Part shown: in pieces, positions 1 through 43,157 of the stretch | Layout of the letters: each line of letters starts with the position of its first letter | How positions within the stretch are numbered: the first letter of the stretch is position 1 | From: Escherichia phage vB_EcoS_MM01 | Length of the DNA: 43,157 nucleotides | Sequence record: MK373793.1 | Direction: 5' to 3' (one strand) | Notes under the pieces: generated by a model | Databases searched by the model: none | What the model was told of the DNA's origin: nothing | What the model saw: the letters and a program-made list of their open reading frames with translations, nothing else | Position numbers and translations under genes: made by a program

Positions 1-261
1 TTAACTCTTCCTTTATATGCAAATGTGAAACGGGTGATTCGCTTTTTCTTGTGCTGCATTTGATGGAAAAAGTCAATAGGTGAGAGAAAGAAAACAAGCA
101 ATTTACGCAACTTTTTGCAAATTAATCTCCCGCTGCAGTTTACACGTAAATCGCGTAGGGCGATGTATGCCAATTGGTTCCGCGGGTTTTTGGAGACGCC
201 TATTACGTACATTTACGTTTTAGTTACGCTAGAAATCCCTTATATATAAACAGCTTAGATT

Positions 262-279
262 TATTATTATTATTATTAT
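262..279. repeat. (ATT)6 microsatellite in AT-rich non-coding left end
   Basis: ttattattattattatta run read directly; no convincing ORF overlaps. Confidence 0.6.
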
Positions 280-391
280 ATATCTATGTAACTGGCGTAA
301 CAGATCATTGCGGGAGTGTCGATATGTTTTCATGTTCCGCGCGCGATTTATATAAATAAGGGGTATTGGGGTGCTATGGGCTAGGATTTTA

Positions 392-409
392 GGCATACAC
401 GGCATACAC
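392..409 (+). repeat. tandem direct repeat ggcatacac x2
   Basis: ggcatacacggcatacac read directly in non-coding leader. Confidence 0.5.
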
Positions 410-485
410 ACAAACTACAGCCTATCAATACTGGGCTAATTGATAGTTAAGCGTAAAAGTATAGAATATTTACACCAAATTATAT

Positions 486-514
486 TTGACTACGTGTAAA
501 TGCAGATGTATTAT
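486..514 (+). promoter_or_regulatory. sigma70-like promoter (TTGACT - 17 nt - TATTAT)
   Basis: near-consensus -35 and -10 hexamers with 17-nt spacer immediately upstream of first early ORF. Confidence 0.5.
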
Positions 515-544
515 GAACTCACTTTAAACGGGAGGAGAAAAGAA

Positions 545-1048
545 GTGAACGAAACTAAGACGCTGGGCGAAGTGATTCGCGAGATGGTAAAGATGGCCCT
601 GAAGTCTGAAGACAAGACATTCAGAGCTCCATTAGAGCACATAACTGAACTTGTGCTGGGGAAGGATTGTCGAGATGAGTTTGGGACGCTGCCAAGGCTT
701 GAGCAACTAAAAAGCTCTTACGTATATAACACTACGGCACGAATGGAAGAGCTGCGCGAAGCTGGGCTGAAAGCAACTCACAGCATTGAGTCTATAGATT
801 ATATGAATGACTTCGGGACTGGCTATATAAAAGGAGAGCCGGAGCTAGTAATTACACTTAAGCCAGGCACCACAAACATAGGCACTCGCAAAAAGGCAGT
901 CGAGCAAACAAAGATCGTAGCTATCGAAGAGTTCAAATCTAAGCTGCTTAAGTTCTCACCTAGCACAATTGAACTTGAAGGTGAGATGTTAGAAGGTGCA
1001 CTGTATGCAATAAATGCTTATCGCGAAATGATTAAGGAGATGAACTAA
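545..1048 (+). CDS. hypothetical early protein
   Basis: ORF-track frame 500..1048; GTG at 545 is 9 nt after GGAGG, whereas ATG at 500 lies inside the promoter spacer; no recognisable motif. Confidence 0.5.
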   Translation: MNETKTLGEVIREMVKMALKSEDKTFRAPLEHITELVLGKDCRDEFGTLPRLEQLKSSYVYNTTARMEELREAGLKATHSIESIDYMNDFGTGYIKGEPELVITLKPGTTNIGTRKKAVEQTKIVAIEEFKSKLLKFSPSTIELEGEMLEGALYAINAYREMIKEMN

Positions 1049-1332
1049 TGAGTTTCAACTATGAGGAATATTTAAAAGAGGTTCATGACTCAATGACTGA
1101 AGAGCAGAAGGCCAATATCGCCAGAATCAAAAGAACCATTGATGAGAACAACAGAATGCTTGAAGCTGAATATAATAAAGCGAATCCTCGATACAATGGA
1201 AAGACGGTTGATGAGTATATCCTTAGTAATTGCGTTAACAAGCCGTGGCATGAAAAGCACACTCGCGCTGAATGGGAAGAAGCTATGGAGTTGTGGCAGC
1301 TAATGAAGAAGCTAAATAAACTGGTAAAATAG
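1048..1332 (+). CDS. hypothetical protein (94 aa)
   Basis: ORF track; ATGA overlap with upstream gene; stop TAG is part of junction motif A. Confidence 0.5.
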   Translation: MSFNYEEYLKEVHDSMTEEQKANIARIKRTIDENNRMLEAEYNKANPRYNGKTVDEYILSNCVNKPWHEKHTRAEWEEAMELWQLMKKLNKLVK

Positions 1333-1347
1333 CACTTTTTGTTAAAA
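1328..1347 (+). repeat. junction motif A copy (aatagcactttttgttaaaa)
   Basis: contains TAG stop of ORF 1048..1332; hairpin ctccc-agtga-gggag; motif B atcgaaacga at 1379-1388; ATG 1403. Confidence 0.6.
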
Positions 1348-1402
1348 CTCCAGTGAGGGAGTTTGGCATAATAGCTTTATCGAAACGAGAGAGGGATTCA
1401 AG

Positions 1403-1483
1403 ATGTACTATGACGTTATCGCTGTTTGCTTGGTTGCCATTGTTGCTATCGTTGCCATTGTTAAGATTACGGAGAAGAAGTAA
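1403..1483 (+). CDS. small hydrophobic peptide (26 aa, MYYDVIAVCLVAIVAIVAIVKITEKK)
   Basis: short ORF read manually downstream of motif A/B unit; single predicted TM stretch. Confidence 0.3.
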   Translation: MYYDVIAVCLVAIVAIVAIVKITEKK

Positions 1484-1614
1484 TGCATACTCAATTTATG
1501 ATGGATGATGTTTTATATGAAGCAATGCCGTGGCTAATCTGGTCCCTGGGATTTATGATTGTGTATATGATTGCATCATTCGCGGATGACGCTAAAGAGG
1601 AAATTAAAGAATGA
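1483..1614 (+). CDS. small membrane protein (43 aa)
   Basis: read manually; TAATG overlap upstream and ATGA overlap with next gene; hydrophobic core WLIWSLGFMIVYMIA. Confidence 0.3.
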   Translation: MHTQFMMDDVLYEAMPWLIWSLGFMIVYMIASFADDAKEEIKE

Positions 1615-1868
1615 TTACTATCAACCTGTCAGAGAAAGACGCGGCGCTGCTAAAGAGTATCATCATGAAACCAATGTACTCCACACTATCGTTCGAGCAG
1701 ATGCGCGTAGTTAAAGAGGTCGGTGCGCAGATTAATAATCAGCAGTTCGATGTTAGTGACTTCGAGAACTCTCGCCAGTACGAGTCGCTAAGTGTAAACT
1801 CCGCATACCTGCACAATTGGGATAAGGCGACAAAGAATTGGAGATTCGATAAGGAGTTCAATAAATGA
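1611..1868 (+). CDS. hypothetical protein (85 aa)
   Basis: ORF track; translational coupling with neighbours. Confidence 0.5.
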   Translation: MITINLSEKDAALLKSIIMKPMYSTLSFEQMRVVKEVGAQINNQQFDVSDFENSRQYESLSVNSAYLHNWDKATKNWRFDKEFNK

Positions 1869-2290
1869 TTTACATCCACACTTACTACACTGGAAAGTTT
1901 AACAGCGTTAAGCATGTTCGCGTGCATTATAGCTACGAGAGTGCAAAGGCTCAGCATTTGGTTCTAGGTGGTGACATTAAGCAATACGGAGAGATAGCGC
2001 GAATTGGTAAACAATTACCTGATCAATCAGGCATAATTGCTACATTTACAACGAGATTGGGCGGAGAAATGAAAATCAAAATTACAAACGTGAACCACAG
2101 GCCAGAAGAAGGCTTAATGACACTAGAGGAATGTGGATTTAAGGTTGGTGACGTTGTTGACGTTGTTGACGTTGCTGGGGTTTACATGGATGGTCGAGTT
2201 TACATTCTTGTGACTCGTGCAAACGATGGGGTATCTGTTGGCAGCGCGGTTGTTTTGGGTGAGAATGAGTACGAGGTGATTGAAGAATGA
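1865..2290 (+). CDS. hypothetical protein (141 aa)
   Basis: ORF track; contains coding tandem repeat VGDVVDVVDV (gacgttgtt x3). Confidence 0.5.
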   Translation: MIYIHTYYTGKFNSVKHVRVHYSYESAKAQHLVLGGDIKQYGEIARIGKQLPDQSGIIATFTTRLGGEMKIKITNVNHRPEEGLMTLEECGFKVGDVVDVVDVAGVYMDGRVYILVTRANDGVSVGSAVVLGENEYEVIEE

Positions 2291-2466
2291 AATTCAGACA
2301 AAGTGACCCAAAGCTACAGGCCAATCACTTTGATGGCTACGCAACATTCATCATTGCACAGGCTTGCGGAATGCGCGAAGACCCACAGGTTCACACCATT
2401 CACATGACCGAAGAGCAGGCTAGAGAGTTAGCTTACGAAATTCTAGAGCAATTGAATCGAATTTAA
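2287..2466 (+). CDS. hypothetical protein (59 aa)
   Basis: read manually; ATGA overlap with upstream stop. Confidence 0.4.
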   Translation: MKFRQSDPKLQANHFDGYATFIIAQACGMREDPQVHTIHMTEEQARELAYEILEQLNRI

Positions 2467-2515
2467 CGCGTCTAGAACGAATTCTAACGAACGATAATTT
2501 AAGCGGGGTGATTTC

Positions 2516-2677
2516 ATGATTAAGATCATTTATACTGGTGACGATGATGATTTGGCGCTAATTCGGTTTGGCGATGTGCTATTCGCAAAGTTGAATGAGG
2601 ATGGAGATTGCTACATTGTAAAAAACAAGAATGGCGAGGATATTTACCTTTCAAGAGACGAGGTCATGATTTGCTAA
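2516..2677 (+). CDS. hypothetical protein (53 aa)
   Basis: read manually; purine-rich RBS upstream; TAATG overlap with next gene. Confidence 0.35.
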   Translation: MIKIIYTGDDDDLALIRFGDVLFAKLNEDGDCYIVKNKNGEDIYLSRDEVMIC

Positions 2678-2814
2678 TGGATAACTACGAATTACCAAGC
2701 CAGTGGGCTAAGAGAATGATGGATGGCGCTAAGACTGGCGAAGAGGCTATGCAGTACTTTGAACTGATGAATCTATGGAAGGAGCGGGAAGATAAAAATA
2801 GCACGAATAGCTAA
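2677..2814 (+). CDS. hypothetical protein (45 aa; C-terminus NSTNS encoded by motif A)
   Basis: internal ATG of track ORF 2608..2814 (track start is TTG); coupled to upstream stop. Confidence 0.4.
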   Translation: MDNYELPSQWAKRMMDGAKTGEEAMQYFELMNLWKEREDKNSTNS

Positions 2815-2816
2815 AA
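2797..2816 (+). repeat. junction motif A copy (aatagcacgaatagctaaaa)
   Basis: member of 13-copy family AATAGCAC-N4-TTG(C/T)TAAA; motif-B-like tatcaaaacaacgagag follows before ATG 2872. Confidence 0.6.
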
Positions 2817-2871
2817 GCATTCGCCAGGGACGGCATATAATTACCTTATCAAAACAACGAGAGATTGAGAG

Positions 2872-3111
2872 ATGTTCGGATTATCAGAAGCGCACTTCAA
2901 CGCAGTAAAACGCCAGGCGGCAAAGCTAAATGACGAGTACAGCAAGTTATCGCCAAAGCAGCGTAAGGATGACAAGCAAGTTGCAGCATTGATTTCTAAG
3001 ATGTGGGAGCCAGTTTTCACAATTATTAGCCGAGACCGATTTGTGTGGACTAGCGGTTATCTTAAGGGTCGTGTTGGTCATGATGAGAATGGTCAATCGT
3101 TGTACGAATAG
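2872..3111 (+). CDS. hypothetical protein (79 aa)
   Basis: ORF track; preceded by motif A/B unit. Confidence 0.5.
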   Translation: MFGLSEAHFNAVKRQAAKLNDEYSKLSPKQRKDDKQVAALISKMWEPVFTIISRDRFVWTSGYLKGRVGHDENGQSLYE

Positions 3112-3388
3112 ATTGGATTGTTAAAAAAGAGCTTGCATCACTGATTGGAAGTATCTAATATTAATCACGTAGACAGACGAGACCACTAAGTGGTAACGGC
3201 GCACGGAGCGCAACTACTAAGTCCGTAGCTCATTAGGTAGCGTATGCGGCAAATCACTTCCCATTATGAGCTTTATTCTCTTAGGGACTTGTAAGACCTA
3301 GCGCAAATAGTCAATCAAATCGGTCGTAACAAGCGACGCTGGAGCCGTAACCAGCAATCTTCATCTAGCAAGCCTAGCTAAAGATTAT

Positions 3389-3463
3389 GCTCTGTTAGCT
3401 TAATGGAAAAAGCCGCAGCCTTCTAAGCTGTTGATGGTGGTTCGACTCCACCACGGAGCGCCA
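3389..3463 (+). tRNA. tRNA-Arg (anticodon UCU)
   Basis: manual cloverleaf: 7-bp acceptor stem GCTCTGT/ACGGAGC (one G-U), D stem GCTT/AAGC, anticodon stem GCAGC/GCTGT with loop CTTCTAA (U33, UCU, A37), T arm GGTGG-TTCGACT-CCACC, discriminator G, encoded CCA. Confidence 0.85.
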
Positions 3464-3482
3464 AATTAAAGGAGCCCTATCA

Positions 3483-3665
3483 ATGTGGGACGTTAAGTTA
3501 TCAATCAGATTAATGGGCCGTAGTTGCAAGAATTGCACTCAAGAATACATCGCGTCAGTTGCCGCAATCAGCGCTGAGGATGCGGTAGCGAAAGTAAAAG
3601 AGATGTCGGGCGCTGACCCTGACACTCACAAATTCCTAGTAGCTTACGTTCGTGAGCGAAAGTAA
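3483..3665 (+). CDS. hypothetical protein (60 aa)
   Basis: ORF track; AGGAG-like RBS right after the tRNA. Confidence 0.45.
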   Translation: MWDVKLSIRLMGRSCKNCTQEYIASVAAISAEDAVAKVKEMSGADPDTHKFLVAYVRERK

Positions 3666-3709
3666 AAAGTGTTATACCCTCGTTTAATTTTCATCTCTCT
3701 CGTTGTTTT

Positions 3710-3733
3710 AGCCCTCGCTTGAGGGCTTTTTTT
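3710..3733 (+). terminator. rho-independent terminator
   Basis: GC hairpin gccctc-gctt-gagggc followed by T7 run. Confidence 0.6.
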
Positions 3734-3744
3734 CGTCTGCAATA

Positions 3745-3753
3745 TGCTATAAT
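3745..3753 (+). promoter_or_regulatory. extended -10 promoter element (TGcTATAAT)
   Basis: TGnTATAAT 24 nt upstream of terS start; no good -35. Confidence 0.35.
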
Positions 3754-3776
3754 CTGGAATCAACAAAGGAGGATTT

Positions 3777-4283
3777 ATGAGCAAAGCAGCATTAAAGCTA
3801 GGCGAGGGCAACTTCAAGACTCTGTATAACAAGAAGTACGGCGATATCGCAATGGTGGCAGTTAACCGCAAATATACGCCTGAAGAGGTGTTTGATTTCG
3901 CGGTGAGATACTTTACCTGGGCTGAGGGTGAATCAATTAAAGCAATTGAGACGGCGGCATTCCAGGGTGTGGTTAGTGAAAACCTTATCCATAAGCCTAG
4001 AGTTTTTACCTTAACAGGCCTGGCTTTGTTTATGGGCGTCAAGATAGGTAGCTTTGCTCGTTGGCGTTCTGAGCCAGGTTACTCTGACGTCATGGAGTTT
4101 ATTGACAACGTAATATACGAGCAGAAGTATCAGCTAGGCGTTTCTGGTATCATCAACTCCACGATTGTTGGCAAGGAACTTGGAATTGATAAGCCGCAGG
4201 AGATCACCATTAGCAACAACTCCACTGCCAACGACGTTGATAGCATGAAGGCAGCGCTGGAATCTGTGATTGGTAAGCTGTAA
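3777..4283 (+). CDS. terS: terminase small subunit (putative)
   Basis: 168-aa ORF immediately upstream of terL with strong AGGAGG RBS; assignment by position. Confidence 0.5.
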   Translation: MSKAALKLGEGNFKTLYNKKYGDIAMVAVNRKYTPEEVFDFAVRYFTWAEGESIKAIETAAFQGVVSENLIHKPRVFTLTGLALFMGVKIGSFARWRSEPGYSDVMEFIDNVIYEQKYQLGVSGIINSTIVGKELGIDKPQEITISNNSTANDVDSMKAALESVIGKL

Positions 4284-4392
4284 AAATATGAGGGTATAAC
4301 ATGATTATTTGCACATTTCTTGGTTGGTGGATGATGACCAAGAACCTTAACGCAGGTCTGCTATATATAGCCATTAATCTGGGGGTTTCTCA

Positions 4393-5958
4393 ATGTCTTT
4401 AGTATGGGAAGAAATGACCATTCAGGAGAAGATGGCGGTTAAGGCTATATCAGAACACAGCTTCGAGGGATTCCTTAGGTGCTGGTTCCAGATTACTCAA
4501 GGCGAGCGGTATATCCCGAACTGGCATCACAAGTATTTGTGCAGAATCATTGACGAGATTATCGCTGGAGAGCGCAAGGACACCATTATCAATATAGCAC
4601 CTGGTAGCGGGAAGACAGAGATCGCATCAATACATTTCCCAGCCTACTCAATGGTTAAATTGAAGAAGGTAAGGAACCTTAACATCTCCTTTGCCGACTC
4701 CCTGGTTAAGCGTAACTCTAAGCGAGTTCGAGACCTTATCAAGTCGGCAGAATTTCAGGCGCTATGGCCTTGCAAGTTTGGAACATGCAAAGATGATGAA
4801 CTTCAGGTTCTTGATGAGAGTGGCAAGGTTAGATTTGAGTCAATATCAAAGGCGGCTGGGGGTCAGATTACTGGTGCGCGTGGTGGCTATATAACTGAAA
4901 AATATAGCGGTGCTGTGCTATTAGATGATTTTGACAAACCCGCAGATATGCTTTCACCAGTTTATCGAGCCAATAATCACGTAATGCTGAAAAACACCAT
5001 TCGCTCTCGTCGCGCTAGCTCAGTAAAAGGTAAGGCCACGCCAATCATTTCTATACAGCAGCGCCTGCACGTTAATGACTCAACATGGTTCATGATGGAA
5101 GGAGGGATGGGTATCGACTTTGATTTGATTAAGATACCTGCATTGGTAACTGAGGATTACATCGACACGCTACCTGACTGGATTAAAGAGCAATTTGCAG
5201 AGGATGTACTAAGCAGCGAATACATTGAGCGAGATGGAGTAAAGTACTACAGCTACTTTCCTAAAAAGGAGTCAGTAAGCGACCTGGTTGCGATGTGGGA
5301 TAGTGACTCTTACACTTTCCTTAGTCAATATCAGCAGGAACCTGTAGCGCTAGGTGGCAACCTCATTAACGTGGATTGGTTCCAGCGCATTAGCGACACG
5401 TTCAGACCTCCTGCTAAGTACGATTATCGATTCATAACTTGCGATACAGCTATGACTACAAAAAGTTATAGTGACTTCTCTGTACTTCAGCTGTGGGGAT
5501 ATAAAGATGCTAAGATTTACCTTATAGACCAGCGTCGCGGCAAATGGGAAGCACCAGAGTTGGAGGCAGAACTACTGGACTTCGAGAAGAAATCAAGGGC
5601 AACCAGTCAATCAGATGGCATCCTTCGAAAGATTATCGTCGAGAAGAAAGCATCTGGTATCGGCCTAATTCAATCAGCGAGTCGAGTTATGCGCACACCA
5701 GTAGAGCCTTACACACCGGATAAAGACAAGTTGACAAGGGTAATGAGTGCGCTGCCACAGATTAAGGCTGGTAACGTAGTTCTTCCTGAGTCTGCGACAT
5801 GGTTAAGCGGATTACTTACTGAGATTGCGGCATTTACCGCTGACGATTCTCATAAACATGATGACCAAATTGACTGTCTAACAATGGCGGTAAACCTGGT
5901 ACTTAACATTGTGGACGATCCCAAGTCTCGACTAATGCGCATAGCGGGAATTAAATAG
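4393..5958 (+). CDS. terL: terminase large subunit
   Basis: 521 aa; Walker A PGSGKTE, Walker-B-like VLLDDFD, C-terminal nuclease-like acidic residues. Confidence 0.85.
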   Translation: MSLVWEEMTIQEKMAVKAISEHSFEGFLRCWFQITQGERYIPNWHHKYLCRIIDEIIAGERKDTIINIAPGSGKTEIASIHFPAYSMVKLKKVRNLNISFADSLVKRNSKRVRDLIKSAEFQALWPCKFGTCKDDELQVLDESGKVRFESISKAAGGQITGARGGYITEKYSGAVLLDDFDKPADMLSPVYRANNHVMLKNTIRSRRASSVKGKATPIISIQQRLHVNDSTWFMMEGGMGIDFDLIKIPALVTEDYIDTLPDWIKEQFAEDVLSSEYIERDGVKYYSYFPKKESVSDLVAMWDSDSYTFLSQYQQEPVALGGNLINVDWFQRISDTFRPPAKYDYRFITCDTAMTTKSYSDFSVLQLWGYKDAKIYLIDQRRGKWEAPELEAELLDFEKKSRATSQSDGILRKIIVEKKASGIGLIQSASRVMRTPVEPYTPDKDKLTRVMSALPQIKAGNVVLPESATWLSGLLTEIAAFTADDSHKHDDQIDCLTMAVNLVLNIVDDPKSRLMRIAGIK

Positions 5959-5970
5959 CCGTGATAAACT

Positions 5971-5992
5971 AGCCCCTACATGGGGCTTTTTA
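5971..5992 (+). terminator. rho-independent terminator
   Basis: agcccc-taca-tggggc hairpin then T run. Confidence 0.5.
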
Positions 5993-6005
5993 TTGGAGAA
6001 ATGCA

Positions 6006-7274
6006 ATGGTAAAAACAGACAGCTACGCCAATATCTTTCTTGGCGGTAGTGATGGCAGTGAGATTTACGGGAGTTTAAATAACCAGACGCCTTCAATGCT
6101 GGCTTCTCTTTATGCTGATAATGCGCTGGTTCGTCGAATTATTGACACAATCCCAGAAACAGCACTAGCGGCAGGATTCCACATTGATGGTATTGATGAC
6201 GAGCCTGCATTCTGGTCGCGCTGGGATGGTTTGGAAATGACGAAGAACATTAACGATGCATGGTCATGGGCCAGATTGTTTGGTGGTTCCGCAATTGTTG
6301 CTATCGTTAAGGACAATAGAGCGCTAACAAGTCCGGTCAGAGAAGGTGCCGAACTTGAAACGGTTCGCGTTTACGACCGCACGCAAGTAAAAGTACAGAC
6401 CCGCGAAGAGAATCCACGCAACCCACGTTTTGGCAAGCCACTGACCTATCGCATTACCACTAACGAAAGCGATATGTTCTATGACGTTCATTATAGCCGG
6501 ATTCACATCATCGATGGCGAGAGAGTGCCTAACGCAATGCGCCGACAAAATGATGGGTGGGGCCGCAGTGTGCTTTCCAGTGATATTCTCGACTCGATTA
6601 AGGATTACACCAACTGCGAGCGACTTGCTACACAATTACTGAGACGCAAGCAGCAGGCTGTGTGGAAGGCGAAGGGTCTGGCTGAGTTGTGCGATGATAG
6701 CGAAGGGTTTGGTGCTGCAAGATTGAGACTGGCACAGGTTGACAACAATAGCGGCGTAGGTCAAGCAATTGGTATTGATGCCGAATCTGAAGAGTACAGC
6801 GTTCTTAACTCAGATATTGGCGGTATTGATGCGTTCCTGGATAAGAAGTTTGACAGAATCGTTGCGCTGAGCGGCATTCATGAAATCATCCTGAAGAACA
6901 AGAACGTCGGTGGCGTATCATCTAGCCAGAACACAGCGCTTGAGACATTCCATAAGTTGATTGACCGTAAGCGCAATTCTGAACTACTGCCTATTCTTGA
7001 GTTCCTAATCCCGTTCATCGTAAACGCGGAAGAGTGGTCAGTTGAGTTTAACCCGTTGGCACAGGAATCAAGTAAGGATAAAGCAGAAGTTCTGGAAAAG
7101 AACGTAAACAGCATTGCCGCACTAATTGCAGCCGGAGCTATGGATACGAACGAAGCACGTGACACACTACGCACTATCGCACCAGAGATTAAGATTGGTG
7201 ATAATGATATTCAGGCCGAGGAATCGGAGTTAATTACAGAGACAGAGGTTGTTAATGAAGAAATTGCGATATGA
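6006..7274 (+). CDS. portal protein (putative)
   Basis: 422-aa ORF directly after terL; canonical gene order. Confidence 0.65.
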   Translation: MVKTDSYANIFLGGSDGSEIYGSLNNQTPSMLASLYADNALVRRIIDTIPETALAAGFHIDGIDDEPAFWSRWDGLEMTKNINDAWSWARLFGGSAIVAIVKDNRALTSPVREGAELETVRVYDRTQVKVQTREENPRNPRFGKPLTYRITTNESDMFYDVHYSRIHIIDGERVPNAMRRQNDGWGRSVLSSDILDSIKDYTNCERLATQLLRRKQQAVWKAKGLAELCDDSEGFGAARLRLAQVDNNSGVGQAIGIDAESEEYSVLNSDIGGIDAFLDKKFDRIVALSGIHEIILKNKNVGGVSSSQNTALETFHKLIDRKRNSELLPILEFLIPFIVNAEEWSVEFNPLAQESSKDKAEVLEKNVNSIAALIAAGAMDTNEARDTLRTIAPEIKIGDNDIQAEESELITETEVVNEEIAI

Positions 7275-8364
7275 CAGTGCGAAGGTGAAAGCCAGATTTG
7301 ATGAAAACGGCTTTCTGGTTGATACCCCGATTGTTGCGCGTGTCGGGGTGCAAACCTACTACCTTCCAGACGGCACAGAACGAAGAGAATTTAGACCAGC
7401 CTCAGAGGTATTTAAACCTGATTCTCTAGCAAGTTATCAGGGCAAGCCAATTACCTTAGGTCATGTGTTTGTTAACTCTGAGAATGCCAAAGAGGTAGTT
7501 GTTGGTGCGGTATCTGGGTCAGCTATGCGTGAGGACTCGAATGTCATTGTTCCTCTAACTGTTTACGACAAGGAATCCATCGAGAAGGCGAAATCCGGTA
7601 TTGCTGGTGAGTTATCTGTAGGCTACTCAACTGTTGATATTGATTCGAAGGGGTGGGGTAGCAATGAAACTGGCGAGTATAAGTTGGACGGAGAATACCA
7701 ATCACAGGACGAAATCCCTTCTGATTGGGTTAGATTCGACGCTCTGCAAACTGAAATCAAAGTAAATCACGTCGCACTTGTCTATCAAGGCCGCGCGGGA
7801 GTAGCCAAACTTAATTTTGACGCTCAGCAGGAAAACCCGTATACTGACAGCGTTGATTCTATTAAAGAGGACGTAAAAGAAATGGTTAAGATTAAACTCG
7901 ACGGCGCTCAGGAGTTTGAAATTGCTCCCGAAGTCGCCGCTCACATTGAAGCAGTTAAAGCTGACTCCGCAAAAGAAAAGGCAAAAGCTGATGCACTGGA
8001 AGCTGAGCGTGATGCGCTTAAAGCTAAAGTTGATGCAATGCCATCAGAAATCGAGAAAGCAGTTGCTAAGGCGAAAGCTGACGCAGACGCGCTCGCAGCT
8101 TTGGTTGCTGTTGCTGCTGAAGCTGGCGTTAAAGCTGATGGTCTGGATGCTAAAGGCATTAAAGTAGCTTACGTTAAAGAAGTCTCTGGCCTGGATGTTT
8201 CTGAGAAATCTGACGCGTATATTGATGCAGCGTTCGACATTGCCAAAGAATCTGATAAAATGGCTGAAGTTCGCAAGGCTACCGCAGCCTCTGATAAATC
8301 TGACAGCAAAGACGAAGTTAAGGTTTTGAACCCGCGCGCTCGTCTGGCTAAAATTAAAAAATAA
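7255..8364 (+). CDS. head scaffolding / prohead maturation protein
   Basis: internal ATG of track ORF 7249 (track start TTG); C-terminal third is Ala/Lys/Glu-rich coiled-coil typical of scaffolds. Confidence 0.5.
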   Translation: MKKLRYDSAKVKARFDENGFLVDTPIVARVGVQTYYLPDGTERREFRPASEVFKPDSLASYQGKPITLGHVFVNSENAKEVVVGAVSGSAMREDSNVIVPLTVYDKESIEKAKSGIAGELSVGYSTVDIDSKGWGSNETGEYKLDGEYQSQDEIPSDWVRFDALQTEIKVNHVALVYQGRAGVAKLNFDAQQENPYTDSVDSIKEDVKEMVKIKLDGAQEFEIAPEVAAHIEAVKADSAKEKAKADALEAERDALKAKVDAMPSEIEKAVAKAKADADALAALVAVAAEAGVKADGLDAKGIKVAYVKEVSGLDVSEKSDAYIDAAFDIAKESDKMAEVRKATAASDKSDSKDEVKVLNPRARLAKIKK

Positions 8365-8374
8365 GGAGTCCTAA

Positions 8375-8872
8375 ATGGCAATTCGTTCCGTAGCTCTGGC
8401 AGGCATGGTAGCTGATACTTCCCTGTATAATATTGATGGTGCTTGCGTAGTTGGTGGCTCTGCTGCAATTCCGGTTGGCACAGTAGTAACCGTTAGCCCT
8501 GATCCATTAATCGATGGTCACAAGGTTGTTATTGCTGGCGCATCCGCTACTCTCCCTGCTTATGGTGTGGTTGTTAAATCTCATTATGAAACTCCTGACG
8601 GTACCGCTAAAACTCAGGAAGCAGTTAACGTAATGACAAACGGCAGAATCTGGGCAAGAACAAACCTTTCTGCAAAGCCAACTTTCGGTAGCGCTGTTTT
8701 CGTCAATAGTTCTGGTCTTATTGTAGCTGGCCCAGCAAGTGACACCGTTTTCGATACTGGCTTTACCTTCGCTGGTGGTTTTGCTACTGCATACACCGCT
8801 AGTGCAAACCCAATCAAGCAAGATGAGTCTGTTGATGGCAACATCGTAGAGATTCAGGTTAAGCAGAAATAA
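8375..8872 (+). CDS. head-associated structural protein (decoration-like, putative)
   Basis: 165-aa Gly/Ala/Val-rich ORF between scaffold and capsid genes; function by position only. Confidence 0.35.
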   Translation: MAIRSVALAGMVADTSLYNIDGACVVGGSAAIPVGTVVTVSPDPLIDGHKVVIAGASATLPAYGVVVKSHYETPDGTAKTQEAVNVMTNGRIWARTNLSAKPTFGSAVFVNSSGLIVAGPASDTVFDTGFTFAGGFATAYTASANPIKQDESVDGNIVEIQVKQK

Positions 8873-8875
8873 AAA

Positions 8876-8896
8876 CAGGCCCTTAGGGGCCTTTTT
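8876..8896 (+). terminator. rho-independent terminator
   Basis: aggccc-ttag-gggcct hairpin plus T run. Confidence 0.6.
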
Positions 8897-8910
8897 AGTG
8901 AGGTTATTTT

Positions 8911-9471
8911 ATGTTATTCGAAAAAGAAGTAGAAGTTGCGAACCTTGGTTATAATTCTGGTAATTCCCTTATTGATCAGGTTAATGAAGAATTATCAAAT
9001 CTTGTTGATTCAGGTTATAAATTTACATACAACTTCAGAAATGAATTGGATATTTCCTATTGGGAGATTGGTAATCAAAAGACAGGTCTAGTTGAATTAT
9101 CTGGTTTGGCAGTTAGGCATTTAGGGCTTTCAAAGAACGGTTTTAATGAGTTATCAGAGATTAAGATTTTCTCTTTTGAGTATGGCGTTGATTACTCTAC
9201 TGATGATGATATTGCTCGCATTACTGATGAAATTTTCGACAAAAAAGGGTACGTGCCATTATCTAGCAAGCTATTCAGTGCTACCATAGTTGATGAGTCA
9301 AACAAAACAAAACGCTCAGTATTGGAAGGTGGAAAGTATGTAACATACTATTCACCATCATACAAAAGAATTTTTATGTTGATAGCTGGGAAGCCAAAAA
9401 CAAAAGAACTAGAAACCAAAAAATCTGGATGGGCTTTGGTTAAGTATGAAGAAGTAGAAGCGCCAGAGTAA
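8911..9471 (+). CDS. orphan moron protein (186 aa), AT-rich
   Basis: ORF track; strong RBS; visibly lower GC than flanking head genes; bracketed by two terminators. Confidence 0.55.
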   Translation: MLFEKEVEVANLGYNSGNSLIDQVNEELSNLVDSGYKFTYNFRNELDISYWEIGNQKTGLVELSGLAVRHLGLSKNGFNELSEIKIFSFEYGVDYSTDDDIARITDEIFDKKGYVPLSSKLFSATIVDESNKTKRSVLEGGKYVTYYSPSYKRIFMLIAGKPKTKELETKKSGWALVKYEEVEAPE

Positions 9472-9476
9472 AATCA

Positions 9477-9499
9477 AACCTCCTTCGGGAGGTTTTTTA
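9477..9499 (+). terminator. rho-independent terminator
   Basis: acctcc-ttcg-ggaggt hairpin plus T6. Confidence 0.65.
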
Positions 9500-9554
9500 T
9501 TGCTAATTATCTGATACAATCATTAGGACTATTAAACAATATGGAGTAAATGAA

Positions 9555-11096
9555 ATGGCTTTAGAATTTAGGCAAATCCTTGCTGGTAACACAGCATCAC
9601 TTAGCCGTAAGGTGCTAGAGGCAATTGCGGAAGGTTGGCAGCCATTTGATAGAGTCCTGACCGGTACTGGATCTAATACCATTGGCATGGTTGTAGCCAA
9701 GGGAACCAATGCAGACATTACCGATTTCATGGTTCTTACTGCCACCAGTCGTCAAAAGCTAATTGATAGAGTAAACGATATCACTCACGAAGGTTGGGAG
9801 GTGTTTGGCGAACCGTCATCTGAGTCAAATCAGTTTGCAGTTGCGTTAACTAAAGGATTTCAGGGTACATCCGGTAGAGATGGAATGGCTGGCCCACAAG
9901 GTCCGCAAGGTCCGCGCGGAGAGGTTGGCCCAGAAGGTCCGCAGGGTCCAAAAGGTGACGATGGTACGCCTGGTGAAAAGGGTGAGCGTGGCGCTGTAGG
10001 TCCGCAAGGACCAATTGGCCCACAGGGCATTCAAGGTCCGCAAGGAATTCAAGGTCCAGCTGGCTTAAAGGGTGATAAGGGCGATAGGGGTGATGTTGGA
10101 CCGCAAGGGACGCAAGGATTAAAAGGTGATACTGGCGAGAAAGGAGACCCTGGCGAAGTCGGGCCTGCTGGTTTAACATTCCGTGGGCAATGGGTTCCTA
10201 GCACTGGTTATACAAAAGATGACACTGTAGTTTACGGCGGCTCAACCTACTTCGCAGTTAGCAACATTGCAGAAGATGAGGAACCTGGAGTATCACCTCT
10301 GTGGGTTGTTCTTGCCGCTCAGGGTACGAAAGGTGATAAGGGTGATAAGGGTGACCCTGGTGATATCGGTCCTCAAGGTGAAAAAGGAGAAACAGGACAG
10401 CAGGGCCCAAGAGGGGTTCAGGGGCAACAAGGTATTCAAGGTTTACCAGGCGAACAGGGGCCAAAAGGTGATCAAGGATTGCAAGGAATTACTGGACCAG
10501 CCGGTCCTCAAGGACCAAAAGGTGACACTGGACCTCAGGGTATTCAAGGTCCACAAGGGATTAGAGGGGTTGCTGGAGCGGTAGGACCACAAGGACCACA
10601 GGGAGAGAGGGGCGAAAAGGGCGATAAAGGAGAAAAAGGCGAAACTGGCGCAACCGGCCCACAGGGTCCAGCAGGTCAAAATAATACAAACAATCCAGTT
10701 TATACAACTCAACTTACCGTATCGACAAGCTACTCAGCTATAGCTATACCAAACAACCCTGGCATCTCTTTTTCAGTCAGAAGGGTTGGGAATAACATTG
10801 AGTACTCTTTTGTAGGCAACTCAATTGCAGGAAGGTATTTTGATGTTGAGGTTGTAAACTTTCCATCTGCTGACGTAGTTAAGAGATATCAGTCAAACCA
10901 CACAATTGCAGGAACTAGCAGGTATGTTGTAGGTGATCCTGCTGGTTATACTGGTGGTGGATATAAAAGAATTCAATTCTCAGCTAGAGATTGGGGAGAT
11001 AAAAACATTATAATGATTGATGTTTTTCACCTTCAGCGCCCAGCTGATACTAGTTTTAACATCGCAATTAGGATTGAGACATTCAAGCTGCCATAA
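9555..11096 (+). CDS. collagen-like repeat protein (putative head or tail fibre)
   Basis: 513 aa; two long Gly-X-Y blocks (approx. aa 107-196 and 248-360) flanking a globular insert, plus non-collagenous N- and C-terminal domains. Confidence 0.8.
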
Positions 11097-11174
11097 CATT
11101 AACGCCCGCCATTGCGCGGGCTTAAAACTCGTGTATAATGAACTCGTAAACTTGTTAACTAAAAGGATGATAAA

Positions 11175-12122
11175 ATGGCTATTAAGTTAGACGCCGAACA
11201 GGCTAAAATCACGGCTCACCTCGAGCAAATGGGCGTCGAAAAGGCTGATGCGGCTGGTATTTGGACCGTCAAGCAGCTTACCGAAACCCTCAAGCGTAAC
11301 TACGAGAAAGAATACCCGGATAACTCCGTTGTTAATATCTTCCCTGTAAGTAACGAAATCCCAAGTCACGCAAAATACTTTGAATACCCGGAATTCGATG
11401 GCGTAGGTATCGCTCAGATTATCGCTGATTACTCTGATGACCTGCCGCTGGTTGATGCTTTCATGACTGAGAAGCAAGGCAAAGTTTTCCGCTTCGGTAA
11501 CGCCTTCCTGGTGTCCGTTGATGAAATCAAAGCTGGTGCTGCAACTGGTCAGCCTCTGCAATCCCGCAAACAGGCTCTGGCATTTGAGGCTCACGACAAC
11601 CTGTTGGATAAACTTGTTTGGCAAGGTTCTACGCCTCATGGCATTACCAGCGTATTCAACGCGCCTAACGTAAACCAGATTACTGCTAATGCTAGTGGCT
11701 GGACTGATGCCAAGAACGCGGTTGATGACATTACCTCAATGATTGATGCTGTTGAAATCGCTACCCAGGGCATTCACCATGTAACTGACATCATTCTTCC
11801 GGCATCCGCTCGTCGAGTAATGCAGGGTCTGGTTGCTGGGACTACCATTAGTTACGGTGAACTGTTTACTCGTAACAACCCTGGCCTTACCATTCGTTAC
11901 CTTCAGTTCCTGGATAACTACGATGGCTCAGGCGGTAAGGCGGCTCTGGCATTTGAGAAAGATCCTTTGAACCTCAGCATTGAGATTCCGGAAGCGACCA
12001 ATGTACTCCCTGGTCAACCGAAGGATTTGCACTTCAAGTACCCAGTCACCTCTAAGTCTACTGGTCTGGTTATCTACCGACCGCTGACTGTATCTGTACT
12101 GAAAGGCATTACCTACCCTTAA
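11175..12122 (+). CDS. major capsid protein (putative)
   Basis: 315-aa ORF following scaffold in the head module; strong RBS; followed by strong terminator. Confidence 0.6.
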   Translation: MAIKLDAEQAKITAHLEQMGVEKADAAGIWTVKQLTETLKRNYEKEYPDNSVVNIFPVSNEIPSHAKYFEYPEFDGVGIAQIIADYSDDLPLVDAFMTEKQGKVFRFGNAFLVSVDEIKAGAATGQPLQSRKQALAFEAHDNLLDKLVWQGSTPHGITSVFNAPNVNQITANASGWTDAKNAVDDITSMIDAVEIATQGIHHVTDIILPASARRVMQGLVAGTTISYGELFTRNNPGLTIRYLQFLDNYDGSGGKAALAFEKDPLNLSIEIPEATNVLPGQPKDLHFKYPVTSKSTGLVIYRPLTVSVLKGITYP

Positions 12123-12128
12123 TAAATC

Positions 12129-12150
12129 GCCCTCTTCGGAGGGCTTTTTT
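12129..12150 (+). terminator. rho-independent terminator
   Basis: gccctc-ttcg-gagggc hairpin plus T6. Confidence 0.65.
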
Positions 12151-12214
12151 ACGCCTGTACGAAACCAAAACGATAGGTTATAATCACCACTAACAGATAA
12201 CAAAGGAGATTAAA

Positions 12215-12460
12215 ATGATTCGTTTAGAACACACGGGCGCTTGCTTTATCATGATTGATGGTAAGGGTTATGTTCCAGGTGATTTTATTGAAACTGAAGT
12301 TCTTAGCGCTGGCATCAAGCAGCTTATCGCCGAAGGTCGACTAGCAATTGCTGATGACCCTAAAGAATCTAAAAAGATTGCTGAAGAGATTGCTAGCAAA
12401 CGTAAGCGCAAAGAACCAAAAACCATCTCCGAAGCCGAGACTGGTAACGAGTACAAATAG
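12215..12460 (+). CDS. hypothetical protein (81 aa)
   Basis: ORF track; AGGAG RBS. Confidence 0.45.
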   Translation: MIRLEHTGACFIMIDGKGYVPGDFIETEVLSAGIKQLIAEGRLAIADDPKESKKIAEEIASKRKRKEPKTISEAETGNEYK

Positions 12461-12467
12461 TAAACAT

Positions 12468-12489
12468 GGGCGCTTCGGCGTCCTTTTTT
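12468..12489 (+). terminator. rho-independent terminator
   Basis: gggcgc-ttcg-gcgtcc hairpin plus T6. Confidence 0.55.
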
Positions 12490-12503
12490 GTATGGGGTAA
12501 ATT

Positions 12504-12905
12504 ATGAATGAACAAGTTATCGCCTTTATGCGCTCGCTGGTTCCGGCATTATCTGCCGTCCCTGATGAGACAATTGATGTGTGGGTCGATTTGGCACGCC
12601 TCTATGTATGTGAGAGTAAGTTTGGTATTGACTCAGATCGCGCTGTGGGCCTTTATGCGCTTCACTTAATGCTTTCTGATGGTGCTTTCAAGGCTTCTGG
12701 TGAGTCACTTGATTCTTATGGTAAGAGAATGGCTAGCTACTCTTTATCTGGGGAGTTTTCTATTAGTTACGACACCCAATCAGCAGCATCTGGCGACTTA
12801 TCATCTTCTCAATTCGGTAGAATGTATAAAGCGTTACTGCGGAAGAAAGGTGGTGGATTTGGGCTTATTACTTCCGCTGGTGGCGGTGGGTGTGGTTGCC
12901 GATGA
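12504..12905 (+). CDS. head-tail connector / adaptor (putative)
   Basis: 133 aa; first of four translationally coupled small genes between capsid and major tail genes. Confidence 0.4.
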   Translation: MNEQVIAFMRSLVPALSAVPDETIDVWVDLARLYVCESKFGIDSDRAVGLYALHLMLSDGAFKASGESLDSYGKRMASYSLSGEFSISYDTQSAASGDLSSSQFGRMYKALLRKKGGGFGLITSAGGGGCGCR

Positions 12906-13273
12906 ACTACGCAGATATTGAAGCAATTAACCGAGCTGGCGTTAACTTCTTCAGTGATGCTGGCGGTGTTTACACCATTACTACTGGTGCTGGTTATGTG
13001 GAGGTAATCAACGGCATAGAGGTCGATGTTCCTGCGCAAACTTTCCAACTAAAGGGTCTTGTGCGTGAGATTAAGAACCGTGATATTGACGGTGATTTCA
13101 TCCAATTTGGTGACAAGCGTGGAATCTTTACGGCAGAAGTGGAGATCAAACAAGGTTATCAAATTACTGTTGATGGTGAGGTTTTTGTTGTAGTAGACCC
13201 AAGGCCAGTAAAGCCAACCACTACGCTTGTTGGGTATCGTCCAATTCTCCGCAGGGTGGCAACTTATGGCTAA
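12902..13273 (+). CDS. head-tail joining protein (putative)
   Basis: ATG at 12902 overlapping upstream stop (track start 12890 is GTG); position. Confidence 0.4.
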   Translation: MNYADIEAINRAGVNFFSDAGGVYTITTGAGYVEVINGIEVDVPAQTFQLKGLVREIKNRDIDGDFIQFGDKRGIFTAEVEIKQGYQITVDGEVFVVVDPRPVKPTTTLVGYRPILRRVATYG

Positions 13274-13703
13274 AGAAATTGGAAACGTAGTAACTTTCGA
13301 GAAATCTATTGCTGACTGGATTGATAGAGCAGATGATAAGTTTTCTGATGTTGTGTCTGGTACGGTAATTAGGGCAACTAACGCTATTGTTGACCTTTCT
13401 CCTGTTGATACTGGCAGGTTCAAGGCTAACTGGCAGGTAACTGCCAACGCTCCAGCAGCGCAATCACTAAATGATTACGACCAGCTAGGAGGGGAAACCA
13501 AATCGGCACTTGCAAGGCAAGCTAGAGCGGTAGCAAGAAGCAAGGCAACTAAAGTGATCTACATTACCAACAGGCTTGATTATGCTGCTGAGCTTGAGTA
13601 TGGCGCATCAAATCAGGCGCCTTCTGGTGTTTTGGGTGTTGTTCGGGCAAGACTTGGAAGATACTTTGAAGAGTCAGTTGCTGAAGCAAGGAGTAAAAGC
13701 TAA
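13266..13703 (+). CDS. neck / tail-completion protein (putative)
   Basis: ATG at 13266 (internal to track ORF 13227) coupled to upstream stop; position. Confidence 0.45.
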   Translation: MAKEIGNVVTFEKSIADWIDRADDKFSDVVSGTVIRATNAIVDLSPVDTGRFKANWQVTANAPAAQSLNDYDQLGGETKSALARQARAVARSKATKVIYITNRLDYAAELEYGASNQAPSGVLGVVRARLGRYFEESVAEARSKS

Positions 13704-14104
13704 TGCAATATGAATTATCTTTAGCGGCAAGAAAGTTTGTTAACGATATTTTAGTTAATAATATCCCTTTCAGGTATCCAGTTGCATGGGAGAATGTTAA
13801 ATTCACTCCCCCATCCGAAGGCTCAATGTGGATTAAGTATGACTACACTGAGGTTGACTCTGTAACTTACGGACTAAGCAGAAAATGCAAGTATTACGTA
13901 GGAATGGTTCAGTTATCAATCTTCTTCTCACCAGGTACTGGAGTAAACAAGGCTCGGCAACTAGCTAATCAATTGGCAGAATCTATCATTGATGGTACAA
14001 TGCTTGAAATTGGATATGTTTATGAGGGTGGGGTTGTTAACCCGGTAATCAAATCTCAATCAGGCTGGTTCATCCCAGTTAGGTTTTATGTTCGTCTAGA
14101 CTAA
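13703..14104 (+). CDS. tail terminator-like protein (putative)
   Basis: 133 aa directly upstream of major tail protein gene. Confidence 0.4.
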   Translation: MQYELSLAARKFVNDILVNNIPFRYPVAWENVKFTPPSEGSMWIKYDYTEVDSVTYGLSRKCKYYVGMVQLSIFFSPGTGVNKARQLANQLAESIIDGTMLEIGYVYEGGVVNPVIKSQSGWFIPVRFYVRLD

Positions 14105-14113
14105 ATTAACTTA

Positions 14114-14788
14114 TTGAATTGGAGGTGTATTATTGCTCATTTATCAAATGGCACGCAGGTCTTCGTAGAAGGCTCTCGCGGAGCTGTAATTGACGTAACT
14201 GCAATTTCTAACGCAGTTACCCCTGTTTTAACTGTATCTGATGCGTCCGGCCTGGTTGTTGGTGACTATCTTCTGTTTACCGCTTCAGCTTCCACGCTAC
14301 TTGCTGACAAGCAAGTTCGAGTAACGGCAATCACTGGCACTTCAGTAACTGTTGAAGGTATTGATACCTCTAGTACTACAAAGTTCCCAGCTGGTTTAAC
14401 TGGTGAAGTTGTCAAGATTACTTCCTGGTTCGAAGTTCCTTGCGTTCAGGATGTATCTACTGATGGTGGCGAACAGCAATTCGTTAACTTCCAGTGTCTT
14501 TCTGACGACCGTGAACAGCAGATTCCTACTTATAAGTCTGCGGTAACGAATACCTTCACCTTTGCTCATGAGTACACTAACCCGGTTTATCCGGTTCTGC
14601 GTAACTACGATGAGTCAGGTCAGGTTGTTGCGATTCGTCTGTTCGTCCCTCGCGCACAGGAAATGCGTTTACAGTCCGGCACTATCGCTTTCAACGACAC
14701 GCCAACCATTGGCGTTAACGAAATCGAAACCGTATCAATTGCTGTATCCATTCGTGGTCGACTGTCCTCGGTTGCTGCTGAAGTCTAA
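14114..14788 (+). CDS. major tail protein
   Basis: 224 aa before chaperone and tape-measure genes; start uncertain (track TTG 14114; GGAGGTG RBS at 14121-14127 suggests in-frame ATT at 14129/14132). Confidence 0.6.
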   Translation: MNWRCIIAHLSNGTQVFVEGSRGAVIDVTAISNAVTPVLTVSDASGLVVGDYLLFTASASTLLADKQVRVTAITGTSVTVEGIDTSSTTKFPAGLTGEVVKITSWFEVPCVQDVSTDGGEQQFVNFQCLSDDREQQIPTYKSAVTNTFTFAHEYTNPVYPVLRNYDESGQVVAIRLFVPRAQEMRLQSGTIAFNDTPTIGVNEIETVSIAVSIRGRLSSVAAEV

Positions 14789-14792
14789 AAAC

Positions 14793-14816
14793 AAACCCTC
14801 TTCGGAGGGTTTTTTA
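14793..14816 (+). terminator. rho-independent terminator
   Basis: ccctc-ttcg-gaggg hairpin plus T6. Confidence 0.65.
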
Positions 14817-14819
14817 TTG

Positions 14820-14839
14820 CATAGCACTTTTTGCTAAAG
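14820..14839 (+). repeat. junction motif A copy (catagcactttttgctaaag)
   Basis: motif A followed by motif B atcgaaacga at 14871-14880 and ATG 14898. Confidence 0.6.
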
Positions 14840-14897
14840 CATAAATCAAAACATACTGTATAGTTACTTCATCGAAACGAAATAAAGGAATTAAGAA

Positions 14898-15284
14898 ATG
14901 AAAGTAATCATCGCAATTATGGCAACCCTGTTACTTGCTGGTTGCAACACAGACAAGGTTAAGACACTTAATGTTGATCTGACCTCAAATGAATGCAAGA
15001 ACATCGTATACAGCGCGACTGTTAACAATGAATCATTTACTCGGCTTTCATTCAAGCACCCGGAACTTAAAGAAGCTGTTATGTATGTGTCCCACATTGA
15101 GTGCACGAAATCTGTTAACAATTTTACACGTGGTGTTGTAATTGAACGCACTACAACATTGGCAAAGGTATCAAAGCCTAGTGACGCCTCAATTGAGATG
15201 GTTTATACTAAGCTATACAATTTAGAAGGTTTCGCTAAGGAAGTTGGCGAGAAGCTGGCTTACTCACGCGTTGTTATAAAATAA
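14898..15284 (+). CDS. lipoprotein (moron in tail module)
   Basis: N-terminal signal peptide with lipobox LLAGC; AT-rich; own motif A/B unit upstream. Confidence 0.7.
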   Translation: MKVIIAIMATLLLAGCNTDKVKTLNVDLTSNECKNIVYSATVNNESFTRLSFKHPELKEAVMYVSHIECTKSVNNFTRGVVIERTTTLAKVSKPSDASIEMVYTKLYNLEGFAKEVGEKLAYSRVVIK

Positions 15285-15302
15285 AACAGAGGATAAAACG
15301 AG

Positions 15303-15617
15303 ATGGCAAAGTTCAAACTTTCACTGGCAGCACTCCCTGACTTCAAGCTACCAGTAAAATTTAAGCTGGCTAACGACCAGGAAGTAGAAGTTATCTTTAC
15401 TGTCAAGCACAAGAAGACTTCTGAGCTTCAGGAGCTTTTACAGAAAGAAGAATTAAGCACTAAAGAACTAATCACGGCAATCGCATCTGATTGGGACCTT
15501 GAGGAAGAATTTAACGAAGATAACGTAAACGAGTTCGCAGACCTATTCCCTGCCTCAACGGTTGCGCTGACTACCGCTTATATGCAGGCGCTTGCTGGTC
15601 AGCGAGTAAAAAACTAA
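15303..15617 (+). CDS. tail assembly chaperone (lambda gpG-like)
   Basis: 104-aa ORF immediately upstream of tape measure gene; ends in slippery heptamer. Confidence 0.6.
   Translation: MAKFKLSLAALPDFKLPVKFKLANDQEVEVIFTVKHKKTSELQELLQKEELSTKELITAIASDWDLEEEFNEDNVNEFADLFPASTVALTTAYMQALAGQRVKN
15608..15614 (+). promoter_or_regulatory. -1 programmed ribosomal frameshift slippery site A_AAA_AAC
   Basis: heptamer AAAAAAC spans the last two sense codons of the G-like ORF; the -1 frame is open from 15614 into ORF 15626..15937. Confidence 0.55.
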
Positions 15618-15625
15618 AACGAGCG

Positions 15626-15937
15626 GTGTATCTACAGTACCAGTCAGAGCCAACTGATGCCGAACTGGAAGCTATTGGGATGCGCCGCTCTGATTACGAA
15701 GACGAAGAGCCTGAAGTTTTAAACTTCGACGAAAACATGATGAAAGCGTGGGACATTTATTGTTCAATGGCTACGCAGTGGAGAGTTGGAGCTAACGGAG
15801 CTACAGGGCTTGATTACAACGTGCTAAATTTCCTCTTTAGAGTGTATAATGTTTCTGAAGAAGAATTGGTGCTCAGCGATTTACGCATCCTTGAAGCTAA
15901 GGCTCTTGAGATGATGGATAACCTGAGAAAAAAATAA
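15626..15937 (+). CDS. frameshift extension of tail chaperone (gpT-like part of G-T fusion)
   Basis: -1 frame ORF contiguous with slippery site; conserved G/GT architecture upstream of tape measure. Confidence 0.55.
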   Translation: MYLQYQSEPTDAELEAIGMRRSDYEDEEPEVLNFDENMMKAWDIYCSMATQWRVGANGATGLDYNVLNFLFRVYNVSEEELVLSDLRILEAKALEMMDNLRKK

Positions 15938-15957
15938 CCCGCTTCGGCGGGTTTTCT
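15937..15957 (+). terminator. rho-independent terminator (leaky)
   Basis: cccgc-ttcg-gcggg hairpin plus TTTTCT. Confidence 0.5.
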
Positions 15958-15972
15958 ATTATGGAGGCTTAG

Positions 15973-18741
15973 ATGGCAACAAATGAATTAGCCGGAATCA
16001 CACTAGCCGTAGATGTCTCGCAGGTAGACAGGGGAACGCAGTCACTACAGAAGTTTAGGCAGGCTAACCAACAGGCCGCTTCCGGCATTAGTGAATTCGT
16101 CAACGCTGAGCAGGTTGCTAAAAACCAGGCGAGAGATACCGCGCGAGCACTTGCTGAGCAACAGGCCTCACTGGCTAAGCTGCAAACAGCCATTGATCCA
16201 ACCGCGGCAAAGTTCCGTAAACTCCAAGAGGCGGCGGTAGGTCTTGATAAGGCGTTCGCGGCTGGCGTAGTTCCTGATGAGGAGTTTTTCCGATTAGGTG
16301 AGGCGCTTGAAACGCAGAATGCAAAGCTAGCTCGCTCACGTGCGGCATTAACCGAAGAGGGTAGAGCGGCAGCGCAGGAAGCAAAGGATAAGTCAAAGGC
16401 AAAGGCTGAGGCAGATAGATTCATTGCATCACTGCAACGCCAGGCTCAAGCTGCAACATTGACGCGCGAGGAATATCTTAAGCTACAGGCGGCCCAGCTT
16501 GGCGTATCAGCGCAGGCTACACCATTAATTAACCAGATTGGCACTGCAACCCAGAGAACCGTTGAGAATCTTGGCAGGCAAGCCGCAGCATTCCAGAAGT
16601 CCGGTCTAAGCGCTGGTCAGTACAAGAATGCCATTAGTCAGCTACCAGCGCAGATTACTGACATTGGGACTTCATTGGCTGGCGGTATTCCTATCTGGTT
16701 AATTGCAATACAGCAGGGTGGTCAGATTAAGGATAGTTTCGGCGGCATCGCCAATACGGCGCGATTCCTGCTTTCTTACCTTACGCCACTAACCGCCGCC
16801 GCCGGTCTTCTTGGTGCTGGTTTCGCTTATGCAGCTGTTAGCATATACAAAAGCGAGGCCGCAATAAAGGAAGCGAGAAAGGCTATTGAGGATACACTTG
16901 GAGTTACAGGTGAATCCGCAAGAAAGCTAAGCATTAGTATTGCAAGGATCGCCGAGGCTTCAGACAAGACAGCTGAGGATATTACAAAGGCGTTCGTTTC
17001 AACAAGAGACGGAGCTCAGGAAGCAATCCTGAAACTCATTGATGTTGGTGTTAGCTACGAAGATGCAAGGGAGCTTGTTGAGAGATACAAAGACTCTTCA
17101 AACTTCACTCAGGTTAACGCTGAGATTGAAAAACACAGACTTGAAGCCGCAAAGATTAAAGATAGCTGGTTCGAGAACGCTAAGGCAGTTAGCTACTACA
17201 ATGATGTTGCGGTGCAAGGTCTAGTTAATTCGCCACTAACAAACGTTGCGGCAAGAAACAGCGCTGCAATTCAGGAGTTCGCAAGCCTTCTCGAGCAAGA
17301 TGTAAACAAAGCTCTAATTGATGGGAATAGATACGTTGCTGAGCAGGTTGATTTAATTGGTAAAGAGTACCTTGCACTTGACCGCGTGGCTGGTGCGGAG
17401 AAATCCCTTGCCGATGCAAGAAAGCAAGCTGCGGCTATTGCAAGAAGCGGTAATGCTGAAGCCATAGCTCAGGCTAATAGAGTAATTCAGCTTCGCCAGC
17501 GTGAACTTGATGAAGCCAAGAAGGCCGAAGCAGAGAGAAATAAGCCAGCCAAAACCAAAGCACCAAAGGAAGCCAGAGACCTTACCATAAATTACGAGTC
17601 AGGAGTTCTTGCGCTGGAGGCTCAATTAAGGCTGCTTAAGGATGTTGGGGGCCAGACAAAGGCGATAAGTACTGAGCGGAGGAAGCTACTTGAGGAAGAG
17701 GCTAAGTTTGCAATCCTTGAGGAGCGTCAGGCTGCTGGGACAATCGGCAGAGAGCAAGCAAGGCTTCTTCTTGAGAAAGATAAAGTTCTCGAGTTAGCCA
17801 GACAGAAGGCAGAGTTAGGCGATCAGATTGTTTTGCAGGAGAGAGCCAATAAGTTAGCCGAAGACAATAGGAAGAAGACTCTTCAGATTAACAACGAGGC
17901 AAATAACATTGATTTGGGTGCTGGTTTGTCATCTCGTGAACAGCAGAGGGCGAGAGAAATCCAGGCGCTTCAGTCCAATCAGGTTAATGCTGGCGGCGCT
18001 ATTGATGACGTAGATTTTACACAACTTCTAGAAGCAAGGCGTAACTTTTATGCTCAGGAAGATGCGCTACGTGAAAACTGGCTTGCTGGCGTGAATCAAT
18101 CCTTTGCCAATTGGGCTGAGAGCGCGACGGATGCCTTCTCAATTGCTGGAAGTTTAACCACAACCGTATTTGAGGGCATTACAGACCAGATTACCAACCT
18201 TGTAACCACTGGCGAAACAAACTTCAGGGAGTTTACTGTTAGCATCCTTAAGCAGATTGCTAAGATTGCAACCCAACTTCTTATTGTTAAGGCTATTGAG
18301 TCTAGCTTGAGTAGCTTTGGTGGTACTGGTGGCGCGATTGGCTCTATAGCATCTGCGATTGGTGGTGGATTTGCTAATGGTGGTTACACTGGCAGTGGCG
18401 GGAAATATCAACCAGCAGGCACGGTTCACAAAGGCGAGTTTGTATTCACAAAAGAAGCAACAAGCCGCATTGGTGTTAAAAACCTTTATGCACTAATGAA
18501 AGGCTATGCAAATGGCGGCGCTGTTGGTGGCTCTTCAGGATATGCAAATGGCGGCTTGGTTTCTGGTGGTTCAGATGTTAATGTTAGCGGCATTACTGTT
18601 AACGTTAATGGTGGAATTGGAAGCGACCCAGAACAGGCCAAGGCGCTGCAAAATGGCGTCAAGGCAATTGTAGCTGAAGAGATTTCTCAGTCCTTCCAGC
18701 AGGGTGGCCGTGCTTATCAGTACCTTAGAGGTTTTAACTAA
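15973..18741 (+). CDS. tail tape measure protein
   Basis: 922 aa, long Ala/Gln/Lys-rich helical region, Gly-rich C-terminus, position after G/GT. Confidence 0.8.
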   Translation: MATNELAGITLAVDVSQVDRGTQSLQKFRQANQQAASGISEFVNAEQVAKNQARDTARALAEQQASLAKLQTAIDPTAAKFRKLQEAAVGLDKAFAAGVVPDEEFFRLGEALETQNAKLARSRAALTEEGRAAAQEAKDKSKAKAEADRFIASLQRQAQAATLTREEYLKLQAAQLGVSAQATPLINQIGTATQRTVENLGRQAAAFQKSGLSAGQYKNAISQLPAQITDIGTSLAGGIPIWLIAIQQGGQIKDSFGGIANTARFLLSYLTPLTAAAGLLGAGFAYAAVSIYKSEAAIKEARKAIEDTLGVTGESARKLSISIARIAEASDKTAEDITKAFVSTRDGAQEAILKLIDVGVSYEDARELVERYKDSSNFTQVNAEIEKHRLEAAKIKDSWFENAKAVSYYNDVAVQGLVNSPLTNVAARNSAAIQEFASLLEQDVNKALIDGNRYVAEQVDLIGKEYLALDRVAGAEKSLADARKQAAAIARSGNAEAIAQANRVIQLRQRELDEAKKAEAERNKPAKTKAPKEARDLTINYESGVLALEAQLRLLKDVGGQTKAISTERRKLLEEEAKFAILEERQAAGTIGREQARLLLEKDKVLELARQKAELGDQIVLQERANKLAEDNRKKTLQINNEANNIDLGAGLSSREQQRAREIQALQSNQVNAGGAIDDVDFTQLLEARRNFYAQEDALRENWLAGVNQSFANWAESATDAFSIAGSLTTTVFEGITDQITNLVTTGETNFREFTVSILKQIAKIATQLLIVKAIESSLSSFGGTGGAIGSIASAIGGGFANGGYTGSGGKYQPAGTVHKGEFVFTKEATSRIGVKNLYALMKGYANGGAVGGSSGYANGGLVSGGSDVNVSGITVNVNGGIGSDPEQAKALQNGVKAIVAEEISQSFQQGGRAYQYLRGFN

Positions 18742-18771
18742 TTAACGGGGCTTCGGCCCCTAAGGATTTTT

Positions 18772-19122
18772 ATGGCTATTGATACATTTAATTACTGCAC
18801 TCAAATCCAGAATGGGGGCGGTTCATTCTCTAACACAAACAACGTGCGAATTGTTAGCTTCGGGAATGGTTTCGAGCAAAGAGGAACTGGGGGCTATCGA
18901 AGCAATAAGCGCAGCTACCAGATGACCTATACAAACAAGAACTGGCGTGAGGTTATGGATTTCTGTTTCAATCACATCATCACACCATTCTTCTGGAAAA
19001 CACCGCAAGGCGATACTTCTATGTTTGTTATTCAGCAGGATAGCATTTCAGTTACGCCATTAAGTAGCGAAGTTCAAACTGTAAACATGCAATTCGTGGA
19101 AGTCTTTAGCTCAATGCGTTAA
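18772..19122 (+). CDS. minor tail protein (lambda gpM-like)
   Basis: 116 aa directly after tape measure; first of M-L-K-I-J order. Confidence 0.65.
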   Translation: MAIDTFNYCTQIQNGGGSFSNTNNVRIVSFGNGFEQRGTGGYRSNKRSYQMTYTNKNWREVMDFCFNHIITPFFWKTPQGDTSMFVIQQDSISVTPLSSEVQTVNMQFVEVFSSMR

Positions 19123-19126
19123 ACTA

Positions 19127-19149
19127 AGCCCCTATACGGGGCTTTTTTT
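19127..19149 (+). terminator. rho-independent terminator
   Basis: gcccc-tatac-ggggc hairpin plus T7. Confidence 0.65.
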
Positions 19150-19194
19150 ATATGATACATTGTATTTCATAACTAATTTCACAACGAGAAATTT

Positions 19195-19719
19195 ATGGAA
19201 GAAATGCGTAGAGTTTGCAAGAAGTGCGGGGTAGAGAAGATTCATTCAGAGTTCGCAAAGCATAAGCAGTGCATGTTTGGTATAACTCATGAATGTAGAG
19301 TTTGTGCACTTAAGAGGTCTCAATACAGAACGCCAGATAAGCTGGCAATGAAATCAGAATACGACAAGAGAAGATATGAGAGAAGTTCAAAAAGGCAGAA
19401 AATAGATAGGGAATCTGACCCAGCGAAATACAAACTTTCAACATACAAAAGCTTTGATAAAAAGAGAGGTCTCAATTCTGACATAGACTACGAATTTGTT
19501 CTAAATGCAATAGATTCACCTTGCTTTTATTGCGGATTAAAAGATAAGCAAAATGTTGGGTTAGATAGAATTGAAAACTCAATTGGTCACATGAAGTCAA
19601 ACGTAGTTCCGTGTTGCTCATTATGTAACATGACAAGGGGTGATAGATTTACTCATGAGGATTTTAAAGAGTTTATAGCACCTTCAATAGCTAAATTTAG
19701 AGAGGCAAATAAATGCTAA
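19195..19719 (+). CDS. HNH endonuclease (free-standing, putative homing endonuclease)
   Basis: Cys-rich zinc motifs CKKCG...CRVC and HNH core CFYCG...GLDRIEN...GH...CCSLCN; AT-rich; inserted between M-like and L-like tail genes. Confidence 0.7.
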   Translation: MEEMRRVCKKCGVEKIHSEFAKHKQCMFGITHECRVCALKRSQYRTPDKLAMKSEYDKRRYERSSKRQKIDRESDPAKYKLSTYKSFDKKRGLNSDIDYEFVLNAIDSPCFYCGLKDKQNVGLDRIENSIGHMKSNVVPCCSLCNMTRGDRFTHEDFKEFIAPSIAKFREANKC

Positions 19720-20468
19720 GTGCAAAATTTGAGAATCAGCTACAATCTTTATTTCCTGGAGAGGTGGTAACATTGATTCAGGTTGATGGTACATCATTTG
19801 GTGCAAATATATTTAACTTCCACAATGAGAACATTTCATACACACCTGAAGAAATTATGATTTCCCAAATGAACGGAGAACCACTACCAGAGAAGACCAT
19901 CACATTTCGTGGTGAAGAGTATGGGCCTAGACCTTTTGGTATCTCGGGTATCAATATGACTTCTGACGGTAAAGCAAATAAGGTGACACTAACCGTTTCA
20001 AACGTAGATCAGCGCATTAGTGCACTTATCCGCACTTACAATGGATTGGTAAAGGCTAAGGTTACCATCTGGATTACTACACGCGATAACATTAATGAAG
20101 ACGGAAGTATTGCTGATGGGGACTATCGCCGATTTGTTTACTTCATTGAGCGCCCCAAACAGGTTGACTACAAGACTGCCTCGTTTGAGCTAAGTAGCCC
20201 AATTGATATGGACGGTATTTACATCCCTGCCAGACTTGTTCAGTCTGTTTGCTACTGGGCTTCAAGGGGCTGGTATCGCAGCGGGAATGGTTGTGCTTAT
20301 GCTGGTAATAGATACTTCAATAAGGATGATGAGCCAGTGTCAGACCCATCATTAGACTTCTGCGCCGGAACGGTAAACAGTTGCAAAATTAGATTTGGTG
20401 CTAACAATCAATTGGATTTCGGTGGTTGTGCGGCAGCAAGTCTTCAAGCTAAAGCCAATCAGAGCTAA
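19713..20468 (+). CDS. minor tail protein (lambda gpL-like)
   Basis: 251 aa; C-terminal four-Cys cluster (CYWASRGW...C...C...C) as in gpL Fe-S proteins. Confidence 0.7.
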   Translation: MLSAKFENQLQSLFPGEVVTLIQVDGTSFGANIFNFHNENISYTPEEIMISQMNGEPLPEKTITFRGEEYGPRPFGISGINMTSDGKANKVTLTVSNVDQRISALIRTYNGLVKAKVTIWITTRDNINEDGSIADGDYRRFVYFIERPKQVDYKTASFELSSPIDMDGIYIPARLVQSVCYWASRGWYRSGNGCAYAGNRYFNKDDEPVSDPSLDFCAGTVNSCKIRFGANNQLDFGGCAAASLQAKANQS

Positions 20469-20481
20469 AGAGGATTTATCA

Positions 20482-21240
20482 ATGTTAACACCGAAAGTTA
20501 AACTGCAAATCTTCCAGCACGCAAAGGAAGTTTACCCGCATGAATGCTGCGGGGTTGTTACACAAAAGGGTCGTGCGCAGAAGTATCACAGAATCACAAA
20601 CACAAGCAAAGACCCTGAAAATGAGTTTGTACTCGATTCAAACGAGTATTCTGATATTGCATTTGGATTATCTGATAACGAGTCAATTGTTTACGTGGTT
20701 CACTCACATACTGGTGATGGCGCAACAACAAGGCCTAGCCCTGCGGATATCTGTAGCTGCAACGAGTGCGAGATTCCTTACGTTATCGTAAGCATCCCAG
20801 AAGGAGACATGAGAACCCTTGAACCTTCAACCATGCCACTGATTGGTCGCCCATGGGGTTTAGGTAGCTTTGATTGCTGGGAGTTAGTTATGGCTTTCCA
20901 CAAGAAATACGGCGTCAAACTGAATGACTATCGAGTTAATTACCCGTGGTGGGAGAAGAAGTACGGCGAAAATATCTATGATGACAACTGGATTAAGGAA
21001 GGTTTTGAGCTGGTAAAAACTTCTGATATTCCTGTTGGCTCAATGATTATGATGCAGGCGCAAAGCGATGTTACAAACCACGCAGGAATATACATTGGCA
21101 ATAACAGATTCATCCACCACCTCTATGGTAAAATGAGTTCTGTTGATATCTACTCCGATTACTGGCGCGAGCGCACAGTGCGAATTGTTCGCCATAAGGA
21201 TTTACCAGAGGATGTAAGTTATGACCCAGAAACTGATTGA
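20482..21240 (+). CDS. tail assembly protein (lambda gpK-like; MPN/JAMM + NlpC/P60-like)
   Basis: ECCG and HSHTGDG...SPAD JAMM-like motif near N-terminus; ATG 20482 inside track ORF 20395. Confidence 0.75.
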   Translation: MLTPKVKLQIFQHAKEVYPHECCGVVTQKGRAQKYHRITNTSKDPENEFVLDSNEYSDIAFGLSDNESIVYVVHSHTGDGATTRPSPADICSCNECEIPYVIVSIPEGDMRTLEPSTMPLIGRPWGLGSFDCWELVMAFHKKYGVKLNDYRVNYPWWEKKYGENIYDDNWIKEGFELVKTSDIPVGSMIMMQAQSDVTNHAGIYIGNNRFIHHLYGKMSSVDIYSDYWRERTVRIVRHKDLPEDVSYDPETD

Positions 21241-21793
21241 TATTAAGTTAGGCCTGTCTATAGGTAGAAGGTTTGGCAAGGTTCACCAAATGGCGGTGAG
21301 CAGCGTGCCCGAAGCAATGCGAGCACTATGTTCACAGATCCCTGCCTTCAAGGAGTTCATGAATAGCCATGTGGGGCAAAACACCAGATATGCTATTTTT
21401 GTGGATGGTAAAAATGTGAACGAGCATCGAATCGAAGATTTCAACGCCGTTCAGGAGATACGAATCTTACCAATTCCTCGGGGCCGTAAGTCTGGCGGGT
21501 TATTTCAGACAATTTTAGGCGCCGCTCTTATTACTGTTGGTATCTTCACTGGGCAAGTTTACTTGATTGGTGCTGGTGTTTCTCTGGCTGCTGGTGGTAT
21601 TGCTCAGCTGCTTTCACCTCAAGCTACTGGGTTGAAAGACCAAAGCAACCAGACGAGCAATAGAGCATCTTACGCATTCGGCTCTGCCGTGAACACGGTA
21701 GCTGCTGGTTATCCTGTTTGCCTTCCGTATGGTTATCGAACAGTTGGTGGGTCGGTATTTTCGGCCGGCAGTTATGCAGAAGACAATGCTTAA
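21221..21793 (+). CDS. tail assembly protein (lambda gpI-like)
   Basis: 190 aa between K-like and J-like genes; hydrophobic Gly-rich C-terminal half. Confidence 0.6.
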   Translation: MTQKLIDIKLGLSIGRRFGKVHQMAVSSVPEAMRALCSQIPAFKEFMNSHVGQNTRYAIFVDGKNVNEHRIEDFNAVQEIRILPIPRGRKSGGLFQTILGAALITVGIFTGQVYLIGAGVSLAAGGIAQLLSPQATGLKDQSNQTSNRASYAFGSAVNTVAAGYPVCLPYGYRTVGGSVFSAGSYAEDNA

Positions 21794-21799
21794 ATATCA

Positions 21800-21824
21800 T
21801 ACCCGCCTAGTGCGGGTTTTTTAT
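21800..21824 (+). terminator. rho-independent terminator
   Basis: acccgc-ctagt-gcgggt hairpin plus T6. Confidence 0.55.
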
Positions 21825-21873
21825 TTAGTGTAGAATGGCACAAATGATCAAAACAAACATGAGGCTTTATGAT

Positions 21874-24800
21874 ATGGCTGAAGAGATTAAGATTTATGGC
21901 GCTAAGGGTGGTAGCCAGAAGCAACACCAACCAGTAGAGCAGGAAGACAACCTTATTTCGGTGAACAAGGTTAAGGTATTGCTTGCCGTTGCTGATGGTG
22001 AGGTTGACCCTAATTTCTCCATGAAGGATTTATACCTTGCTGATGTGCCTGTTCAGAACCAGGATAACAGCTACAACTATGAAGGAGTTCGGGCAGAATT
22101 TCGCTCTGGGACTCAGTATCAGGATTACATTGCTGGGCTTGATGGTGCTAACTCAGAGATTCAGGCATCTCGTGAAATCACAAATGATACGCCTTACATC
22201 ATTGCGGTTAATAACAGTCAGCTTTCAGCAATTCGAGTTAAACTATTTTGGCCTCGACTAGTTAAACAGGAAAGCAATGGAGACCTGAATGGTACAACTT
22301 GCGAGTACGCAATTGACTTGTCTGTTAATGGTGGAGCATATCAGGAATACACTCGCGGAGTTGCAAACGGGAAGACAACAACTGGTTACGACCGTAGTAT
22401 CCGTGTAAACCTTCCGGCTGAATTTGATAGCGCGCTAGTTAGAATTCGGAAGATTACGCCTGATTCAACAATTAGCACTCTGGTTAATGGAATGCAGATT
22501 ACAACCTATCAGGAAGTGATTGACGCTAAATTCCGCTATCCGCTTACGGCTCTGGTTTACGTTGAGTTTGGCTCTGACCTGTTCCCTAATGGCATCCCGA
22601 CAATCTCTATCAAGAAGAGATGGAAACTTATTCAGGTTCCAACGAACTATAATCCAGAGACAAGAACTTATAGCGGCACATGGAATGGTCTATTTAAAAT
22701 GGCTTGGTCAAATAACCCTGCGTGGGTTCTTTATGACTTAGTAACAAACCGCCGCTATGGTCTTGACCAGCGAGAGTTGGGTGTAGAGATTGATAAGTGG
22801 GGTCTATACGAAGCCGCGCAATTCTGTGACCAGATGGTGCCGGATGGGAAAGGTGGAATGGAGCCGCGTTACCTGTGCGATATGGTTGTGCAGAATAAAG
22901 TTGAGGCCTACACGCTAATTCGTGATATCTGTTCAATATTCCGTGGCCTGACTTTCTATGATGGCGAAAAGATTGGTATCGTGGTTGATAAACCGCGAAA
23001 CCCGTCTTACATCTTCACTAATGATAACGTTGTAAACGGATTATTCAGCCGCACCTTTGCCAGTGATAAGAGTCTTTACACCACGGCAAACGTTCAGTTT
23101 GATGATGTTGAGAACAACTATCAGCAGGATGTTGAGCCAGTTTTTGAACTCGAGGCTACTCGCCGCTTTGGTTTTAACCCTGTTGATTTAACTGCTATTG
23201 GCTGTACTCGAAGAAGCGAAGCAAACAGGCGCGGTAGGTGGCTTCTAAAAACAAATCTGAGAAGCGAAACTATCAGCTTCACTACCGGACTGGAAGGCAT
23301 GATTCCGATGATTGGCGAGGTTATTGCGGTTAATGACGCAGCATGGTCTAGCAACTATCAATTAAACCTTTCTGGTCGAATCGAATCAGTGCAGGGGTTG
23401 CAGGTTTTTACCCCGTTTAAAGTTGACGCAGCACCTGGTGATAGAATCCTGCTTAACAAGCCTGACGGAAGCCCAGAGGCAAGAACCATTGCCAGCGTTT
23501 CGGAAGATGGTAGAACAATCAACCTTAACACTGCTTTCAGTTTTGTGGCTCAGCCGGATACTGTTTTCGCAATCGATAAGAACAACCTCGCGCTTCAGCA
23601 GTATGTGGTGACCGGGATTCAAAAAGCAGACACTGATGGTCAGGACTCATTTCAATATACGATTACTGCTGTAGAGTACGACCAGAACAAATACGATGAG
23701 ATTGACTACGGCGTTAACATCATTGACCGCCCAACATCAATTGTAGAGCCTGACAGATTATCGCCACCAGAAAACCTGACCGTGTCAAGCTACAGCAAGA
23801 TTGTTCAGGGATTGTCGGTTGAGACAATGGTTATTGGCTGGGATAAGGCGCCATACGCTAAAACATACAATGTTCAGTGGAGAAAAGAGAATGGTAACTG
23901 GATTAACGTACCCAGAACAGCTAGCACAGAAGTTGATATCGAGGGCATTTACGCAGGAATCTATGACGTTAGGGTTCGCAGCGTATCAGATACTGAAAAC
24001 GTGTCTGCATGGTCTGGTATTGTAACAAGAAGCCTTACTGGAAAGATTGGTAAGCCACCAAAGCTGCAGGTTATAACGGCGACTGATGACGAAGTTTTCG
24101 GAATTAGAGTTAAGTGGGGCTTTGCAGATGGTAGTGGCGACACTGCATACACAGAGCTTCAGCAGGTAGAGGACAATGGCGATGGCACATACAATCCAGA
24201 CAATGCAAGTTTACTTACTTTGGTTCCGTATCCTCAATATGAATATTGGCACTCTCCAATACAACCGGGTAAGGTTATTTGGTATAGGGCAAGAATCATA
24301 GACAGAATCGGAAACACTTCTGATTGGACTGATTTTGTTAGAGGTATGAGTACTGACGATGCGCAAAAGATAGCTGAGTACATTAAGGTTGATATAGAGC
24401 AGTCTGAAGGTTTTAAATACCTACAGCAGAATGCAATTGAGAAAAACCAGGACATTCAGAATCAAGCTGAGGCAATTATCGAGAACGCGTTGGCTAATGA
24501 TGGTGATGTTCGAAGAATGACAAAGGAGAATGGCAAACGTAAGGCTGAATATGTTCAGGCGGTTAATCTTATAGCTAATGAAACTGAGGCGCGTGTAGAG
24601 GCTCTCACGCAGCTTAAAGCGCAGATAGATGACGAGGTTGTGGCGTCAATTAGTGAAGTTCAGACAGCGCTAGCCACAGAGACCGAAGCAAGGACTACAG
24701 CTGACACAGCATTATCTGCAAGATTGGGTGATAATGAAGCAGCTCTAAACCAGAAGCTAGACGCTTTCTCTAATGCTACATCAACTGGCGTACAGTACGG

Positions 24801-25230
24801 AATAAGCCTTGGTCTTAAATACAATGGACAGACCTATTCATCTGGCATGAGTATGGAGCTAGTTGGCACTGGTGGAAATGTTCGCAGTCAGTTCATATTT
24901 GACGCAAACAGATTCGCCATAAGTAATGGCATTGGTTCTGGTTCCGGTCAGTGGCAATTGCCTTTCGTTGTCGAGAATGGGAGCGTAATCATCCAAAGCG
25001 CAGTTATCGGCGATGGTTCAATCAGTAACGCGAAGATTGGTAACTTTATTCAGTCAAACAATTACGTGGCTAACACTACCGGTTGGAGACTTGATAAAGG
25101 TGGCACATTCGAGAATAACGGGTCAACACCTGGTGAAGGTAGAATGAAGCAGACTAACCAAACAATTTCTGTAGCAGATGCAAATGGAAGGCTTCGTGTT
25201 CAGATTGGTCGTTTAACTGGAGTATACTAA
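21874..25230 (+). CDS. central tail fibre / host specificity protein (lambda gpJ-like)
   Basis: N-terminus GAKGGSQKQHQP...LISVNKVKVLLAVADGEVD and internal TPDSTISTL...YPLTALVYVEF match the lambda J pattern; start chosen at ATG 21874 with GAGG RBS (track 21835). Confidence 0.85.
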   Translation: MAEEIKIYGAKGGSQKQHQPVEQEDNLISVNKVKVLLAVADGEVDPNFSMKDLYLADVPVQNQDNSYNYEGVRAEFRSGTQYQDYIAGLDGANSEIQASREITNDTPYIIAVNNSQLSAIRVKLFWPRLVKQESNGDLNGTTCEYAIDLSVNGGAYQEYTRGVANGKTTTGYDRSIRVNLPAEFDSALVRIRKITPDSTISTLVNGMQITTYQEVIDAKFRYPLTALVYVEFGSDLFPNGIPTISIKKRWKLIQVPTNYNPETRTYSGTWNGLFKMAWSNNPAWVLYDLVTNRRYGLDQRELGVEIDKWGLYEAAQFCDQMVPDGKGGMEPRYLCDMVVQNKVEAYTLIRDICSIFRGLTFYDGEKIGIVVDKPRNPSYIFTNDNVVNGLFSRTFASDKSLYTTANVQFDDVENNYQQDVEPVFELEATRRFGFNPVDLTAIGCTRRSEANRRGRWLLKTNLRSETISFTTGLEGMIPMIGEVIAVNDAAWSSNYQLNLSGRIESVQGLQVFTPFKVDAAPGDRILLNKPDGSPEARTIASVSEDGRTINLNTAFSFVAQPDTVFAIDKNNLALQQYVVTGIQKADTDGQDSFQYTITAVEYDQNKYDEIDYGVNIIDRPTSIVEPDRLSPPENLTVSSYSKIVQGLSVETMVIGWDKAPYAKTYNVQWRKENGNWINVPRTASTEVDIEGIYAGIYDVRVRSVSDTENVSAWSGIVTRSLTGKIGKPPKLQVITATDDEVFGIRVKWGFADGSGDTAYTELQQVEDNGDGTYNPDNASLLTLVPYPQYEYWHSPIQPGKVIWYRARIIDRIGNTSDWTDFVRGMSTDDAQKIAEYIKVDIEQSEGFKYLQQNAIEKNQDIQNQAEAIIENALANDGDVRRMTKENGKRKAEYVQAVNLIANETEARVEALTQLKAQIDDEVVASISEVQTALATETEARTTADTALSARLGDNEAALNQKLDAFSNATSTGVQYGISLGLKYNGQTYSSGMSMELVGTGGNVRSQFIFDANRFAISNGIGSGSGQWQLPFVVENGSVIIQSAVIGDGSISNAKIGNFIQSNNYVANTTGWRLDKGGTFENNGSTPGEGRMKQTNQTISVADANGRLRVQIGRLTGVY

Positions 25231-25277
25231 GTGATAGAATTGGCAAATGGATTTGCCTACTTCAATTGGAGATAATT

Positions 25278-25583
25278 ATGGCTGAGTATGGAATTGCAAC
25301 ATATGATGCAAATGGTAATTACAATAACTACGGGATTAAGCCGGTTACGGTTGTCGCGGTTGTTGATTTAGCGGCAGGTCAAACTTCCGGATCATACACA
25401 TACACAATACCTAGCGGTTATAAGGTTGGGTACTTTATAACGTTAGATGAGGGGGCAGTTAATAATGGCAGGTACATAGTGGCGAGTGGTAACTCTATAA
25501 CCATTGTTCCGGGAAATGCTGCCGCAGATGGTTACTACCCAGCGACTAAGTGTAAAATGGTAGTTTATTTGGAGAAAGTATAA
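25278..25583 (+). CDS. small tail-tip associated protein (paralogue 1)
   Basis: ATG 25278 with GGAG RBS (track start 25266 is TTG); N-terminus MAEYGIATYDANGN resembles next gene. Confidence 0.45.
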   Translation: MAEYGIATYDANGNYNNYGIKPVTVVAVVDLAAGQTSGSYTYTIPSGYKVGYFITLDEGAVNNGRYIVASGNSITIVPGNAAADGYYPATKCKMVVYLEKV

Positions 25584-26254
25584 TGGCAGATTATGGCGCG
25601 ATAATTGATGTTAACGGAAACCCATTCATCACCCCCGCTTCAACTCCTTTTTGTCTTTACCGAAAGTATACTTTTCAGTCTTCGGGTGATTCTGCGGCGC
25701 ACAGTGTAACTCAATACTTACCTTTCAATTCAAGCTATCCAGTTAGCGTTTTCATTAAAACAAGCGCGCCAGGACAAGGTGTGGCAGTGATAGCATACAA
25801 CATAACAGAAGGTCCAAACGCAGGAACAATATATATAAATGGCACAAACTATGCGGGTCAATCATTCACATTGACGGCCTATGTTTTCGCTATATTCCCG
25901 CAAAATCTGCCAGATTGGGGAATGGCGATATGGGATGCGAAAGGCGATCTTGTACTGACCAACGAGAGCAAGGTGCTAAGCGACCTTTTTACTGTTAATG
26001 GAAGAGGTATAGATATTGACTCAACTTATCAAGGCAGCGTTGCGGTTTGCCCAGCGGCACTTGGCGCCCTTAACGTTTACCAGGTCCAGAATGGACAGCA
26101 AATAATAAGGTCCGCTACTGCTGGCGTTTCCTGTAGGTACAATGGATCAACAACAAGAATAAATGCAGTTCCATTGATAAACGGAACGCAGGCGTCAGGA
26201 GGAACAACCAACGGAGCAAGGGTTACGGCAATTTATACAGCAGCATACGACTAA
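25583..26254 (+). CDS. small tail-tip associated protein (paralogue 2)
   Basis: 223 aa, N-terminus MADYGAIIDVNGNP; ATGA-coupled to previous gene. Confidence 0.45.
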   Translation: MADYGAIIDVNGNPFITPASTPFCLYRKYTFQSSGDSAAHSVTQYLPFNSSYPVSVFIKTSAPGQGVAVIAYNITEGPNAGTIYINGTNYAGQSFTLTAYVFAIFPQNLPDWGMAIWDAKGDLVLTNESKVLSDLFTVNGRGIDIDSTYQGSVAVCPAALGALNVYQVQNGQQIIRSATAGVSCRYNGSTTRINAVPLINGTQASGGTTNGARVTAIYTAAYD

Positions 26255-26279
26255 AGCCCCTTCCGGGGCTTTTCATTTA

Positions 26280-26501
26280 TCAACCTCCACAATCGTGGTC
26301 TTTGAAATTCCGGTCAGAGACGTACTGAAATGAGAATGGATATCCAGCCCTAAGTAAAAGCTCCTCACCGCGTTTCTGCGTACCAAAAATATAAACCGAG
26401 TAATTCATCCCGCCTGACTCATAAACAGCCGTACAAGTGCGTTCTGGCATCGTAGAGCACCCACCTAACACCATTGCCGCGATAACGATTAATTTTTTCA
26501 T
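26280..26501 (-). CDS. lipoprotein (superinfection-exclusion candidate)
   Basis: internal ATG of track ORF 26280..26555 gives MKKLIVIAAMVLGGC lipobox; AGGTGA RBS. Confidence 0.65.
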   Translation of the reverse strand: MKKLIVIAAMVLGGCSTMPERTCTAVYESGGMNYSVYIFGTQKRGEELLLRAGYPFSFQYVSDRNFKDHDCGG

Positions 26502-26511
26502 CTTATTCACC

Positions 26512-26616
26512 TTAGAACCCTTTAAAGTTGGAAGCCAGAAGAAGAACCCAAACAAAGAAACCAGTTACAGCAGCGCCGAAGGTGAAGGCCATTACGTTGG
26601 TTGCGAAGTTAGTCAT
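26512..26616 (-). CDS. small membrane peptide (34 aa)
   Basis: MTNFATNVMAFTFGAAVTGFFVWVLLLASNFKGF; preceded on minus strand by motif A/B unit. Confidence 0.4.
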   Translation of the reverse strand: MTNFATNVMAFTFGAAVTGFFVWVLLLASNFKGF

Positions 26617-26681
26617 TTTTGAATCCTTAGTAAGTATTTTTCGTTTCGATGGAGTAATAGTACCGCATCCTTGCGGATTGT

Positions 26682-26701
26682 CTTTAGCAATTCGTGCTAT
26701 T
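26682..26701 (-). repeat. junction motif A copy (aatagcacgaattgctaaag on minus strand)
   Basis: supplies stop codon of upstream methyltransferase-like ORF; motif B at 26641-26650. Confidence 0.6.
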
Positions 26702-27340
26702 CGCCAAGAATACAGCTCTTGCAAATCCACGAGGTGTAAGACTGCGAATTACCTTCGTCTTCTTGCTCTTGCCACCGAGTTTCTTATATTGGTCAGAGAA
26801 ACCATCATTAACATCAACAGGAAGCAACTCAGGCCACTTAAATCCATTACCAGACCAAATGCACGTCTTCTTAGGGTATGCGTCCCTTGACTTTATTAGG
26901 TCGCTAAAAAACGGGTGTAAATCATCTTCAGGCAAGTATCCACCAAACTCGTAAGGGTGGAATGTGTTATCAGGCTTTCGCCACAGAGATGACAGTACAC
27001 TGATTGGATTCTCAATCATATAAGGCACGCCGTACTTCTCAGCCAGGTTAAAAGCAACCTTGCAAGTTTCTGCCGCTTCAGTCTGGAAGTTTGGGTTAGC
27101 TTGGCGCTTACGTTCAAAATGCCTTGACCCACTCACAGCCAAATCAGTGCATGGTGGGAAAGCCAATATGAAATCAGGTTTCACATCAAAATCGAAGTTT
27201 GCATCAATCCATGCGTTAACGTACTTAATGTTATCGTGCTCAACCTTCGCATTCAAATCGCCGTAACTACCGTGGTCAGACTCGTCAAAGTTGAAGCAGT
27301 AACAAGTGTGACCAGCCTCAGCCCTAGTTAGCGCAGCAGA
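26684..27340 (-). pseudogene. cytosine-C5 DNA methyltransferase-like ORF, apparently 5'-truncated
   Basis: PDFILAFPPCTDLAVSG resembles C5-MTase motif IV (PC dipeptide) and MIENP the ENV motif, but no FxGxG motif I; frame open to 27340 with no ATG/GTG, only TTG at 27256. Confidence 0.45.
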
Positions 27341-27359
27341 CTATGACAAGGTTGTCGCA

Positions 27360-27866
27360 ATGCGCGAGGTTCTTTGCAACATTCCGGCTTATGATAGTAT
27401 TGTTAACAGCGAAACGGCTCAGAAGGAGTTATCAATCTTTGGTGAGATTCTCGGTGTTGGTGTAAAGATTCGAATTGACCACGTTGACGTTGTTGATGGA
27501 GTTGTTCATATCACAGATTATAAGACCACAGCAGACGCAAGCCCTGAAGGGTTCGGTAAATCAGCTTTCTCTCATGGATACTTGGCTAAAATGGCATTGC
27601 AGCGCGATCTGTTTGTAAAAGCATTTAACGAGAAGAGGAAGGTAGTCGTTGGTCTTATGGCACAAGAAAAAACTGAACCTTACTTACCCATGAAGTACAC
27701 GCTAACAGATGATCAGCTTCGTATTGGCAGATTGCAGTATCTTGAAGCCCTAGCTACATACAAGAAATGCAAGGAGCTTGATATATGGCCTGGTTACTCA
27801 AATGGGATTACAGAGCAAGAGCTAGTTATCCCTGATTGGGCAACTAAGCAGTATAAAGAAATTTAA
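27360..27866 (+). CDS. PD-(D/E)xK exonuclease (lambda Exo/YqaJ-like), possibly N-terminally truncated
   Basis: catalytic-core-like IDHVDVVDG...ITDYKT near N-terminus; frame opens only at 27312. Confidence 0.55.
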   Translation: MREVLCNIPAYDSIVNSETAQKELSIFGEILGVGVKIRIDHVDVVDGVVHITDYKTTADASPEGFGKSAFSHGYLAKMALQRDLFVKAFNEKRKVVVGLMAQEKTEPYLPMKYTLTDDQLRIGRLQYLEALATYKKCKELDIWPGYSNGITEQELVIPDWATKQYKEI

Positions 27867-27885
27867 ATAGCACGAATTGCTAAAA
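27866..27885 (+). repeat. junction motif A copy (aatagcacgaattgctaaaa)
   Basis: starts in the TAA stop of the exonuclease; motif-B variant catcaacaacgaacgagg precedes Erf ATG. Confidence 0.6.
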
Positions 27886-27939
27886 CAAAAAGGGATAGCT
27901 GAGGTATAGTTATCCCATCAACAACGAACGAGGTTAAAG

Positions 27940-28590
27940 ATGCAAATTTCAGAATCATGCAAGTCAATTTTAAATGCACTACACACTGCAAAAGCAATGT
28001 TTGCAAAGGCTGAGCGATCTAAGCAGAACTCGCACCTTAAAAACAAATACGCTACACTTGAAGACGTATTGGCGGCTGTCGAGCCTGGTTTAGATGAGTG
28101 TGGCTTGGTGATGTTCCAAAGCGTTCTTGATGATGAACAAACTAATCGCATGAAGGTTGAGACGAAGCTATTCCATGCAGAGTCAGGCGAATGGGTTAGC
28201 TTCTTAATGATTGTCCCAATCAGCAAGAATGACGCTCAAGGTTACGGCTCTGCGCTTACATATGCTCGACGTTACGGCATTACAGCGGCTTTAGGTCTTA
28301 GTCAGGCAGATGACGATGGTAATCTAGCTGCGAAGGGTGTTAAAGACTTTAAGCGCGAGCTTGAGAAGTGCAATACTCTTGATGAGCTTCGTGGCGTATG
28401 GAAAGAAGCCAAGCAATCACTTGATGCGGCTGGTTGGAAGGTTTTCGAGCCACACATTATCGAGCGCAAAGCAGAGATTGAAGCGAATGCAATGACGGGC
28501 TTTAACCCAGCAACACCTAAGAAAGTTGCAGAAAAAAGTAGTACTCAAGAAAAAGTTGAAGTAGAATCTCAACAAATCGACACATTTTAA
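27940..28590 (+). CDS. Erf-family single-strand annealing protein
   Basis: 216 aa; GSALTYARRYG-type segment; between exonuclease and SSB. Confidence 0.6.
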   Translation: MQISESCKSILNALHTAKAMFAKAERSKQNSHLKNKYATLEDVLAAVEPGLDECGLVMFQSVLDDEQTNRMKVETKLFHAESGEWVSFLMIVPISKNDAQGYGSALTYARRYGITAALGLSQADDDGNLAAKGVKDFKRELEKCNTLDELRGVWKEAKQSLDAAGWKVFEPHIIERKAEIEANAMTGFNPATPKKVAEKSSTQEKVEVESQQIDTF

Positions 28591-28630
28591 ATTAAACGGG
28601 GCTTCGGCCCCAATTAAAGAGAGATAAAAA

Positions 28631-29056
28631 ATGCACGTAATTACTGGTCAGATTCGCCGCGCTCCATTCACAAAAGAAGGTCAAAATGCAAATGGTAACT
28701 GGAAGATGTTTGCAATCGATCTCTCTGAAAGTTTTAAAAACAAAGACGGTCAGCGAGAGTACACATCATATCGCGCAGTTTTCTTTGCCAAAGAGTCAAT
28801 GTTAGATTGGTATAACGAGGCATTTCAGGAAGGTAAGATTGTTAGCGTTAGCGCAGAGAGCTTGTCTGTTGATGTTCGGGATAAAGATGGTAAGACTTAC
28901 GTGACTGTTAATATGAACAACCCTCGACTTGAGTTTAGTCAGCGTGGTGATTCACAACCGCAGCAAAATAATAGACAGCAGCAACAACAGAATCAACAAC
29001 AGCAAAGGCAACAACCACAGCAACAACAGCAATTTAATGACGATATACCATTCTAA
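28631..29056 (+). CDS. ssb: single-stranded DNA-binding protein
   Basis: Gln-rich linker and C-terminal acidic tip FNDDIPF, like bacterial SSB DDDIPF. Confidence 0.7.
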   Translation: MHVITGQIRRAPFTKEGQNANGNWKMFAIDLSESFKNKDGQREYTSYRAVFFAKESMLDWYNEAFQEGKIVSVSAESLSVDVRDKDGKTYVTVNMNNPRLEFSQRGDSQPQQNNRQQQQQNQQQQRQQPQQQQQFNDDIPF

Positions 29057-29059
29057 AGA

Positions 29060-29085
29060 TAAAGCCCCTTTCGGGGCTTTTTTTA
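29060..29085. terminator. bidirectional rho-independent terminator
   Basis: agcccc-tttc-ggggct hairpin with A run before and T run after, between convergent ssb and tail fibre genes. Confidence 0.6.
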
Positions 29086-30603
29086 TCACATATTTACACG
29101 AACGGAAACAAAAGAATCTTTTGGTATGTCTATTGGGTCACCATCACTATATCCATCAATCTTGTTTGATGCGAAAGCTGGAGAGACTTCATGAACTCTG
29201 TGGTATGTCTTTAATTTTATTGACCCGTCCTCATTAACAGAGTAATCAATCCATATTCTTGGTTGCTTGTTTATGTCAACTGGAACCTCAAAGCCTCCAT
29301 CAACACCACCCCAGGCGGCGTCGGAGTTAAGGCCTGTGCATCCAGATATCAAATAAACACCTTCAGAAATCCTCTCAACCTCACACCCCTCTGCTTCTGA
29401 GCTAATTTCAAAACTACCATCACCAAAAACCTTAACTATTGGTGAGGCTATCTTAATAAATCCATTTGAGTCGACCGTTGTATTTAAATCTCTTACGAAA
29501 AAATCCCTCCAGTCTGTTAGTCTAGCTGGATTATCGAATCTCTGCCTAAATCTGGGTGCGCCCTCTGTTATTGTTGAGAATCCAATTTGACTGTAATTAC
29601 CTGAAAGACCATTCTCTGCTATTGTCATTACCTCAGCGTAAGGGTATGGAGCGCCATTACCTCCCGGATAAGGTGATGAGTCTGAGGAGTAAAAACCAAT
29701 GCCACTCCTCATTGGCGTCGATCCATAAGCCACCGTTGCTGGATGCTTTGTATACATAGAGTTGATGTTATTTGATGCTTCAACATCTGTTGTAGCCCCA
29801 GTTCCACCACTGATTAAAGGTAAGGCAATTCTTTCTTGGGATGGATTGTAAAAGTAACCCCAGTCGGCCTCCCCAACGAAAAATTTATAATTACCACTAC
29901 CAGAGTCGACGTATGTTGTTTCCTGGCCCTGTTCAAACCTTGAAACTAAATTATTAACCTCTGCTTTTGAATAAACCTCAATATTTGTCCTTGCTAGTGG
30001 TTTGTCTAAGATATCCGATAAAGCCCTGTCAACTCTTAGGAGGTTTGATGCATTAACAGATGCCGCGCTATCAGCTGCCTCTGCTGCTGAAGCTGCTGCT
30101 GCATTACTGTCAGATAATGCACTTGCTGCGCTTGCAGCTGCTGCATCTTTATCGGCAGAAACAATAGCCCTATCAGCTGAAACCTGGGCAGCATCAGTAG
30201 CTACTTGCTGAAATTGAGCGTTTACTGTATTTATGCTTTGCTGAAATTCATCAGCATCAAAGTCATTAAAAGCATCTACAGCGGATGCAACTTCAGTTTC
30301 ACGTGACTGATAGTAACGAAGGGTTTCTGCAACATCCTGAGCCAAACCCTGAACAGTAATTCCATCGTGAGCAAGAATCGCGTAACCAGTGCCAGCCGGA
30401 ACAGTTTCAGAATTAGGGTTATAAACATTAATCTGCGTATCGCTGATAATCTCTGAGATGGTGTAAATTTTTACTGGTTCAGTTTTAAATACAATGGTGG
30501 CGCCTACGCGAATCAGTGTAAGAGGCGCCTTCCATGATGTCCCTACGCCAGTAACCTCGCCATTTGCAGCTAGTGAAGCTGTTCCTAAGTCATAAATTGC
30601 CAT
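29086..30603 (-). CDS. tail fibre protein (putative)
   Basis: 505 aa; Ala/Ser-rich central segment and Gly/Ser-rich C-terminal domain; assignment by composition. Confidence 0.45.
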   Translation of the reverse strand: MAIYDLGTASLAANGEVTGVGTSWKAPLTLIRVGATIVFKTEPVKIYTISEIISDTQINVYNPNSETVPAGTGYAILAHDGITVQGLAQDVAETLRYYQSRETEVASAVDAFNDFDADEFQQSINTVNAQFQQVATDAAQVSADRAIVSADKDAAAASAASALSDSNAAAASAAEAADSAASVNASNLLRVDRALSDILDKPLARTNIEVYSKAEVNNLVSRFEQGQETTYVDSGSGNYKFFVGEADWGYFYNPSQERIALPLISGGTGATTDVEASNNINSMYTKHPATVAYGSTPMRSGIGFYSSDSSPYPGGNGAPYPYAEVMTIAENGLSGNYSQIGFSTITEGAPRFRQRFDNPARLTDWRDFFVRDLNTTVDSNGFIKIASPIVKVFGDGSFEISSEAEGCEVERISEGVYLISGCTGLNSDAAWGGVDGGFEVPVDINKQPRIWIDYSVNEDGSIKLKTYHRVHEVSPAFASNKIDGYSDGDPIDIPKDSFVSVRVNM

Positions 30604-30625
30604 TATGTAAAGCCCTCATTTTTAA

Positions 30626-30644
30626 AATAGCACATTTTGTTAAG
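30626..30644 (+). repeat. junction motif A copy, orphan (aatagcacattttgttaag)
   Basis: plus-oriented between two minus-strand genes; no motif B or plus-strand gene downstream. Confidence 0.5.
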
Positions 30645-30667
30645 TTGCATTGTATCATCTTTCAGGT

Positions 30668-30690
30668 ATAAAAAAACCTCCCGAAGGAGG
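30668..30690 (-). terminator. rho-independent terminator of minus-strand replication operon
   Basis: cctcc-cgaa-ggagg hairpin; A7 on plus strand equals T7 on minus. Confidence 0.6.
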
Positions 30691-31620
30691 TTAGCTATTC
30701 AATAAATCACTTGCCTTATATATCCGCTTCCTTACCCCTGACTTGAATGAGTGCTCATCATTAGGGATTACCACATCAATATTACGATCATCAGCAACGG
30801 CGAGTAAATCGAGAGAATGACGAGCGCATGCAATACGTAACTTGGAGTCTTTGAGCGCGTAAGCAACCATTTCCATGTTGTAACTGGAGTGGCAAACAAG
30901 TACACAGCGGTTCCCAGTAGCAATGTGAACGCGATAGCCGTCAATGAAATTATCGACAAGATAAGCGTACTCATCATCCTTAAAGGAACCAATAACAGCC
31001 ACAGACTGACGAGTATAATCTTTTGCAGCATAACTAACATCTCCTTCCTCATTGATAAACATTACATTACACATTTCTTCTGATATGCCGTCACTATAAG
31101 CCATAAAGCACGGGGCAGCATGAATTAATTCGCCGGACTTCGTCTTGCCAACATCAAACCCAAACTCGCTATAAATACCCTCGTATGTACTGAGTGGGGT
31201 TAACTCTACTCTTTCTGTCCTTTCCATTATCTCTAAGCATCTTTCATGGTCAATCTGGGCGCCCATTTTGTATGGTGATGTCCTTGATGCTCTTTTGTTT
31301 GCTTTTGCAACAATCTCAACAGGAACCAGATTTAACCAGTCACCAAGCGTATCTATTGTTTCGCTATAACTCATTCCTGAGCACTTCATGACCCAACCAA
31401 CACCAGAATCATTGCCGCACTGGTTGCATATTGCTGCACCGTTGCCTTTTTCCTGACCTAGCTCATCCGTGAATCGAAACCTATCACGACCTCCGCAGTT
31501 TGGGCATGGACCATGCTTCTTGCTAAGATTTTCTCTGGTCCATCCTAAATGAGACAGGTATAACTCACCCCACATCCCTTTCATTTTAGCTATCACTTCA
31601 TTTTTATCATGATGATTCAT
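30691..31620 (-). CDS. DNA primase (zinc-ribbon + TOPRIM-like, putative)
   Basis: CPNCGG...C..C zinc-binding cluster near N-terminus; ATG 31620 with GGAGG RBS inside track ORF. Confidence 0.5.
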   Translation of the reverse strand: MNHHDKNEVIAKMKGMWGELYLSHLGWTRENLSKKHGPCPNCGGRDRFRFTDELGQEKGNGAAICNQCGNDSGVGWVMKCSGMSYSETIDTLGDWLNLVPVEIVAKANKRASRTSPYKMGAQIDHERCLEIMERTERVELTPLSTYEGIYSEFGFDVGKTKSGELIHAAPCFMAYSDGISEEMCNVMFINEEGDVSYAAKDYTRQSVAVIGSFKDDEYAYLVDNFIDGYRVHIATGNRCVLVCHSSYNMEMVAYALKDSKLRIACARHSLDLLAVADDRNIDVVIPNDEHSFKSGVRKRIYKASDLLNS

Positions 31621-31675
31621 ATACACCTCCATAAACAATAAAGGCACTATACATAATGCACAGTGCCATTGCTTA

Positions 31676-32182
31676 TCAAATCGTGCTGTTTTGCTCTGAC
31701 TCTCTCTTTTTCTTATTCTCTTCCTTAATCTTGCGCCATGATCTAGCAGGTGGTTTTTTTGCTAAATCCTCCTTCTTAACAACTCTAAGCATTTCTCGAC
31801 GGTCGCAACGCAATGTTAGTGGCTTACCGTTGCTATCAAATCGCAGATCAGGACGAATGAAGCTAGCTCTATATCCTTCGCCTGTACGCTTGTACTTTCC
31901 GTGCAGCTTCTGCGCGCCTTTCGCTGAGATCATTCCGCGCTTACACCACTCAGAAACTACTGCATGAGTCACATTGGCGGCTTTTGCTAGCTTCGATTTA
32001 CCGCCGTAGAAGTTAAGAACTATCTCAAGCCTTGCGCGTAAACTTGCTCGCACTTCATCCTTCAAAGTGTAGTAGCCATAAGGTCGACTACGTTCTTTCT
32101 TATCTTCGCCTCGCTGGGTTCCGTTATTTCCATTTAATGTACGCTTGTCCACTTCACCAGTTGATTCCGCGATTCTCGTCAT
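31676..32182 (-). CDS. HTH DNA-binding protein (Cro/YdaS-like, putative regulator)
   Basis: GGKSKLAKAANVTHAVVSEWCKRGMIS helix-turn-helix-like segment; basic termini. Confidence 0.45.
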   Translation of the reverse strand: MTRIAESTGEVDKRTLNGNNGTQRGEDKKERSRPYGYYTLKDEVRASLRARLEIVLNFYGGKSKLAKAANVTHAVVSEWCKRGMISAKGAQKLHGKYKRTGEGYRASFIRPDLRFDSNGKPLTLRCDRREMLRVVKKEDLAKKPPARSWRKIKEENKKKRESEQNSTI

Positions 32183-32193
32183 TATTAATCTCC

Positions 32194-32213
32194 AATAGCA
32201 CTTTTTGTTAAAA
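32194..32213 (+). repeat. junction motif A copy (aatagcactttttgttaaaa)
   Basis: in divergent intergenic region 12 nt from HTH gene start and about 70 nt upstream of helicase ATG. Confidence 0.6.
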
Positions 32214-32282
32214 GTCGTTTTGATTTAGTGTTAGTATTGTACCCAACAAAACGCTACAACACAAATTAATAGGGCTTAACAA

Positions 32283-34277
32283 ATGCTTCCCGTAGAAAAA
32301 CTTGTTGCTAACTTTGATAAGAATCGACTTGCAGAGATTAAGCGTGACTACTCATTTGGTGAGATAACTCCTTACGATTTTCAATGCGTGACATTTGATG
32401 CAATTGGCAAAGCAATTGGAAAGTACGAGGCGCCATTTATAGCTGACCTTTCCGTTTCTGCCGGTAAAACAATAATTCTAGCTATGATTGGTAAGCGAAT
32501 GGAGCAGCTTGGTCTTCCTTACATGGTCCTGTCTCGCCAGTCAGAAATAGTTTCGCAAGATAGCGAAGAGCTTCGCAATTTCGGTATCCGTAATAGCGTC
32601 TATTGCGCTGGCCTTAACGTTAAATCTGTTTACTACCCAACGATAGTGGCAAGTGAAGGAACCGCAGCCAATGGCTTGTTTAAGGGTCTTGGTGACTATG
32701 TTCCGGCAGTTATCGCCATAGATGAATGTCACATGGTGGATCATATGGATATAGTTGAGGCAGAAGAGAACGAAGAAACGTTTGAGCAAATGAGCACCGC
32801 AAAAGGTGAAATGGTTTCCAAAGATGGTGAATACACGGGGTTAACTGGTACAGGCCGCTCACAGTACACATTAATCATAACTGAGATGAAAAGGCGTTGC
32901 CGTGAGAAATACAAGCGCGAACTACGTATCTTTGGACTTACTGGTAGCCCATACCGTGATAACAATCATATCGTGGTAAGTAATCCTAATATTCGAGGAT
33001 TTTGGCGCAAGACGGTTATGCAAGTGCCAACCAATTACCTTGTTGACTTGGGGTTTGTTGTCCCAACAGTTTACGGAGAGGTTGGTGATTTGGGTTATGA
33101 CCTTGCTGAGTTTACACCAGATGGCTCTGATGGGGTTAAAGACTTCACAAAGAAAGACTTGAATGCAATGGAGGAGAAGATTCACCAAAGCCAATCTATG
33201 ACACAAAAGATTATGCAGTTTGCAGCTAAGTTCATGGAGACAAGGAACGCAGCACTTGTTACTTGTTCTGGCAAGCGTCATTGCGAAGAGGCGGCGGCTG
33301 CCCTTCCTGAAGGTGTAACCTGGGCTATAGTAACAGACTCCACAGGAGAGAAAAAACGCCGTGAGATTCTAGCTGATGCATCTGAGGGTAAGTATAAATT
33401 CATTTTCCAGATTGGATGCCTCACAACCGGCGTAAATGTCCCGCCGTGGGATACGTCAATAATTCTTAGGAAGGTTGGCAGCATCACATTGCTTATTCAG
33501 CTTCTGGGTCGTGGTATGCGCATTCTTAAGAAGAAGCATAAAGAAATGGGTATGGTTAAAGATGACCACGTGGTATTAGACTTCGCTGGCACTCTCGATG
33601 ACATGGCAGAATTATACTTTGACCCAATCATAGAAGAGGTTCAGGACCAGAAATTCAAGTCTTCTCGTAAGGGTGGGGAAGAGCCAAGAGTATGCCCAGC
33701 TTGCAGCTATGAGAACTCACCATTTGCTCGTAGATGTAATAATGTTATAGATGGAAAAAGATGTGAGCACTTCTTTCAGTTCCGCACTTGTGATGACATT
33801 GAGGATCCTCAGACAAAGGTTATATTAAAGAAAGGATGCGGTGAGAAAAACGACATTGCTGCTAAAAACTGTAGATGCTGTGGCGAGATGTTGATTGACC
33901 CAAACGCCAAACTTTCAGGAAAGATGTATCGTCAAGGGGATTGGTTGCGAGTTTACAGATTTAGCATTGGTCTAACTAAAAACCAAACTGGCATAGTCGC
34001 CCGTTATGAAATCATGGCGCACAGTGGTCAGAGGTTCATTGCATATGAAACATTCTTCCCAGAGAGTGACCATCGCGTTTGCTCTGTTAAGTGGAAGGCA
34101 TTTTGTCAGACTCACATACAGAACAAAGCAGAGGCATTTAGAATTGGCCGCTTGCGTAATGCGAAAATGATCATGACCAACGCCAGCCAGTTCCGTGAGC
34201 CAATGCGAGTGACACACAGAAAAAACCAAAAAGGTCAGGACATCATAGCCAATAAATCTTTTACTATGGAGGATTGA
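32283..34277 (+). CDS. SF2 DNA helicase (DEAH/DECH box)
   Basis: Walker A SAGKT, motif II IAIDECHMV, C-terminal Cys-rich zinc-finger-like cluster. Confidence 0.7.
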   Translation: MLPVEKLVANFDKNRLAEIKRDYSFGEITPYDFQCVTFDAIGKAIGKYEAPFIADLSVSAGKTIILAMIGKRMEQLGLPYMVLSRQSEIVSQDSEELRNFGIRNSVYCAGLNVKSVYYPTIVASEGTAANGLFKGLGDYVPAVIAIDECHMVDHMDIVEAEENEETFEQMSTAKGEMVSKDGEYTGLTGTGRSQYTLIITEMKRRCREKYKRELRIFGLTGSPYRDNNHIVVSNPNIRGFWRKTVMQVPTNYLVDLGFVVPTVYGEVGDLGYDLAEFTPDGSDGVKDFTKKDLNAMEEKIHQSQSMTQKIMQFAAKFMETRNAALVTCSGKRHCEEAAAALPEGVTWAIVTDSTGEKKRREILADASEGKYKFIFQIGCLTTGVNVPPWDTSIILRKVGSITLLIQLLGRGMRILKKKHKEMGMVKDDHVVLDFAGTLDDMAELYFDPIIEEVQDQKFKSSRKGGEEPRVCPACSYENSPFARRCNNVIDGKRCEHFFQFRTCDDIEDPQTKVILKKGCGEKNDIAAKNCRCCGEMLIDPNAKLSGKMYRQGDWLRVYRFSIGLTKNQTGIVARYEIMAHSGQRFIAYETFFPESDHRVCSVKWKAFCQTHIQNKAEAFRIGRLRNAKMIMTNASQFREPMRVTHRKNQKGQDIIANKSFTMED

Positions 34278-34278
34278 A

Positions 34279-34698
34279 GTGAAGATTACAGATAAAGAAG
34301 ATTACATTGAGTTTTACCCAGGCGCTGTAAAGTCATGCCCAAAGGAGGATGACGAACAGATCTTTTGCTCTGATTGGGTTAAGTATCATTATCCGCAGAT
34401 TGTTTACTGGCATACAGTTAATGAAGGTATGAAATCAATTGGGTCAGCAAGGAAGGATGCAGCCAAGGGTTTGCTTAAGGGTGTATCAGATTGCTTATTC
34501 CTGATACCCGAATCGCTGCGTGGCAAGTACCCTTTCGGAGCTATAGAGTTAAAGAGAGCTGGCAAGACCCAGGCTAGTCCAGTCAGCGATGAACAAAGGT
34601 CTTTCCTTAAAAGCGTAAGAGAATCAGGCGGCTTCGCAGGTGTCGCATACGGGCGCGAAGGTTTTCTTGCAGCATTCAAAGAAATGATTTCAAAATAG
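34279..34698 (+). CDS. VRR-NUC domain nuclease (putative)
   Basis: 139 aa; PD-(D/E)xK-like DCLFL...GAIELK; GTG start coupled to helicase stop. Confidence 0.5.
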   Translation: MKITDKEDYIEFYPGAVKSCPKEDDEQIFCSDWVKYHYPQIVYWHTVNEGMKSIGSARKDAAKGLLKGVSDCLFLIPESLRGKYPFGAIELKRAGKTQASPVSDEQRSFLKSVRESGGFAGVAYGREGFLAAFKEMISK

Positions 34699-34713
34699 CA
34701 CTAATTGCTAAAG
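34694..34713 (+). repeat. junction motif A copy (aatagcactaattgctaaag)
   Basis: TAG stop of VRR-NUC gene lies within motif; motif B at 34745-34754; ATG 34777. Confidence 0.6.
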
Positions 34714-34776
34714 ACGTTTCGATGGGTTGGTGTATTATCTATTCATCGAAACGAAACACACAAAGAGAGAAAGAAA

Positions 34777-34971
34777 ATGGCTACTATCTTTACTGGTAAA
34801 ATCTACGAATCACGCAAGACTGGTTACGAATATGAATTGGTAATCACTGAAGAAGGTTATGTTCTTGATGATGGTGATGGTTACGCATTCGAAGTTAGCC
34901 CTAGCTATAAAGATGATTTAGAAACTGTTAAAAACGCATTTGGCGAGAAATTTGATGAGGTATCAGAATAA
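34777..34971 (+). CDS. hypothetical protein (64 aa)
   Basis: internal ATG of track ORF 34705, placed by motif B and RBS. Confidence 0.45.
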   Translation: MATIFTGKIYESRKTGYEYELVITEEGYVLDDGDGYAFEVSPSYKDDLETVKNAFGEKFDEVSE

Positions 34972-35192
34972 TGGCAATTTTTACTTTTGAAAATCAATGG
35001 GAAGTGTTCAAGTTAATGGTAGTTCAGGAGTTAGATAGGTCTGGCTACAAAGGAGATATGTGGTATTTGGCTGAATGCCTTGATATGAGCTTTGAAGAGG
35101 ATTACCTGAACACGGATGTCGAAACATGGCGTGACCGTGTGGTTGCAGACATCGCAGAAATGAAAAAAGATTGCCCGGAGGATTTCGAATAA
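34971..35192 (+). CDS. hypothetical protein (73 aa)
   Basis: ORF track; coupled. Confidence 0.45.
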   Translation: MAIFTFENQWEVFKLMVVQELDRSGYKGDMWYLAECLDMSFEEDYLNTDVETWRDRVVADIAEMKKDCPEDFE

Positions 35193-35317
35193 TGAAAATT
35201 GTAGACAAAGAGATGTTCGAGATTGCACAGGTTTACGCAAGTGACGCTGTTAAGACTGGCTCAGAGTATTGCTGGATGTGTGCTAGAGAATACTTAAAAA
35301 TGGCTTACGGCCTATGA
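35192..35317 (+). CDS. hypothetical small protein (41 aa)
   Basis: read manually; TAATG overlap upstream, ATGA overlap downstream. Confidence 0.3.
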   Translation: MKIVDKEMFEIAQVYASDAVKTGSEYCWMCAREYLKMAYGL

Positions 35318-35556
35318 TAGTTGAAACCGGACGCGCCGCAGTTTGGGCGCACTGTGGAGAGGCGGGATTGCAAGATGACATCAAGAAAATATCTAAATAC
35401 TTCGATATTCAAGAAATCAGCGTTGTGTACGGCGGTAAATTTTCATATATACAAGATCGTCCAAGGAAATATGTAAGAGTTAAGCCTGGTGTGAGTATTG
35501 ATGTTAACGATTTCCTGAAATCTCAGGGATGCAAATTTAAGATAACCAAGGGTTAA
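35314..35556 (+). CDS. hypothetical protein (80 aa)
   Basis: ORF track. Confidence 0.45.
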   Translation: MIVETGRAAVWAHCGEAGLQDDIKKISKYFDIQEISVVYGGKFSYIQDRPRKYVRVKPGVSIDVNDFLKSQGCKFKITKG

Positions 35557-35558
35557 AT

Positions 35559-35810
35559 ATGTTGGGTTTATATTTTCAGCCAGAGCATTACGATTTAGTG
35601 TATGGGCAAAGTGGGGCGAAGTTTAGAGCGATACCTATTTCTGATTGGTTTCCTCCTGACTATCTTGATGTTAACGCAAAAACTAAAGATGGAAAGTGGG
35701 TTCAGATTTACTACTCGCCAGCTTGCGGCAACCTTTGCATGACTGACTTGGACCAGAAATTAGCAATTAGTGCGGAAATGATTGATTACTGGTTAAAAGA
35801 AGTTGAATGA
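35559..35810 (+). CDS. hypothetical protein (83 aa)
   Basis: ORF track. Confidence 0.45.
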   Translation: MLGLYFQPEHYDLVYGQSGAKFRAIPISDWFPPDYLDVNAKTKDGKWVQIYYSPACGNLCMTDLDQKLAISAEMIDYWLKEVE

Positions 35811-35881
35811 GAGCACTAACACTAGTAGCATTAGCACCACTGTTTAGCTTTACTATCTTATACTTTATCGTAATGAATTAA
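35807..35881 (+). CDS. very small hydrophobic peptide (24 aa)
   Basis: read manually; ATGA overlap; could be non-coding. Confidence 0.25.
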   Translation: MRALTLVALAPLFSFTILYFIVMN

Positions 35882-35891
35882 GGAACTTAAA

Positions 35892-37028
35892 ATGGCAACT
35901 GCAAAAATTACCAACGAAGAGCTGCGCGAAGAGCTGGCGAACGGTATGACTAACAAAGCAATCGCAGAGAAGTACGGTATGAATATTCGCAATGTTGAGT
36001 TGCGTCGTAGTAAATTGGCAAAGAGTGGAGAATTGCACGGAAACCCAGGCATCAAAAAGCTAGTTCCTGACGGTTATATGGTTAAGGGAACATCAACGAT
36101 GATTGATGCCGAAGGTAACGAAAAGATTCGCTGGGTTAAAACATCCGTAGATAATGAGCGCCTTGAGGTTTTAATGGAGCAGGCTCGAGAGGCATTTTGC
36201 TCAGAGTTGCCAAAGGCTATTCCATCTGAATCACCGAATGTTAACTTTGATGATAACACACTTGCGATGTATCCAGTTTTTGATTTACACATTGGAGCAA
36301 TGGCACACAAACACGAGTGCGGCGAAAACTACGACACAGCAACAGCCGAGAAAGTAATGAATGGATTCTTTGATTACGCTGTTGATAAGGCGCCAAACTC
36401 TAAGAATGCTGTATTGGTATTGGGTGGCGATTTCCTGCATTACGATTCACTTGAGGCAAAAACACCAGCTTCAGGGCATATCTTAGATAGCGACAGTCGT
36501 TATGCAAAAATTGTTTATGTTGCAATCCGGTCAGTACGTCGTGCAATTTCTCGAATGATGGGGAAGCACCAGAATATCGACATTAAAGTTATAAGCGGAA
36601 ACCATGATGAAGCGGGAATGGTTTGGTTGCGTGCGGCGCTGGCTGCATTTTATGAAGATGAGCCGCGTGTAAGCGTTGACGTTAGCCCTGCCGCTATGAT
36701 GATGACCAGCTTTGGAAGCACGCTTATTGGTTATACTCATGGGCACCAGATGCGTAAAGCTGATACAAGACTGACTGTTATGGCAACTGATTTCCGTAAG
36801 TTGTTTGGGCAAAGTGAGTATGTTTATACACATAGTGGCCATTGGCACTCACAGAAAATTACAGAGACGAATCTTGGTATTGATGAAGTTCACGGCCAGC
36901 TAGGTAGCCCAGATGCGTACTCGGCAAATGGCGGCTGGCGCTCTCAGCGTCAAGCGGCAGTAATCGTTTATCATAAGGAATTTGGCGAGGTTGGTCGCTT
37001 CATCTGTCGCCCAAAAATGTTTAGCTAA
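35892..37028 (+). CDS. calcineurin-like metallophosphoesterase with N-terminal HTH-like domain
   Basis: motifs DLHIG, GGDFLHYD, GNHDE, GHWH in order; N-terminal TNKAIAEKYGMNIRNVELRR resembles an HTH. Confidence 0.65.
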   Translation: MATAKITNEELREELANGMTNKAIAEKYGMNIRNVELRRSKLAKSGELHGNPGIKKLVPDGYMVKGTSTMIDAEGNEKIRWVKTSVDNERLEVLMEQAREAFCSELPKAIPSESPNVNFDDNTLAMYPVFDLHIGAMAHKHECGENYDTATAEKVMNGFFDYAVDKAPNSKNAVLVLGGDFLHYDSLEAKTPASGHILDSDSRYAKIVYVAIRSVRRAISRMMGKHQNIDIKVISGNHDEAGMVWLRAALAAFYEDEPRVSVDVSPAAMMMTSFGSTLIGYTHGHQMRKADTRLTVMATDFRKLFGQSEYVYTHSGHWHSQKITETNLGIDEVHGQLGSPDAYSANGGWRSQRQAAVIVYHKEFGEVGRFICRPKMFS

Positions 37029-37046
37029 TAGCACTTTTTGTTAAAA
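37027..37046 (+). repeat. junction motif A copy (aatagcactttttgttaaaa)
   Basis: begins right after TAA stop; hairpin acccac-gaaa-gtgggt; motif B 37078-37087; ATG 37100. Confidence 0.6.
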
Positions 37047-37099
37047 CGATACCCACGAAAGTGGGTATTATTGTTTTATCGAAACGAGAGGAGATAGAA

Positions 37100-37588
37100 A
37101 TGAATTGGCATGAATTTTTCATATACGATAATGGAACTTTGTTTTGGAAGGTGAAGCCTTCAAGAAGTGTCTTGGTTGGCAGCGTTGCTGGTGGCTTGCA
37201 CTCCGCTGGATATGTTGACTTAAGGTTAAATAAAAAAGCATACTTGTGCCATAGAATTATTTGGGAGATGCATAACGGGATAATACCAGAAGGTATGGAG
37301 ATTGATCATATAAATCACATTAGGGATGACAACAGAATTGAGAATTTGCGACTTGTGAGCAGGCTAGAAAACCATAGAAACAGATCAAAACCAAAAAACA
37401 ATAAAAGCGGATTTACTGGAGTGAGGCAAACGAATAGTGGTAAGTGGACATCTTACATATGCTTAAGGGATGAAAATAACAAGAGGTATATAAAAACATT
37501 ATATTACGGAGATTCTTTTGATTGCGCTGTATCTGCAAGAGTCGAGGCTGTGAAAGGCTTTGGGTTTCATGATAATCACGGGGAGTAA
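37100..37588 (+). CDS. HNH endonuclease with AP2-like DNA-binding domain
   Basis: IDHINHIRDDNRIENLRLVSRLENHRN plus C-terminal GFTGVRQ...GKWTSYI. Confidence 0.65.
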   Translation: MNWHEFFIYDNGTLFWKVKPSRSVLVGSVAGGLHSAGYVDLRLNKKAYLCHRIIWEMHNGIIPEGMEIDHINHIRDDNRIENLRLVSRLENHRNRSKPKNNKSGFTGVRQTNSGKWTSYICLRDENNKRYIKTLYYGDSFDCAVSARVEAVKGFGFHDNHGE

Positions 37589-37594
37589 GAAGGA

Positions 37595-37858
37595 ATGACT
37601 AGAGAGAAATATAACAGAGAAATCATTGGCCTGAATGGCGAAACTGCAATCGTGGACGTATATCGAGTTCTTTCGGCTTTTAATGTGCAAAACCCAATGG
37701 CACAGCACGCAATCAAAAAGCTCCTTTGTGCAGGGTTAAGAGGCCACAAAGACTTAAACGAGGATGTTGATGACATTATCGATTCATTGCAGAAAATGAA
37801 AACCTTCTTAGGTCAGCAGCAAATAGCACAAATTGCTAAAGACAATAATCAAAAGTAA
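37595..37858 (+). CDS. hypothetical protein (87 aa)
   Basis: ORF track; embeds a motif A copy in its C-terminal codons. Confidence 0.45.
   Translation: MTREKYNREIIGLNGETAIVDVYRVLSAFNVQNPMAQHAIKKLLCAGLRGHKDLNEDVDDIIDSLQKMKTFLGQQQIAQIAKDNNQK
37822..37841 (+). repeat. junction motif A copy embedded in coding sequence (aatagcacaaattgctaaag)
   Basis: encodes QIAQIAK; motif B at 37873-37882 precedes next gene. Confidence 0.55.
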
Positions 37859-37892
37859 GTTAATATAACCACATCGAAACGAGATAAACCAA

Positions 37893-38096
37893 ATGAACGA
37901 GAGAGATAAAATGACTAACGTAACACTGAAATGCACATCAAACACTTCTAAGTCCCTGGATTTCGTAGTAGGAAATACTTATGAGGCAGTTGACCGCAAG
38001 GACTCGATGTTTGAGGTGATCAGCGAGAAAGGTTGGTGTTTGATTATGCCGCTGGATGGGCACTTCGTTAAGTTTGGGGTAACAAAACAGAAATAA
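37893..38096 (+). CDS. hypothetical protein (67 aa)
   Basis: ORF track. Confidence 0.45.
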   Translation: MNERDKMTNVTLKCTSNTSKSLDFVVGNTYEAVDRKDSMFEVISEKGWCLIMPLDGHFVKFGVTKQK

Positions 38097-38124
38097 TATA
38101 GCAATATAAAACATAGATATGCGT

Positions 38125-38153
38125 AGGGGTGGCCTTTTGGCTGCCCCTTTTTT
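38125..38153 (+). terminator. rho-independent terminator
   Basis: aggggtggcc-tttt-ggctgcccct imperfect hairpin plus T run. Confidence 0.5.
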
Positions 38154-38228
38154 CGTTCAAATCTTATGTAGTTAAGGTTAGTATTTAGACATTATGTTTA
38201 ACTATTGACAATTTAATGAGGTTTTATT

Positions 38229-38444
38229 ATGCGCGATGTAATTAACGCCGCTACTGCTCTTTCTGGCGGCTCTTCCTTGACTGGAGCTGCTACTGGGCAG
38301 CTTGTTGTTGCTGTTATTGGTCTTATTTTTCTTATTGCATTTGGTTTGTTTGGTGCCTGGCTTAAGTGGAAGGATAGTAAAGCAATTCGCCGCGCGCTAG
38401 AGTCTGGAGACTTGCAGACAGCGTTAAAGCTGAGAGCTAAGTAA
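38229..38444 (+). CDS. holin (possibly pinholin)
   Basis: 71 aa, Gly/Ala-rich hydrophobic segments, charged C-terminus, directly upstream of endolysin. Confidence 0.5.
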   Translation: MRDVINAATALSGGSSLTGAATGQLVVAVIGLIFLIAFGLFGAWLKWKDSKAIRRALESGDLQTALKLRAK

Positions 38445-38935
38445 TGAGTACGCAAAGGGTAGTGATAGGCGTACTAACTGCGGGTGCTATAGGTATAGCC
38501 GCCCCTCTTATCGAAAAGGTGGAGGGTGTAGAGTACAAGCCTTATAAGGACATCGCTGGAATTTGGACTGTTTGCAGTGGTATTACTGGTCCTGATGTCA
38601 TCATTGGTAAAACATATACCAAATCAGAGTGCAGGAAATTGTTAACCAAGCACATAGCAATACACGGGAAATATGTTGAAGATGCCATTAAAGTTCCAGT
38701 ACATCCAAACACTCGAGCGGCGCTAATTAGCTTTAGCTACAATGTTGGCGGCAATGCAATGAGGAAGTCTACAGCTGTAAGGCTAATTAACAACGGAAAG
38801 ATTGAGCAGGGGTGTAAGGCGCTGAGTCTTTGGAATAAAGCCACCATTAACGGCAAGAAGGTTGTCGTTAAGGGGCTTGTTAATCGCAGGAATGAGGAGA
38901 TCAAGCTATGCTTAAGCGGCTTGCAGGGTTATTGA
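38444..38935 (+). CDS. SAR endolysin (lysozyme, phage 21 R-like)
   Basis: N-terminal Gly/Ala-rich signal-anchor VVIGVLTAGAIGIAAPLI then EGVEYKPYKDIAGIWTVCSGITG with Glu/Asp/Thr catalytic triad. Confidence 0.8.
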   Translation: MSTQRVVIGVLTAGAIGIAAPLIEKVEGVEYKPYKDIAGIWTVCSGITGPDVIIGKTYTKSECRKLLTKHIAIHGKYVEDAIKVPVHPNTRAALISFSYNVGGNAMRKSTAVRLINNGKIEQGCKALSLWNKATINGKKVVVKGLVNRRNEEIKLCLSGLQGY

Positions 38936-39297
38936 TGTTCGCGGCCTTATCTGGATGCTCGGCAACTGATGCGCTGACCGGGCTAATTGGCAGTAAGCCA
39001 GAAGTCACGGCACAGGTTGGTGCGGCTAACAATAAGGTTGGCGTTGGTGCTTCAGTTAGTAGCGACTCTAGCAACTCATCAGAGGCCACAGTAAGAGATT
39101 CAAAGGTTGGTAGCCTTGATAGCTCTAGCGGTAAAAAGACCTCTGACAATTCGATTAAGGCATCTACAATCACTGCAGAAAAGATTGAAATTACCAATAA
39201 CGAATCATCCGCGCTTCCGTGGATTGGAACAGGAGCTATGGGTCTGCTGGTTTTAATTCTCCTGGCCTTAATCTTAAGACGTAAAAAAGCCTCCTAA
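38908..39297 (+). CDS. unimolecular spanin (lipoprotein with C-terminal TMD)
   Basis: lipobox LSGC at N-terminus and C-terminal TM helix GLLVLILLALIL followed by RRKKAS. Confidence 0.6.
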   Translation: MLKRLAGLLMFAALSGCSATDALTGLIGSKPEVTAQVGAANNKVGVGASVSSDSSNSSEATVRDSKVGSLDSSSGKKTSDNSIKASTITAEKIEITNNESSALPWIGTGAMGLLVLILLALILRRKKAS

Positions 39298-39311
39298 TGG
39301 AGGCTGTATTT
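39283..39311. terminator. bidirectional rho-independent terminator
   Basis: gcctcc-taat-ggaggc hairpin between A run and T run, separating convergent operons. Confidence 0.5.
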
Positions 39312-39578
39312 TTAGATTTTACCTTCCTGCATAAGACCTTCAACTAAAGTCATGCAATATCTTGCTGGCTTCCATTTCTCGAGCGCTTTCTCAGCACCAT
39401 TCTCAGTCTTGTATGATTTGATGCTTGGTACCTTAGTCATGCTAACTCCACCGCCATATCCATAATCGATCTCTTCAACAACCCAAAACAAACCATCAAT
39501 TTCTTTAACTAAGAGTCGTTTAAAAGCAAGGTTGCCAGTTTCTTCGTTTTTGTAGCGCTTCAGGTAACGTACAGTCAT
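39312..39578 (-). CDS. hypothetical protein (88 aa)
   Basis: internal ATG of track ORF 39312..39650, placed by motif A/B unit. Confidence 0.45.
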   Translation of the reverse strand: MTVRYLKRYKNEETGNLAFKRLLVKEIDGLFWVVEEIDYGYGGGVSMTKVPSIKSYKTENGAEKALEKWKPARYCMTLVEGLMQEGKI

Positions 39579-39641
39579 TTTTGATTTCCTTTTGTGTGTC
39601 TCTTTTCGATGAATTAAGAATAGCAAAAGCCCATGATGGGC

Positions 39642-39661
39642 TTTTAACAAAAAGTGCTATT
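39642..39661 (-). repeat. junction motif A copy (aatagcactttttgttaaaa on minus strand)
   Basis: follows TAA stop of upstream gene; hairpin gcccat-catgggc; motif-B variant catcgaaaaga. Confidence 0.6.
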
Positions 39662-40005
39662 TAAGAGAATAACTCGTCGTCAGTCATCATTCCTATGCTC
39701 ATCATCTCTTTTATATACTTGCTGCCATACCCGCTCAGTGCTTCGAAGCTAAACTCAAACGGCCTTTTCAGACTCCCCTTGCTAACAAACTCACCACACT
39801 TACCATCAATATATCCAGCGCTTAACATCTTAGCGCAGAACTCCTTTGAAGCTGCACTACAAAACTCTCTGTGCGACAAGCCTGCCGCCTTGCTGAATCT
39901 CTCTGAATCCTTGTGCTTGTATATGAATCGCGCCAAATGCTGACGCGTGAAGTAAGAATACGACTCACAAAATCTGTATACATCGAGAAGAAACATCTTA
40001 ATCAC
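39661..40005 (-). CDS. hypothetical protein (114 aa)
   Basis: ORF track; GTG start overlapping upstream stop. Confidence 0.45.
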   Translation of the reverse strand: MIKMFLLDVYRFCESYSYFTRQHLARFIYKHKDSERFSKAAGLSHREFCSAASKEFCAKMLSAGYIDGKCGEFVSKGSLKRPFEFSFEALSGYGSKYIKEMMSIGMMTDDELFS

Positions 40006-41585
40006 CCTATTACACGTGGATTAACATAAACACGGTCATCAATCATGCAAACATAGTTACGCTCTTCAAGCATCGGGATTAAGTGGTCCTTAATCTTCGT
40101 CATTACGCCAGCCTGAGCCTCGAATGGCTTAACCTTACGAGCAGCCTCATACAACGCACGAAGGCTAACGAAACCTTTACCAGCCTTACCCATCTTCAGA
40201 GCCAGGTCGATAAGTTTATTCATCTCGGCGTTATCACCAGCATGACCAGCGGCATTGGCAGAAGATAAATATGTTTTGCTTAACTCGTTAAACATTAAAA
40301 CTGCTTCTTGCATTGTTTCAAGTTCAATCTCGCGTGACTTCTGAGGATTACTACCTTCTTCAGATACCCAATTGCGAACAGTATGAAGAACCGAGGCTAT
40401 GCGGATTGCCTGCTTGTCAAACTTACCAAGTGCGCCACGCAGCATTGTATGACTATACTTACCACCATCACGTAAGTGCGGCTCCATATCCTGGCGAGCA
40501 CGGTTTAAATAACGCATAGCCGAATCGCTAATGGTCAGTTTAACATCGACTTCACTCATGATATTGTGAATTAGCTTAAAGTAAGTTGCCTTAAGCGCTC
40601 CATCAATAGGCTCATAAGTTGAACGACCCTCATCATCAACAAAAACACGTTCACCTAAGAATGATTTCTCACGAACAAGCAAAAAACGCTCTGATACACC
40701 GATACCGCGAGCACCAGCATTCATGATTGCGTTGATTGTCTCATCCTGTGCAATTACAGAGATACAACCCAACGCAGTAAAAGACATGTTGTTTTCAGCG
40801 TTAGCACGAGCAATAGAAACATCACCAGAGTCCCACGCCTTAAGAACCAGTTCACTGTTTGTCTTTTTGCTTCCGTCACCATAAGTCATGCCTAATAATG
40901 AGTTTACAGAAGTTGCTTCATCCGATATTACAGCAAAGTTACCTTGACGGAAGTTAATTCGCGCAAGACCTTCAGGAGTTGTGTCAGATACAGGAAAAAC
41001 CACATCACATAACTTCTCCAGCTTCTCCTCAAGATTCTCCTTATCTTCAAACAATCTGGCCATTTCCGAAGGTGATTGCTCCTGCTTCATTTCTTTAGCG
41101 AGAGCAGAGAGTTTCGCCATAATCTTTTTACGTTCACGCTTGCGCTCTTCGTTGATTCTGTCTCGTTCAGCAATCATTGGCGCAGTTGCCAGGCTGTTAA
41201 TTGCTGATTTACCGGTTGAAGGCGGCTGGCTTGTAACAACATAAAGCGCGGTTGGCTGAGTTGTTCCGTGATACTCAACAGTAAAGCGACCCAGCATTGC
41301 AGAAGATACGCAGCCGAGAAAATGCATATAAGCAGAAGAAGCCGGGAACTGTACTGAGCGGGCGATGTTAGCCGATAGCTTACCTACCACATCAAAATCA
41401 TTTCCAAGACTGATTACAGGATACTTATCATTACAATTCTCAACCTCTACAGGGTCTTTCCAGAATGACTGAGCGTATCGCATACCGTTCGCTTTAATTG
41501 CCACACGAAGCGGTGAAATGCCTTGCTGCTGCGCAATAGCCATAACCTGGTCGACACTCAACTTGCTGGATTCGAACTCAAACAT
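40002..41585 (-). CDS. P-loop NTPase (replication-associated ATPase, DUF3987-like?)
   Basis: Walker A QPPSTGKSA and Walker-B-like AVISDEA; start at MFEFESS inside track ORF. Confidence 0.5.
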   Translation of the reverse strand: MFEFESSKLSVDQVMAIAQQQGISPLRVAIKANGMRYAQSFWKDPVEVENCNDKYPVISLGNDFDVVGKLSANIARSVQFPASSAYMHFLGCVSSAMLGRFTVEYHGTTQPTALYVVTSQPPSTGKSAINSLATAPMIAERDRINEERKRERKKIMAKLSALAKEMKQEQSPSEMARLFEDKENLEEKLEKLCDVVFPVSDTTPEGLARINFRQGNFAVISDEATSVNSLLGMTYGDGSKKTNSELVLKAWDSGDVSIARANAENNMSFTALGCISVIAQDETINAIMNAGARGIGVSERFLLVREKSFLGERVFVDDEGRSTYEPIDGALKATYFKLIHNIMSEVDVKLTISDSAMRYLNRARQDMEPHLRDGGKYSHTMLRGALGKFDKQAIRIASVLHTVRNWVSEEGSNPQKSREIELETMQEAVLMFNELSKTYLSSANAAGHAGDNAEMNKLIDLALKMGKAGKGFVSLRALYEAARKVKPFEAQAGVMTKIKDHLIPMLEERNYVCMIDDRVYVNPRVIG

Positions 41586-41658
41586 CTTAATACTCCATCT
41601 CGTTAATATGCGGGCATTATATAACACCCGCTCAGATATGCTTTAACTTTTAGTGCTG

Positions 41659-42012
41659 TTATAGGTATTGCGCTTCGAATTTGTAAGTTTCGCAGAGCGT
41701 CTTAAATCCAACCTCTTCATCTCGATAAAGCTGCCAGGCATTGCCTTCTTTGTCATAAATGTAACCAGCATTCTGACCCAAACCAGAGTGCATATTCACC
41801 TGGAAGCGCTTACCCTCAGTGAAAACTTTAGCAACGCCGCTCTTGTGATTAACCTTTGTACAATACAGAGTCTTAGTTTTAATGTATTTTCCGCGCTCCG
41901 TAAGGTTCTGCCATTTGCCGTTAACCTTGATTTGTTCCACACCATCTTTAACGCGAGCTTTGAATAAATCATTGTCGCTTGAAATCCAGTTTTTACTAAT
42001 TGTAGTAGTCAT
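41659..42012 (-). CDS. hypothetical protein (117 aa)
   Basis: internal ATG of track ORF 41659..42039, coupled to upstream stop. Confidence 0.45.
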   Translation of the reverse strand: MTTTISKNWISSDNDLFKARVKDGVEQIKVNGKWQNLTERGKYIKTKTLYCTKVNHKSGVAKVFTEGKRFQVNMHSGLGQNAGYIYDKEGNAWQLYRDEEVGFKTLCETYKFEAQYL

Positions 42013-42014
42013 TA

Positions 42015-42176
42015 TTAAGCTCTCTCTTTCGTTTTCCACATGAATTTGTTTGGCGCTGACTTACGCACGATGCGCACAACAATCTTATCTGTCTTTTGTA
42101 CCAAGCCGTAAATCTTACCGTCAAGTGATGCTCGGTACACTGCTTCTTCCATCGCGTCGTAAAAGTTGTCGAACAT
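42015..42176 (-). CDS. hypothetical small protein (53 aa)
   Basis: read manually (MFDNFYDAMEEAVYRASLDGK...); preceded by motif A/B unit. Confidence 0.35.
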   Translation of the reverse strand: MFDNFYDAMEEAVYRASLDGKIYGLVQKTDKIVVRIVRKSAPNKFMWKTKERA

Positions 42177-42227
42177 TTTTTATCTCCCGTCTCGATGAAA
42201 AGATAATACCGCATATCGCATAAATGC

Positions 42228-42247
42228 TTTTAGCAATTCGTGCTATT
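42228..42247 (-). repeat. junction motif A copy (aatagcacgaattgctaaaa on minus strand)
   Basis: encodes C-terminal NSTNC* of upstream small gene; motif-B variant catcgagacg at 42188-42197. Confidence 0.6.
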
Positions 42248-42391
42248 GCGAGCTTTTTCTATCGCCTTAAGCATTATCTCGTGACTTTCTAACAAATCCT
42301 CTCGAAACCAGTCGCCGCAAGGCCAACCTTTCCCGCTATAAGCAGCCACAGTGTCAATGTCGTAATAATTGATTTCTGATGGTAGCAACAT
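42230..42391 (-). CDS. hypothetical small protein (53 aa, C-terminus ARNSTNC)
   Basis: read manually; ends inside motif A. Confidence 0.35.
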   Translation of the reverse strand: MLLPSEINYYDIDTVAAYSGKGWPCGDWFREDLLESHEIMLKAIEKARNSTNC

Positions 42392-42394
42392 ATT

Positions 42395-42595
42395 TTAAAC
42401 CTCTTTGAACTTAGCTATACCAAGAACCACCCAGTTACCCAGGGATTTCACAGCCATAAAGCCGCCACCCTTAAACTTTTCACGATTACCGTAAATTAGC
42501 AGCTCGCCGCTCTTTAACTCTTCGAACTGGTATTCTGCGCCTTTCTCGAAGCAATCATTGTAGCCATTGATAACGCCAGTGCACTTTAGTTTCAT
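42395..42595 (-). CDS. hypothetical protein (66 aa)
   Basis: ORF track; GAGGA RBS. Confidence 0.4.
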   Translation of the reverse strand: MKLKCTGVINGYNDCFEKGAEYQFEELKSGELLIYGNREKFKGGGFMAVKSLGNWVVLGIAKFKEV

Positions 42596-42605
42596 ATCTT
42601 AGTCC

Positions 42606-42782
42606 TCAAAAAGGTATGCAATGATTGCAGCCTTCACCATTGCAACAGAAATCTTCATCCTCTGACTGGAAATGTCTGGCAAGATTAATGTCAATCTTTC
42701 CCTTAACAACCATCTCAGTATAGTCCTCGTTAAGCCCAATCAGAGCGCATTCATGGCGTATCTCTTCTTTATTTATCTTCAT
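42606..42782 (-). CDS. hypothetical Cys-rich small protein (58 aa)
   Basis: read manually; C-terminal CCNGEGCNHC cluster; overlaps upstream gene by 14 nt. Confidence 0.35.
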   Translation of the reverse strand: MKINKEEIRHECALIGLNEDYTEMVVKGKIDINLARHFQSEDEDFCCNGEGCNHCIPF

Positions 42783-43050
42783 GCTTTTTCATCTCGTTAA
42801 TGAAACATTGAACAACAAGCAGCTTGTCTTCGTTATGAATCGGCGACTCTTTAAGGGCATCAATCACCGCGTTAAGAGGAGCTCCGTCATGGAAGAACTC
42901 CTGACCCAGGCTACAGAACTGTGCGCTTGTAGGGTAAGCAATCTGGTTAACAGTGGTCGTCATCGTGTCAGCGCTTGCCTTTGCGAAGCCAATTCCAGAT
43001 GCCAGAATTGCTGCTGCGTATACTGCTGTGATTAACTTTTTCATATCCAT
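42769..43050 (-). CDS. secreted/periplasmic protein with signal peptide
   Basis: N-terminus MKKLITAVYAAAILASGIGFAKA typical Sec signal; preceded by motif A/B unit. Confidence 0.5.
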   Translation of the reverse strand: MDMKKLITAVYAAAILASGIGFAKASADTMTTTVNQIAYPTSAQFCSLGQEFFHDGAPLNAVIDALKESPIHNEDKLLVVQCFINEMKKHEDK

Positions 43051-43097
43051 CTCCTCGTTGTTGATGTGTTAACTATAGCCACATAGATTCAATATGT

Positions 43098-43117
43098 CTT
43101 TAGCAAAAAGTGCTATT
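43098..43117 (-). repeat. junction motif A copy (aatagcactttttgctaaag on minus strand)
   Basis: motif-B variant catcaacaacgaggag lies between it and ATG 43050. Confidence 0.6.
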
Positions 43118-43157
43118 TCTCAGATTGGCGATAATCACTGGTATCACAAAGGTATCA
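43103..43157 (-). CDS. 3' end of a gene running off the window edge (partial; ...RNSTFC*)
   Basis: only one minus frame is open to the window edge; stop TAA lies inside motif A. Confidence 0.25.

Follow-up and report, generated by a model that had tools for sequence, protein, structure and literature searches.

ORF1 and ORF2 downstream of the J-like gene of Escherichia phage vB_EcoS_MM01: a probable FhuA-type receptor-binding module of the fibre tip

In this work we analysed two small open reading frames, ORF1 and ORF2, which come after the gene for the J-like central tail fibre in Escherichia phage vB_EcoS_MM01 (Drexlerviridae; sequence record MK373793.1), and we conclude, with a probability of roughly 0.8, that their products form a receptor-binding module at the tip of the fibre, namely the PyoF11/PyoF12 module in its FhuA-type form, as found in the T1 group of E. 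coli phages. The FhuA specificity, the presence of both proteins in the virion and their docking through a conserved motif are the parts of this reading that we infer. The type of module is already known; what may be new, and is put forward tentatively, is that a short motif heads three units within the pair.

The window examined was the whole 43,157-bp genome, and the features of the locus are collected in Table 1. An earlier note on this sequence had listed two small ORFs after the J-like gene; their coordinates and reading frames were right, and J ends at 25230. The best start of ORF1 is the ATG at 25278, with GGAG at 25268-25271, and its stop codon occupies 25581-25583. The ATG of ORF2 at 25583 overlaps this stop codon by 1 nt, ORF2 (100% identical to MM01_00038) ends at 26254, and a TTGGAGA Shine-Dalgarno context is common to both genes. 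J, ORF1 and ORF2 thus follow each other on the + strand, the small gene before the larger one, and the same order was seen in the 8 other phages looked at. The closest annotated relative at the locus is the Drexlerviridae phage JulesPiccard (Bas03), with 77% nucleotide identity, in which the homologue of the MM01 J protein is annotated as 'J-like tail tip protein'.

Table 1. Features of the locus behind the J-like gene of phage vB_EcoS_MM01 (positions in MK373793.1)
Feature	Position	Strand	Remarks
J-like central tail fibre / tail tip protein, 1131 aa	21835..25230	+	presumed anchor of the module; ORF listing, homology, Pfam
J tip, last ~45 residues (…GWRLDKGGTFENNGSTPGEGRMKQTNQTISVADANGRLRVQIGRLTGVY)	25093..25227	+	allele-specific, travels with the ORF1/ORF2 pair
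ORF1, 101 aa, small PyoF11-like partner, phrog_557	25278..25583	+	N-terminal arm and 7-strand beta-sandwich
ORF1 N-terminal arm, motif copy 1 (MAEYGIATYDANGNYNNYGIKP)	25278..25343	+	family conservation; low model confidence
ORF2, 223 aa, PyoF12-like receptor-binding protein proper, phrog_425; FhuA binding predicted	25583..26254	+	
ORF2 N-terminal arm, motif copy 2 (MADYGAIIDVNGNPFITPASTPFC)	25583..25654	+	family conservation; pLDDT 46-55 in the monomer model
ORF2 motif copy 3 (LPDWGMAIWDAKGDLVLT, residues 109-126), beta-hairpin heading the C-terminal domain	25907..25960	+	
GC-rich terminator-like hairpin (AAAGCCCCTTCCGGGGCTTT) between the convergent ORF2 and cor	26253..26272	.	terminator scan, sequence
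Cor-like superinfection-exclusion lipoprotein, 73 aa (MKKLIVIAAMVLGGC…)	26280..26501	-	similarity to Cor, lipobox

The C-terminal part of the J protein matched the Pfam family PF09327 (Phage_Tail_Tip, E 4.8e-38), a domain which precedes the last ~45-60 residues and which was found in 1654 phage records, including those of Pseudomonas, Burkholderia, Ralstonia and Aeromonas phages. Across the pair carriers MM01, T1, HK022, Pubbukkers (Dhillonvirus) and Klebsiella phage Alina, the last ~45-60 residues themselves were conserved, and the J tip of the LptD-type phage Rtp differed from that of the pair carriers. ORF1 was present in 344 phage records and ORF2 in 347, with an identical breakdown by genus; these records came from Drexlerviridae, Dhillonvirus, the lambdoid Hendrixvirinae (HK022 and the mEp phages) and Klebsiella Webervirus. 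The locus was syntenic with those of JulesPiccard, T1, Phleasolo, HK022, Pubbukkers and Alina, and the order of J, small and large gene was kept in every case inspected. The same order, with genes of ~100 aa and ~220-245 aa behind J, was also found in Xanthomonas phage phiL7, Burkholderia phage phiE125, Pseudomonas phage BR123a and the N4-like podovirus phCDa. ORF2 was 54% identical to its T1 counterpart and 80% identical to the nearest database protein. The Cor-like gene on the opposite strand showed clear similarity to the Cor genes of T1 and JulesPiccard (in the latter it is annotated as Cor), and its product has the lipobox LGGC; Cor has been linked to FhuA-dependent phages (PMC13164509; PMC8594841).

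In earlier studies, Maffei et al. 2021 (PMC8594841) and a preprint (bioRxiv 10.64898/2026.04.02.716166) described the locus behind gpJ in small siphoviruses as hypervariable and as the one that determines receptor specificity, with alleles matched to FhuA, BtuB, LptD and YncD and with cognate exclusion lipoproteins. In these two sources, and in Wietzorrek et al. 2006 as cited in PMC13164509, an FhuA-type 'bona fide RBP locus' lies downstream of gpJ in Drexlerviridae, Dhillonvirus and lambdoid phages, with T1, N15, HK022, phi80 and ES18 as examples across these groups. The KanT1 paper (PMC13164509) treats a gene set labelled 'outer membrane protein, membrane associated protein, Cor' as the mark of FhuA-dependent phages, and it reports no structural matches for the two proteins. 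The same paper contains one Tempevirinae species, among phages described as BtuB users, which has Cor and an ORF2-like gene without an ORF1-like gene; FhuA specificity may thus not hold strictly for the ORF2 family. The T1 tail-tip cryo-EM study (PMC11945409) did not resolve the distal fibre and these proteins, and in Lewis et al. 2023 (PMC10373560) the RBP is taken to be the J-like protein, and the two genes are not addressed. As judged by the locus allele, ORF1 and ORF2 occupy the FhuA-type receptor-specificity locus and probably serve in the recognition of FhuA. The suggestion of the earlier note that the two ORFs belong to a receptor-binding module was borne out by their position and gene order, which are those of the FhuA-type RBP locus and of the PyoF11/PyoF12 module.

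The latter module is known from F-type pyocins. According to passages of Saha et al. (bioRxiv 10.1101/2021.02.16.431561), the genes of the small PyoF11 and the larger PyoF12 always lie directly 3ʹ of the gene for the central fibre, they occur in all F-type pyocins and in >50 phages (E. coli T1 and N15 are named), and both are essential for killing; together with the last 60 aa of the fibre (the PyoF10 C-terminus), with which they co-vary, they make up 'Specificity Module 1'. ORF1 and ORF2 are homologous to the T1 pair, which is listed as PyoF11/PyoF12, and by way of this link they are most probably the MM01 members of the known module. When we compared ORF1 and ORF2 with the pairs of Pseudomonas, Burkholderia and Xanthomonas phages by hhalign, weak co-linear matches were obtained (P 0.001-0.15).

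The part played by ORF1 could also be different, namely that of a chaperone or other factor which helps in the assembly or maturation of ORF2 or of the J tip and does not enter the virion, much as tail-fibre assembly proteins encoded behind fibre genes do, so that ORF2 would be the one protein of the pair on the particle. In a passage of Saha et al. (10.1101/2021.02.16.431561) 'binding to it or acting as chaperones' was at first left open; in addition, ORF1 is small and, as suggested by the 1-nt overlap, translationally coupled to ORF2, the LptD-type locus has a single RBP gene, and the Tempevirinae species mentioned above lacks ORF1 (PMC13164509). However, as reported in part of the cryo-EM preprint on the F7 pyocin (PMC12874032), both PyoF11 and PyoF12 were found in the particles by mass spectrometry and were placed by AF3 at the C-terminus of the fibre. 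The ORF1 protein bears the same conserved arm as ORF2, which is hard to square with a transient chaperone, and it is predicted to be a stable Ig-like sandwich. We consider the chaperone role unlikely and prefer to see both proteins as components of the fibre tip.

The structural predictions were consistent with such a module. ORF1 belongs to phrog_557 (E 4.9e-26) and ORF2 to phrog_425 in PHROGs, neither protein had a Pfam match at E <= 1, and sequence searches of the PDB gave no match for either. The AlphaFold2 model of ORF1, built with the family alignment, was a 7-strand beta-sandwich (pLDDT 85.7) with its strands within residues 24-100, and the model of ORF2 was a two-domain, all-beta protein (pLDDT 89.4, pTM 0.85); in both monomer models the first ~20 residues, which form the motif arm, were unstructured and of low confidence. 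The fold of ORF2 matched that of the LptD-binding RBP of phage Oekolampad, solved on LptDE (PDB 9rpt, chain 9rpt_C; bioRxiv 10.1101/2025.07.07.663478). Among viral models, Foldseek returned for ORF2 17 matches at E <= 1e-3, all uncharacterised proteins of 204-307 aa from Pectobacterium, Pseudomonas, Proteus, Acinetobacter, Xanthomonas and Achromobacter phages, plus one protein of 555 aa, and the matches of ORF1 were weak.

The PHROG labels of the two families, 'outer membrane protein' as well as 'membrane associated protein', together with a speculation in the KanT1 paper (PMC13164509), would instead make ORF1 and ORF2 membrane proteins that act with Cor in superinfection exclusion, and their genes indeed adjoin cor and co-occur with it in FhuA-dependent phages (PMC13164509). 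We regard this as very improbable. A signal peptide, a lipobox and a transmembrane or other hydrophobic segment were looked for and found in neither protein (the maximal 19-residue Kyte-Doolittle mean was ~1.0-1.1); the N-termini are acidic and free of K and R, and the models are all-beta and soluble-like. The two genes lie directly 3ʹ of the late tail genes and on the same strand, with cor on the opposite strand, and in Klebsiella phage Alina, Burkholderia phage phiE125 and others the pair is present with no cor. Moreover, the ORF2 fold is that of a solved RBP, and the pyocin homologues are, in the passages cited above, particle components needed for killing.

The two proteins start with MAEYGIATYDANGN and MADYGAIIDVNGNP, respectively, which are identical at 9 of 14 positions with one gap (BLASTP E 0.053; hhalign P 0.005) and follow the common pattern M-A-[E/D]-Y-G…D-x-N-G-N. 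The earlier note had called these N-termini near-identical; the shared motif is real, and the wording was somewhat generous in view of the 9/14 identities and the gap. A start of the type ^M[AS]x?[YFW]G was found in 2 of the 387 Met-initiated candidate starts of the genome, which were those of ORF1 and ORF2, and when an HMM of the ORF1-family N-terminus was run against 300 six-frame ORFs of the genome, ORF2 was the top non-self match (E 0.019), followed by a match at E 5.2. Reciprocal motif-HMM searches gave E 0.3-0.5. The motif was kept, nearly invariant, across 34 sequences of the ORF1 family and 54 of the ORF2 family, and its codons in ORF1 and ORF2 differ at synonymous sites, which excludes a recent DNA duplication or repeat. 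We also noticed a third copy, missed before, inside ORF2 (LPDWGMAIWDAKGD, residues 109-122 of an element spanning 109-126). Of the matches to the ORF1 N-terminus this internal copy scored highest (BLASTP E 0.021; hhalign P 4e-4), and it was modelled by AlphaFold2 as a well-ordered hairpin with strands 115-117 and 123-126. What the two proteins have in common is thus no domain but a hairpin-type motif of ~14-20 residues. The hairpin at the J C-terminus (ISVADANGRLRVQIG, and LRAYDANGVLRAQFG in phiL7) looks like the motif by eye; as a fourth copy it found no statistical support, with an E value of 7.8 for the ORF1 motif HMM and negative scores for a multi-lineage motif HMM, whose top match was the C-terminal hairpin in only 2 of 10 fibres.

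On these sequence data, the N-terminal match of ORF1 and ORF2 exceeds what chance would give. That it arose by coincidence, or as a side effect of translation-initiation regions that are alike, and has no role at the protein level, is hardly credible: the pairwise statistics are weak (BLASTP E 0.02-0.05; reciprocal motif-HMM E 0.3-0.5) and both genes have the TTGGAGA context, but the motif is conserved as protein with synonymous differences in the DNA, it ranks first in conservation within ORF1 and near the top within ORF2, a further copy lies inside ORF2 away from any start codon, and modules of other lineages, with no detectable sequence similarity, have it at the corresponding three positions.

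Beyond the motif the two proteins diverge, as the earlier note had stated: 12-14 columns could be aligned by BLASTP and by profile-profile alignment. The claim that the genes are paralogous, arisen by duplication, fared worse at the level of sequence, as formal alignment gave no significant similarity beyond ~14 residues, which is the outcome that the note itself had named as refuting its claim, and paralogy is therefore undemonstrated by sequence. No sequence bridge between ORF1 and ORF2 outside the motif was found by BLASTP, by hhalign of families and of halves, or by exhaustive HMM search; in the latter, the ORF1-family profile was run against 1.84 billion representatives and recovered relatives of ~100 aa and giant Ig-like repeat proteins, with zero proteins of the ORF2 family. 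The giant repeat matches, of LapA/Big type, were read as generic Ig-like sandwich or compositional similarity rather than as a clue to function. Foldseek placed ORF1 weakly on ORF2-like proteins (TM 0.41-0.45, E about 0.1).

Conservation was distributed unevenly along both proteins. In the ORF1 family the arm (residues 1-23) had a mean column identity of 0.88, the highest of any 23-residue window in the family, and the body (residues 24-101) 0.65. In the ORF2 family the values were 0.81 for residues 1-25, 0.49 for 26-95, 0.83 for 96-146, the most conserved region, which holds the internal motif, and 0.59 for 147-210. In both proteins the motif-bearing segments are constant and the sandwich bodies are variable. 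The description of the pair as a shared attachment domain with variable distal domains was thus correct as far as the conserved arms and the variable bodies are concerned; what is shared is a motif rather than a domain, and attachment through it is presumptive. Arms that are conserved and disordered in the models, followed by variable bodies, fit an attachment element with variable distal parts.

We then consider the motif outside the FhuA-type pair. Rtp44, an LptD-type binder of the DUF6453 family, opens with a related motif, MAQGIYIDLNDGRKP, and has two more conserved copies near residues 115 and 207; its 311 aa are close to the 324 aa of ORF1 and ORF2 together. In the phiL7 pair the motif was found at the N-terminus of the small protein, at the N-terminus of the large protein and once inside the large protein, and the same three-place pattern was judged by eye to be present in phiE125, BR123a and phCDa. 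The ORF2 family was not matched to Rtp44 by hhalign (probability 0.4%), and in the Pfam search, which gave no hit for ORF1 or ORF2, the control Rtp44 matched the DUF6453 model (PF20051) at 1.4e-113. For a test at a finer level, three of the modules (the FhuA-type pair, the phiL7 pair and Rtp44) were cut into nine units, which were compared all against all by profile alignment (hhalign). For 16 of 36 pairs the best local alignment began no further than residue 12 in either unit, compared with 2 of 72 reversed-column controls, and P < 0.01 was reached in 8/36 unit pairs vs 2/72 controls. The reversed-column control is imperfect, as the motif is roughly palindromic; the individual unit alignments are weak and the correspondence of the units is ambiguous.

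These comparisons suggest three motif-headed units, split over two proteins in MM01 and fused in the LptD binders, and we offer this as a tentative new point. It is possible, although we would not bet on it, that the module is a pseudo-trimer, in which ORF1 supplies one and ORF2 two of three beta-sandwich units that are each led by a hairpin (all fused in one chain in DUF6453) and that dock one-to-one on the three chains of the J C-terminal tip; each unit may be headed by G-phi-x-phi-aromatic-D-x-x-G-x-phi-phi-phi. If true, this would explain how a fibre of three-fold symmetry can present one asymmetric binder to an outer-membrane protein that is monomeric, and the binders of FhuA, LptD and PyoF11/12 type, unrelated in sequence, would all go back to a single ancient design, split in some and fused in others. 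The N-terminal motif common to the pair and its internal copy go unmentioned in the excerpts of Saha et al. and of PMC12874032 on which our comparison draws.

For the fibre-tip module as a whole, the following course of events can be proposed. ORF1 and ORF2 would be expressed late, with the tail genes, and the 1-nt stop/start overlap makes translational coupling probable. ORF2 would be the actual receptor binder, whose variable beta-sandwich surfaces touch FhuA, and ORF1 its small beta-sandwich partner. Both would be held on the allele-specific last ~45-60 residues of the trimeric J, most likely by means of the conserved N-terminal arms and the related internal hairpin of ORF2. After infection, the convergently encoded Cor lipoprotein would shut FhuA to further phages.

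Taken in this way, ORF1, ORF2, the last ~50 residues of J and cor form the cassette on which the choice of outer-membrane protein most likely depends, and they are the parts to read for receptor prediction and to swap for phage re-targeting. The database labels 'outer membrane protein', 'membrane associated protein' and 'hypothetical' are misleading and can be corrected. The repeated hairpin motif offers a mutable candidate for the joint between a trimeric fibre and a detachable binder in T1-like phages, lambdoid phages and F-type pyocins.

Among known systems, the proposed arrangement resembles that of T5 pb5 and Llp, in which a non-trimeric RBP is held non-covalently on the end of a trimeric fibre, FhuA is the receptor and a lipoprotein blocks FhuA; on the MM01 side these features are presumed. 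T5 pb5 is unrelated to the MM01 pair in sequence, is a single RBP of 640 aa and is encoded elsewhere in the genome, and we claim no homology. The DUF6453 binder Rtp44 is likewise a single protein, of 311 aa and encoded on the opposite strand, whereas MM01 has a pair of 101 and 223 aa; the DUF6453 RBPs bind LptD while the MM01 pair is predicted to bind FhuA, and the J tips differ.

As in the F-type pyocin module of Pseudomonas, MM01 has a small and a larger gene directly 3ʹ of the central fibre gene, and the MM01-type pair tracks the last ~45-60 residues of J in the manner of Specificity Module 1. The MM01 proteins also have the same PDB neighbours, the Pam1 RBD and the R-pyocin fibre RBD, as those named for PyoF11/PyoF12 in part of that literature. 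The pyocin proteins presumably share very little sequence identity with those of MM01, and the link between them runs via the published T1 homology. The target in MM01 is probably a protein receptor, FhuA, whereas the killing spectra of F-pyocins correlate with LPS serotype, and a Cor lipoprotein accompanies the phage locus, unlike the pyocin module. The FhuA-type locus of phages is the same locus as that of MM01: the MM01 alleles have diverged from their FhuA-type relatives (ORF2 is 54% identical to T1), and the use of FhuA is deduced from the locus allele, but the small, large and cor genes and the allele of the J tip are the same, and JulesPiccard (Bas03) is arranged alike.

The tip of J, the gene for the J-like central tail fibre protein that precedes the ORF1/ORF2 pair, was kept in unrelated phage lineages that carry this pair. 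The tip closes with a hairpin, ISVADANGRLRVQIG, which by eye resembles the N-terminal motif common to ORF1 and ORF2; the motif HMMs gave no support for counting it as a further copy. The features considered here are collected in the table.

Features of the fibre locus in the window and of related modules in Pseudomonas phages
Feature	Sequence	Position	Strand	Remark
Allele-specific J tip	window	25093-25227	+	last ~45 residues
Cor-like superinfection-exclusion lipoprotein	window	26280-26501	-	73 aa; lipobox LGGC
Small ORF directly upstream of cor	window	26512-26730	-	
190-aa ORF	window	26687-27256	-	
PyoF12-like large gene after J-like fibre	vB_Pae_BR123a (L010)	2868-4751		
J-like fibre + pair module	phCDa (L011; Schitoviridae, N4-like podovirus)	1292-3807		

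The presence of the Cor-like lipoprotein gene predicts FhuA as the terminal receptor. In the mechanical ORF list this gene starts at a TTG at 26555, 18 codons upstream of its proper start. The small ORF directly upstream of cor encodes a protein with a hydrophobic C-terminal end (…AFTFGAAVTGFFVWVLLLASNF), and its positional counterparts are bas03_0032 in JulesPiccard and a 'putative lipoprotein' in Phleasolo. The match of the 190-aa ORF to C-5 cytosine DNA methylase was sub-threshold (Pfam E 0.13; 12 bits, cutoff 22), and the JulesPiccard annotation has no counterpart gene at its position.

The ORF1 family profile matched many repeats in very large surface proteins of bacteria whose Ig-like domains are of the LapA/Big type, in up to 19 stretches per protein. 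A generic Ig-like sandwich, or else compositional bias, may account for these matches.

T1-like J/ORF1/ORF2 sequences, with at most 83% nucleotide identity to the window, were found in eight records whose labels name Campylobacter jejuni as the host, among them MG065688.1, MG065679.1 and MG065648.1 ('Campylobacter phage' A110b, A13a and A144, respectively). All eight look like E. coli T1-like phages, which makes their host label look doubtful. The match in phage ES18 (NC_006949.1, 23299-23457) is limited to residues 1-53 of ORF1 and overlaps the end of the central fibre gene as annotated, which suggests that the small partner gene is rearranged or truncated there.

The PyoF12-like gene of Pseudomonas phage vB_Pae_BR123a appears to be interrupted by the insertion of a mobile-element gene (3192-4172, minus strand), which leaves an N-terminal ORF of 64 aa and a C-terminal one of 162 aa, the latter containing the internal motif of the large protein. 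Pseudomonas phage phCDa has the same module as the window: a fibre of 429 aa, J-like at its C-terminus, is followed by a 107-aa gene and a 220-aa gene. Next comes a convergent gene for an 81-aa lipoprotein-like product (MKYVIVLIGLALLYGC…), hinting at an exclusion lipoprotein in this phage as well.

What the first reader, a model, noticed from the sequence alone, without database searches (positions are those of the whole stretch)
26280..26616. Two-gene membrane cassette (small TM peptide + lipoprotein) next to the tail-tip genes: superinfection-exclusion candidate
A minus-strand mini-operon with its own motif A/B unit encodes a 34-aa single-TM peptide and a 73-aa lipoprotein (lipobox VLGGC). 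It sits immediately beside the J-like receptor-binding region. Phage lipoproteins in this position (Cor of T1/phi80, Llp of T5) are known to inactivate the phage's own receptor. The protein has no similarity I can recognise to those, so it may be an uncharacterised exclusion or receptor-masking module.
Basis: inference. Interest (0 to 1): 0.55.

Follow-up and report, generated by a model that had tools for sequence, protein, structure and literature searches.

The report
Known Cor exclusion lipoprotein plus micro-ORF
The 73-residue lipoprotein is an ordinary member of the well-known Cor family, which T1-like and lambdoid phages use to shut down their own FhuA receptor, and the only new element is the 34-residue membrane peptide in front of it, a conserved but uncatalogued small gene that is not specific to Cor.

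Summary
Both ORFs exist exactly where reported, on the minus strand. The 34-aa peptide is at 26616-26512 and the 73-aa lipoprotein at 26501-26280. They sit behind their own promoter-like unit and in front of a bidirectional terminator, convergent with the tail-tip genes.

The lipoprotein is Cor. It passes NCBIfam's curated Cor model (49.9 bits, cut-off 31) and matches PHROG 1119 (E 9e-27). It is 71% identical to T1 Cor and 33-37% identical to phi80, N15 and HK022 Cor. It keeps the lipobox cysteine, the two cysteines conserved throughout the family (a presumed disulfide) and the AGYPF motif. Its model is closest to T5 Llp bound to FhuA.

The window is phage vB_EcoS_MM01, and UniRef already names this protein a superinfection exclusion protein. 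The adjacent two-gene receptor locus is the FhuA type.

The peptide is a real gene (pN/pS 0.47 in frame, about 1 out of frame; always 31-38 aa). It is not a Cor partner. One copy per genome sits first behind the same promoter unit. In different phages it lies ahead of Cor, a FepA-locus lipoprotein, the SH3/lysis cassette or a Dam methylase. T1, phi80, N15 and HK022 have Cor without it. Its function is unknown.

The parts
26280..26501 (-). cor: 73-aa Cor-family superinfection-exclusion lipoprotein precursor. The signal peptide is residues 1-14, the lipidated Cys is residue 15, and the mature protein is 59 aa with Cys23/Cys71 and AGYPF.
   Evidence: ORF. PHROG 1119 E 9.2e-27. NCBIfam NF047972 49.9 bits, cut-off 31. 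71% identity to T1 Cor and 33-37% to phi80/N15/HK022 Cor. Family invariants present. Lipobox rule met. AF2 model with pLDDT 83, closest by TM-score to Llp 8a60_B. Equals QBQ80874.1 of phage vB_EcoS_MM01.
26512..26616 (-). 34-aa single-pass membrane micro-ORF (MTN...WVLLLASNFKGF). It is the first cistron of the transcription unit and lies 10 nt upstream of cor. It is not called as a gene in the source record.
   Evidence: ORF and Shine-Dalgarno. Hydropathy. Always 34 aa in close relatives, pN/pS 0.43 in frame against 0.99 and 1.27 out of frame, and Ser29 uses both TCN and AGY codons. Across 25 distinct family sequences pN/pS is 0.47 against 0.94 and 1.38. Family found by profile search. No Pfam or PHROG family. 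The exact sequence is absent from the protein collection.
26641..26700 (-). Promoter-like unit ('motif A/B'): inverted repeat TAGCACGAATTGCTA (26699-26685), a 22-nt spacer holding the small hairpin CCGCAAGGATGCGG (26676-26663), the -10-like TACTAT (26662-26657), and the conserved leader CATCGAAACGA (26651-26641).
   Evidence: 13 copies of the inverted repeat in the window against 0.26 expected. Each copy lies 65-87 nt before a start codon. The same unit precedes every peptide homologue examined. The repeat aaATAGCACnnnTTGnTAAAA is described in phage TLS with unknown function (PMC11447400). Hairpin -6.6 kcal/mol, z -2.1. Function as a promoter is inferred.
26253..26272 (.). Bidirectional terminator-like hairpin (AAAGCCCC-TTCC-GGGGCTTT) between the convergent cor and tail-tip genes.
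   Evidence: Terminator scan. RNA folds of -15.8 kcal/mol (minus strand) and -13.1 kcal/mol (plus strand), z -2.5 and -3.1. The equivalent hairpin is annotated as a terminator after T1 cor.
25583..26254 (+). 223-aa receptor-locus protein (PHROG 425), the second gene of the FhuA-type locus downstream of J.
   Evidence: PHROG 425 E 2.5e-58. 54% identity to the T1 homologue and 53% to phi80 gp23. Unrelated to the FepA-type locus of Rao1/IME253.
25278..25583 (+). About 101-aa receptor-locus protein (PHROG 557), the first gene downstream of J. The ORF list starts it at TTG 25266; the ATG is at 25278.
   Evidence: PHROG 557 E 5.6e-26. The same gene order J / ~100 aa / ~224 aa / cor is found in T1, phi80, N15, aaroes, GeorgBuechner and Erwinia phage 49.
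21835..25230 (+). J-like tail tip protein (1131 aa).
   Evidence: ORF. Annotated homologues in JulesPiccard, Phagiculus and Sf12.
26684..27340 (-). 5'-truncated Dcm-like C5 methylase remnant upstream of the cassette. Its last codons (ANSTNC*) overlap the inverted repeat of the promoter unit.
   Evidence: PHROG 757 E 2.5e-70, starting at profile position 47. Aligns to AugustePiccard bas01_0030 only from residue 18 of 229. It has no ATG or RBS, so the cassette most likely depends on its own unit.

Best explanation
The window is the T1-like phage vB_EcoS_MM01, and the 73-aa gene is its cor gene.

Inferred pathway, from what is established for bacterial lipoproteins and for the Cor/Llp family:
- The precursor is exported.
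- It is diacylglycerol-modified on Cys15 by Lgt, cleaved by signal peptidase II and N-acylated.
- There the 59-residue, presumably disulfide-stabilised beta domain binds the periplasmic face of the phage's own terminal receptor, predicted to be FhuA.
- Binding locks FhuA in a state that the receptor-binding proteins of this and other FhuA-dependent phages cannot use.
- The likely benefits are protection of the infected cell from superinfection and of progeny from adsorbing to debris.

The gene is transcribed from its own copy of the phage-wide ATAGCAC...TTGCTAAA promoter unit and ends at a bidirectional terminator.

The 34-aa ORF ahead of it is a genuine, selected, single-pass membrane micro-protein. 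It is an independent, movable first cistron: one copy per genome, always directly behind that promoter unit, and 0-11 nt from whatever gene follows. It is not a dedicated Cor subunit, and its own function is unknown.

Shown here: ORFs, homology, motifs, fold similarity, locus type, and the distribution of and selection on the peptide. Inferred: lipidation, localisation, FhuA binding, promoter activity, translational coupling.
For: Cor identity:
- PHROG 1119 E 9.2e-27 over the full length.
- NCBIfam equivalog NF047972, 'phage exclusion lipoprotein Cor', 49.9 bits against a cut-off of 31.
- tblastn 71% identity to T1 Cor (E 2e-30), 37% to N15, 35.5% to phi80 and 33% to HK022 Cor. There are 231 phage records, many annotated as Cor or superinfection exclusion.
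- The invariant Cys15, Cys23, Cys71 and AGYPF are present.
- UniRef already names this exact protein a super-infection exclusion protein.

Mechanism by analogy:
- The AF2 model (pLDDT 83) has its best TM-score and rmsd match in the PDB to Llp in the FhuA-Llp crystal structure 8a60_B (TMt 0.62, 2.8 A over 59 columns).
- The Llp paper states that Cor proteins likely act as Llp does (PMC9586334).
- The KanT1 paper reports an AF3 model of Cor docked on the periplasmic face of FhuA (PMC13164509).
- The cryo-EM structure of Rtp45 on LptDE shows the same logic in another T1-like phage (PMC12685063).

FhuA prediction:
- The adjacent proteins are PHROG 557 and 425.
- The 223-aa protein is 54% identical to T1's and 53% to phi80's homologue.
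- In BASEL phages the trio Cor plus these two proteins was found only with FhuA.

Peptide is real but not Cor-specific. Cor occurs without the peptide in T1, phi80, N15, HK022, aaroes, GeorgBuechner and Erwinia phage 49.
Against: - No experiment was possible. Lipidation, outer-membrane sorting, FhuA binding and exclusion are all inferred.
- The Foldseek E-value for Llp is not significant (0.12), as expected for a 59-residue domain, and Tudor/chromo-like barrels score similarly by E-value.
- Receptor specificity is inferred from locus type. Some Cor-like proteins accompany BtuB-using phages.
- In the eight phages where the peptide sits before Cor, its position and tight spacing leave room for some functional or expression link that sequence analysis cannot exclude.
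- The promoter unit has no acceptable -35 at sigma-70 spacing, and its activity and timing are unknown.
Confidence: 0.82

Rival explanations
1. One reading: a two-component exclusion module in which the 34-aa inner-membrane peptide is a required partner of the lipoprotein, for example helping its export or maturation or forming a trans-envelope complex.
For: The two ORFs share one promoter unit and terminator and are 1 or 10 nt apart in every phage that has both. The arrangement recurs with a second, distantly Cor-related lipoprotein at the FepA-type locus.
Against: - The same peptide family precedes a non-exported DUF7244/SH3 protein with the lysis genes, and a cytoplasmic Dam methylase, in other Drexlerviridae.
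- Cor loci of T1, phi80, N15, HK022, aaroes, GeorgBuechner and Erwinia phage 49 have no such ORF.
- From the published record, recalled rather than read here, cloned N15/phi80-type cor alone confers exclusion.
Confidence: 0.08
2. The micro-ORF acts mainly in cis as a leader cistron. Its translation delivers ribosomes to the tightly spaced downstream start (termination-reinitiation or RBS unmasking) and sets the expression level of whatever gene follows. The peptide itself would be a by-product.
For: - It is always the first ORF after the promoter unit.
- The gap from its stop to the next start is 0-11 nt whatever the downstream gene.
- In the 1-nt-gap variants the last codons (AAA GGG / AAG GGC) supply the only Shine-Dalgarno for the next gene.
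Against: - Amino-acid sequence, length and hydrophobic character are conserved well beyond the RBS-overlapping codons. G14, T18, W23, V24, L27, A28, F31 and G33 are invariant or nearly so.
- pS is 0.64 against pN 0.30.
- Serine codon-family switches occur at position 29.
- No conserved RNA structure sequesters the downstream RBS.
- Most other promoter units drive genes without any leader ORF.
Confidence: 0.2
3. The micro-protein is a lysis-timing factor that interacts with the T1-type pinholin, for example as a mimic of its N-terminal TMD1. It only happens to have been relocated next to cor in this lineage.
For: - In many relatives the peptide heads the SH3-holin-endolysin-spanin block.
- There is weak profile similarity between the peptide family and the first 20 residues of T1-type pinholins (M-[KR]-[DN]...G...TG; hhalign E 0.0014 for the single comparison).
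Against: - The hhalign probability is only 17% over 20 columns of a Gly/Ala/Thr-rich TM segment, which is easily spurious.
- A terminator separates the SH3 gene from the holin gene in those loci.
- The peptide also sits ahead of Dam in weberviruses and ahead of cor here.
- T1 lyses without it.
Confidence: 0.12
4. The pair is a two-component spanin: an inner-membrane subunit plus an outer-membrane lipoprotein subunit.
For: The arrangement of a TM peptide followed by a small lipoprotein resembles this superficially. There is a marginal PHROG Rz-like hit (E 0.18) confined to the signal peptide.
Against: - The peptide has no periplasmic domain (34 aa in total).
- The lipoprotein is Cor by curated models.
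- The phage has a complete lysis cassette with its own u-spanin (38908-39297) elsewhere.
Confidence: 0.01
5. The lipoprotein is Cor-family but masks a TonB-dependent transporter other than FhuA.
For: Cor-like proteins also occur in BtuB-using phages (PMC13164509). A distant Cor relative sits in the FepA-type locus of IME253-like phages.
Against: It is 71% identical to T1 Cor, and the neighbouring locus proteins are 53-54% identical to those of the FhuA-dependent T1 and phi80. The three-gene cassette tracked FhuA in BASEL phages.
Confidence: 0.08

Closest known systems
Cor of phage T1 (AAP49969.1, 'lysogenic conversion protein') and of close T1-like phages (Sd1, Sf12, Opt-79)
   Same: 71% identity to T1 Cor and 89-93% to the Cor proteins of Sd1, Opt-79 and Phagiculus. 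Same length, lipobox, conserved cysteines and AGYPF motif. Same position, convergent with the J / ~100-aa / ~224-aa tail-tip genes, and the same terminator hairpin.
   Different: T1 cor has its own AT-rich upstream region and no micro-ORF. Here cor is the second cistron behind the ATAGCAC unit and the 34-aa peptide.
Cor of the temperate phages phi80, N15 and HK022 (moron-encoded exclusion lipoprotein acting on FhuA)
   Same: Homologous over the whole length (33-37% identity, E 5e-8 to 7e-6). Same three-gene order after J. The phi80 record annotates signal peptidase II processing and FhuA blocking.
   Different: In the temperate phages cor is co-oriented with the tail genes, expressed from a sigma-70 moron promoter in the lysogen, and has no leader ORF. 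Here the phage is virulent and the gene is convergent.
Llp of phage T5 (PDB 8A60, FhuA-Llp complex)
   Same: A small outer-membrane lipoprotein encoded beside the receptor-binding gene. The predicted fold of this Cor is closest to Llp (TMt 0.62, rmsd 2.8 A, 20% identity). Published work treats Cor and Llp as working alike.
   Different: Sequence similarity is marginal (profile E 0.0054, mostly the signal peptide). The associated receptor-binding protein (pb5) is unrelated. This is a functional analogue, and at most a distant relative, not a family member.
Rtp45 of phage Rtp (PDB 9RPS, LptDE-Rtp45 complex)
   Same: The exclusion lipoprotein of a T1-like phage, driven by the same promoter unit and placed at the same locus next to J.
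   Different: It targets LptD, is co-transcribed with the receptor-binding gene rtp44, has no detectable sequence relation to Cor beyond the signal peptide, and has no micro-ORF.
For the 34-aa peptide: no described family. The nearest lead is the N-terminal TMD1 of T1-type pinholins (PF27028).
   Same: A short Gly/Ala/Thr-rich transmembrane segment with a similar N-terminal pattern. In many relatives the peptide gene lies two genes upstream of the pinholin gene.
   Different: The hhalign probability is 17%. The peptide lacks the second TM segment and the cytoplasmic tail of the holin, and it has its own conserved C-terminus, WV(I/L)xLASNF(K/N)GF.

Membership tests
Cor phage exclusion lipoprotein (NCBIfam NF047972; PHROG 1119) | Scores above the curated family threshold over the full length | tested here: met
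   NF047972 49.9 bits against a cut-off of 31, residues 1-71 on profile positions 1-76 of 78. PHROG 1119 E 9.2e-27, residues 1-72.
Cor phage exclusion lipoprotein (NCBIfam NF047972; PHROG 1119) | Direct homology to the experimentally studied members (T1, phi80, N15, HK022 Cor) | tested here: met
   tblastn identities of 71%, 35.5%, 37% and 33%, with E 2e-30 to 7e-6.
Cor phage exclusion lipoprotein (NCBIfam NF047972; PHROG 1119) | Lipoprotein signal peptide with a lipobox cysteine and no inner-membrane retention residue at +2 | tested here: met
   IVIAAMVLGG|C matches the PROSITE-style rule. There are two Lys residues in the n-region and Ser at +2.
Cor phage exclusion lipoprotein (NCBIfam NF047972; PHROG 1119) | Two further invariant cysteines in the mature protein and the AGYPF motif | tested here: met
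   C23, C71 and A52-G-Y-P-F56 are invariant across 15 Cor sequences from T1-like, lambdoid, Dhillonvirus and Erwinia phages.
Cor phage exclusion lipoprotein (NCBIfam NF047972; PHROG 1119) | Located next to the J-like gene and the two-gene FhuA-type receptor locus (PHROG 557 + 425) | tested here: met
   The same order is seen in T1, phi80, N15, aaroes, GeorgBuechner and Erwinia phage 49.
Cor phage exclusion lipoprotein (NCBIfam NF047972; PHROG 1119) | Expression blocks adsorption or infection by FhuA-dependent phages and impairs FhuA functions | not testable with these tools
   This needs plating, adsorption and ferrichrome/albomycin assays.
Cor phage exclusion lipoprotein (NCBIfam NF047972; PHROG 1119) | Lipid modification and outer-membrane localisation | not testable with these tools
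   This needs globomycin sensitivity, palmitate labelling and membrane fractionation.
Llp (T5 lytic conversion lipoprotein) | Significant sequence similarity to Llp | tested here: inconclusive
   The Cor-family profile against 8a60_B gives E 0.0054 and 20 bits, covering profile positions 1-44, mainly the signal peptide.
Llp (T5 lytic conversion lipoprotein) | Same fold as Llp in the FhuA complex | tested here: inconclusive
   8a60_B is the best TM-score and rmsd match (TMt 0.62, 2.8 A, 59 columns, probability 1.00), but E is 0.12 and small Tudor-like barrels rank alongside it. This agrees with the published TM-score of 0.69 for KanT1 Cor.
Llp (T5 lytic conversion lipoprotein) | Encoded beside a pb5-type receptor-binding protein | tested here: not met
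   The neighbouring genes are PHROG 557/425 proteins of the T1/phi80 type.
Two-component spanin (i-spanin + o-spanin) | An inner-membrane subunit with a periplasmic coiled-coil domain, an outer-membrane lipoprotein subunit, and a position in the lysis cassette | tested here: not met
   The peptide is 34 aa with no periplasmic domain. The lipoprotein is Cor. A u-spanin is present in the real lysis cassette at 38908-39297.
T1-type pinholin (PF27028), considered for the 34-aa peptide | Profile similarity and the two-TM-plus-tail architecture | tested here: not met
   hhalign probability 17% over 20 columns. The peptide has one TM segment and no tail.

The most novel reading that the evidence does not exclude
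The 34-aa peptide belongs to an undescribed family of single-pass membrane micro-proteins of Drexlerviridae (31-38 aa, C-terminus WV(I/L)xLASNF(K/N)GF).

The family is kept at one copy per genome and is shuffled, together with the ATAGCAC promoter unit, between the heads of different operons: cor, a FepA-locus lipoprotein, SH3 with the lysis genes, and Dam.

The most novel reading is that it acts in trans on the envelope. It could be a receptor-independent second layer of exclusion at the inner membrane, or a modulator of the pinholin. In MM01-like phages it would then have been brought next to cor to form a two-layer exclusion cassette.
Probability: 0.25. Interest if true: 0.5.

Novelty: already known. 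Interest (0 to 1): 0.2.

Why it matters
For the lipoprotein, the result matters as a correction. The gene is deposited as 'hypothetical protein MM01_00039' but is a standard Cor. With its neighbours it predicts that this phage uses FhuA, which is useful for host-range prediction and for designing phage cocktails that avoid cross-exclusion.

The micro-ORF is a modest lead. It is a conserved small membrane protein that is left uncalled in several phage records (including this one, Sd1 and Sf12) and is absent from Pfam and PHROGs. It sits at the front of functionally different operons in many T1-like phages of E. coli, Shigella and Klebsiella. If it acts in trans, it would add a new small player to phage envelope biology. 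If it acts in cis, it would be a reusable expression leader.

Tried and rejected
- Pfam on both proteins gave nothing. Pfam has no Cor model that this protein reaches, which may be why the gene looked orphan.
- The spanin reading was rejected.
The profile search of 1.84 billion representatives was used instead and gave 7 true relatives and one spurious repeat protein, P0024.
- Scanning 12 family members against Pfam and PHROGs gave only scattered sub-threshold TM-segment hits (YiaAB, MHYT and others), so no family was assigned.
- I looked for the micro-ORF upstream of cor in T1, phi80, N15, HK022, GeorgBuechner, aaroes and Erwinia phage 49. It is absent from all of them.
- I looked for it upstream of the SH3 gene in T1 and in this window. 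It is absent there too.
- I tested whether an RNA structure links translation of the peptide to the cor RBS. Minimum-free-energy folds of 12 homologous leaders show no conserved pairing.
- I tested similarity between the peptide and pinholin TMD1. It is weak (probability 17%) and is kept only as a lead.
- The sigma-70 scan found no canonical promoter for the cassette. The -35-like TTGCTA is 22 nt from the -10-like hexamer, so the unit is probably activator-dependent or non-canonical.
- The Rtp genome paper (PMC1367250) could not be read. Statements about it rest on my own recollection and on citations.
Full report
**What is there.**

- The first ORF starts at ATG 26616, preceded by AAGGA at 26628-26624. 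It encodes MTNFATNVMAFTFGAAVTGFFVWVLLLASNFKGF and stops at 26514-26512.
- Ten bases later, after an AAGGTG that overlaps that stop codon, ATG 26501 opens a 73-codon ORF ending at 26282-26280.
- The peptide has one hydrophobic stretch (residues 8-26, mean Kyte-Doolittle 2.09).
- The second protein fits the lipobox rule (IVIAAMVLGG|C). It has Cys15, Ser at +2 and a 59-residue mature part.
- Downstream lies an 8-bp GC-rich hairpin (26253-26272) shared with the convergent tail-tip genes.
- Upstream lies a unit built from the inverted repeat TAGCACGAATTGCTA, a 22-nt spacer, TACTAT and CATCGAAACGA. The window holds 13 such inverted repeats against 0.26 expected, and where a downstream ORF was found its start lies 65-87 nt after the repeat.
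The same repeat (aaATAGCACnnnTTGnTAAAA) was described in phage TLS and noted in T1, Rtp and Rogue1, with no function assigned (PMC11447400).

**What the lipoprotein is.** That is incorrect.

- It matches PHROG 1119, 'Cor superinfection exclusion protein', over its whole length at E 9.2e-27.
- It passes NCBI's curated equivalog model NF047972, 'phage exclusion lipoprotein Cor', with 49.9 bits against a cut-off of 31.
- By tblastn it is 93% identical to the annotated Cor of Shigella phage Sd1 and 71% to T1 Cor (E 2e-30). It is 37% identical to N15 Cor, 35.5% to phi80 Cor and 33% to HK022 Cor. There are 231 matching phage records.
- In an alignment of 15 Cor proteins from T1-like, lambdoid, Dhillonvirus and Erwinia phages, the invariant positions are the lipobox cysteine, two further cysteines near the two ends of the mature protein, and an AGYPF motif. 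The window protein has all of them.
- An exact-sequence look-up identifies the window as Escherichia phage vB_EcoS_MM01 (43,157 bp). There the protein is deposited as 'hypothetical protein MM01_00039', while UniRef already calls it a super-infection exclusion protein.

**Context and receptor.** The cassette is convergent with the J-like gene (21835-25230). Two small genes follow J: PHROG 557 (about 101 aa) and PHROG 425 (223 aa).

- The order J / ~100 aa / ~224 aa / cor is the same in T1, phi80, N15, aaroes, GeorgBuechner and Erwinia phage 49.
- The 223-aa protein is 54% identical to T1's and 53% to phi80's homologue. It is unrelated to the corresponding protein of the FepA-type locus.
- Published work links allelic variants of this locus to the terminal receptor (PMC8594841).
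- In BASEL phages, Cor together with these two proteins was found only with FhuA (PMC13164509).

I therefore predict FhuA as the receptor. This is an inference.

**How it most likely works.**

- For the next step the best structural guide is T5 Llp. [quoted passage not shown] That paper states that Cor proteins (about 20% identity to Llp, including the disulfide) likely act the same way.
- My AlphaFold2 model of this Cor (mean pLDDT 83, above 90 through the beta core) has as its best TM-score and rmsd match in the PDB the Llp chain of the FhuA-Llp crystal, 8a60_B. The match is TMt 0.62, 2.8 A over 59 columns, at 20% identity.
- The Foldseek E-value (0.12) is not significant for so small a domain, and Tudor-like barrels rank alongside it.
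- The result agrees with the AF3 modelling of KanT1 Cor (TM-score 0.69 to Llp, docked on the periplasmic side of FhuA).
- The Rtp45-LptDE cryo-EM structure shows the same strategy in another T1-like phage.

None of these steps could be tested here.

**The 34-aa peptide is a real gene.**

- Among eight distinct close homologues the ORF is always 34 codons. Third positions vary most (22 variable columns against 14 and 10).
- Serine 29 is encoded by TCC, TCT, TCA, AGC and AGT.
- pN/pS is 0.43 in frame against 0.99 and 1.27 in the other two frames.
- A profile search of 1.84 billion representative proteins found more distant members of 34-38 aa with the same C-terminus. A scan of viral contigs found further members.
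- Over 25 distinct sequences, pS is 0.64 and pN is 0.30. This gives pN/pS of 0.47 in frame against 0.94 and 1.38 out of frame.
- G14, T18, L27, A28, F31 and G33 are invariant, and W23, V24 and F34 nearly so.
- No Pfam or PHROG family covers it.
- The exact MM01 sequence is absent from the 15-billion-protein collection, so it was never called as a gene there.
- In other records it is either unannotated (Sd1, Sf12, IME253) or listed as hypothetical, sometimes with an over-long start (JulesPiccard, 51 aa).

**The peptide is not a Cor partner.** Its homologues occupy four contexts. In every context the peptide lies directly behind the ATAGCAC unit and 0-11 nt before the next start codon.

- Before Cor: MM01, Sf12, Sd1, Opt-79, Phagiculus, JulesPiccard, RobRod40 and BUCT-XGG-1.
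- Before a 61-aa lipoprotein at the locus of IME253-like phages. IME253's receptor is reported as FepA. This lipoprotein is a distant Cor relative with a nearly identical signal peptide.
- Before a DUF7244/SH3-like protein, followed by the T1 holin, endolysin and spanin genes, in many contigs.
- Before a Dam-type methylase in Klebsiella weberviruses such as Sushi.

tblastn finds one place per genome. Conversely, the cor genes of T1, phi80, N15, HK022, aaroes, GeorgBuechner and Erwinia phage 49 have no such ORF upstream. T1 also lacks it at its SH3 gene. MM01's own SH3-like gene (37911-38096) follows its promoter unit directly and begins with the same nine bases, ATGACTAAC, as the peptide.

The simplest reading is that the promoter unit plus micro-ORF is a movable first cistron, exchanged between operon heads by recombination at the repeated units. 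This reading is an inference.

**What the peptide does is open.** I considered four possibilities:

- **A cis-acting leader for translational coupling.** The spacing supports this, and in the 1-nt-gap variants the last codons serve as the Shine-Dalgarno of the next gene. Against it stand the protein-level conservation and the lack of any conserved RNA structure.
- **A pinholin-interacting lysis factor.** The common lysis-cassette context and a weak hhalign match to the pinholin N-terminus support this, but the probability is only 17%.
- **An inner-membrane, receptor-independent exclusion factor.** There is no direct evidence for this.
- **A required Cor partner.** Its distribution argues against this.

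I rank the cis-leader and an independent trans-acting membrane protein as the two live options and cannot separate them computationally.

**Comparison with known systems, and novelty.** The lipoprotein is a member of the Cor family. Every sequence-testable defining feature is met, and the functional ones are untestable here. It works like, but is not demonstrably a member of, the T5 Llp family. It parallels Rtp45 in logic only. The spanin reading is excluded. The finding as posed, a possibly uncharacterised exclusion module, is therefore already known, and I score its interest low. The residual novelty lies in the micro-ORF family. I found no mention of it in the literature searched.

Noticed in passing
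window 27257-27360 (junction near 27324): This is a deletion junction where two divergent genes are both 5'-truncated and fused back to back. The minus-strand Dcm-like methylase aligns to AugustePiccard's 229-aa protein only from residue 18 and has no ATG or RBS. The plus-strand exonuclease VIII ORF (27360-27866, 168 aa) covers only profile positions 249-412 of 440, and its DNA homology to relatives starts at 27324. The genome (43.2 kb) is 3-7 kb shorter than those of its relatives.
   Followed up: partly
window 1330, 2799, 14822, 26699(-), 27868, 30628, 32196, 34696, 37029, 37824, 39659(-), 42245(-), 43115(-): There are 13 copies of the ATAGCAC-N3-TTGYTAAA inverted-repeat unit. Most are followed by a 22-nt spacer, a TATTAT-like hexamer and CATCGAAACGA. 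The spacer often holds a GC-rich hairpin of unrelated sequence (for example 26663-26676, 1349-1364 and 37050-37069). In Klebsiella phage Sushi this hairpin is annotated as the terminator of the upstream operon, so terminator and promoter appear to be nested. At 26685-26699 the repeat also encodes the last codons of the methylase.
   Followed up: partly
window 37911-38096 (+): This is a DUF7244/SH3-like gene (PHROG 4788) ahead of the lysis cassette: pinholin 38229-38444, SAR endolysin 38444-38935, u-spanin 38908-39297. It starts with ATGACTAAC, the same first three codons as the 34-aa peptide. In many relatives the peptide gene sits exactly here, which suggests a past exchange between the two sites.
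   Followed up: partly
window 1403-1483 (+): This is another very small hydrophobic ORF (26 aa, MYYDVIAVCLVAIVAIVAIVKITEKK), placed as the first ORF behind the promoter unit at 1330. I did not test it for conservation.
   Followed up: no
window 14898-15284 (+): This is a second predicted lipoprotein (128 aa, MKVIIAIMATLLLAGC...) behind the promoter unit at 14822, in the structural-gene region. It has no PHROG family at E <= 0.001.
   Followed up: partly
L005 2607-2792 (Rao1; same in IME253, ZL19, phiA2-1, TR3) compared with window 26460-26501: The 61-aa lipoprotein of the FepA-type locus shares an almost identical signal peptide (MKKLIVI.AM.L.GCS) with this Cor but has a divergent mature part. 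The recombination boundary between the conserved promoter/peptide module and the variable receptor module therefore seems to lie inside the lipoprotein's signal-peptide codons.
   Followed up: partly
window 9899-10576 (+): These are collagen-like Gly-X-Y repeats (several families of 9-nt-phased direct repeats) inside a structural gene.
   Followed up: no
phage collection hits H3, H37, H41, H62: Several records labelled 'Campylobacter phage' (A110b, A16a, A136, A144) carry T1-like cor loci 80% or more identical to E. coli phages. They look like mislabelled or contaminant Drexlerviridae.
   Followed up: no

Follow-up and report, generated by a model that had tools for sequence, protein, structure and literature searches.

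Two open reading frames of Escherichia phage vB_EcoS_MM01 meet head to head, one resembling a C5-cytosine methyltransferase on the minus strand and the other an exonuclease on the plus strand. The question raised by this locus is whether the two are compact genes with non-canonical starts or the remains of larger genes. The initial annotation favoured a breakpoint that had removed a divergent promoter region together with both 5' ends, and it offered compact proteins as the alternative. The whole stretch of DNA analysed here (MK373793.1, 43,157 bp; the window) is the genome, apparently complete, of a siphovirus of the Rtp type (Drexlerviridae, Braunvirinae). Megablast of its section 26200-28700 gave 98 phage records, in the main those of Escherichia phages belonging to the Rtp / ACG-M12 group. 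Allowing for a rotation, the whole window is collinear with MG065688 'Campylobacter phage A110b' (72-87% nucleotide identity) and is 1,081 bp shorter overall. The related genomes are circularly permuted, and their database entries start at different points.

The two frames and their surroundings

The minus-strand frame is open only to 27340, a stop at 27341-27343 lying just beyond, and its first possible start is the TTG at 27256, with neither ATG nor GTG ahead of it. It encodes ...AEAGHTCYCFNFDESDHG...AFPPCTDLAVSG...MIENP..., in which AFPPCTDLAVSG represents motif IV, while the FxGxG of motif I is absent. The plus-strand frame opens at 27312, behind stops at 27300-27302 and 27309-27311. Its first ATG is found at 27360, with a weak SD (AAGG) 7 nt before it, and the ORF 27360-27866 of 168 aa is the longest that can be read from an ATG. 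The D...DxK core (IRIDHVD...ITDYK) is located within residues 1-55 of this ORF. The overlap of the two frames had been put at about 30 bp and measures 29 bp (27312-27340). In all of these points the initial reading of the sequence was accurate.

The junction is situated between the tail/cor block and the recombination module (exonuclease, erf and ssb), the same position as in Rtp (rtp44-rtp49). The features of the region are collected in Table 1. For the Cor-like protein, the family PF24052 (Phage_lipoprotein) is recorded on the homologues in two metagenomic contigs (L007 and L009). Another possible truncation in the window, a 139-aa ORF at 34279-34698 with a partial PHROG profile match, was considered and rejected, the A110b copy being full length.

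Table 1. Features around the junction, with positions in the window
Feature	Position	Strand	Evidence
GC-rich hairpin terminator ending the plus-strand tail-gene block	26253..26272	+	terminator scan
Cor-like superinfection-exclusion lipoprotein, 73 aa, intact	26280..26501	-	phrog_1119, E 1.9e-26
Small hydrophobic protein, 34 aa (MTNFATNV...), intact	26512..26616	-	ORF and SD context; conserved in A110b
Retained promoter unit: motif AATAGCACGAATTGCTAAA 26701-26683, TACTAT 26662-26657, then CATCGAAACGA	26640..26701	-	motif search and context
Putative Dcm-like C5-cytosine methyltransferase remnant (pseudogene), codons 18-229 and stop	26684..27324	-	tblastn
Deletion joint	27324..27325	.	one ambiguous C (27324) common to both flanks; zero filler bases
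Putative RecE/ExoVIII-type PD-(D/E)XK exonuclease remnant (pseudogene), codons 142-321 and stop	27324..27866	+	tblastn
Retained promoter unit and erf leader: motif 27866-27884, TATAGT 27905-27910	27866..27939	+	motif search and context
Erf-family single-strand annealing protein, intact	27940..28590	+	Pfam PF04404 ERF, E 5.3e-27
SSB-like protein, intact	28631..29056	+	syntenic with rtp49, putative SSB

A single joint and the missing segment

The region was compared with eight relatives: A110b (L001), Rtp (L002), ACG-M12 (L003), Bas01/AugustePiccard (L005), a Logan contig (L006) and three ENA metagenomic contigs (L007-L009). The alignments of all eight end or begin at the same window base, 27324, an agreement well beyond anything expected by chance. 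Window 26230-27324 corresponds to L001 1501-2581 and window 27324-27937 to L001 3981-4599, leaving 1,399 bp of A110b unmatched. The gap at the joint is 1,402 bp in L007-L009 and 2,503 bp in Bas01. The match of L006 stops at 27324, and the matches of Rtp and ACG-M12 start there. With the joint marked by a slash, the left donors read ...CAGCTTCAGCCC/AATC... and the right donors ...AAGGAGC/TAGTTAGC..., and the window reads ...CAGCCTCAGCCC/TAGTTAGC...; in short form the flanks are ...CAGCCC/AATC on the left and ...GGAGC/TAGTTAG on the right.

A tblastn search of the whole window with the full-length A110b proteins finds only residues 18-229 of the methyltransferase (27322-26687) and residues 142-321 of the exonuclease (27324-27863). 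The small ORFs of the segment missing from the window, as they occur in A110b, were not found by tblastn anywhere in the window. Relocation or inversion of the segment was rejected, since the A110b segment, searched for by tblastn and by sensitive blastn in the entire window, gave only copies of a 19-bp promoter motif. Because the missing segment is nowhere else in the window, the event is, as judged from these alignments, a deletion and not an inversion or translocation.

The intact layout of the A110b type, found in A110b and L007-L009, consists of a leftward 229-aa gene beginning MVIWSLFDGSGLAVKDW, a spacer, rightward small ORFs and the rightward 321-aa exonuclease. There are about 930 bp between the methyltransferase and exonuclease genes, of which the spacer takes about 300 bp and is partly extremely AT-rich (L001 2780-2900). 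The lost rightward ORFs have 84, 65 and 64 aa in A110b, and 86 and 65 aa in the metagenomic contigs, with one more of 90 aa in L008 and L009; their PHROG families have no assigned function. Contig L006, which carries the closest methyltransferase (93.4% amino acid identity to the remnant), has the A110b-type upstream region, and for this reason the parent most likely lost about 1.4 kb. As even the closest relatives have only about 80-85% nucleotide identity, the figures for the deletion size (1.4 or 2.5 kb) and for the microhomology are approximate.

The same junction was searched for elsewhere with exact 30-mer, exact 24-mer and degenerate 27-mer patterns, giving no match in IMG/VR or the JGI metagenomes, and exact 24-27-mers of the flanks gave no match to a closer intact parent in IMG/VR. 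The junction is private to the window sequence in the collections searched, which is consistent with a recent event.

The two remnants and their promoters

The intact methyltransferase has 229 aa in A110b, Bas01 and L006-L009, and its N-terminus, MVIWSLFDGSG, contains motif I. Homologues of 225-252 aa number 7,019, and among 120 listed homologues FxGxG occurs within the first 30 residues in 115. The family is found at full length in 1,464 phage records, several of them annotated 'Dcm-like C5 cytosine methyltransferase'. The window remnant has 88.7% identity with residues 18-229 of the A110b protein (tblastn), 93.4% with protein P0003, and 85% nucleotide identity over 719 bp with bas01_0030 (229 aa). 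It has no start codon, RBS, promoter unit or motif I, and its first in-frame start candidate, the TTG at 27256, corresponds to codon 40. The profile phrog_757 'DNA methyltransferase' covers an intact homologue from end to end (E 2.5e-85). The remnant shares PPC, ENP and KK with the short methyltransferases of this family such as bas01_0030, but the window copy is without residues 1-17 (motif I, FDGSG), the start codon and the promoter.

The Pfam model PF00145 gives 12.9 bits for the remnant and 15.4 for a full-length homologue, both below the gathering cut-off of 22, and searches of PDB sequences with the Dcm-like protein, as a single sequence and as a 39-sequence profile, gave no meaningful match. 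Conserved residues are informative. Motif I, SLFDGSG, occupies residues 5-11 in all close homologues, with F7, G9, S10 and G11 invariant, and it falls in the 17 deleted codons; P73, P74 and C75 of motif IV and E121, N122 and P123 of motif VI are invariant in 39 homologues. The window remnant retains FPPCTD, MIENP and KK. The AlphaFold2 model of the intact homologue (pLDDT 87.6) was compared with the PDB by Foldseek. The best 18 matches and most of the top 50 were methyltransferase domains of DNMT3A/3B (E about 4e-5, probability 1.00), with TM scores of only 0.4-0.5.

A homologue of this protein has been characterized experimentally. The 236-aa Dcm of the KarlJaspers-like Drexlerviridae phage K42 makes 5mC at CCWGG, as found by LC-MS on msDNA, and its residues C82, E128, K175 and K176 were mutated as active-site residues (bioRxiv 10.1101/2023.08.16.553469). 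The KarlJaspers Dcm is 60% identical to the A110b homologue over its full length, and the four residues map to C75, E121, K168 and K169; their equivalents are all kept in the window copy. The leftward gene is thus a member of the C5-cytosine methyltransferase family, which the standard models barely detect, and the initial assignment of the fold stands. A product started at the TTG would be short of three elements of the Rossmann fold, beta1, helix A and beta2 (E2-6, H12-19 and E23-28 in the AF2 model), as well as of motif I. The methyltransferase copy in the window is probably inactive.

The exonuclease has 321 aa in Rtp, ACG-M12, A110b, Bas01 and L007-L009. The window remnant is 91.1% identical to residues 142-321 of the A110b protein (tblastn). 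Pfam DUF3799 (PF12684) scores 62.3 bits on the remnant against a cut-off of 26, with only profile positions 70-227 of 233 covered, while the 321-aa homologue covers positions 21-227 and belongs to phrog_412 'exonuclease VIII'. The full-length homologue aligns to the RecE nuclease domain (3H4R) in two stretches, in which GTLSHTYILE pairs with RecE GTAFHCRVLE. The fragment IRIDHVD...ITDYK of the remnant aligns to RecE D748, D759 and K761, so that the triad is retained; the protein is of the same PD-DxK family as RecE and rtp47 of Rtp (321 aa, DUF3799). The remnant is located upstream of erf and ssb, the position that the gene has in Rtp and T1. In RecE, His-652 is an active-site residue in place of Glu-85 of lambda Exo, and the nuclease domain has about 300 residues (PMC11611040). 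The equivalent of His-652 is H58 of the intact homologue and falls within the deleted 141 N-terminal codons. In contrast to RecE and rtp47, the window keeps only residues 142-321, having lost H58 and the N-terminal part of the ring-forming domain; about 95 residues at the beginning of the aligned RecE nuclease-domain chain have no counterpart. The exonuclease remnant is likely to be inactive as well.

By comparison with the intact genes, the truncation is unequal: the methyltransferase is shorter by only 17 codons and the exonuclease by 44% of its length. No homologue of the same size aligns to either ORF over the full length. The methyltransferases have 225-252 aa (7,019 proteins) and the exonucleases 321 aa, in place of 190 and 168 aa, and the suggestion of compact proteins with non-canonical starts is not borne out. 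The breakpoint favoured earlier is in agreement with the relatives, where intact genes of 229 aa and 321 aa are found, of which the window keeps residues 18-229 and 142-321.

The initial annotation had also pointed to a unit seen elsewhere, named motif A/B, that both genes lacked. This unit is real: the 19-bp motif AATAGCACGAATTGCTAAA occurs in 8 copies in the window, where 0.03 are expected. It is always oriented like the downstream gene; 20 nt after it comes a TATAAT-like hexamer, and then CATCRAAACGA, the SD and ATG. A full-text literature search for the 19-bp motif found no paper. In all dcm-carrying relatives examined (A110b, Bas01, L006-L009) a promoter unit is located 58-75 bp upstream of dcm; it lies inside the deleted segment and is absent from the window. 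No such unit faces either remnant, and the sigma-70 scan found no site facing or preceding the 5' end of either one, with counts at or below the shuffled expectation. Of the divergent promoter region, the leftward dcm unit is seen in relatives and the rightward half is presumed. A simple scan of the A110b spacer showed no convincing rightward promoter; a rightward promoter was presumably lost with the deletion.

The two retained promoter units are conserved at the same places in relatives. The 34-aa membrane protein and cor genes are served by the one at 26640..26701, located within the 3'-terminal part of the remnant of the methyltransferase. The neighbours cor, erf and ssb should be unaffected, having kept their own promoter units. 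A second hairpin terminator was found by the terminator scan at 29061-29080 and bounds the region together with the one at 26253-26272. The exonuclease remnant has no upstream transcript source because the latter terminator ends the tail-gene block. With no promoter facing the remnants and terminators bounding the region, neither has an evident source of transcript; the 168-aa exonuclease fragment might still be translated from read-through RNA.

Both remnants are free of stops and frameshifts. Their dN/dS values relative to A110b are 0.049 for the methyltransferase and 0.030 for the exonuclease, compared with 0.035 for the intact erf (95.4% identity between the Erf proteins) and 0.049 for ssb (84% identity between the SSB-like proteins). 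The values of the remnants are indistinguishable from those of the intact neighbours, indicating that nearly all of the divergence arose under purifying selection, and the deletion is therefore probably recent.

Origin of the junction and its consequences

The alignments show directly that the flanks are collinear and that a segment is missing, where the genes are truncated, and which motifs are kept and which are gone. They allow us to propose, with a probability of roughly 0.8, that a real and recent homology-independent deletion of about 1.4 kb in a non-essential region created two pseudogenes. Spontaneous illegitimate end joining, with a homology of at most 1 nt, would have fused codon 17/18 of the leftward methyltransferase to codon 141/142 of the rightward exonuclease. 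On the methyltransferase side the losses would comprise the promoter unit, RBS, start codon and motif I; the AT-rich spacer and two or three small ORFs would be gone as well, and the exonuclease would be without its N-terminal 44%, in which the equivalent of His-652 is located. Both remnants would be left as pseudogenes with no native start and with no promoter facing either. We infer that both activities have been lost and that the event took place in the phage rather than in the assembly. The non-essential nature of the region is deduced from the existence of this genome.

An artefact of assembly or finishing would mean that the 1.4 kb is present and intact in the phage and that two contig ends were abutted, for example after a coverage dropout in the AT-rich spacer. 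The missing segment does contain an extremely AT-rich stretch (L001 2780-2900) of the type under-represented by some library preparations, the junction was found only in the window sequence among the collections searched, and the related genomes are circularly permuted and rotated differently in databases. However, the joint has no Ns or filler, and the single nucleotide common to the flanks leaves no repeat whose collapse could have caused a misassembly. Small ORFs and the first half of the exonuclease gene make up about 1.1 kb of the missing DNA; this part has ordinary composition and would assemble normally. The window ends, too, are not at the junction. An artefact is on balance unlikely. 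The boundary of a mosaic module, formed by homologous or site-specific exchange between two phages, would fit the fact that Rtp, ACG-M12 and Bas01 carry differing genes between cor and the exonuclease, the Drexlerviridae being mosaic at this place. Module exchange joins whole genes at conserved linkers, whereas here both genes are cut internally; in addition, the best collinear match of both flanks is the same A110b-type arrangement, from which the intervening segment is simply absent. Such an exchange is very improbable.

Hardly credible is the view that genuine compact proteins start at TTG 27256 and ATG 27360. Both frames are open, they keep the PPC/ENP and D...DxK cores, and the weak AAGG stands before the ATG. 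However, neither family, of 225-252 aa and 321 aa, has such a short size as its norm, the TTG product would be without beta1, motif I, helix A and beta2, and the exonuclease fragment is without the His-652 equivalent and some 95 residues of the RecE domain. Moreover, neither ORF has a promoter-like site or a promoter unit directed towards it.

The deletion itself may have been selected. As a refinement of the deletion reading and not its replacement, the junction could be the trace of an escape from retron Ec86/Eco1, a host defence set off by C5-methylation of phage origin; the small ORFs and the first half of the exonuclease would have gone as collateral or as further defence triggers. In the KarlJaspers-like Drexlerviridae phage K42, Dcm methylates CCWGG of the retron Ec86 msDNA and triggers abortive defence, and dcm was disrupted in 4/4 escapers, in one of them by a 2,262-bp deletion of four genes (bioRxiv 10.1101/2023.08.16.553469). 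The 60% identity between the KarlJaspers Dcm and the A110b homologue, with active-site residues that map across, is in favour of this view, as is the fact that the apparently recent deletion removes exactly the dcm promoter and start. However, neutral loss or loss during laboratory passage fits the data equally well, and much more of the exonuclease has been removed than of dcm. Selection by the retron is thus a tentative and rather doubtful refinement, drawn by analogy. McrBC-type restriction was considered as the selective agent and set aside, since CCWGG (Dcm-type) methylation is not an R-mC target of McrBC, provided that the enzyme here is Dcm-type in specificity.

The deletion in the K42 escaper mut#1 is likewise a spontaneous deletion of kilobase scale in a T1-like phage, abolishing a short (about 230 aa) Dcm-like methyltransferase of the same family. 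The two cases differ in that the KarlJaspers dcm is among the early genes, while the window dcm is located between cor and the recombination module, and in that the window deletion also truncates the exonuclease. Furthermore, mut#1 comes from a selection experiment, while the window is known from its sequence. The b-region and nin deletions of lambda are known as viable deletion mutants in non-essential regions of headful/cos phages. There too, illegitimate recombination with little or no homology removed accessory genes, and truncated ORFs remained on the flanks. Unlike these, the deletion in the window spans a divergent promoter region and is a case described at the level of the genome record. 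It may be the natural counterpart of the laboratory escapers, which would make it useful for studies of host range and defence with this phage. If selection by the retron were true, a survey of phage genomes for such junctions could reveal which phage genes trigger defence.

It is appropriate to annotate the two ORFs as pseudogene remnants and not as a 190-aa methylase and a 168-aa exonuclease. Deletion scars of this sort are familiar, the phage group is a known one, and no new principle is involved. The predicted phenotype is Dcm-negative and exonuclease-negative with Erf and SSB retained. The Erf/SSB recombination module would then run without a dedicated exonuclease, and the exonuclease, Dcm and small ORFs would be dispensable for an Rtp-like phage.

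A recurrent putative promoter unit

The 19-bp motif AATAGCACGAATTGCTAAA, which contains the internal dyad TAGCA-N5-TGCTA, is found in eight copies in the window versus 0.03 expected (see the table). In every case a TATAAT-like hexamer is located 20 nt downstream, followed in order by CATCRAAACGA, a Shine-Dalgarno sequence and the ATG. The motif is kept at the orthologous positions in Rtp, ACG-M12, A110b, Bas01 (phage AugustePiccard) and metagenomic contigs. A full-text literature search found no paper on it. These units look like a phage-specific promoter class, in which an element at -50 to -32 replaces the -35 box.

Between its 19-bp motif and its -10 hexamer, the promoter unit on the cor side carries a small GC hairpin, CCGCATCCTTGCGG, in the spacer; the relatives keep a similar hairpin, GATCGCAAGGATGCGATAC, at this place. 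The hairpin may end the methyltransferase transcript or modulate the cor-side promoter.

Features of the window and of the segment absent from it
Feature	Position	Strand
19-bp motif	1993-2011	+
19-bp motif	2797-2815	+
19-bp motif	27866-27884	+
19-bp motif	34694-34712	+
19-bp motif	37822-37840	+
19-bp motif	26683-26701	-
19-bp motif	42229-42247	-
19-bp motif	43099-43117	-
GC hairpin	26663-26676	
139-aa ORF	34279-34698	+
DNA-repair exonuclease gene	35892-37028	
HNH homing-endonuclease-like ORF	37061-37588	+
AT-rich stretch	L001 (A110b) 2780-2900	

Other reading frames

The match of the 139-aa ORF to the phrog_824 profile covers only positions 49-176 of 265, which raised the suspicion of a second truncation. 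This was rejected, since in A110b the ORF is full length, with 91% identity. The HNH homing-endonuclease-like ORF (phrog_99, E 1e-58), directly preceded by the DNA-repair exonuclease gene, is possibly a mobile insertion.

The closest relative and the spacer missing from the window

The record of the closest public relative, MG065688.1 (L001/L004), bears the title 'UNVERIFIED: Campylobacter phage A110b' and names Campylobacter jejuni as the host. This host label looks doubtful, because the genome belongs to the Rtp-like Braunvirinae and is collinear with coliphages. Its spacer between the divergent genes, deleted from the window, contains an extremely AT-rich, TATATA-repetitive stretch, also present in a Logan contig (L006) and an ENA metagenomic contig (L007). 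This stretch may be a regulatory region or a fragile one favouring breakage.

Follow-up and report, generated by a model that had tools for sequence, protein, structure and literature searches.

A T1-type lateral tail fibre gene of Escherichia phage vB_EcoS_MM01: a family-wide locus, predicted transcription signals of its own and an exchangeable distal part

The fibre gene and its neighbourhood

The window, by which we mean the whole 43,157-nucleotide stretch of Escherichia phage vB_EcoS_MM01 that was analysed (the complete genome, sequence record MK373793.1), belongs with the T1-like phages: its DNA is 80-87% identical to that of Rtp, ACG-M12 and other Braunvirinae (Drexlerviridae) over approximately 60-80% of its length. 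A preliminary description had placed a tail fibre gene on the minus strand between ssb and the primase gene, and an ORF is present there at exactly positions 29086-30603. The elements of the locus are the following.

28631-29056, plus strand: ssb, which converges on the fibre gene
29061-29080: hairpin terminator AAAGCCCCTTTCGGGGCTTT, shared by ssb and the fibre gene, between the convergent stop codons
29086-30603, minus strand: lateral tail fibre gene MM01_00044, an uninterrupted ORF of 505 aa plus a TGA stop
30613-30617, minus strand: Shine-Dalgarno sequence GAGGG, 9 nt 5' of the fibre ATG
30626-30644, plus strand: orphan inverted copy of a 21-nt repeat ("motif A"), over the predicted fibre transcription start and 5' UTR
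30649-30657, minus strand: predicted extended -10 element of the fibre gene, TGaTACAAT, from direct reading of the sequence
30668-30692, minus strand only: intrinsic terminator of the primase gene, AACCTCCTTCGGGAGGTT plus U7 (stem 30692-30675, U7 30674-30668)
30691-31647, minus strand: primase gene, the 5' neighbour of the fibre gene

The stop codons of the fibre gene and ssb are 29 nt apart. The assignment as a tail fibre holds up: the ORF matches PHROG 1591 ("tail fiber protein") over its full length (E = 1e-113), and its C-terminal end scores 193.9 bits against PF25670 (Phage_tail_C_2), for which the gathering threshold is 27, covering positions 1-131 of the 133 in the profile. The protein is 100% identical to the GenBank entry "hypothetical protein MM01_00044", a label that would fit a product that is not part of the virion, for example a decayed or non-expressed remnant. 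We regard this reading as extremely improbable, as the ORF is intact and has a good Shine-Dalgarno sequence, the domain set is complete and collinear with that of the T1 fibre, and complete homologues with 59-68% identity occupy the same locus in other phages. In the MM01 genome paper (Korf et al., PMC6563267), MM01_00044 already appears as a putative tail fibre encoded on the opposite strand, and Gp44 is likened to a tail fibre of phage KBNP1711. The product of MM01_00044 is a short, non-enzymatic lateral tail fibre of the T1 type, and the "hypothetical protein" label is corrected to lateral tail fibre.

Outside the plus-strand late block, the other large ORFs encode helicases, a repair exonuclease, an endolysin and an HNH endonuclease. 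Because none of these is structural, the fibre gene is the sole large structural gene located there, as the preliminary description had stated. The same description overstated the case in calling the gene isolated, since it closes a co-directional minus-strand block made up of the regulator, primase and fibre genes.

Architecture of the fibre protein

An AlphaFold2 model of the fibre protein, built with 63 homologues (mean pLDDT 75.8), comprises four parts, all encoded on the minus strand.

30364-30603, minus strand: N-terminal beta domain, aa 1-80 (aa 1-77 in the model, pLDDT 86-92), a module conserved in the family and predicted to serve as the virion anchor
30058-30354, minus strand: Ala-rich helical neck, aa 84-182, a presumed trimeric coiled coil
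29509-29946, minus strand: beta-rich body, aa ~220-365
29089-29484, minus strand: C-terminal domain PF25670, aa 374-505

The N-terminal end is conserved within the family. A start of the MAIYD type is invariant among the fibre alleles compared, aa 1-148 are 81% identical to Rtp50, and the N-terminal domain is 69% identical to that of ACG-M12 and 74-84% identical to those of 13 IMG/VR loci, which were found with the fibre N-terminal domain. The neck is modelled as a single long helix (aa 84-113 and 117-182), and it aligns with the triple-helix region of DpK2 and with the coiled coil of ST26 (gp26), the fibre of T1, where it is longer. Anchor and neck together (aa ~1-173) match aa 1-171 of the capsule depolymerases that form tail appendages in Klebsiella T1-like phages, namely DpK2 of RAD2 (7lzj), 7vyv and 7vz3, with E about 1e-35. 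Those proteins carry a catalytic beta-helix, whereas the MM01 fibre shows no enzymatic domain: Pfam searches of the MM01 fibre at E <= 1 gave no match to beta-helix, pectate-lyase or Tail_spike_N families, and a beta-helix is absent from its AlphaFold2 models. Judged by profile searches and models, then, the MM01 protein is not a right-handed beta-helix tailspike or depolymerase allele. Nor, by its domain content, is it an L-shaped fibre of the T5 type with an S74 intramolecular chaperone, since the Pfam search found no Peptidase_S74 domain (PF13884) in it; one of the related alleles (L021) does have this domain. A Foldseek search of the model against the PDB returned no match at E <= 0.001.

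At the other end of the protein, the last 133-134 aa align with aa 650-783 of SU10 gp12 (E = 1e-62, about 71% identity), and the C-terminal domain is 69% identical to aa 565-696 of T1 ST26. PF25670 ends are widely distributed, occurring in 253 phage records that include Kuravirus, Dhillonvirus, lambdoid side tail fibres and T5-like Proteus phages.

The closest known system as a whole is T1 itself. ST26 is encoded at the same locus and in the same orientation, next to a primase gene and an ssb-like gene and with convergent terminators, and it has the same N-terminal domain, coiled coil and PF25670 end. The two proteins are collinear over their whole length, except that the MM01 fibre is 223 aa shorter, with both the coiled coil and the body reduced; outside the C-terminal domain, identity is about 31% in a collinear alignment of MM01 aa 1-335 that includes the N-terminal domain. 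Rtp50 and ACG-M12 gp31, which come from the nearest isolates, share with MM01 the locus, the promoter region and the N-terminal ~100-148 aa, but they are proteins of 939-960 aa whose distal parts are unrelated to that of MM01. Rtp50 has a Tail_spike_N match and an annotated beta-helix fold, in contrast to the MM01 fibre, which has no beta-helix signal.

Two groups of more distant phages resemble MM01 in the distal part. Fibres of the Dhillonvirus type (NHEP3 CDS0041, PNS1) are 44.5% identical over aa 57-505 and consist likewise of a single gene with a PF25670 end, but their genes close the structural operon and lie on its strand, and the proteins differ from MM01 at the extreme N-terminus. The C-terminal ~300 aa of MM01 are homologous to the proximal long tail fibres of Kuravirus (SU10 gp12, AnnaHegner Bas87_0008, KBNP1711), with 54% identity between Bas87_0008 and MM01 aa 199-505. 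These Kuravirus proteins belong to podoviruses, have a different, adaptor-binding N-terminus and are followed by a separate distal fibre gene, which MM01 does not have.

The Kuravirus likeness raises the question of whether the MM01 protein is itself only a proximal adaptor segment, on which PF25670 docks a distal fibre that is encoded elsewhere or has been lost; in the latter case the fibre would be without a tip for receptor binding. SU10 gp12, which has the homologous end domain, is a proximal subunit followed by the distal gp13; AnnaHegner has an equivalent gene pair, and its T-shaped distal fibre is described as joined to the proximal fibre; and in PHB07 the PF25670 fibre gene is followed by four additional genes. 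Because the PF25670-ending protein of Kuravirus is proximal and bears a separate distal fibre, the domain may serve for docking rather than for receptor binding. Tblastn searches of the window for a second fibre gene, with Bas87_0009 and PHB07 gp23-26 as queries, gave no match, however, and lambdoid side tail fibres also terminate in PF25670. We consider the adaptor-only reading improbable, since MM01 has no partner gene and the locus also ends with a single PF25670 fibre in T1, NHEP3 and the loci of two related metagenomic phages (L006, L007). By these tblastn searches, the MM01 fibre is not a two-protein (proximal plus distal) fibre of the Kuravirus type.

Terminators and transcription signals

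The preliminary description had the gene flanked by two bidirectional terminators, which plausibly holds for one of the two. The 3' hairpin, AAAGCCCCTTTCGGGGCTTT, has a stability of about -14 kcal/mol on either strand, and the sequence after it is U7 on the plus strand and UUUAUCUUU on the minus strand, so that a GC-rich hairpin with a U-run is found at 29061-29080 in both directions. At the homologous site, the T1 GenBank record has terminators annotated on both strands. Plausibly, the 3' hairpin is bidirectional. The 5' hairpin begins at the stop codon of primase. Only its minus-strand version is followed by a U-run; the plus-strand version has none, its tail reading AGCUAUUC. It is therefore read as a one-way terminator of the primase transcript. 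This primase terminator is kept in Rtp, ACG-M12, L006, L007, T1 and the IMG/VR loci.

The predicted extended -10 element is located between this terminator and the fibre ATG. A generic sigma-70 scan was uninformative here, with 12 sites against 13.8 expected from shuffled sequence, and it missed the extended -10. We inspected 18 related loci (Rtp, ACG-M12, two metagenomic relatives, T1 and the 13 IMG/VR loci), and an element of the TGnTAnAAT type is equivalently placed in all 18, one of them with TATACT. The series of terminator, extended -10, Shine-Dalgarno sequence and ATG is kept in 18/18 as well. This conserved series, closed by the 3' terminator, makes it very probable that the fibre gene has its own transcription unit, as had been claimed, with promoter activity inferred from the match to the consensus; the arrangement is nevertheless a trait of the family and not of MM01 in particular.

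The inverted 21-nt repeat ahead of the fibre gene

The preliminary description had also noted an inverted orphan copy of a motif, "motif A", ahead of the fibre gene, and this copy is indeed present on the plus strand and is, in addition, conserved. Matches to motif A (AATAGCACnnnTTGYTAAA) number 17 across the window, where 1.6 would be expected, and 25 in T1. The motif is a 21-nt direct repeat already published for the Drexlerviridae, aaATAGCACnnnTTGnTAAAA, which was described in TLS and noted also in T1, Rtp and Rogue1, and whose function its authors list as an open question (PMC11447400). A full-text literature search for the motif string AATAGCAC returned unrelated primer matches only.

The core of the repeat is palindromic (TAGCA-N5-TGCTA), and a -10-like hexamer is found 19-21 nt 3' of the repeat, mostly at exactly 20, in 12 of the 13 good MM01 copies and in 18/21 T1 copies, against a background rate of 4.8% per position. 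This fixed spacing would place the centre of the palindrome near -42. In MM01, a ATCGAAACGA box usually follows. We take the 21-nt repeat to be the upstream half of a composite promoter, with a 20-nt spacing to the -10, to which the fibre gene is a conserved exception.

The copy at the fibre locus, AATAGCACATTTTGTTAAG, has a single mismatch to the published repeat, yet its setting is different. Published repeats are oriented along transcription, about 76 nt 5' of start codons (PMC11447400), whereas the MM01 fibre copy is inverted relative to the fibre gene and lies 22 nt from its ATG. It is the sole one of the 13 good MM01 copies without a correctly spaced -10-like hexamer, the hexamer at offset 20 being GGTATA (2/6), and the copies lacking a -10 in both MM01 and T1 include the one ahead of the fibre gene. 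The repeat lies 4 nt past the fibre -10 in MM01, and 4-6 nt past it when T1 is included. The orphan inverted copy is kept in T1, Rtp, ACG-M12, L006, L007 and 10 of the 13 IMG/VR loci.

One reading of this arrangement is that the orphan repeat is a working operator, at which the factor that would use the repeat at about -42 of most phage promoters would also bind and, sitting over the fibre start site, would throttle or time expression. The palindromic core, the strict spacing to a -10 elsewhere, the shared exception in MM01 and T1 just past the extended -10, and the preservation of the arrangement across relatives all point in this direction. On the other side, three loci (L013, L014 and L021) keep the fibre promoter while lacking the repeat, there is no known protein that binds the repeat, and the copy could instead be a relic or a weak antisense promoter. 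We offer the operator only tentatively, as a possibility that is somewhat doubtful on present evidence. Its more specific form, a conserved operator between an otherwise self-sufficient promoter and the Shine-Dalgarno sequence, acting as a roadblock at about -2 to +17, opposite in sense to the usual site at -42, we hold to be a little more doubtful. Two further roles were considered for the copy. A role as activator site of the class II type, acting on the fibre gene itself, was rejected, because a -10 located 30 nt past the centre of the repeat would overlap the start codon. A plus-strand antisense promoter driven by the repeat is unlikely; the best -10, TATAAA at offset 22, is 2 nt off register, and the ATCGAAACGA box is absent.

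Position of the locus across the family

The gene order is common to MM01, Rtp, ACG-M12, T1, TLS, PHB07 and the two metagenomic phages: exonuclease VIII, Erf and ssb on the plus strand, then fibre, primase and regulator on the minus strand, and then helicase on the plus strand. The position and orientation of the fibre locus are identical in T1, TLS, Rtp, ACG-M12, PHB07, L006, L007 and 13/13 IMG/VR loci. Among the IMG/VR loci, primase is directly upstream on the same strand in all 13, and ssb converges downstream in all 11 that are long enough to reveal it. The encoded fibres vary in length from 398 to 997 aa across the 13, and two 45-kb metagenomic phages carry PF25670 fibres of 523 aa and 460 aa at this locus.

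These observations agree with the literature. Maffei et al. 2021, who described the BASEL collection, found the flanks of the fibre gene, composed of recombination genes and primase/helicase genes, to be conserved and syntenic (PMC8594841, S1C Fig), and conservation of the largest fibre gene to be limited to its 5' end (PMC8594841). Because every T1-like member of the family keeps the gene there, the unusual position has been inherited and does not point to recent capture; in the Drexlerviridae, the setting of the gene amid functions for replication and recombination is ancestral. The locus, its variability and the repeat motif have all been published before, and in this respect the MM01 locus is ordinary.

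Exchange of the distal part

Comparison with the nearest relatives shows where the MM01 fibre gene departs from them. In blastn against ACG-M12, similarity stops at 29052, at the end of ssb, and restarts at 30307, near codon 99; against Rtp, it restarts at 30244, near codon 120. The HSP borders against ACG-M12 define the exchanged segment.

29053-30306, minus strand: cassette exchanged with respect to ACG-M12, reaching from codon ~100 as far as the end of ssb

The N-terminal part is the sole section of the fibre gene that is conserved in DNA with both ACG-M12 and Rtp, while L006 additionally shares the last ~200 fibre codons with MM01 (blastn). The distal alleles found at the locus are of several kinds: Tail_spike_N with a beta-helix in Rtp, L012, L013 and L020, an S74 chaperone in L021, and PF25670 in T1, MM01, L006 and L007. 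The breaks in similarity, the variety of alleles and the spread of PF25670 over so many phage records argue that the distal part of the fibre is a mobile cassette, which by sequence comparison recombines between conserved flanks while the promoter, Shine-Dalgarno sequence and anchor remain. Composition was considered as a separate sign of foreign origin for the cassette and rejected, as its GC content (21st percentile of the genome) and its trinucleotide content (50th percentile) are unremarkable.

The preliminary description had gone further, taking the separate transcription unit and its location as signs that the host-range determinant was independently acquired or exchanged. For the terminator-bounded unit as a whole, landing as an independent module among the replication genes, this would be in keeping with the hairpin terminators at its borders, its own predicted promoter, the resemblance of the distal two thirds to fibres of unrelated phages (the Kuravirus and Dhillonvirus-like proteins described above) and a low fibre GC3, which at 0.30, against 0.39-0.49 in eight other genes, we do not regard as decisive. 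Yet the same locus and orientation, with the promoter, the terminator and the first ~100 codons, recur across three subfamilies that include T1 and TLS, DNA similarity to relatives takes in the promoter and the fibre gene's 5' end, the cassette is genome-typical in GC and trinucleotide content, and the same type of PF25670 allele is present in T1 itself. In the literature, the position is described as a family trait (PMC8594841) and reported for MM01 (PMC6563267). Acquisition of the whole unit is therefore very improbable, and already contradicted. Exchange, on the other hand, stands for the distal cassette, on the evidence of the blastn borders and the alternative distal modules; it does not extend to the promoter and the first ~100 codons. 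Because these lie outside the exchanged segment, what is exchanged is not the transcription unit.

Virion association and host range

Homology to proteins located in virions supports the view that the MM01 fibre would be a virion component. DpK2 of RAD2 carries a triple-helix bundle at its N-terminus and was located on tail appendages by immunogold labelling (PMC8552709), SU10 gp12 is a subunit of a long tail fibre, and the TLS paper assigned a 78-kDa band in the virion gel to Gp55, the gene for which is probably the stf gene at the fibre locus. The proteomics of Niu 2014 identified a 124-kDa "tail fiber" that is the J-like protein and not the lateral fibre, and hence gives no virion evidence for the lateral fibre gene.

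Calling the fibre the determinant of host range, as the preliminary description did, does not fit what has been reported for the family. In Drexlerviridae the terminal receptor is set by a locus downstream of the J-like gene (PMC8594841), and the BASEL authors state that a primary-receptor role of the lateral fibres "has never been directly demonstrated" (PMC8594841). The corresponding locus of MM01 is as follows.

25266-26555, after the J-like gene: terminal-receptor locus of the T1/N15 type, with Cor

Because it is of the T1/N15 type with Cor, FhuA is the predicted receptor of MM01.

A working model

The explanation that jointly accounts best for these results, and in which we place considerable confidence, is that MM01_00044 encodes the side fibre of a T1-like siphovirus, of the T1 allele type, at the ancestral locus, with its own predicted promoter and with distal exchange. 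In this model, a homotrimer would be held on the tail by its conserved beta domain at the N-terminus, the coiled-coil neck would project the fibre, and the beta-rich body and PF25670 would be presented distally. The distal end may be the first to touch the cell, binding a surface glycan (LPS or O-antigen) reversibly, while irreversible binding and DNA injection would rely on the separate locus for receptor binding that follows the J-like gene. The fibre transcript would start from the host-type extended -10 promoter between the primase terminator and the fibre gene, and would end at the hairpin common to ssb. Variation in host range could arise by recombination that replaces all sequence past codon ~100-120, for which the conserved 5' end of the fibre gene and the ssb/terminator region would serve as homologous flanks.

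For engineering of T1-like phages, the borders of the cassette (codon 100-120 and the ssb terminator) are useful for re-targeting by fibre swaps. If the orphan repeat does act as a roadblock, it would give the low-copy fibre gene a timing or dosage of its own, and would make the fibre promoter well suited to addressing the published question of how the 21-nt repeat functions.

Predicted organization of promoters around the 21-nt repeat

For the position of the 21-nt Drexlerviridae repeat, the published description offers just a distance of about 76 nt to the start codon downstream (PMC11447400). We assessed the spacing to a -10-like hexamer at 13 copies in MM01 and 21 copies in phage T1. Examples in the window include:

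1328, 14820, 27866, 34694 and 37027, plus strand, 21-nt repeat
26701, 39661, 42247 and 43117, minus strand, 21-nt repeat

A -10-like hexamer was found 19-21 nt past the repeat at 12 of the 13 MM01 copies and 18 of the 21 T1 copies, and the spacing was exactly 20 nt at 10 of the MM01 sites. In MM01, a ATCGAAACGA box usually follows 6 nt past the hexamer. This arrangement predicts a composite promoter in which the repeat is the upstream half. The centre of the repeat's palindrome (core TAGCA-N5-TGCTA) falls near -42, and this suggests a site for a dimeric activator.

Two T1 copies lie antisense within the plus-strand late region, preceding the major head and tail-assembly genes:

15069-15087, minus strand, 21-nt repeat in T1
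18833-18851, minus strand, 21-nt repeat in T1

Both have the canonical 20-nt offset to a -10-like hexamer, and they may be antisense promoters. In MM01, one copy lies between two divergent genes:

32183-32282, divergent regulator/helicase intergenic region
32194-32212, 21-nt repeat, canonical for the helicase gene

Here the repeat abuts the Shine-Dalgarno sequence of the minus-strand HTH regulator gene, and on the minus strand a TACAAT shares bases with the -10 of the helicase gene (TAGTAT), a layout that may be autoregulatory.

Apparently incomplete genes, a collagen-repeat gene and third-position GC of the fibre gene

Two adjacent ORFs appear incomplete:

26684-27256, minus strand, C5-methyltransferase-like ORF
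27360-27866, RecE-like exonuclease ORF (168 aa), just downstream

The former is incomplete against its PHROG profile. The latter covers only positions 95-227 of the 233 in the DUF3799 profile, whereas the exonucleases of relatives are 321-354 aa long; DNA similarity to relatives starts nearby, at 27324. The exonuclease gene looks to have lost its 5' half through a rearrangement in 26684-27866.

Within the head gene region we found a gene with long collagen triple-helix repeats, the source of most tandem-like direct repeats in the window:

9555-11096, collagen triple-helix repeat protein (513 aa; Pfam Collagen, E 2e-36)

This is probably MM01_00019, the third possible fibre listed by Korf et al. 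(PMC6563267). In the lateral tail fibre gene (29086-30603), third-position GC is 0.30, much below the 0.39-0.49 of eight other genes tested; in overall GC and in trinucleotide content the gene is typical.

Host-recognition loci

Following the J-like gene is a second host-recognition locus:

25266-26555, receptor-binding locus, T1/N15 type

It encodes homologues of T1 ST32 and ST31 and, on the other strand, a superinfection-exclusion lipoprotein, Cor. FhuA is probably the receptor used by MM01. The nearest relatives instead carry the rtp44/rtp45 (DUF6453) type; the corresponding locus of AugustePiccard, which the BASEL paper (PMC8594841) linked to the LptD receptor, is ~93% identical to rtp44-rtp45 of Rtp. 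Therefore both host-recognition loci of MM01, the lateral fibre and the post-J locus, differ from those of its closest relatives.

Follow-up and report, generated by a model that had tools for sequence, protein, structure and literature searches.

In the 2024 re-annotation of phage TLS (PMC11447400), a direct repeat, aaATAGCACnnnTTGnTAAAA, was listed at 21 places, about 76 nucleotides before start codons. The repeat is intergenic, is also reported there from phages T1, Rtp and Rogue1, and was suggested to serve as stoperators, enhancer sites or UP elements. The stoperators of mycobacteriophage L5, to which the TLS authors drew the analogy, are many short, asymmetric intergenic sites, as are the sites described here. 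They act as orientation-dependent blocks inside the transcription units of a temperate phage and are independent of promoters. The marboxes of E. coli, bound by MarA, SoxS and Rob, are also described by the 20-mer consensus of Martin, and those of class II stand 18–19 bp from the -10 hexamer. In a recent account (PMC12052159), the marbox consensus is given as gcannwwntgnnaaa, with two mismatches or fewer as the criterion, and a class II marbox is a forward box overlapping the -35 position, with its centre between -36 and -55. Marboxes that overlap the core promoter, with the centre between -35 and +25, are known as repressing sites; pbpG is one case, and purA, hdeA and rob are others (cited in PMC12052159).

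The window analysed here is the whole stretch of 43,157 nucleotides from Escherichia phage vB_EcoS_MM01 (MK373793.1). Sequence comparison of the 29–33 kb region identifies a T1-like phage of the Drexlerviridae, near ACG-M12 and SU57; the primase, regulator and helicase genes are about 80–87% identical to those of the Braunvirinae ACG-M12, ECH1, SU57 and Veterinaerplatzvirus. The repeated box of the window, motif A of the first-pass annotation, is the published 21-nucleotide Drexlerviridae repeat aaATAGCACnnnTTGnTAAAA, with the same sequence and the same three spacer types (TTT, GAA and AAA) as in TLS. Thirteen copies of the core, AGCAC-N3-TTGnTAA, are present in the window, with 0.04 expected from shuffled sequences, and two degenerate copies, at 2798 on the plus strand and 41660 on the minus strand, bring the total to 15. 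All are intergenic or located at gene ends.

Fourteen of the 15 copies are followed on the same strand by 17–19 bp, a -10 hexamer of the type TAnnnT, a ribosome-binding site and an open reading frame. The spacing between box and -10 is 18 bp in ten of the 12 promoter copies with the strict core, 17 bp in one and 19 bp in one, and the two degenerate copies obey the same scheme. These fourteen elements are:

1329..1372, plus strand: canonical box promoter, box + 18 bp + CATAAT
2798..2841, plus strand: degenerate box promoter, ATAGCACGAATAGCTAAAAG + 18 bp + TATAAT
14821..14864, plus strand: canonical box promoter in the tail module, box + 18 bp + TATAGT
26657..26700, minus strand: canonical box promoter, box + 18 bp + TACTAT
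27867..27910, plus strand: canonical box promoter before the recombinase gene, box + 18 bp + TATAGT
31646..31689, minus strand: primase box promoter, ACAGCACGATTTGATAAGCA + 18 bp + TATAGT, within and just past the 3' end of the regulator gene
32195..32241, plus strand: helicase promoter, box at 32195–32214 + 17 bp + TAGTAT at 32232–32237
34695..34738, plus strand: canonical box promoter, box + 18 bp + TATTAT
37028..37071, plus strand: canonical box promoter, box + 18 bp + TATTAT, with a hairpin at 37048–37069 in the spacer
37823..37866, plus strand: canonical box promoter, box + 18 bp + TAATAT
39617..39660, minus strand: canonical box promoter, box + 18 bp + TATTCT, with a terminator-like hairpin in the spacer
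41616..41660, minus strand: degenerate box promoter, ACAGCACTAAAAGTTAAAG, then TATAAT
42203..42246, minus strand: canonical box promoter, box + 18 bp + TATTAT
43072..43116, minus strand: canonical box promoter, box + 19 bp + TATAGT

The consensus of the promoter boxes is ATAGCAC-N3-TTGnTAAA, located 17–19 bp 5' of the -10 and centred near -40/-41. All 14 point along the direction of transcription, about 76 nucleotides before the start codon, as the TLS repeat does. A second motif, (c)ATCGAAACGA or a variant of it (motif B), lies about 6 nucleotides past the -10 of the promoter copies, a position that makes it the predicted transcript start. The box core is an imperfect palindrome, TAGCA-N5-TG(C/T)TA. 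Copies with the strict core number 17 in T1, 13 in Webervirus cp3 and 11 in Veterinaerplatzvirus, and they agree with those of the window in their distance to the -10 and in the start region. No box is found in Salmonella phage PSH-1, a phage outside the Drexlerviridae with a 32% identical primase, which points to a box specific to the family. At the place in T1 that is orthologous to 14821..14864, the box is inverted.

Three simple interpretations of the box were rejected. The TTGCTA of the box is not an ordinary -35 hexamer, as its spacer to the -10 would be 22 bp. The conserved G and C positions and the interchangeable TTT, GAA and AAA centres are unlike the A/T tract of an UP element. The 17–19 bp lock between box and -10 in 14 of the 15 copies is a promoter architecture, not that of an L5-type stoperator; only the copies at the tail-fibre and regulator genes lie downstream of a promoter.

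The box closely resembles the marbox. Eleven boxes of the window match gcannwwntgnnaaa perfectly, with 1.08 expected. The promoter boxes are forward, centred near -40/-41 and have no accompanying -35 element; in orientation and position they fit the published class II definition, and RamA at micF is likewise positioned near -40/-41. The micF promoter of E. coli K-12, read from NC_000913.3, is ACAGCACTGAATGTCAAAAC + 18 bp + TAGAAT, so that its spacing is identical to that of the phage promoters and its box nearly the same. The Martin consensus and the class II spacing of 18–19 bp, quoted above as background, find their only backing here in this micF sequence and the published class II criteria. 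The marbox of mar, ATGCCACGTTTTGCTAAATC, is also close to the phage box. The phage box differs from the host marboxes in its stronger palindrome (TAGCA-N5-TGCTA) and its much lower degeneracy. By sequence, the phage box is indistinguishable from a consensus marbox and is a candidate site for MarA, SoxS or Rob. Our literature search retrieved no paper linking T1-like phages to the marbox or to MarA, SoxS or Rob.

A phage protein is the other candidate for the reader of the box. Between the primase and helicase genes lies the following gene:

31676..32182, minus strand: gene annotated 'transcriptional regulator' (168 amino acids), with a single Cro-like helix-turn-helix, conserved across the family

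Its sequence gives sub-threshold Pfam matches to the YdaS, P22_Cro and CI helix-turn-helix families. The AlphaFold model has a pLDDT of 87.7, and its best matches in the PDB, to Cro folds and those of the controller (C-) proteins of restriction-modification systems, are weak (headed by Xfaso-1, N15 and P22 Cro, all-alpha proteins with a single helix-turn-helix, over about 60 residues, with a best E of 0.012 and none at or below 0.001). The helicase -10, TAGTAT, overlaps the TACAAT of the regulator promoter (32241–32236, minus strand), the shared region being 32232–32241, and the helicase box is inverted with respect to the regulator gene, after the promoter of that gene and directly before its Shine-Dalgarno sequence. 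A box between promoter and Shine-Dalgarno sequence and a -10 shared with a divergent promoter are reminiscent of autoregulated Cro and C-protein circuits. A protein bound at the regulator/helicase box would be placed to help polymerase one way and hinder it the other way, and with the shared -10 a single bound protein could switch on one direction while blocking the opposite one. The same layout is present in T1, AHS24, phSE-2 and cp3, and in every lineage examined. In TLS, P57 and DR11 stand at this place, and only three promoters are consensus sigma-70 promoters, that of the regulator gene among them (PMC11447400); such a promoter fits an immediate-early activator and favours the regulator as the reader.

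Judging from the model, a dimer of the Cro-like regulator could read the palindromic box. However, the recognition helix, as predicted, differs from one family member to another (THAVVSE, SNQTVQG, TRQAVEE and NLKTVWG) while the box is invariant, and the asymmetric positions C7, T11 and A17 are retained even in inverted, non-promoter copies, both of which argue against the regulator as the reader; a symmetric dimer of the Cro type would not need those asymmetric positions to be kept. A phage-encoded activator of the MarA/SoxS type was rejected: no MarA or SoxS homologue with an E-value below 2 was found when six-frame open reading frames of at least 40 amino acids from the window were searched with phmmer, using MarA and SoxS as queries, and the annotated regulator is a single-helix-turn-helix, Cro-like protein. 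On balance, a host factor (MarA, SoxS or Rob) has a little under an even chance of being the reader of the box, as judged from its sequence, the phage Cro-like regulator is a possible reader with the odds somewhat against it, and some other protein is a rather unlikely one.

The fifteenth copy lies between two minus-strand genes, in an order on that strand of regulator (31676–32182), primase (30691–31632) and tail fibre (29086–30603). The elements of the locus are:

30691..31632, minus strand: DNA primase gene, with the Pfam domain Zn_Ribbon_Prim; annotated alike in relatives
30668..30692, minus strand: primase intrinsic terminator, with the stem AACCTCC/GGAGGTT starting at 30692 and ending at 30675, a UUCG loop and seven T's running to 30668
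30649..30657, minus strand: predicted extended -10 of the tail-fibre gene, TGATACAAT, TGaTACAAT, with the hexamer TACAAT at 30654–30649
30627..30646, plus strand: orphan box ATAGCACATTTTGTTAAGTT, 20 bp, of the marbox type, at about -4 to +16 of the predicted tail-fibre promoter on the minus strand
30613..30617, minus strand: tail-fibre Shine-Dalgarno sequence GAGGG, 9 nucleotides ahead of the ATG at 30603; relatives have GGAG there
29086..30603, minus strand: tail-fibre gene (505 amino acids), with the Pfam domain Phage_tail_C_2 (E = 1.3e-57); annotated as tail fiber in relatives

The primase gene probably starts at the ATG at 31632, not at the GTG at 31647; the former is preceded by the box-type promoter at 31689–31646 and by a Shine-Dalgarno sequence, GGAGG. 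In similarity searches the tail-fibre gene is barely covered in relatives, whereas the primase and helicase genes are. In T1-like phages, the tail-fibre gene stands alone behind a strong terminator, amid early replication genes. The SU57 paper suggested recombination at the tail-fibre locus and raised doubt as to whether the tail-fibre gene is transcribed.

The first-pass annotation had noticed the 19-mer AATAGCACATTTTGTTAAG at 30626–30644 of the plus strand and described it as the only copy of the motif with nothing to drive. In this it was right: the orphan alone is followed on its own strand by neither a -10 nor motif B nor a gene, the hexamer at canonical spacing being GGTATA, and it lies between the start of the tail-fibre gene (ATG at 30603, minus strand) and the stop of the primase gene (30691, minus strand). 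Nucleotides 30624–30644 read AAAATAGCACATTTTGTTAAG and keep the conserved positions of the repeat save for the last two A's; measured against gcannwwntgnnaaa, the box at 30627–30646 has one mismatch (A18 to G). Compared with the TLS repeat, the orphan is inverted relative to the adjoining gene and is not accompanied by a promoter core. It points away from the tail-fibre gene, the ATG of which is 23 nucleotides off and on the other strand. It also falls outside class II, with no TAnnnT hexamer at 17–19 bp on the plus strand.

The hairpin that follows has its stem at 30675–30692, 30 nucleotides past the motif. It had been called a bidirectional terminator, into which the plus-strand motif would fire. 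A terminator scan calls it on the minus strand only, where it folds at -10.5 kcal/mol and where the annotations of SU57 and AHS24 carry the orthologous primase terminator; on the plus strand, AGCTATTCAAT comes after the stem and a run of T's is missing. With no usable -10 at the 18-bp spacing and a hairpin that is not a plus-strand terminator, the proposed firing is not supported. A working plus-strand promoter, which would yield either a short RNA stopping at the hairpin or an antisense transcript of the primase 3' end, is accordingly very unlikely. The box is forward on the plus strand and a TATAAA is present 20 bp past it, but this hexamer has no final T and stems from the A run of the terminator, and the hexamers at 18–19 bp, GGTATA and GTATAA, do not conform to TAnnnT. 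The hexamer at canonical spacing is not conserved either: it is GGTATA in the window, TACCTG in T1, AGGCAC in NBD2 and GTCATA in Veterinaerplatzvirus. Motif B is missing, the plus strand has no T run after the hairpin, and no conserved RNA structure was found at the site. In T1, an inverted box at 18851 on the minus strand does have a TAAGAT at canonical spacing and faces the hairpin of a terminator, which leaves room for antisense box promoters at other sites.

A role of the inverted box at the RNA level in the tail-fibre leader, for example as a protective 5' hairpin made from the palindrome, was also rejected: the UAACA...UGCUA of the window has a central mismatch, and the leader folds no better than shuffled sequences (-2.5 kcal/mol, z = +0.84).

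On the minus strand, the intergenic region reads in this order: the primase stop and terminator at 30692–30668, TGaTACAAT at 30657–30649, a gap of 2 bp, the inverted box at 30646–30627, GAGGG and the ATG at 30603. Transcription of the tail-fibre gene is predicted to start near 30642. The arrangement was compared among related loci. A search of viral contigs gave seven, and the wider comparison was made from GenBank phage records; the loci compared number 19, from Braunvirinae (n = 9) and other Drexlerviridae. An extended -10, TGnTAnnAT, is located directly past the primase terminator in 16 of the 19. It is TGnTACAAT in the Braunvirinae, NBD2 and AHS24, TGcTATAAT in BHUENT9, TGcTATTAT in cp3 and grams, and TTGCAA-17-TGaTAAAAT in T1 and CLB_P3, the TTGCAA of T1 being an additional -35. 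In the three Tlsvirus loci, TTGCAT-17-CATAAT takes the place of the extended -10.

The inverted box is present at 15 of the 19 loci, always in the same orientation and 2–10 bp past the -10: those of the Braunvirinae, Tunavirus T1 and CLB_P3, Vilniusvirus NBD2, BHUENT9, and Tlsvirus phSE-2 and Mishu. The distance is 2–3 bp in the Braunvirinae, NBD2, T1 and CLB_P3, 8 bp in BHUENT9, and 10 bp in phSE-2 and Mishu. The box is absent from AHS24 (Rogunavirus), cp3 (Webervirus), grams (Hanrivervirus) and SP-126, all four of which keep the -10, suggesting that the box is modulatory and not required for expression. In cp3, three genes, all on the primase strand, are inserted between the primase and tail-fibre genes. 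Table S1 of the TLS re-annotation (PMC11447400) lists no repeat at the tail-fibre position. The intergenic region is about 85–90% conserved among the Braunvirinae, so these nine loci add little independent evidence, and the independent weight rests on T1 and CLB_P3, NBD2, BHUENT9 and the two Tlsvirus loci. The flanking intergenic sequence differs between the groups that bear the box; outside the Braunvirinae, what the loci have in common is just the -10 and the box, which keeps 19–20 of its 20 positions. As far as these alignments can tell, the conserved unit is the predicted tail-fibre promoter, with the box an add-on over the predicted start site in several lineages.

The same comparison bears on the origin of the orphan. 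It had been proposed to be the vestige of a lost plus-strand cassette, and a comparison with related genomes for a gene at 30626–30690 had been suggested. In that comparison, none of the relatives at the 19 loci has a plus-strand gene here, and the inverted box is kept in the same place and orientation in lineages whose primases are only about 44–50% identical and whose intergenic sequences differ, which contradicts the lost cassette. A related possibility is that the box has no regulatory function here and is either left over from an ancestral copy of the promoter or a conserved linker between modules that promotes recombination and the exchange of tail-fibre genes. Tail-fibre genes are mosaic, the recombination suggested in the SU57 paper is at this very locus, T1 has boxes with no promoter core at 121 and 15087 on the minus strand, the tail-module box is inverted in T1 and forward in the window, indicating that boxes get rearranged, and four lineages lack the tail-fibre box. 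We nevertheless consider such a relic or linker unlikely. The -10 and the nearly invariant box are shared outside the Braunvirinae while the flanks differ, the orientation of the box and its placement past the -10 are constant with no plus-strand gene in the relatives, and 20 bp of identity is short for homologous recombination. On the sequence comparison, then, we take the orphan to be a real, conserved, inverted copy of the promoter box of the family, and neither a plus-strand promoter nor a relic.

The reading we prefer, to which we give a probability of about 45%, is that the orphan is an operator, through which the activator of the other promoters would exert negative or tuning control on the tail-fibre promoter. 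At the 14 forward sites, a class II activator bound to the box near -41 would recruit sigma-70 RNA polymerase to promoters that have no -35 element. The extended -10 of the tail-fibre gene would be independent of the activator, and would allow transcription to restart just past the primase terminator. A protein on the orphan box would cover about -4 to +16 and exclude RNA polymerase, and the activator of the other promoters would thereby hold down or time the tail-fibre gene. The box starts 2 bp past the conserved TGaTACAAT, and its overlap with the start region depends on the predicted start site. The operator reading is strengthened by the regulator gene, the layout of which is similar: a sigma-70 promoter, an inverted box and a Shine-Dalgarno sequence. 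It also resembles the repressed marbox promoters of the host, where an activator site over the core promoter turns the activator into a repressor, with the difference that the pbpG marbox overlaps the spacer between -35 and -10, while the orphan is downstream of the -10. The G at the third A of the AAA element, in the orphan and in several orthologues, may make for a weaker site, and with four lineages lacking the tail-fibre box its contribution may be small. It also speaks against an operator that repression of a structural gene by the driver of the other promoters would be an unexpected design. From the sequence and its comparison we infer the use of the -10, the position of the start, the binding of the box, the identity of its binder and the negative effect; our literature search on the T1-like phage family retrieved no transcript, start-site, transcriptome or binding data.

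The first-pass annotation had also offered the idea that the motif works in either orientation for the tail-fibre gene. This came closest of its proposals, in that the motif would serve the tail-fibre gene from the opposite orientation, and it also fits a rival to repression. The conserved extended -10 next to the box, the near-palindrome and the match to the marbox consensus had been overlooked there. In the rival reading, the inverted box would activate the tail-fibre promoter, by bending or distorting DNA near the -10 or by holding the factor and polymerase nearby. Most lineages have no good -35 for the tail-fibre gene, GTTTTT or TTTTTT from the T run of the terminator taking its place, only 2 bp separate the box from the -10 in the window, and at flgBP2 MarA is reported to activate through a distortion of the base pairing beside its site (PMC12781870). 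The flgB marbox, however, is upstream of the -10, at -16 to -30, whereas the phage box is downstream, over the predicted start site and over double-stranded DNA that has to pass into the cleft of the polymerase. Lineages differ in the gap between the -10 and the box (2–10 bp), which speaks against a precise contact; the promoter is retained without the box in four of them, and an extended -10 needs no activator. Activation from the inverted box is therefore improbable.

Rob was first isolated as a protein that binds oriC, and the orphan lies inside the replication module, near the primase and helicase genes; T1 has a non-promoter box near its genome end, at 121 on the minus strand. The box might on these grounds be a non-transcriptional site, a landing pad for a host Rob-like protein or a phage protein in replication or genome organisation. 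We rate this as highly improbable: there is no sign of an origin, the TLS authors found no iterons (PMC11447400), and a constant place between the -10 and the Shine-Dalgarno sequence of one gene is better explained by control of that gene, as in the operator reading.

The type of element is known, the repeat having been published and operators being ordinary. The palindromic core, the fixed 18-bp link to the -10, the marbox identity and the operator layout at the tail-fibre gene are absent from the TLS re-annotation (PMC11447400), and neither the tail-fibre promoter layout nor the match of the repeat to a class II marbox was found in the literature searched. The repeat, familiar since the genomes of T1 and TLS were published, may now be read, from its sequence context, as a promoter element 18 bp from the -10; an annotation puzzle becomes a question open to simple experiments. 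The predicted extended -10 and the inverted box likewise give a testable account of the expression and control of the tail fibre. In a more far-reaching reading, suggested by the likeness of the boxes and in our view doubtful, T1-like phages would run nearly their whole transcription programme on MarA, SoxS and Rob, and the inverted tail-fibre copy would be a repressing marbox. If this is true, the function of the T1/TLS repeat would be solved and a virulent phage would be seen to borrow a host activator regulon wholesale. About 15 class II marbox promoters per genome would tie phage development to bile, oxidative and antibiotic stress, and the repressing marbox would set the level or timing of the receptor-binding fibre. 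Promoters driven by host stress regulators would also have a bearing on phage therapy and on the persistence of T1-type phages as laboratory contaminants.

The box of the T1-like phages, a published direct repeat of 21 nt, corresponds in its family-wide promoter form to the consensus of the E. coli marbox, the binding site of MarA, SoxS and Rob. The 14 promoter-type boxes in the window are copies of this form (for example at 37028-37071). The distance of 18 bp between these boxes and the -10 element is the same as in a host class II promoter, that of E. coli micF. In the searchable literature, no paper linking the T1-like promoter box to the marbox was found.

Within the 18 bp that separate the box from the -10 element there is often a G+C hairpin, the sequence of which differs from copy to copy:

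37048-37069, plus strand, spacer G+C hairpin
39624-39646, minus strand, spacer G+C hairpin
31643-31667, minus strand, spacer G+C hairpin
26665-26680, minus strand, spacer G+C hairpin

The spacer hairpin is also the terminator of the upstream gene, the stop codon of which overlaps the box, so that a terminator and a promoter are nested within about 45 bp.

Downstream of the -10 element, a second conserved sequence, motif B, (c)ATCGAAACGA, is located:

1379-1390, motif B
14871-14882, motif B
34745-34756, motif B
37078-37089, motif B
37873-37884, motif B
39599-39610, minus strand, motif B
26639-26650, minus strand, motif B

As motif B starts 6-7 nt past the -10 element in the window promoters, it is predicted to be the +1 position and the initial transcribed sequence. 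It is retained in promoters of T1, Webervirus and Braunvirinae. Many predicted transcripts have conserved first 10 nt, formed by motif B.

Beyond the tail-fibre gene, between the convergent SSB (plus strand) and tail-fibre (minus strand) genes, the following hairpin is present:

29061-29080, AAAGCCCC-TTTC-GGGGCTTT, terminator called on the plus strand

This hairpin may terminate both convergent units, and at the matching place the T1 annotation has a terminator serving both converging transcription units. In T1, the annotated ORF ST25 (47 amino acids, 34791-34934) is probably not a gene; it overlaps the promoter and box of the tail-fibre gene as well as the 5' end of that gene. Klebsiella phage cp3 (a Webervirus) carries an insertion of three genes (348, 218 and 156 amino acids; 15094-17951) between its primase gene and its tail-fibre gene, and the tail-fibre promoter there, TGcTATTAT, lacks a box. 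T1 contains three further boxes (121, 15087 and 18851, all minus strand), near the genome end, ahead of the major head gene and ahead of ST40, which have no promoter core or are inverted with respect to the genes next to them. The ST40 box has TAAGAT at canonical spacing and is directed into the major-tail-protein terminator, whereas the copy at the orthologous place in the window is a forward, functional-looking promoter (14821, plus strand).

The box-type promoter of the primase gene (31689-31646) lies partly inside the regulator gene, at its 3' end, and partly just past it. The probable start codon of the primase is ATG 31632 (Shine-Dalgarno sequence GGAGG), rather than GTG 31647 of the ORF list. 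The helicase (plus strand) and regulator (minus strand) promoters share one -10 region, in which TAGTAT and TACAAT overlap (32232-32241). Positions 32195-32264 are a bidirectional promoter with a box on one side only, a layout also present in T1, AHS24, phSE-2 and cp3.

Follow-up and report, generated by a model that had tools for sequence, protein, structure and literature searches.

The window analysed here is the whole 43,157-nt stretch of DNA of Escherichia phage vB_EcoS_MM01 (sequence record MK373793.1), a T1/Rtp-like siphophage (Drexlerviridae, Braunvirinae) with ∼82–87% DNA identity to Rtp, ACG-M12 and their relatives. The locus of interest runs from a helicase gene (32283–34277) and a VRR-NUC gene (34279–34698) through six small open reading frames (ORFs) to a gene encoding a putative metallophosphoesterase (MPE), which is followed by a ∼1.1-kb insertion carrying an HNH gene and then by the holin, endolysin and spanin genes (38229–39297). 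The same gene order was observed in Rtp and ZL19, minus the HNH insertion. The MPE gene is an uninterrupted ATG...TAA reading frame, and its features, together with those immediately flanking it, are listed in Table 1.

Table 1. Features of the MPE gene and its immediate flanks (positions refer to the window, residue numbers to the encoded protein).
Feature	Position	Strand	Remarks
Shine-Dalgarno-like AAGGA	35880..35884	+	7 nt 5' of the ATG; read from the sequence
Complete ORF, 378 aa	35892..37028	+	Ortholog of Rtp rtp61 / T1 gp16 / TLS gp66; PHROG 704
Three-helix helix-turn-helix (HTH), aa 8–44	35913..36023	+	AlphaFold helices 8–16, 21–28 and 32–44, pLDDT 92–96
Linker between HTH and conserved core, aa 45–61	36024..36074	+	pLDDT drops to 69–72 across residues 41–60
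Family-specific β-hairpin, aa 62–86, and helix, aa 88–104	36075..36203	+	W81 nearly invariant; from AlphaFold and alignment
Metallophosphoesterase catalytic domain, aa 120–378	36249..37025	+	Closes with the final sandwich strands; no capping domain
MPE motif I, D131-L-H133	36282..36290	+	Both D131 and H133 invariant; aligns with D-W-H of T. maritima Mre11
MPE motif II, G179-D180-F-L-H183-Y-D185	36426..36446	+	Mre11-type GDxxH
Family-specific loop TPxSGHxLDxDxR	36462..36500	+	T191 and R203 invariant; L198 and D199 at least 90%
MPE motif III, G236-N237-H238-D239-E240	36597..36611	+	A conserved WL comes after it; the aligned T5 A1 segment is SNHD...WL
MPE motif IV, H283-G-H285	36738..36746	+	H283 invariant
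MPE motif V, G316-H317-W-H319	36837..36848	+	
Terminator-like hairpin	37048..37069	+	20 nt past the MPE stop; consensus match only

The ORF is a further member of a catalogued family that is widespread in T1-like (Drexlerviridae) phages and is present in both PHROGs and RefSeq. The PHROG 704 profile covered its full length (phrog_704, E = 3.3e-155; aa 4–377 against profile positions 2–389 of 390). T1 gp16 (CPTT1_064), Rtp rtp61 and TLS gp66 are full-length orthologs that occupy the same slot between the helicase/VRR-NUC genes and the holin, and the protein itself shows no substantive difference from them. The Rtp annotation describes rtp61 as 'highly similar to gp16 of phage T1', and its RefSeq name is 'DNA repair exonuclease'. 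Protein identity was 96.8% to Rtp and 87.5% to T1. DNA identity of the ORF to Rtp was only 86%, with a dS of ∼1.0 and a dN/dS of 0.023; by domain, the HTH, middle segment and MPE gave dN/dS values of 0.018, 0.12 and 0.014 against the Rtp ortholog. These low values indicate that the gene is real and expressed as a protein, and that both of its domains are constrained.

An earlier sequence-only reading of this DNA had described the ORF as a calcineurin-like phosphoesterase with the motifs DxH, GDxxxYD, GNHDE and GHWH. All four were recovered (motifs I, II, III and V in Table 1), and the motif IV histidine H283 (HGH), absent from that motif list, is also there. Ligand conservation was assessed in an alignment of 66 homologs with 29–64% identity to the query. 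The metal-binding motifs held across this alignment, with none of the ligand loss that the sequence-only reading had named as a reason to abandon the assignment. Residues D131, H133, E142, G179, D180, T191, R203, N237, H238, G275, H283, G316 and H319 were invariant, and W81, H183, D185, L198, D199, D239, R259, H317 and D341 were conserved in at least 90% of the homologs. The seven metal ligands, the catalytic His of GNH and the β-sandwich fold that define the calcineurin-like MPE superfamily are all present. The Pfam model PF00149 scored the ORF at 17.9 bits, below its gathering threshold of 21.5, and matched 16 of the 66 homologs at E < 0.01. Judged by these sequence comparisons, the ORF family is a divergent branch of the MPE superfamily.

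The N-terminal part of the protein was examined with an AlphaFold2 model built from the 66-homolog alignment (mean pLDDT 92.2, pTM 0.79). The ∼130-aa N-terminal extension proposed earlier agrees with this model, in which the first MPE strand begins at about aa 120 and the DxH motif lies at residue 131. The HTH-like segment within it is likewise borne out, by the confidently modelled helices, by Pfam matches of homologs and by family-profile matches in the PDB. The presumed recognition helix (aa 32–44) is basic, with five K/R against one D/E. Pfam matches of the ORF's own HTH fell below threshold (GerE, 13.8 bits for a cut-off of 23.5, aa 13–41; Sigma70_r4_2 likewise). Among the homologs, Sigma70_r4_2 was matched in 11 members (best 1.5e-9), GerE in six (2.4e-8) and HTH_1 in 12, and the family profile matched LuxR-type DNA-binding domains in the PDB (E 0.006–0.02; those of VraR and GerE, E 0.006–0.012). 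The HTH, which is clear at the family level, may be of the LuxR/GerE–sigma-70 region 4 type, and it is predicted to bind DNA. Pairwise identity across the family was 25% for the HTH, the least conserved part, 36% for the hairpin and 39% for the MPE, and distant tblastn matches began at query aa 58–64. The conserved core therefore consists of the hairpin, the helix and the MPE, while the HTH varies between lineages.

The segment directly 3' of the MPE gene (37041–38228, ∼1.1 kb) has no counterpart in Rtp or ZL19. It contains the HNH ORF (37061–37588; HNH_3, Pfam 1.3e-21; phrog_99, 1e-58) and two small ORFs (37595–37858 and 37893–38096), and has the appearance of a free-standing homing-endonuclease insertion. 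The MPE gene also has an immediate HNH neighbour in TLS (upstream, gp65), Salmonella phage Ent1 and Vibrio phage 99E28-1a (downstream), and homing may have targeted this conserved gene repeatedly. The terminator-like hairpin beyond the MPE stop overlaps the listed GTG start of the HNH ORF, the real start of which may be an ATG at ∼37100. A second and stronger terminator-like hairpin (38125–38148; a 10-bp stem with seven GC pairs, and a T-run) is located just 5' of the holin gene. A promoter scan of 34600–38300 gave eight sigma-70-like sites against 9.2 ± 3.4 in shuffled sequence, and hence no excess.

The genome context of more distant homologs was also inspected. No partner gene was kept beside the homologs in Jerseyvirus Ent1, Dhillonvirus EK99P-1, a Casjensviridae roseophage, a Vibrio phage, metagenomic contigs and a P. 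aeruginosa prophage. Lysis genes were located directly 3' of the MPE gene in TLS and in the P. aeruginosa lambdoid prophage, and nearby in EK99P-1 and one Vibrio phage. The P. aeruginosa homolog (GCA_054919215.1, 10001–11134 of locus L015), whose cluster holds 315 member sequences, resides in a lambdoid/P22-like temperate prophage, after NinB- and PD-(D/E)XK-type genes and before a holin and an endolysin, with an AcrIE3-like gene nearby. The phosphatase NinI of lambda (lambda-PPase, PPP family) occupies a comparable slot before the late/lysis genes and belongs to the same MPE superfamily, but to a different branch.

Two further observations concern other parts of the window. The RecE-like exonuclease VIII is shortened: the ORF at 27360–27866 (+) encodes 168 aa matching phrog_412 positions 249–412 of 440, and homology to Rtp rtp47 (321 aa) begins at rtp47 residue 142 (window position 27324). 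In this region (26701–27866), an opposite-strand DNA-methyltransferase-like ORF at 26684–27256 (−; phrog_757, E 2.5e-70) stands in place of rtp46 and the 5' half of rtp47. The tail-fibre ORF at 9555–11096 (513 aa) contains repeat regions and matches 44 PHROGs, several of which carry a collagen-like tail protein annotation; residues 1–146 match phrog_22681, whose annotation as 'DNA polymerase' is probably a mis-annotation.

The sequence-only reading had offered two functions: a protein phosphatase targeting host signalling or an Mre11/SbcD-like nuclease. The PPP signatures GDxHG, GDxVDRG and GNHE are absent from the ORF, which carries DLHIG, GDFLHYD and GNHD instead, and PPP enzymes were not its closest relatives by structural or profile similarity. 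When an MPE-only family profile was searched against all PDB sequences, it sided with the Mre11/SbcD nucleases: the only matches were T. maritima Mre11/SbcD (E 0.0025–0.023), with motifs I, II (GDlLH), III and V in register, and a 'Nuclease MPE' of P. putida (E 0.12). Foldseek with the ORF model placed Mre11 at the top rank. The reading as a PPP protein phosphatase was therefore rejected, given the missing signatures and the nuclease-type affinities of both sequence and structure. Less sensitive searches added little, as phmmer with the ORF alone against PDB sequences returned only a chance ArnD match, and hhalign against single reference sequences, which has low sensitivity, aligned E. coli SbcD only at GNHD and gave nothing meaningful for lambda NinI.

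The nuclease half of the earlier proposal holds for the domain, which is Mre11-like with GDxxH and GNHD, but not for a true Mre11/SbcD. The characterised proteins (T. maritima Mre11, 2q8u/3qg5; S. aureus SbcD, 7dog) share with the ORF a nuclease-type MPE with the GDxxH form of motif II and GNHD. They also have a capping domain and a Rad50/SbcC-binding C-terminus, whereas the ORF lacks both, ends at aa 378 and has the N-terminal HTH and hairpin instead. Only ∼190 of 362 Mre11 residues were aligned to the ORF in the fold comparison, and an NCBIfam scan detected no SbcD/Mre11 model at E ≤ 1, returning only a sub-threshold PdeM fragment of 13.9 bits. No Rad50/SbcC was found among the window ORFs scanned, in the Rtp annotation or beside homologs from five further lineages; the window's large ORFs and those of its replication region that were tested are the terminase, portal, protease, tail fibres, two helicases, primase, Erf, VRR-NUC, HNH, methyltransferase and truncated exonuclease VIII. 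A Rad50-dependent Mre11 was rejected on these grounds, namely the lack of a capping domain, of a Rad50-binding region and of a Rad50/SbcC gene in the ORFs and neighbourhoods scanned.

The best fold match to the ORF was the small subunit DP1 of archaeal PolD, a 3'–5' proofreading exonuclease (5ihe/6knb), at 11% identity. A similar resemblance was the basis for labelling TLS gp66 a 'proof-reading exonuclease', from HHpred similarity to PolD 6KNB. Because neither the scanned ORFs of the window nor the listed Rtp genes include DP2 or any other DNA polymerase, a PolD-type proofreader was rejected. The labels 'SbcD/Mre11' and 'proof-reading exonuclease' both overstate what is known of this family.

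Homologs of the PHROG 704 type are numerous. With clustering at 50% identity, an exhaustive HMMER search identified 4,727 representatives with E ≤ 1e-3, of which 1,015 reached E ≤ 1e-30; of the 50,697 phage records searched by tblastn, 2,049 (∼4%) contained a homolog. These included Drexlerviridae, Jerseyvirus/Kagunavirus, Dhillonvirus and Casjensviridae, phages of Vibrio, roseobacters, Flavobacterium and Campylobacter, and one jumbo phage. Their annotations clash, ranging over 'DNA repair exonuclease', 'phosphoesterase', 'metallo-dependent phosphatase-like', 'phosphatase', 'recombination endonuclease subunit' and 'oxidoreductase', and the NCBI/JGI names of relatives include 'winged helix-turn-helix domain-containing protein' and 'biotin operon repressor'. 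All of the family names, 'proof-reading exonuclease' included, are predictions, and a literature search found no experiment on the PHROG 704 / T1 gp16 family. Several T1-like genomes, namely those of Jk06 (H128/H129), phiJLA23 and Salmonella phage 36, carry the gene as two or three annotated fragments of 98–258 aa, which also form PHROGs 20703 and 20762; as no insertion interrupts the span in Jk06, the breaks are frameshifts, due either to sequencing errors or to true pseudogenes. Three records labelled as C. jejuni phages (MG065688.1, MG065680.1 and MG065675.1; 'Campylobacter phage A110b/A113/A118') have genomes of 44–50 kb and closely resemble the T1-like coliphage window (81% identity over 74% of a 23-kb query), and their host labels look doubtful.

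The closest parallel with a reported function is the A1 protein of phage T5. A 2026 preprint (10.64898/2026.04.02.716235) reports that T5 A1 is necessary and sufficient for host-DNA degradation, links it to transcription shut-off as well, and describes it as predominantly associated with Demerecviridae and as having structural features in common with nucleases of double-strand-break repair and with the proofreading subunits of polymerases. These published structural neighbours are the same two that were found for the ORF, namely Mre11-type nucleases and the PolD proofreading subunit. In an alignment of 33 A1-family members, all of the MPE motifs were invariant (D304xH306; HD..D at 339–343; S395-N-H-D398, then WL; H476/H478; G500-H-x-H503). 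Many A1-family members also displayed an N-terminal HTH at aa ∼5–45 (HTH_23, 3e-6; HTH_7, 3e-6; CENP-B_N, 2.5e-6), which is the position of the HTH in the ORF, ahead of a divergent C-terminal MPE, and NHDxxxxxWL is common to both proteins. The shared architecture of the ORF family and T5 A1 is thus established.

Common descent was examined by aligning the two families with hhalign. The alignment of the MPE halves spanned 213 columns and superposed motifs I, III, IV and V (score 35.1, E 3.2e-4, probability 39%), while 30 column-shuffled profiles reached a maximum score of 24.4 and a reversed profile 12.9. The N-terminal regions of the two families also aligned mutually (E 5e-4). BLASTP of T5 A1 against the ORF gave no significant alignment, T5 A1 was not among the top 50 BFVD structural neighbours of the ORF, and the A1-family profile matched no MPE in the PDB by sequence. 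The two proteins also differ in that T5 A1 is longer (556 aa), with a middle region of ∼230 aa where the ORF has a hairpin/helix of ∼60 aa, and in that T5 A1 matches only PHROG 1745, which is not among the PHROG matches of the ORF. We regard T5 A1 as an analogue and possible remote homolog of the ORF family, with kinship supported at the superfamily level only. Distant A1-family members (∼45% identity; e.g. P0456, P0486 and P0459), with a Pfam-detectable N-terminal HTH, occur outside Demerecviridae-sized genomes; one distant member lies on a 46-kb contig (L018, 7001–8632) between a DnaB-like helicase and a family-A DNA polymerase.

Taken with the motif and profile evidence, the fold points to a DNA nuclease as the probable activity of the ORF product. 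On balance we lean towards a stand-alone, HTH-tethered, Mre11-like DNA nuclease whose most likely role would be the breakdown of the host chromosome during lytic growth. In such an enzyme, a linker that is presumably flexible would connect the N-terminal LuxR/sigma-70-region-4-like HTH, which would hold the protein on duplex DNA, to a phosphodiesterase with a binuclear metal centre, of the Mre11/SbcD/PolD-DP1 structural type. Two divalent metals would be held by D131, H133, D180, N237, H283, H317 and H319 for the hydrolysis of DNA phosphodiester bonds, and H238 and H183 may assist catalysis as in Mre11. The HTH could thereby replace the absent DNA-clamping Rad50/SbcC partner, leaving the enzyme able to act alone.

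The breakdown of host DNA is proposed as the role because this activity is documented in T1-type phages and because T5 A1 offers a functional parallel. To our knowledge, the host-DNA-degradation function of T1-type phages, which was defined genetically in 1981, had no gene assigned to it as of 2024. According to the 2024 TLS re-annotation, which refers to Roberts and Drexler (1981) and Christensen et al. (1981), T1 and TLS break the host genome down enzymatically and recycle its nucleotides, and T1 mutants defective in host-DNA degradation are described as transducing at higher frequency (Roberts and Drexler, 1981). Two findings speak against this role: a family member is present in a temperate prophage, and the copies in Jk06, phiJLA23 and Salmonella phage 36 are fragmented, which suggests that the gene is dispensable. 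The identification of the ORF product as the T1-type host-DNA-degradation enzyme in particular is a tentative one. A broader proposal, in which the PHROG 704 and T5 A1 families would form two branches of HTH-tethered, Rad50-independent, Mre11-like nucleases that demolish host chromosomes, with the ORF supplying the T1-type degradation function, is more speculative still.

The same kind of DNA nuclease could instead act on phage DNA, processing ends, hairpins or stalled and branched replication or recombination intermediates alongside the helicase, the VRR-NUC resolvase and Erf/SSB, which is what the database label 'DNA repair exonuclease' conveys. The Mre11/SbcD-like fold and motifs suit such a role, and the MPE gene is co-oriented with, and 3' of, the helicase and VRR-NUC genes. 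Similar company is kept elsewhere: one distant contig homolog directly follows a DUF3799 exonuclease and an AAA_24 protein, and in the P. aeruginosa prophage the homolog comes after a PDDEXK_15 gene, within a nin-like region that also contains NinB. Occurrence in a temperate phage also fits DNA metabolism better than host destruction, and a further nuclease might be required in this phage, whose exonuclease VIII retains only the C-terminal 168 aa. However, no recombination gene is a conserved neighbour across lineages, the Rad50/SbcC that canonical end-processing Mre11 enzymes require is absent, and nothing marks phage DNA as the substrate. We consider phage-DNA processing the main alternative role, though not a probable one.

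A small-molecule phosphodiesterase, acting for example on a cyclic (oligo)nucleotide to blunt host signalling or a signalling-based defence, with the HTH serving regulation or localisation, is unlikely. By sequence the family profile matches only nucleases and no such enzyme, and motif II has the GDxxH form of Mre11. A conserved and selected HTH would moreover have no obvious use in a soluble hydrolase, and neither a PADLOC match for the ORF nor any defence-related context was found.

The possibility that the protein, encoded just ahead of the lysis genes, is primarily a transcription regulator, with an HTH that would recognise promoters or RNA polymerase and an MPE that would act as a sensor or accessory, draws on the Sigma70_r4_2, GerE and LysR-type HTH models matched by homologs, on the position of the gene immediately 5' of the lysis cassette in several lineages, and on the connection of T5 A1 with transcription shut-off. 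Every catalytic ligand is nevertheless invariant, as expected of an active enzyme, and the HTH is the part that is conserved least (25% against 39% pairwise identity for the MPE), with the core common to distant homologs starting after it; regulation is therefore a very improbable primary function. Least credible of all is a Ser/Thr/Tyr protein phosphatase acting on host proteins like lambda NinI, since its best point is one of position and is outweighed by the sequence and structure evidence: the homolog in the P. aeruginosa prophage, and more loosely the gene in the window, closes a nin-like region ahead of the lysis genes, where lambda carries NinI. Its other points are membership of the same superfamily and the name 'phosphatase' in some records.

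The preferred reading, an HTH-tethered nuclease that would break down the host chromosome, concerns a large family, found in 2,049 phage records and 4,727 clusters, that bears contradictory database names. The present analysis removes the protein-phosphatase reading and links the PHROG 704 family to T5 A1 by architecture. The ORF is ordinary as a gene and modestly interesting as a testable lead: it provides a concrete candidate for an old question in T1 biology, that of the gene for host-DNA degradation, with practical relevance for transduction by therapeutic T1-like phages.
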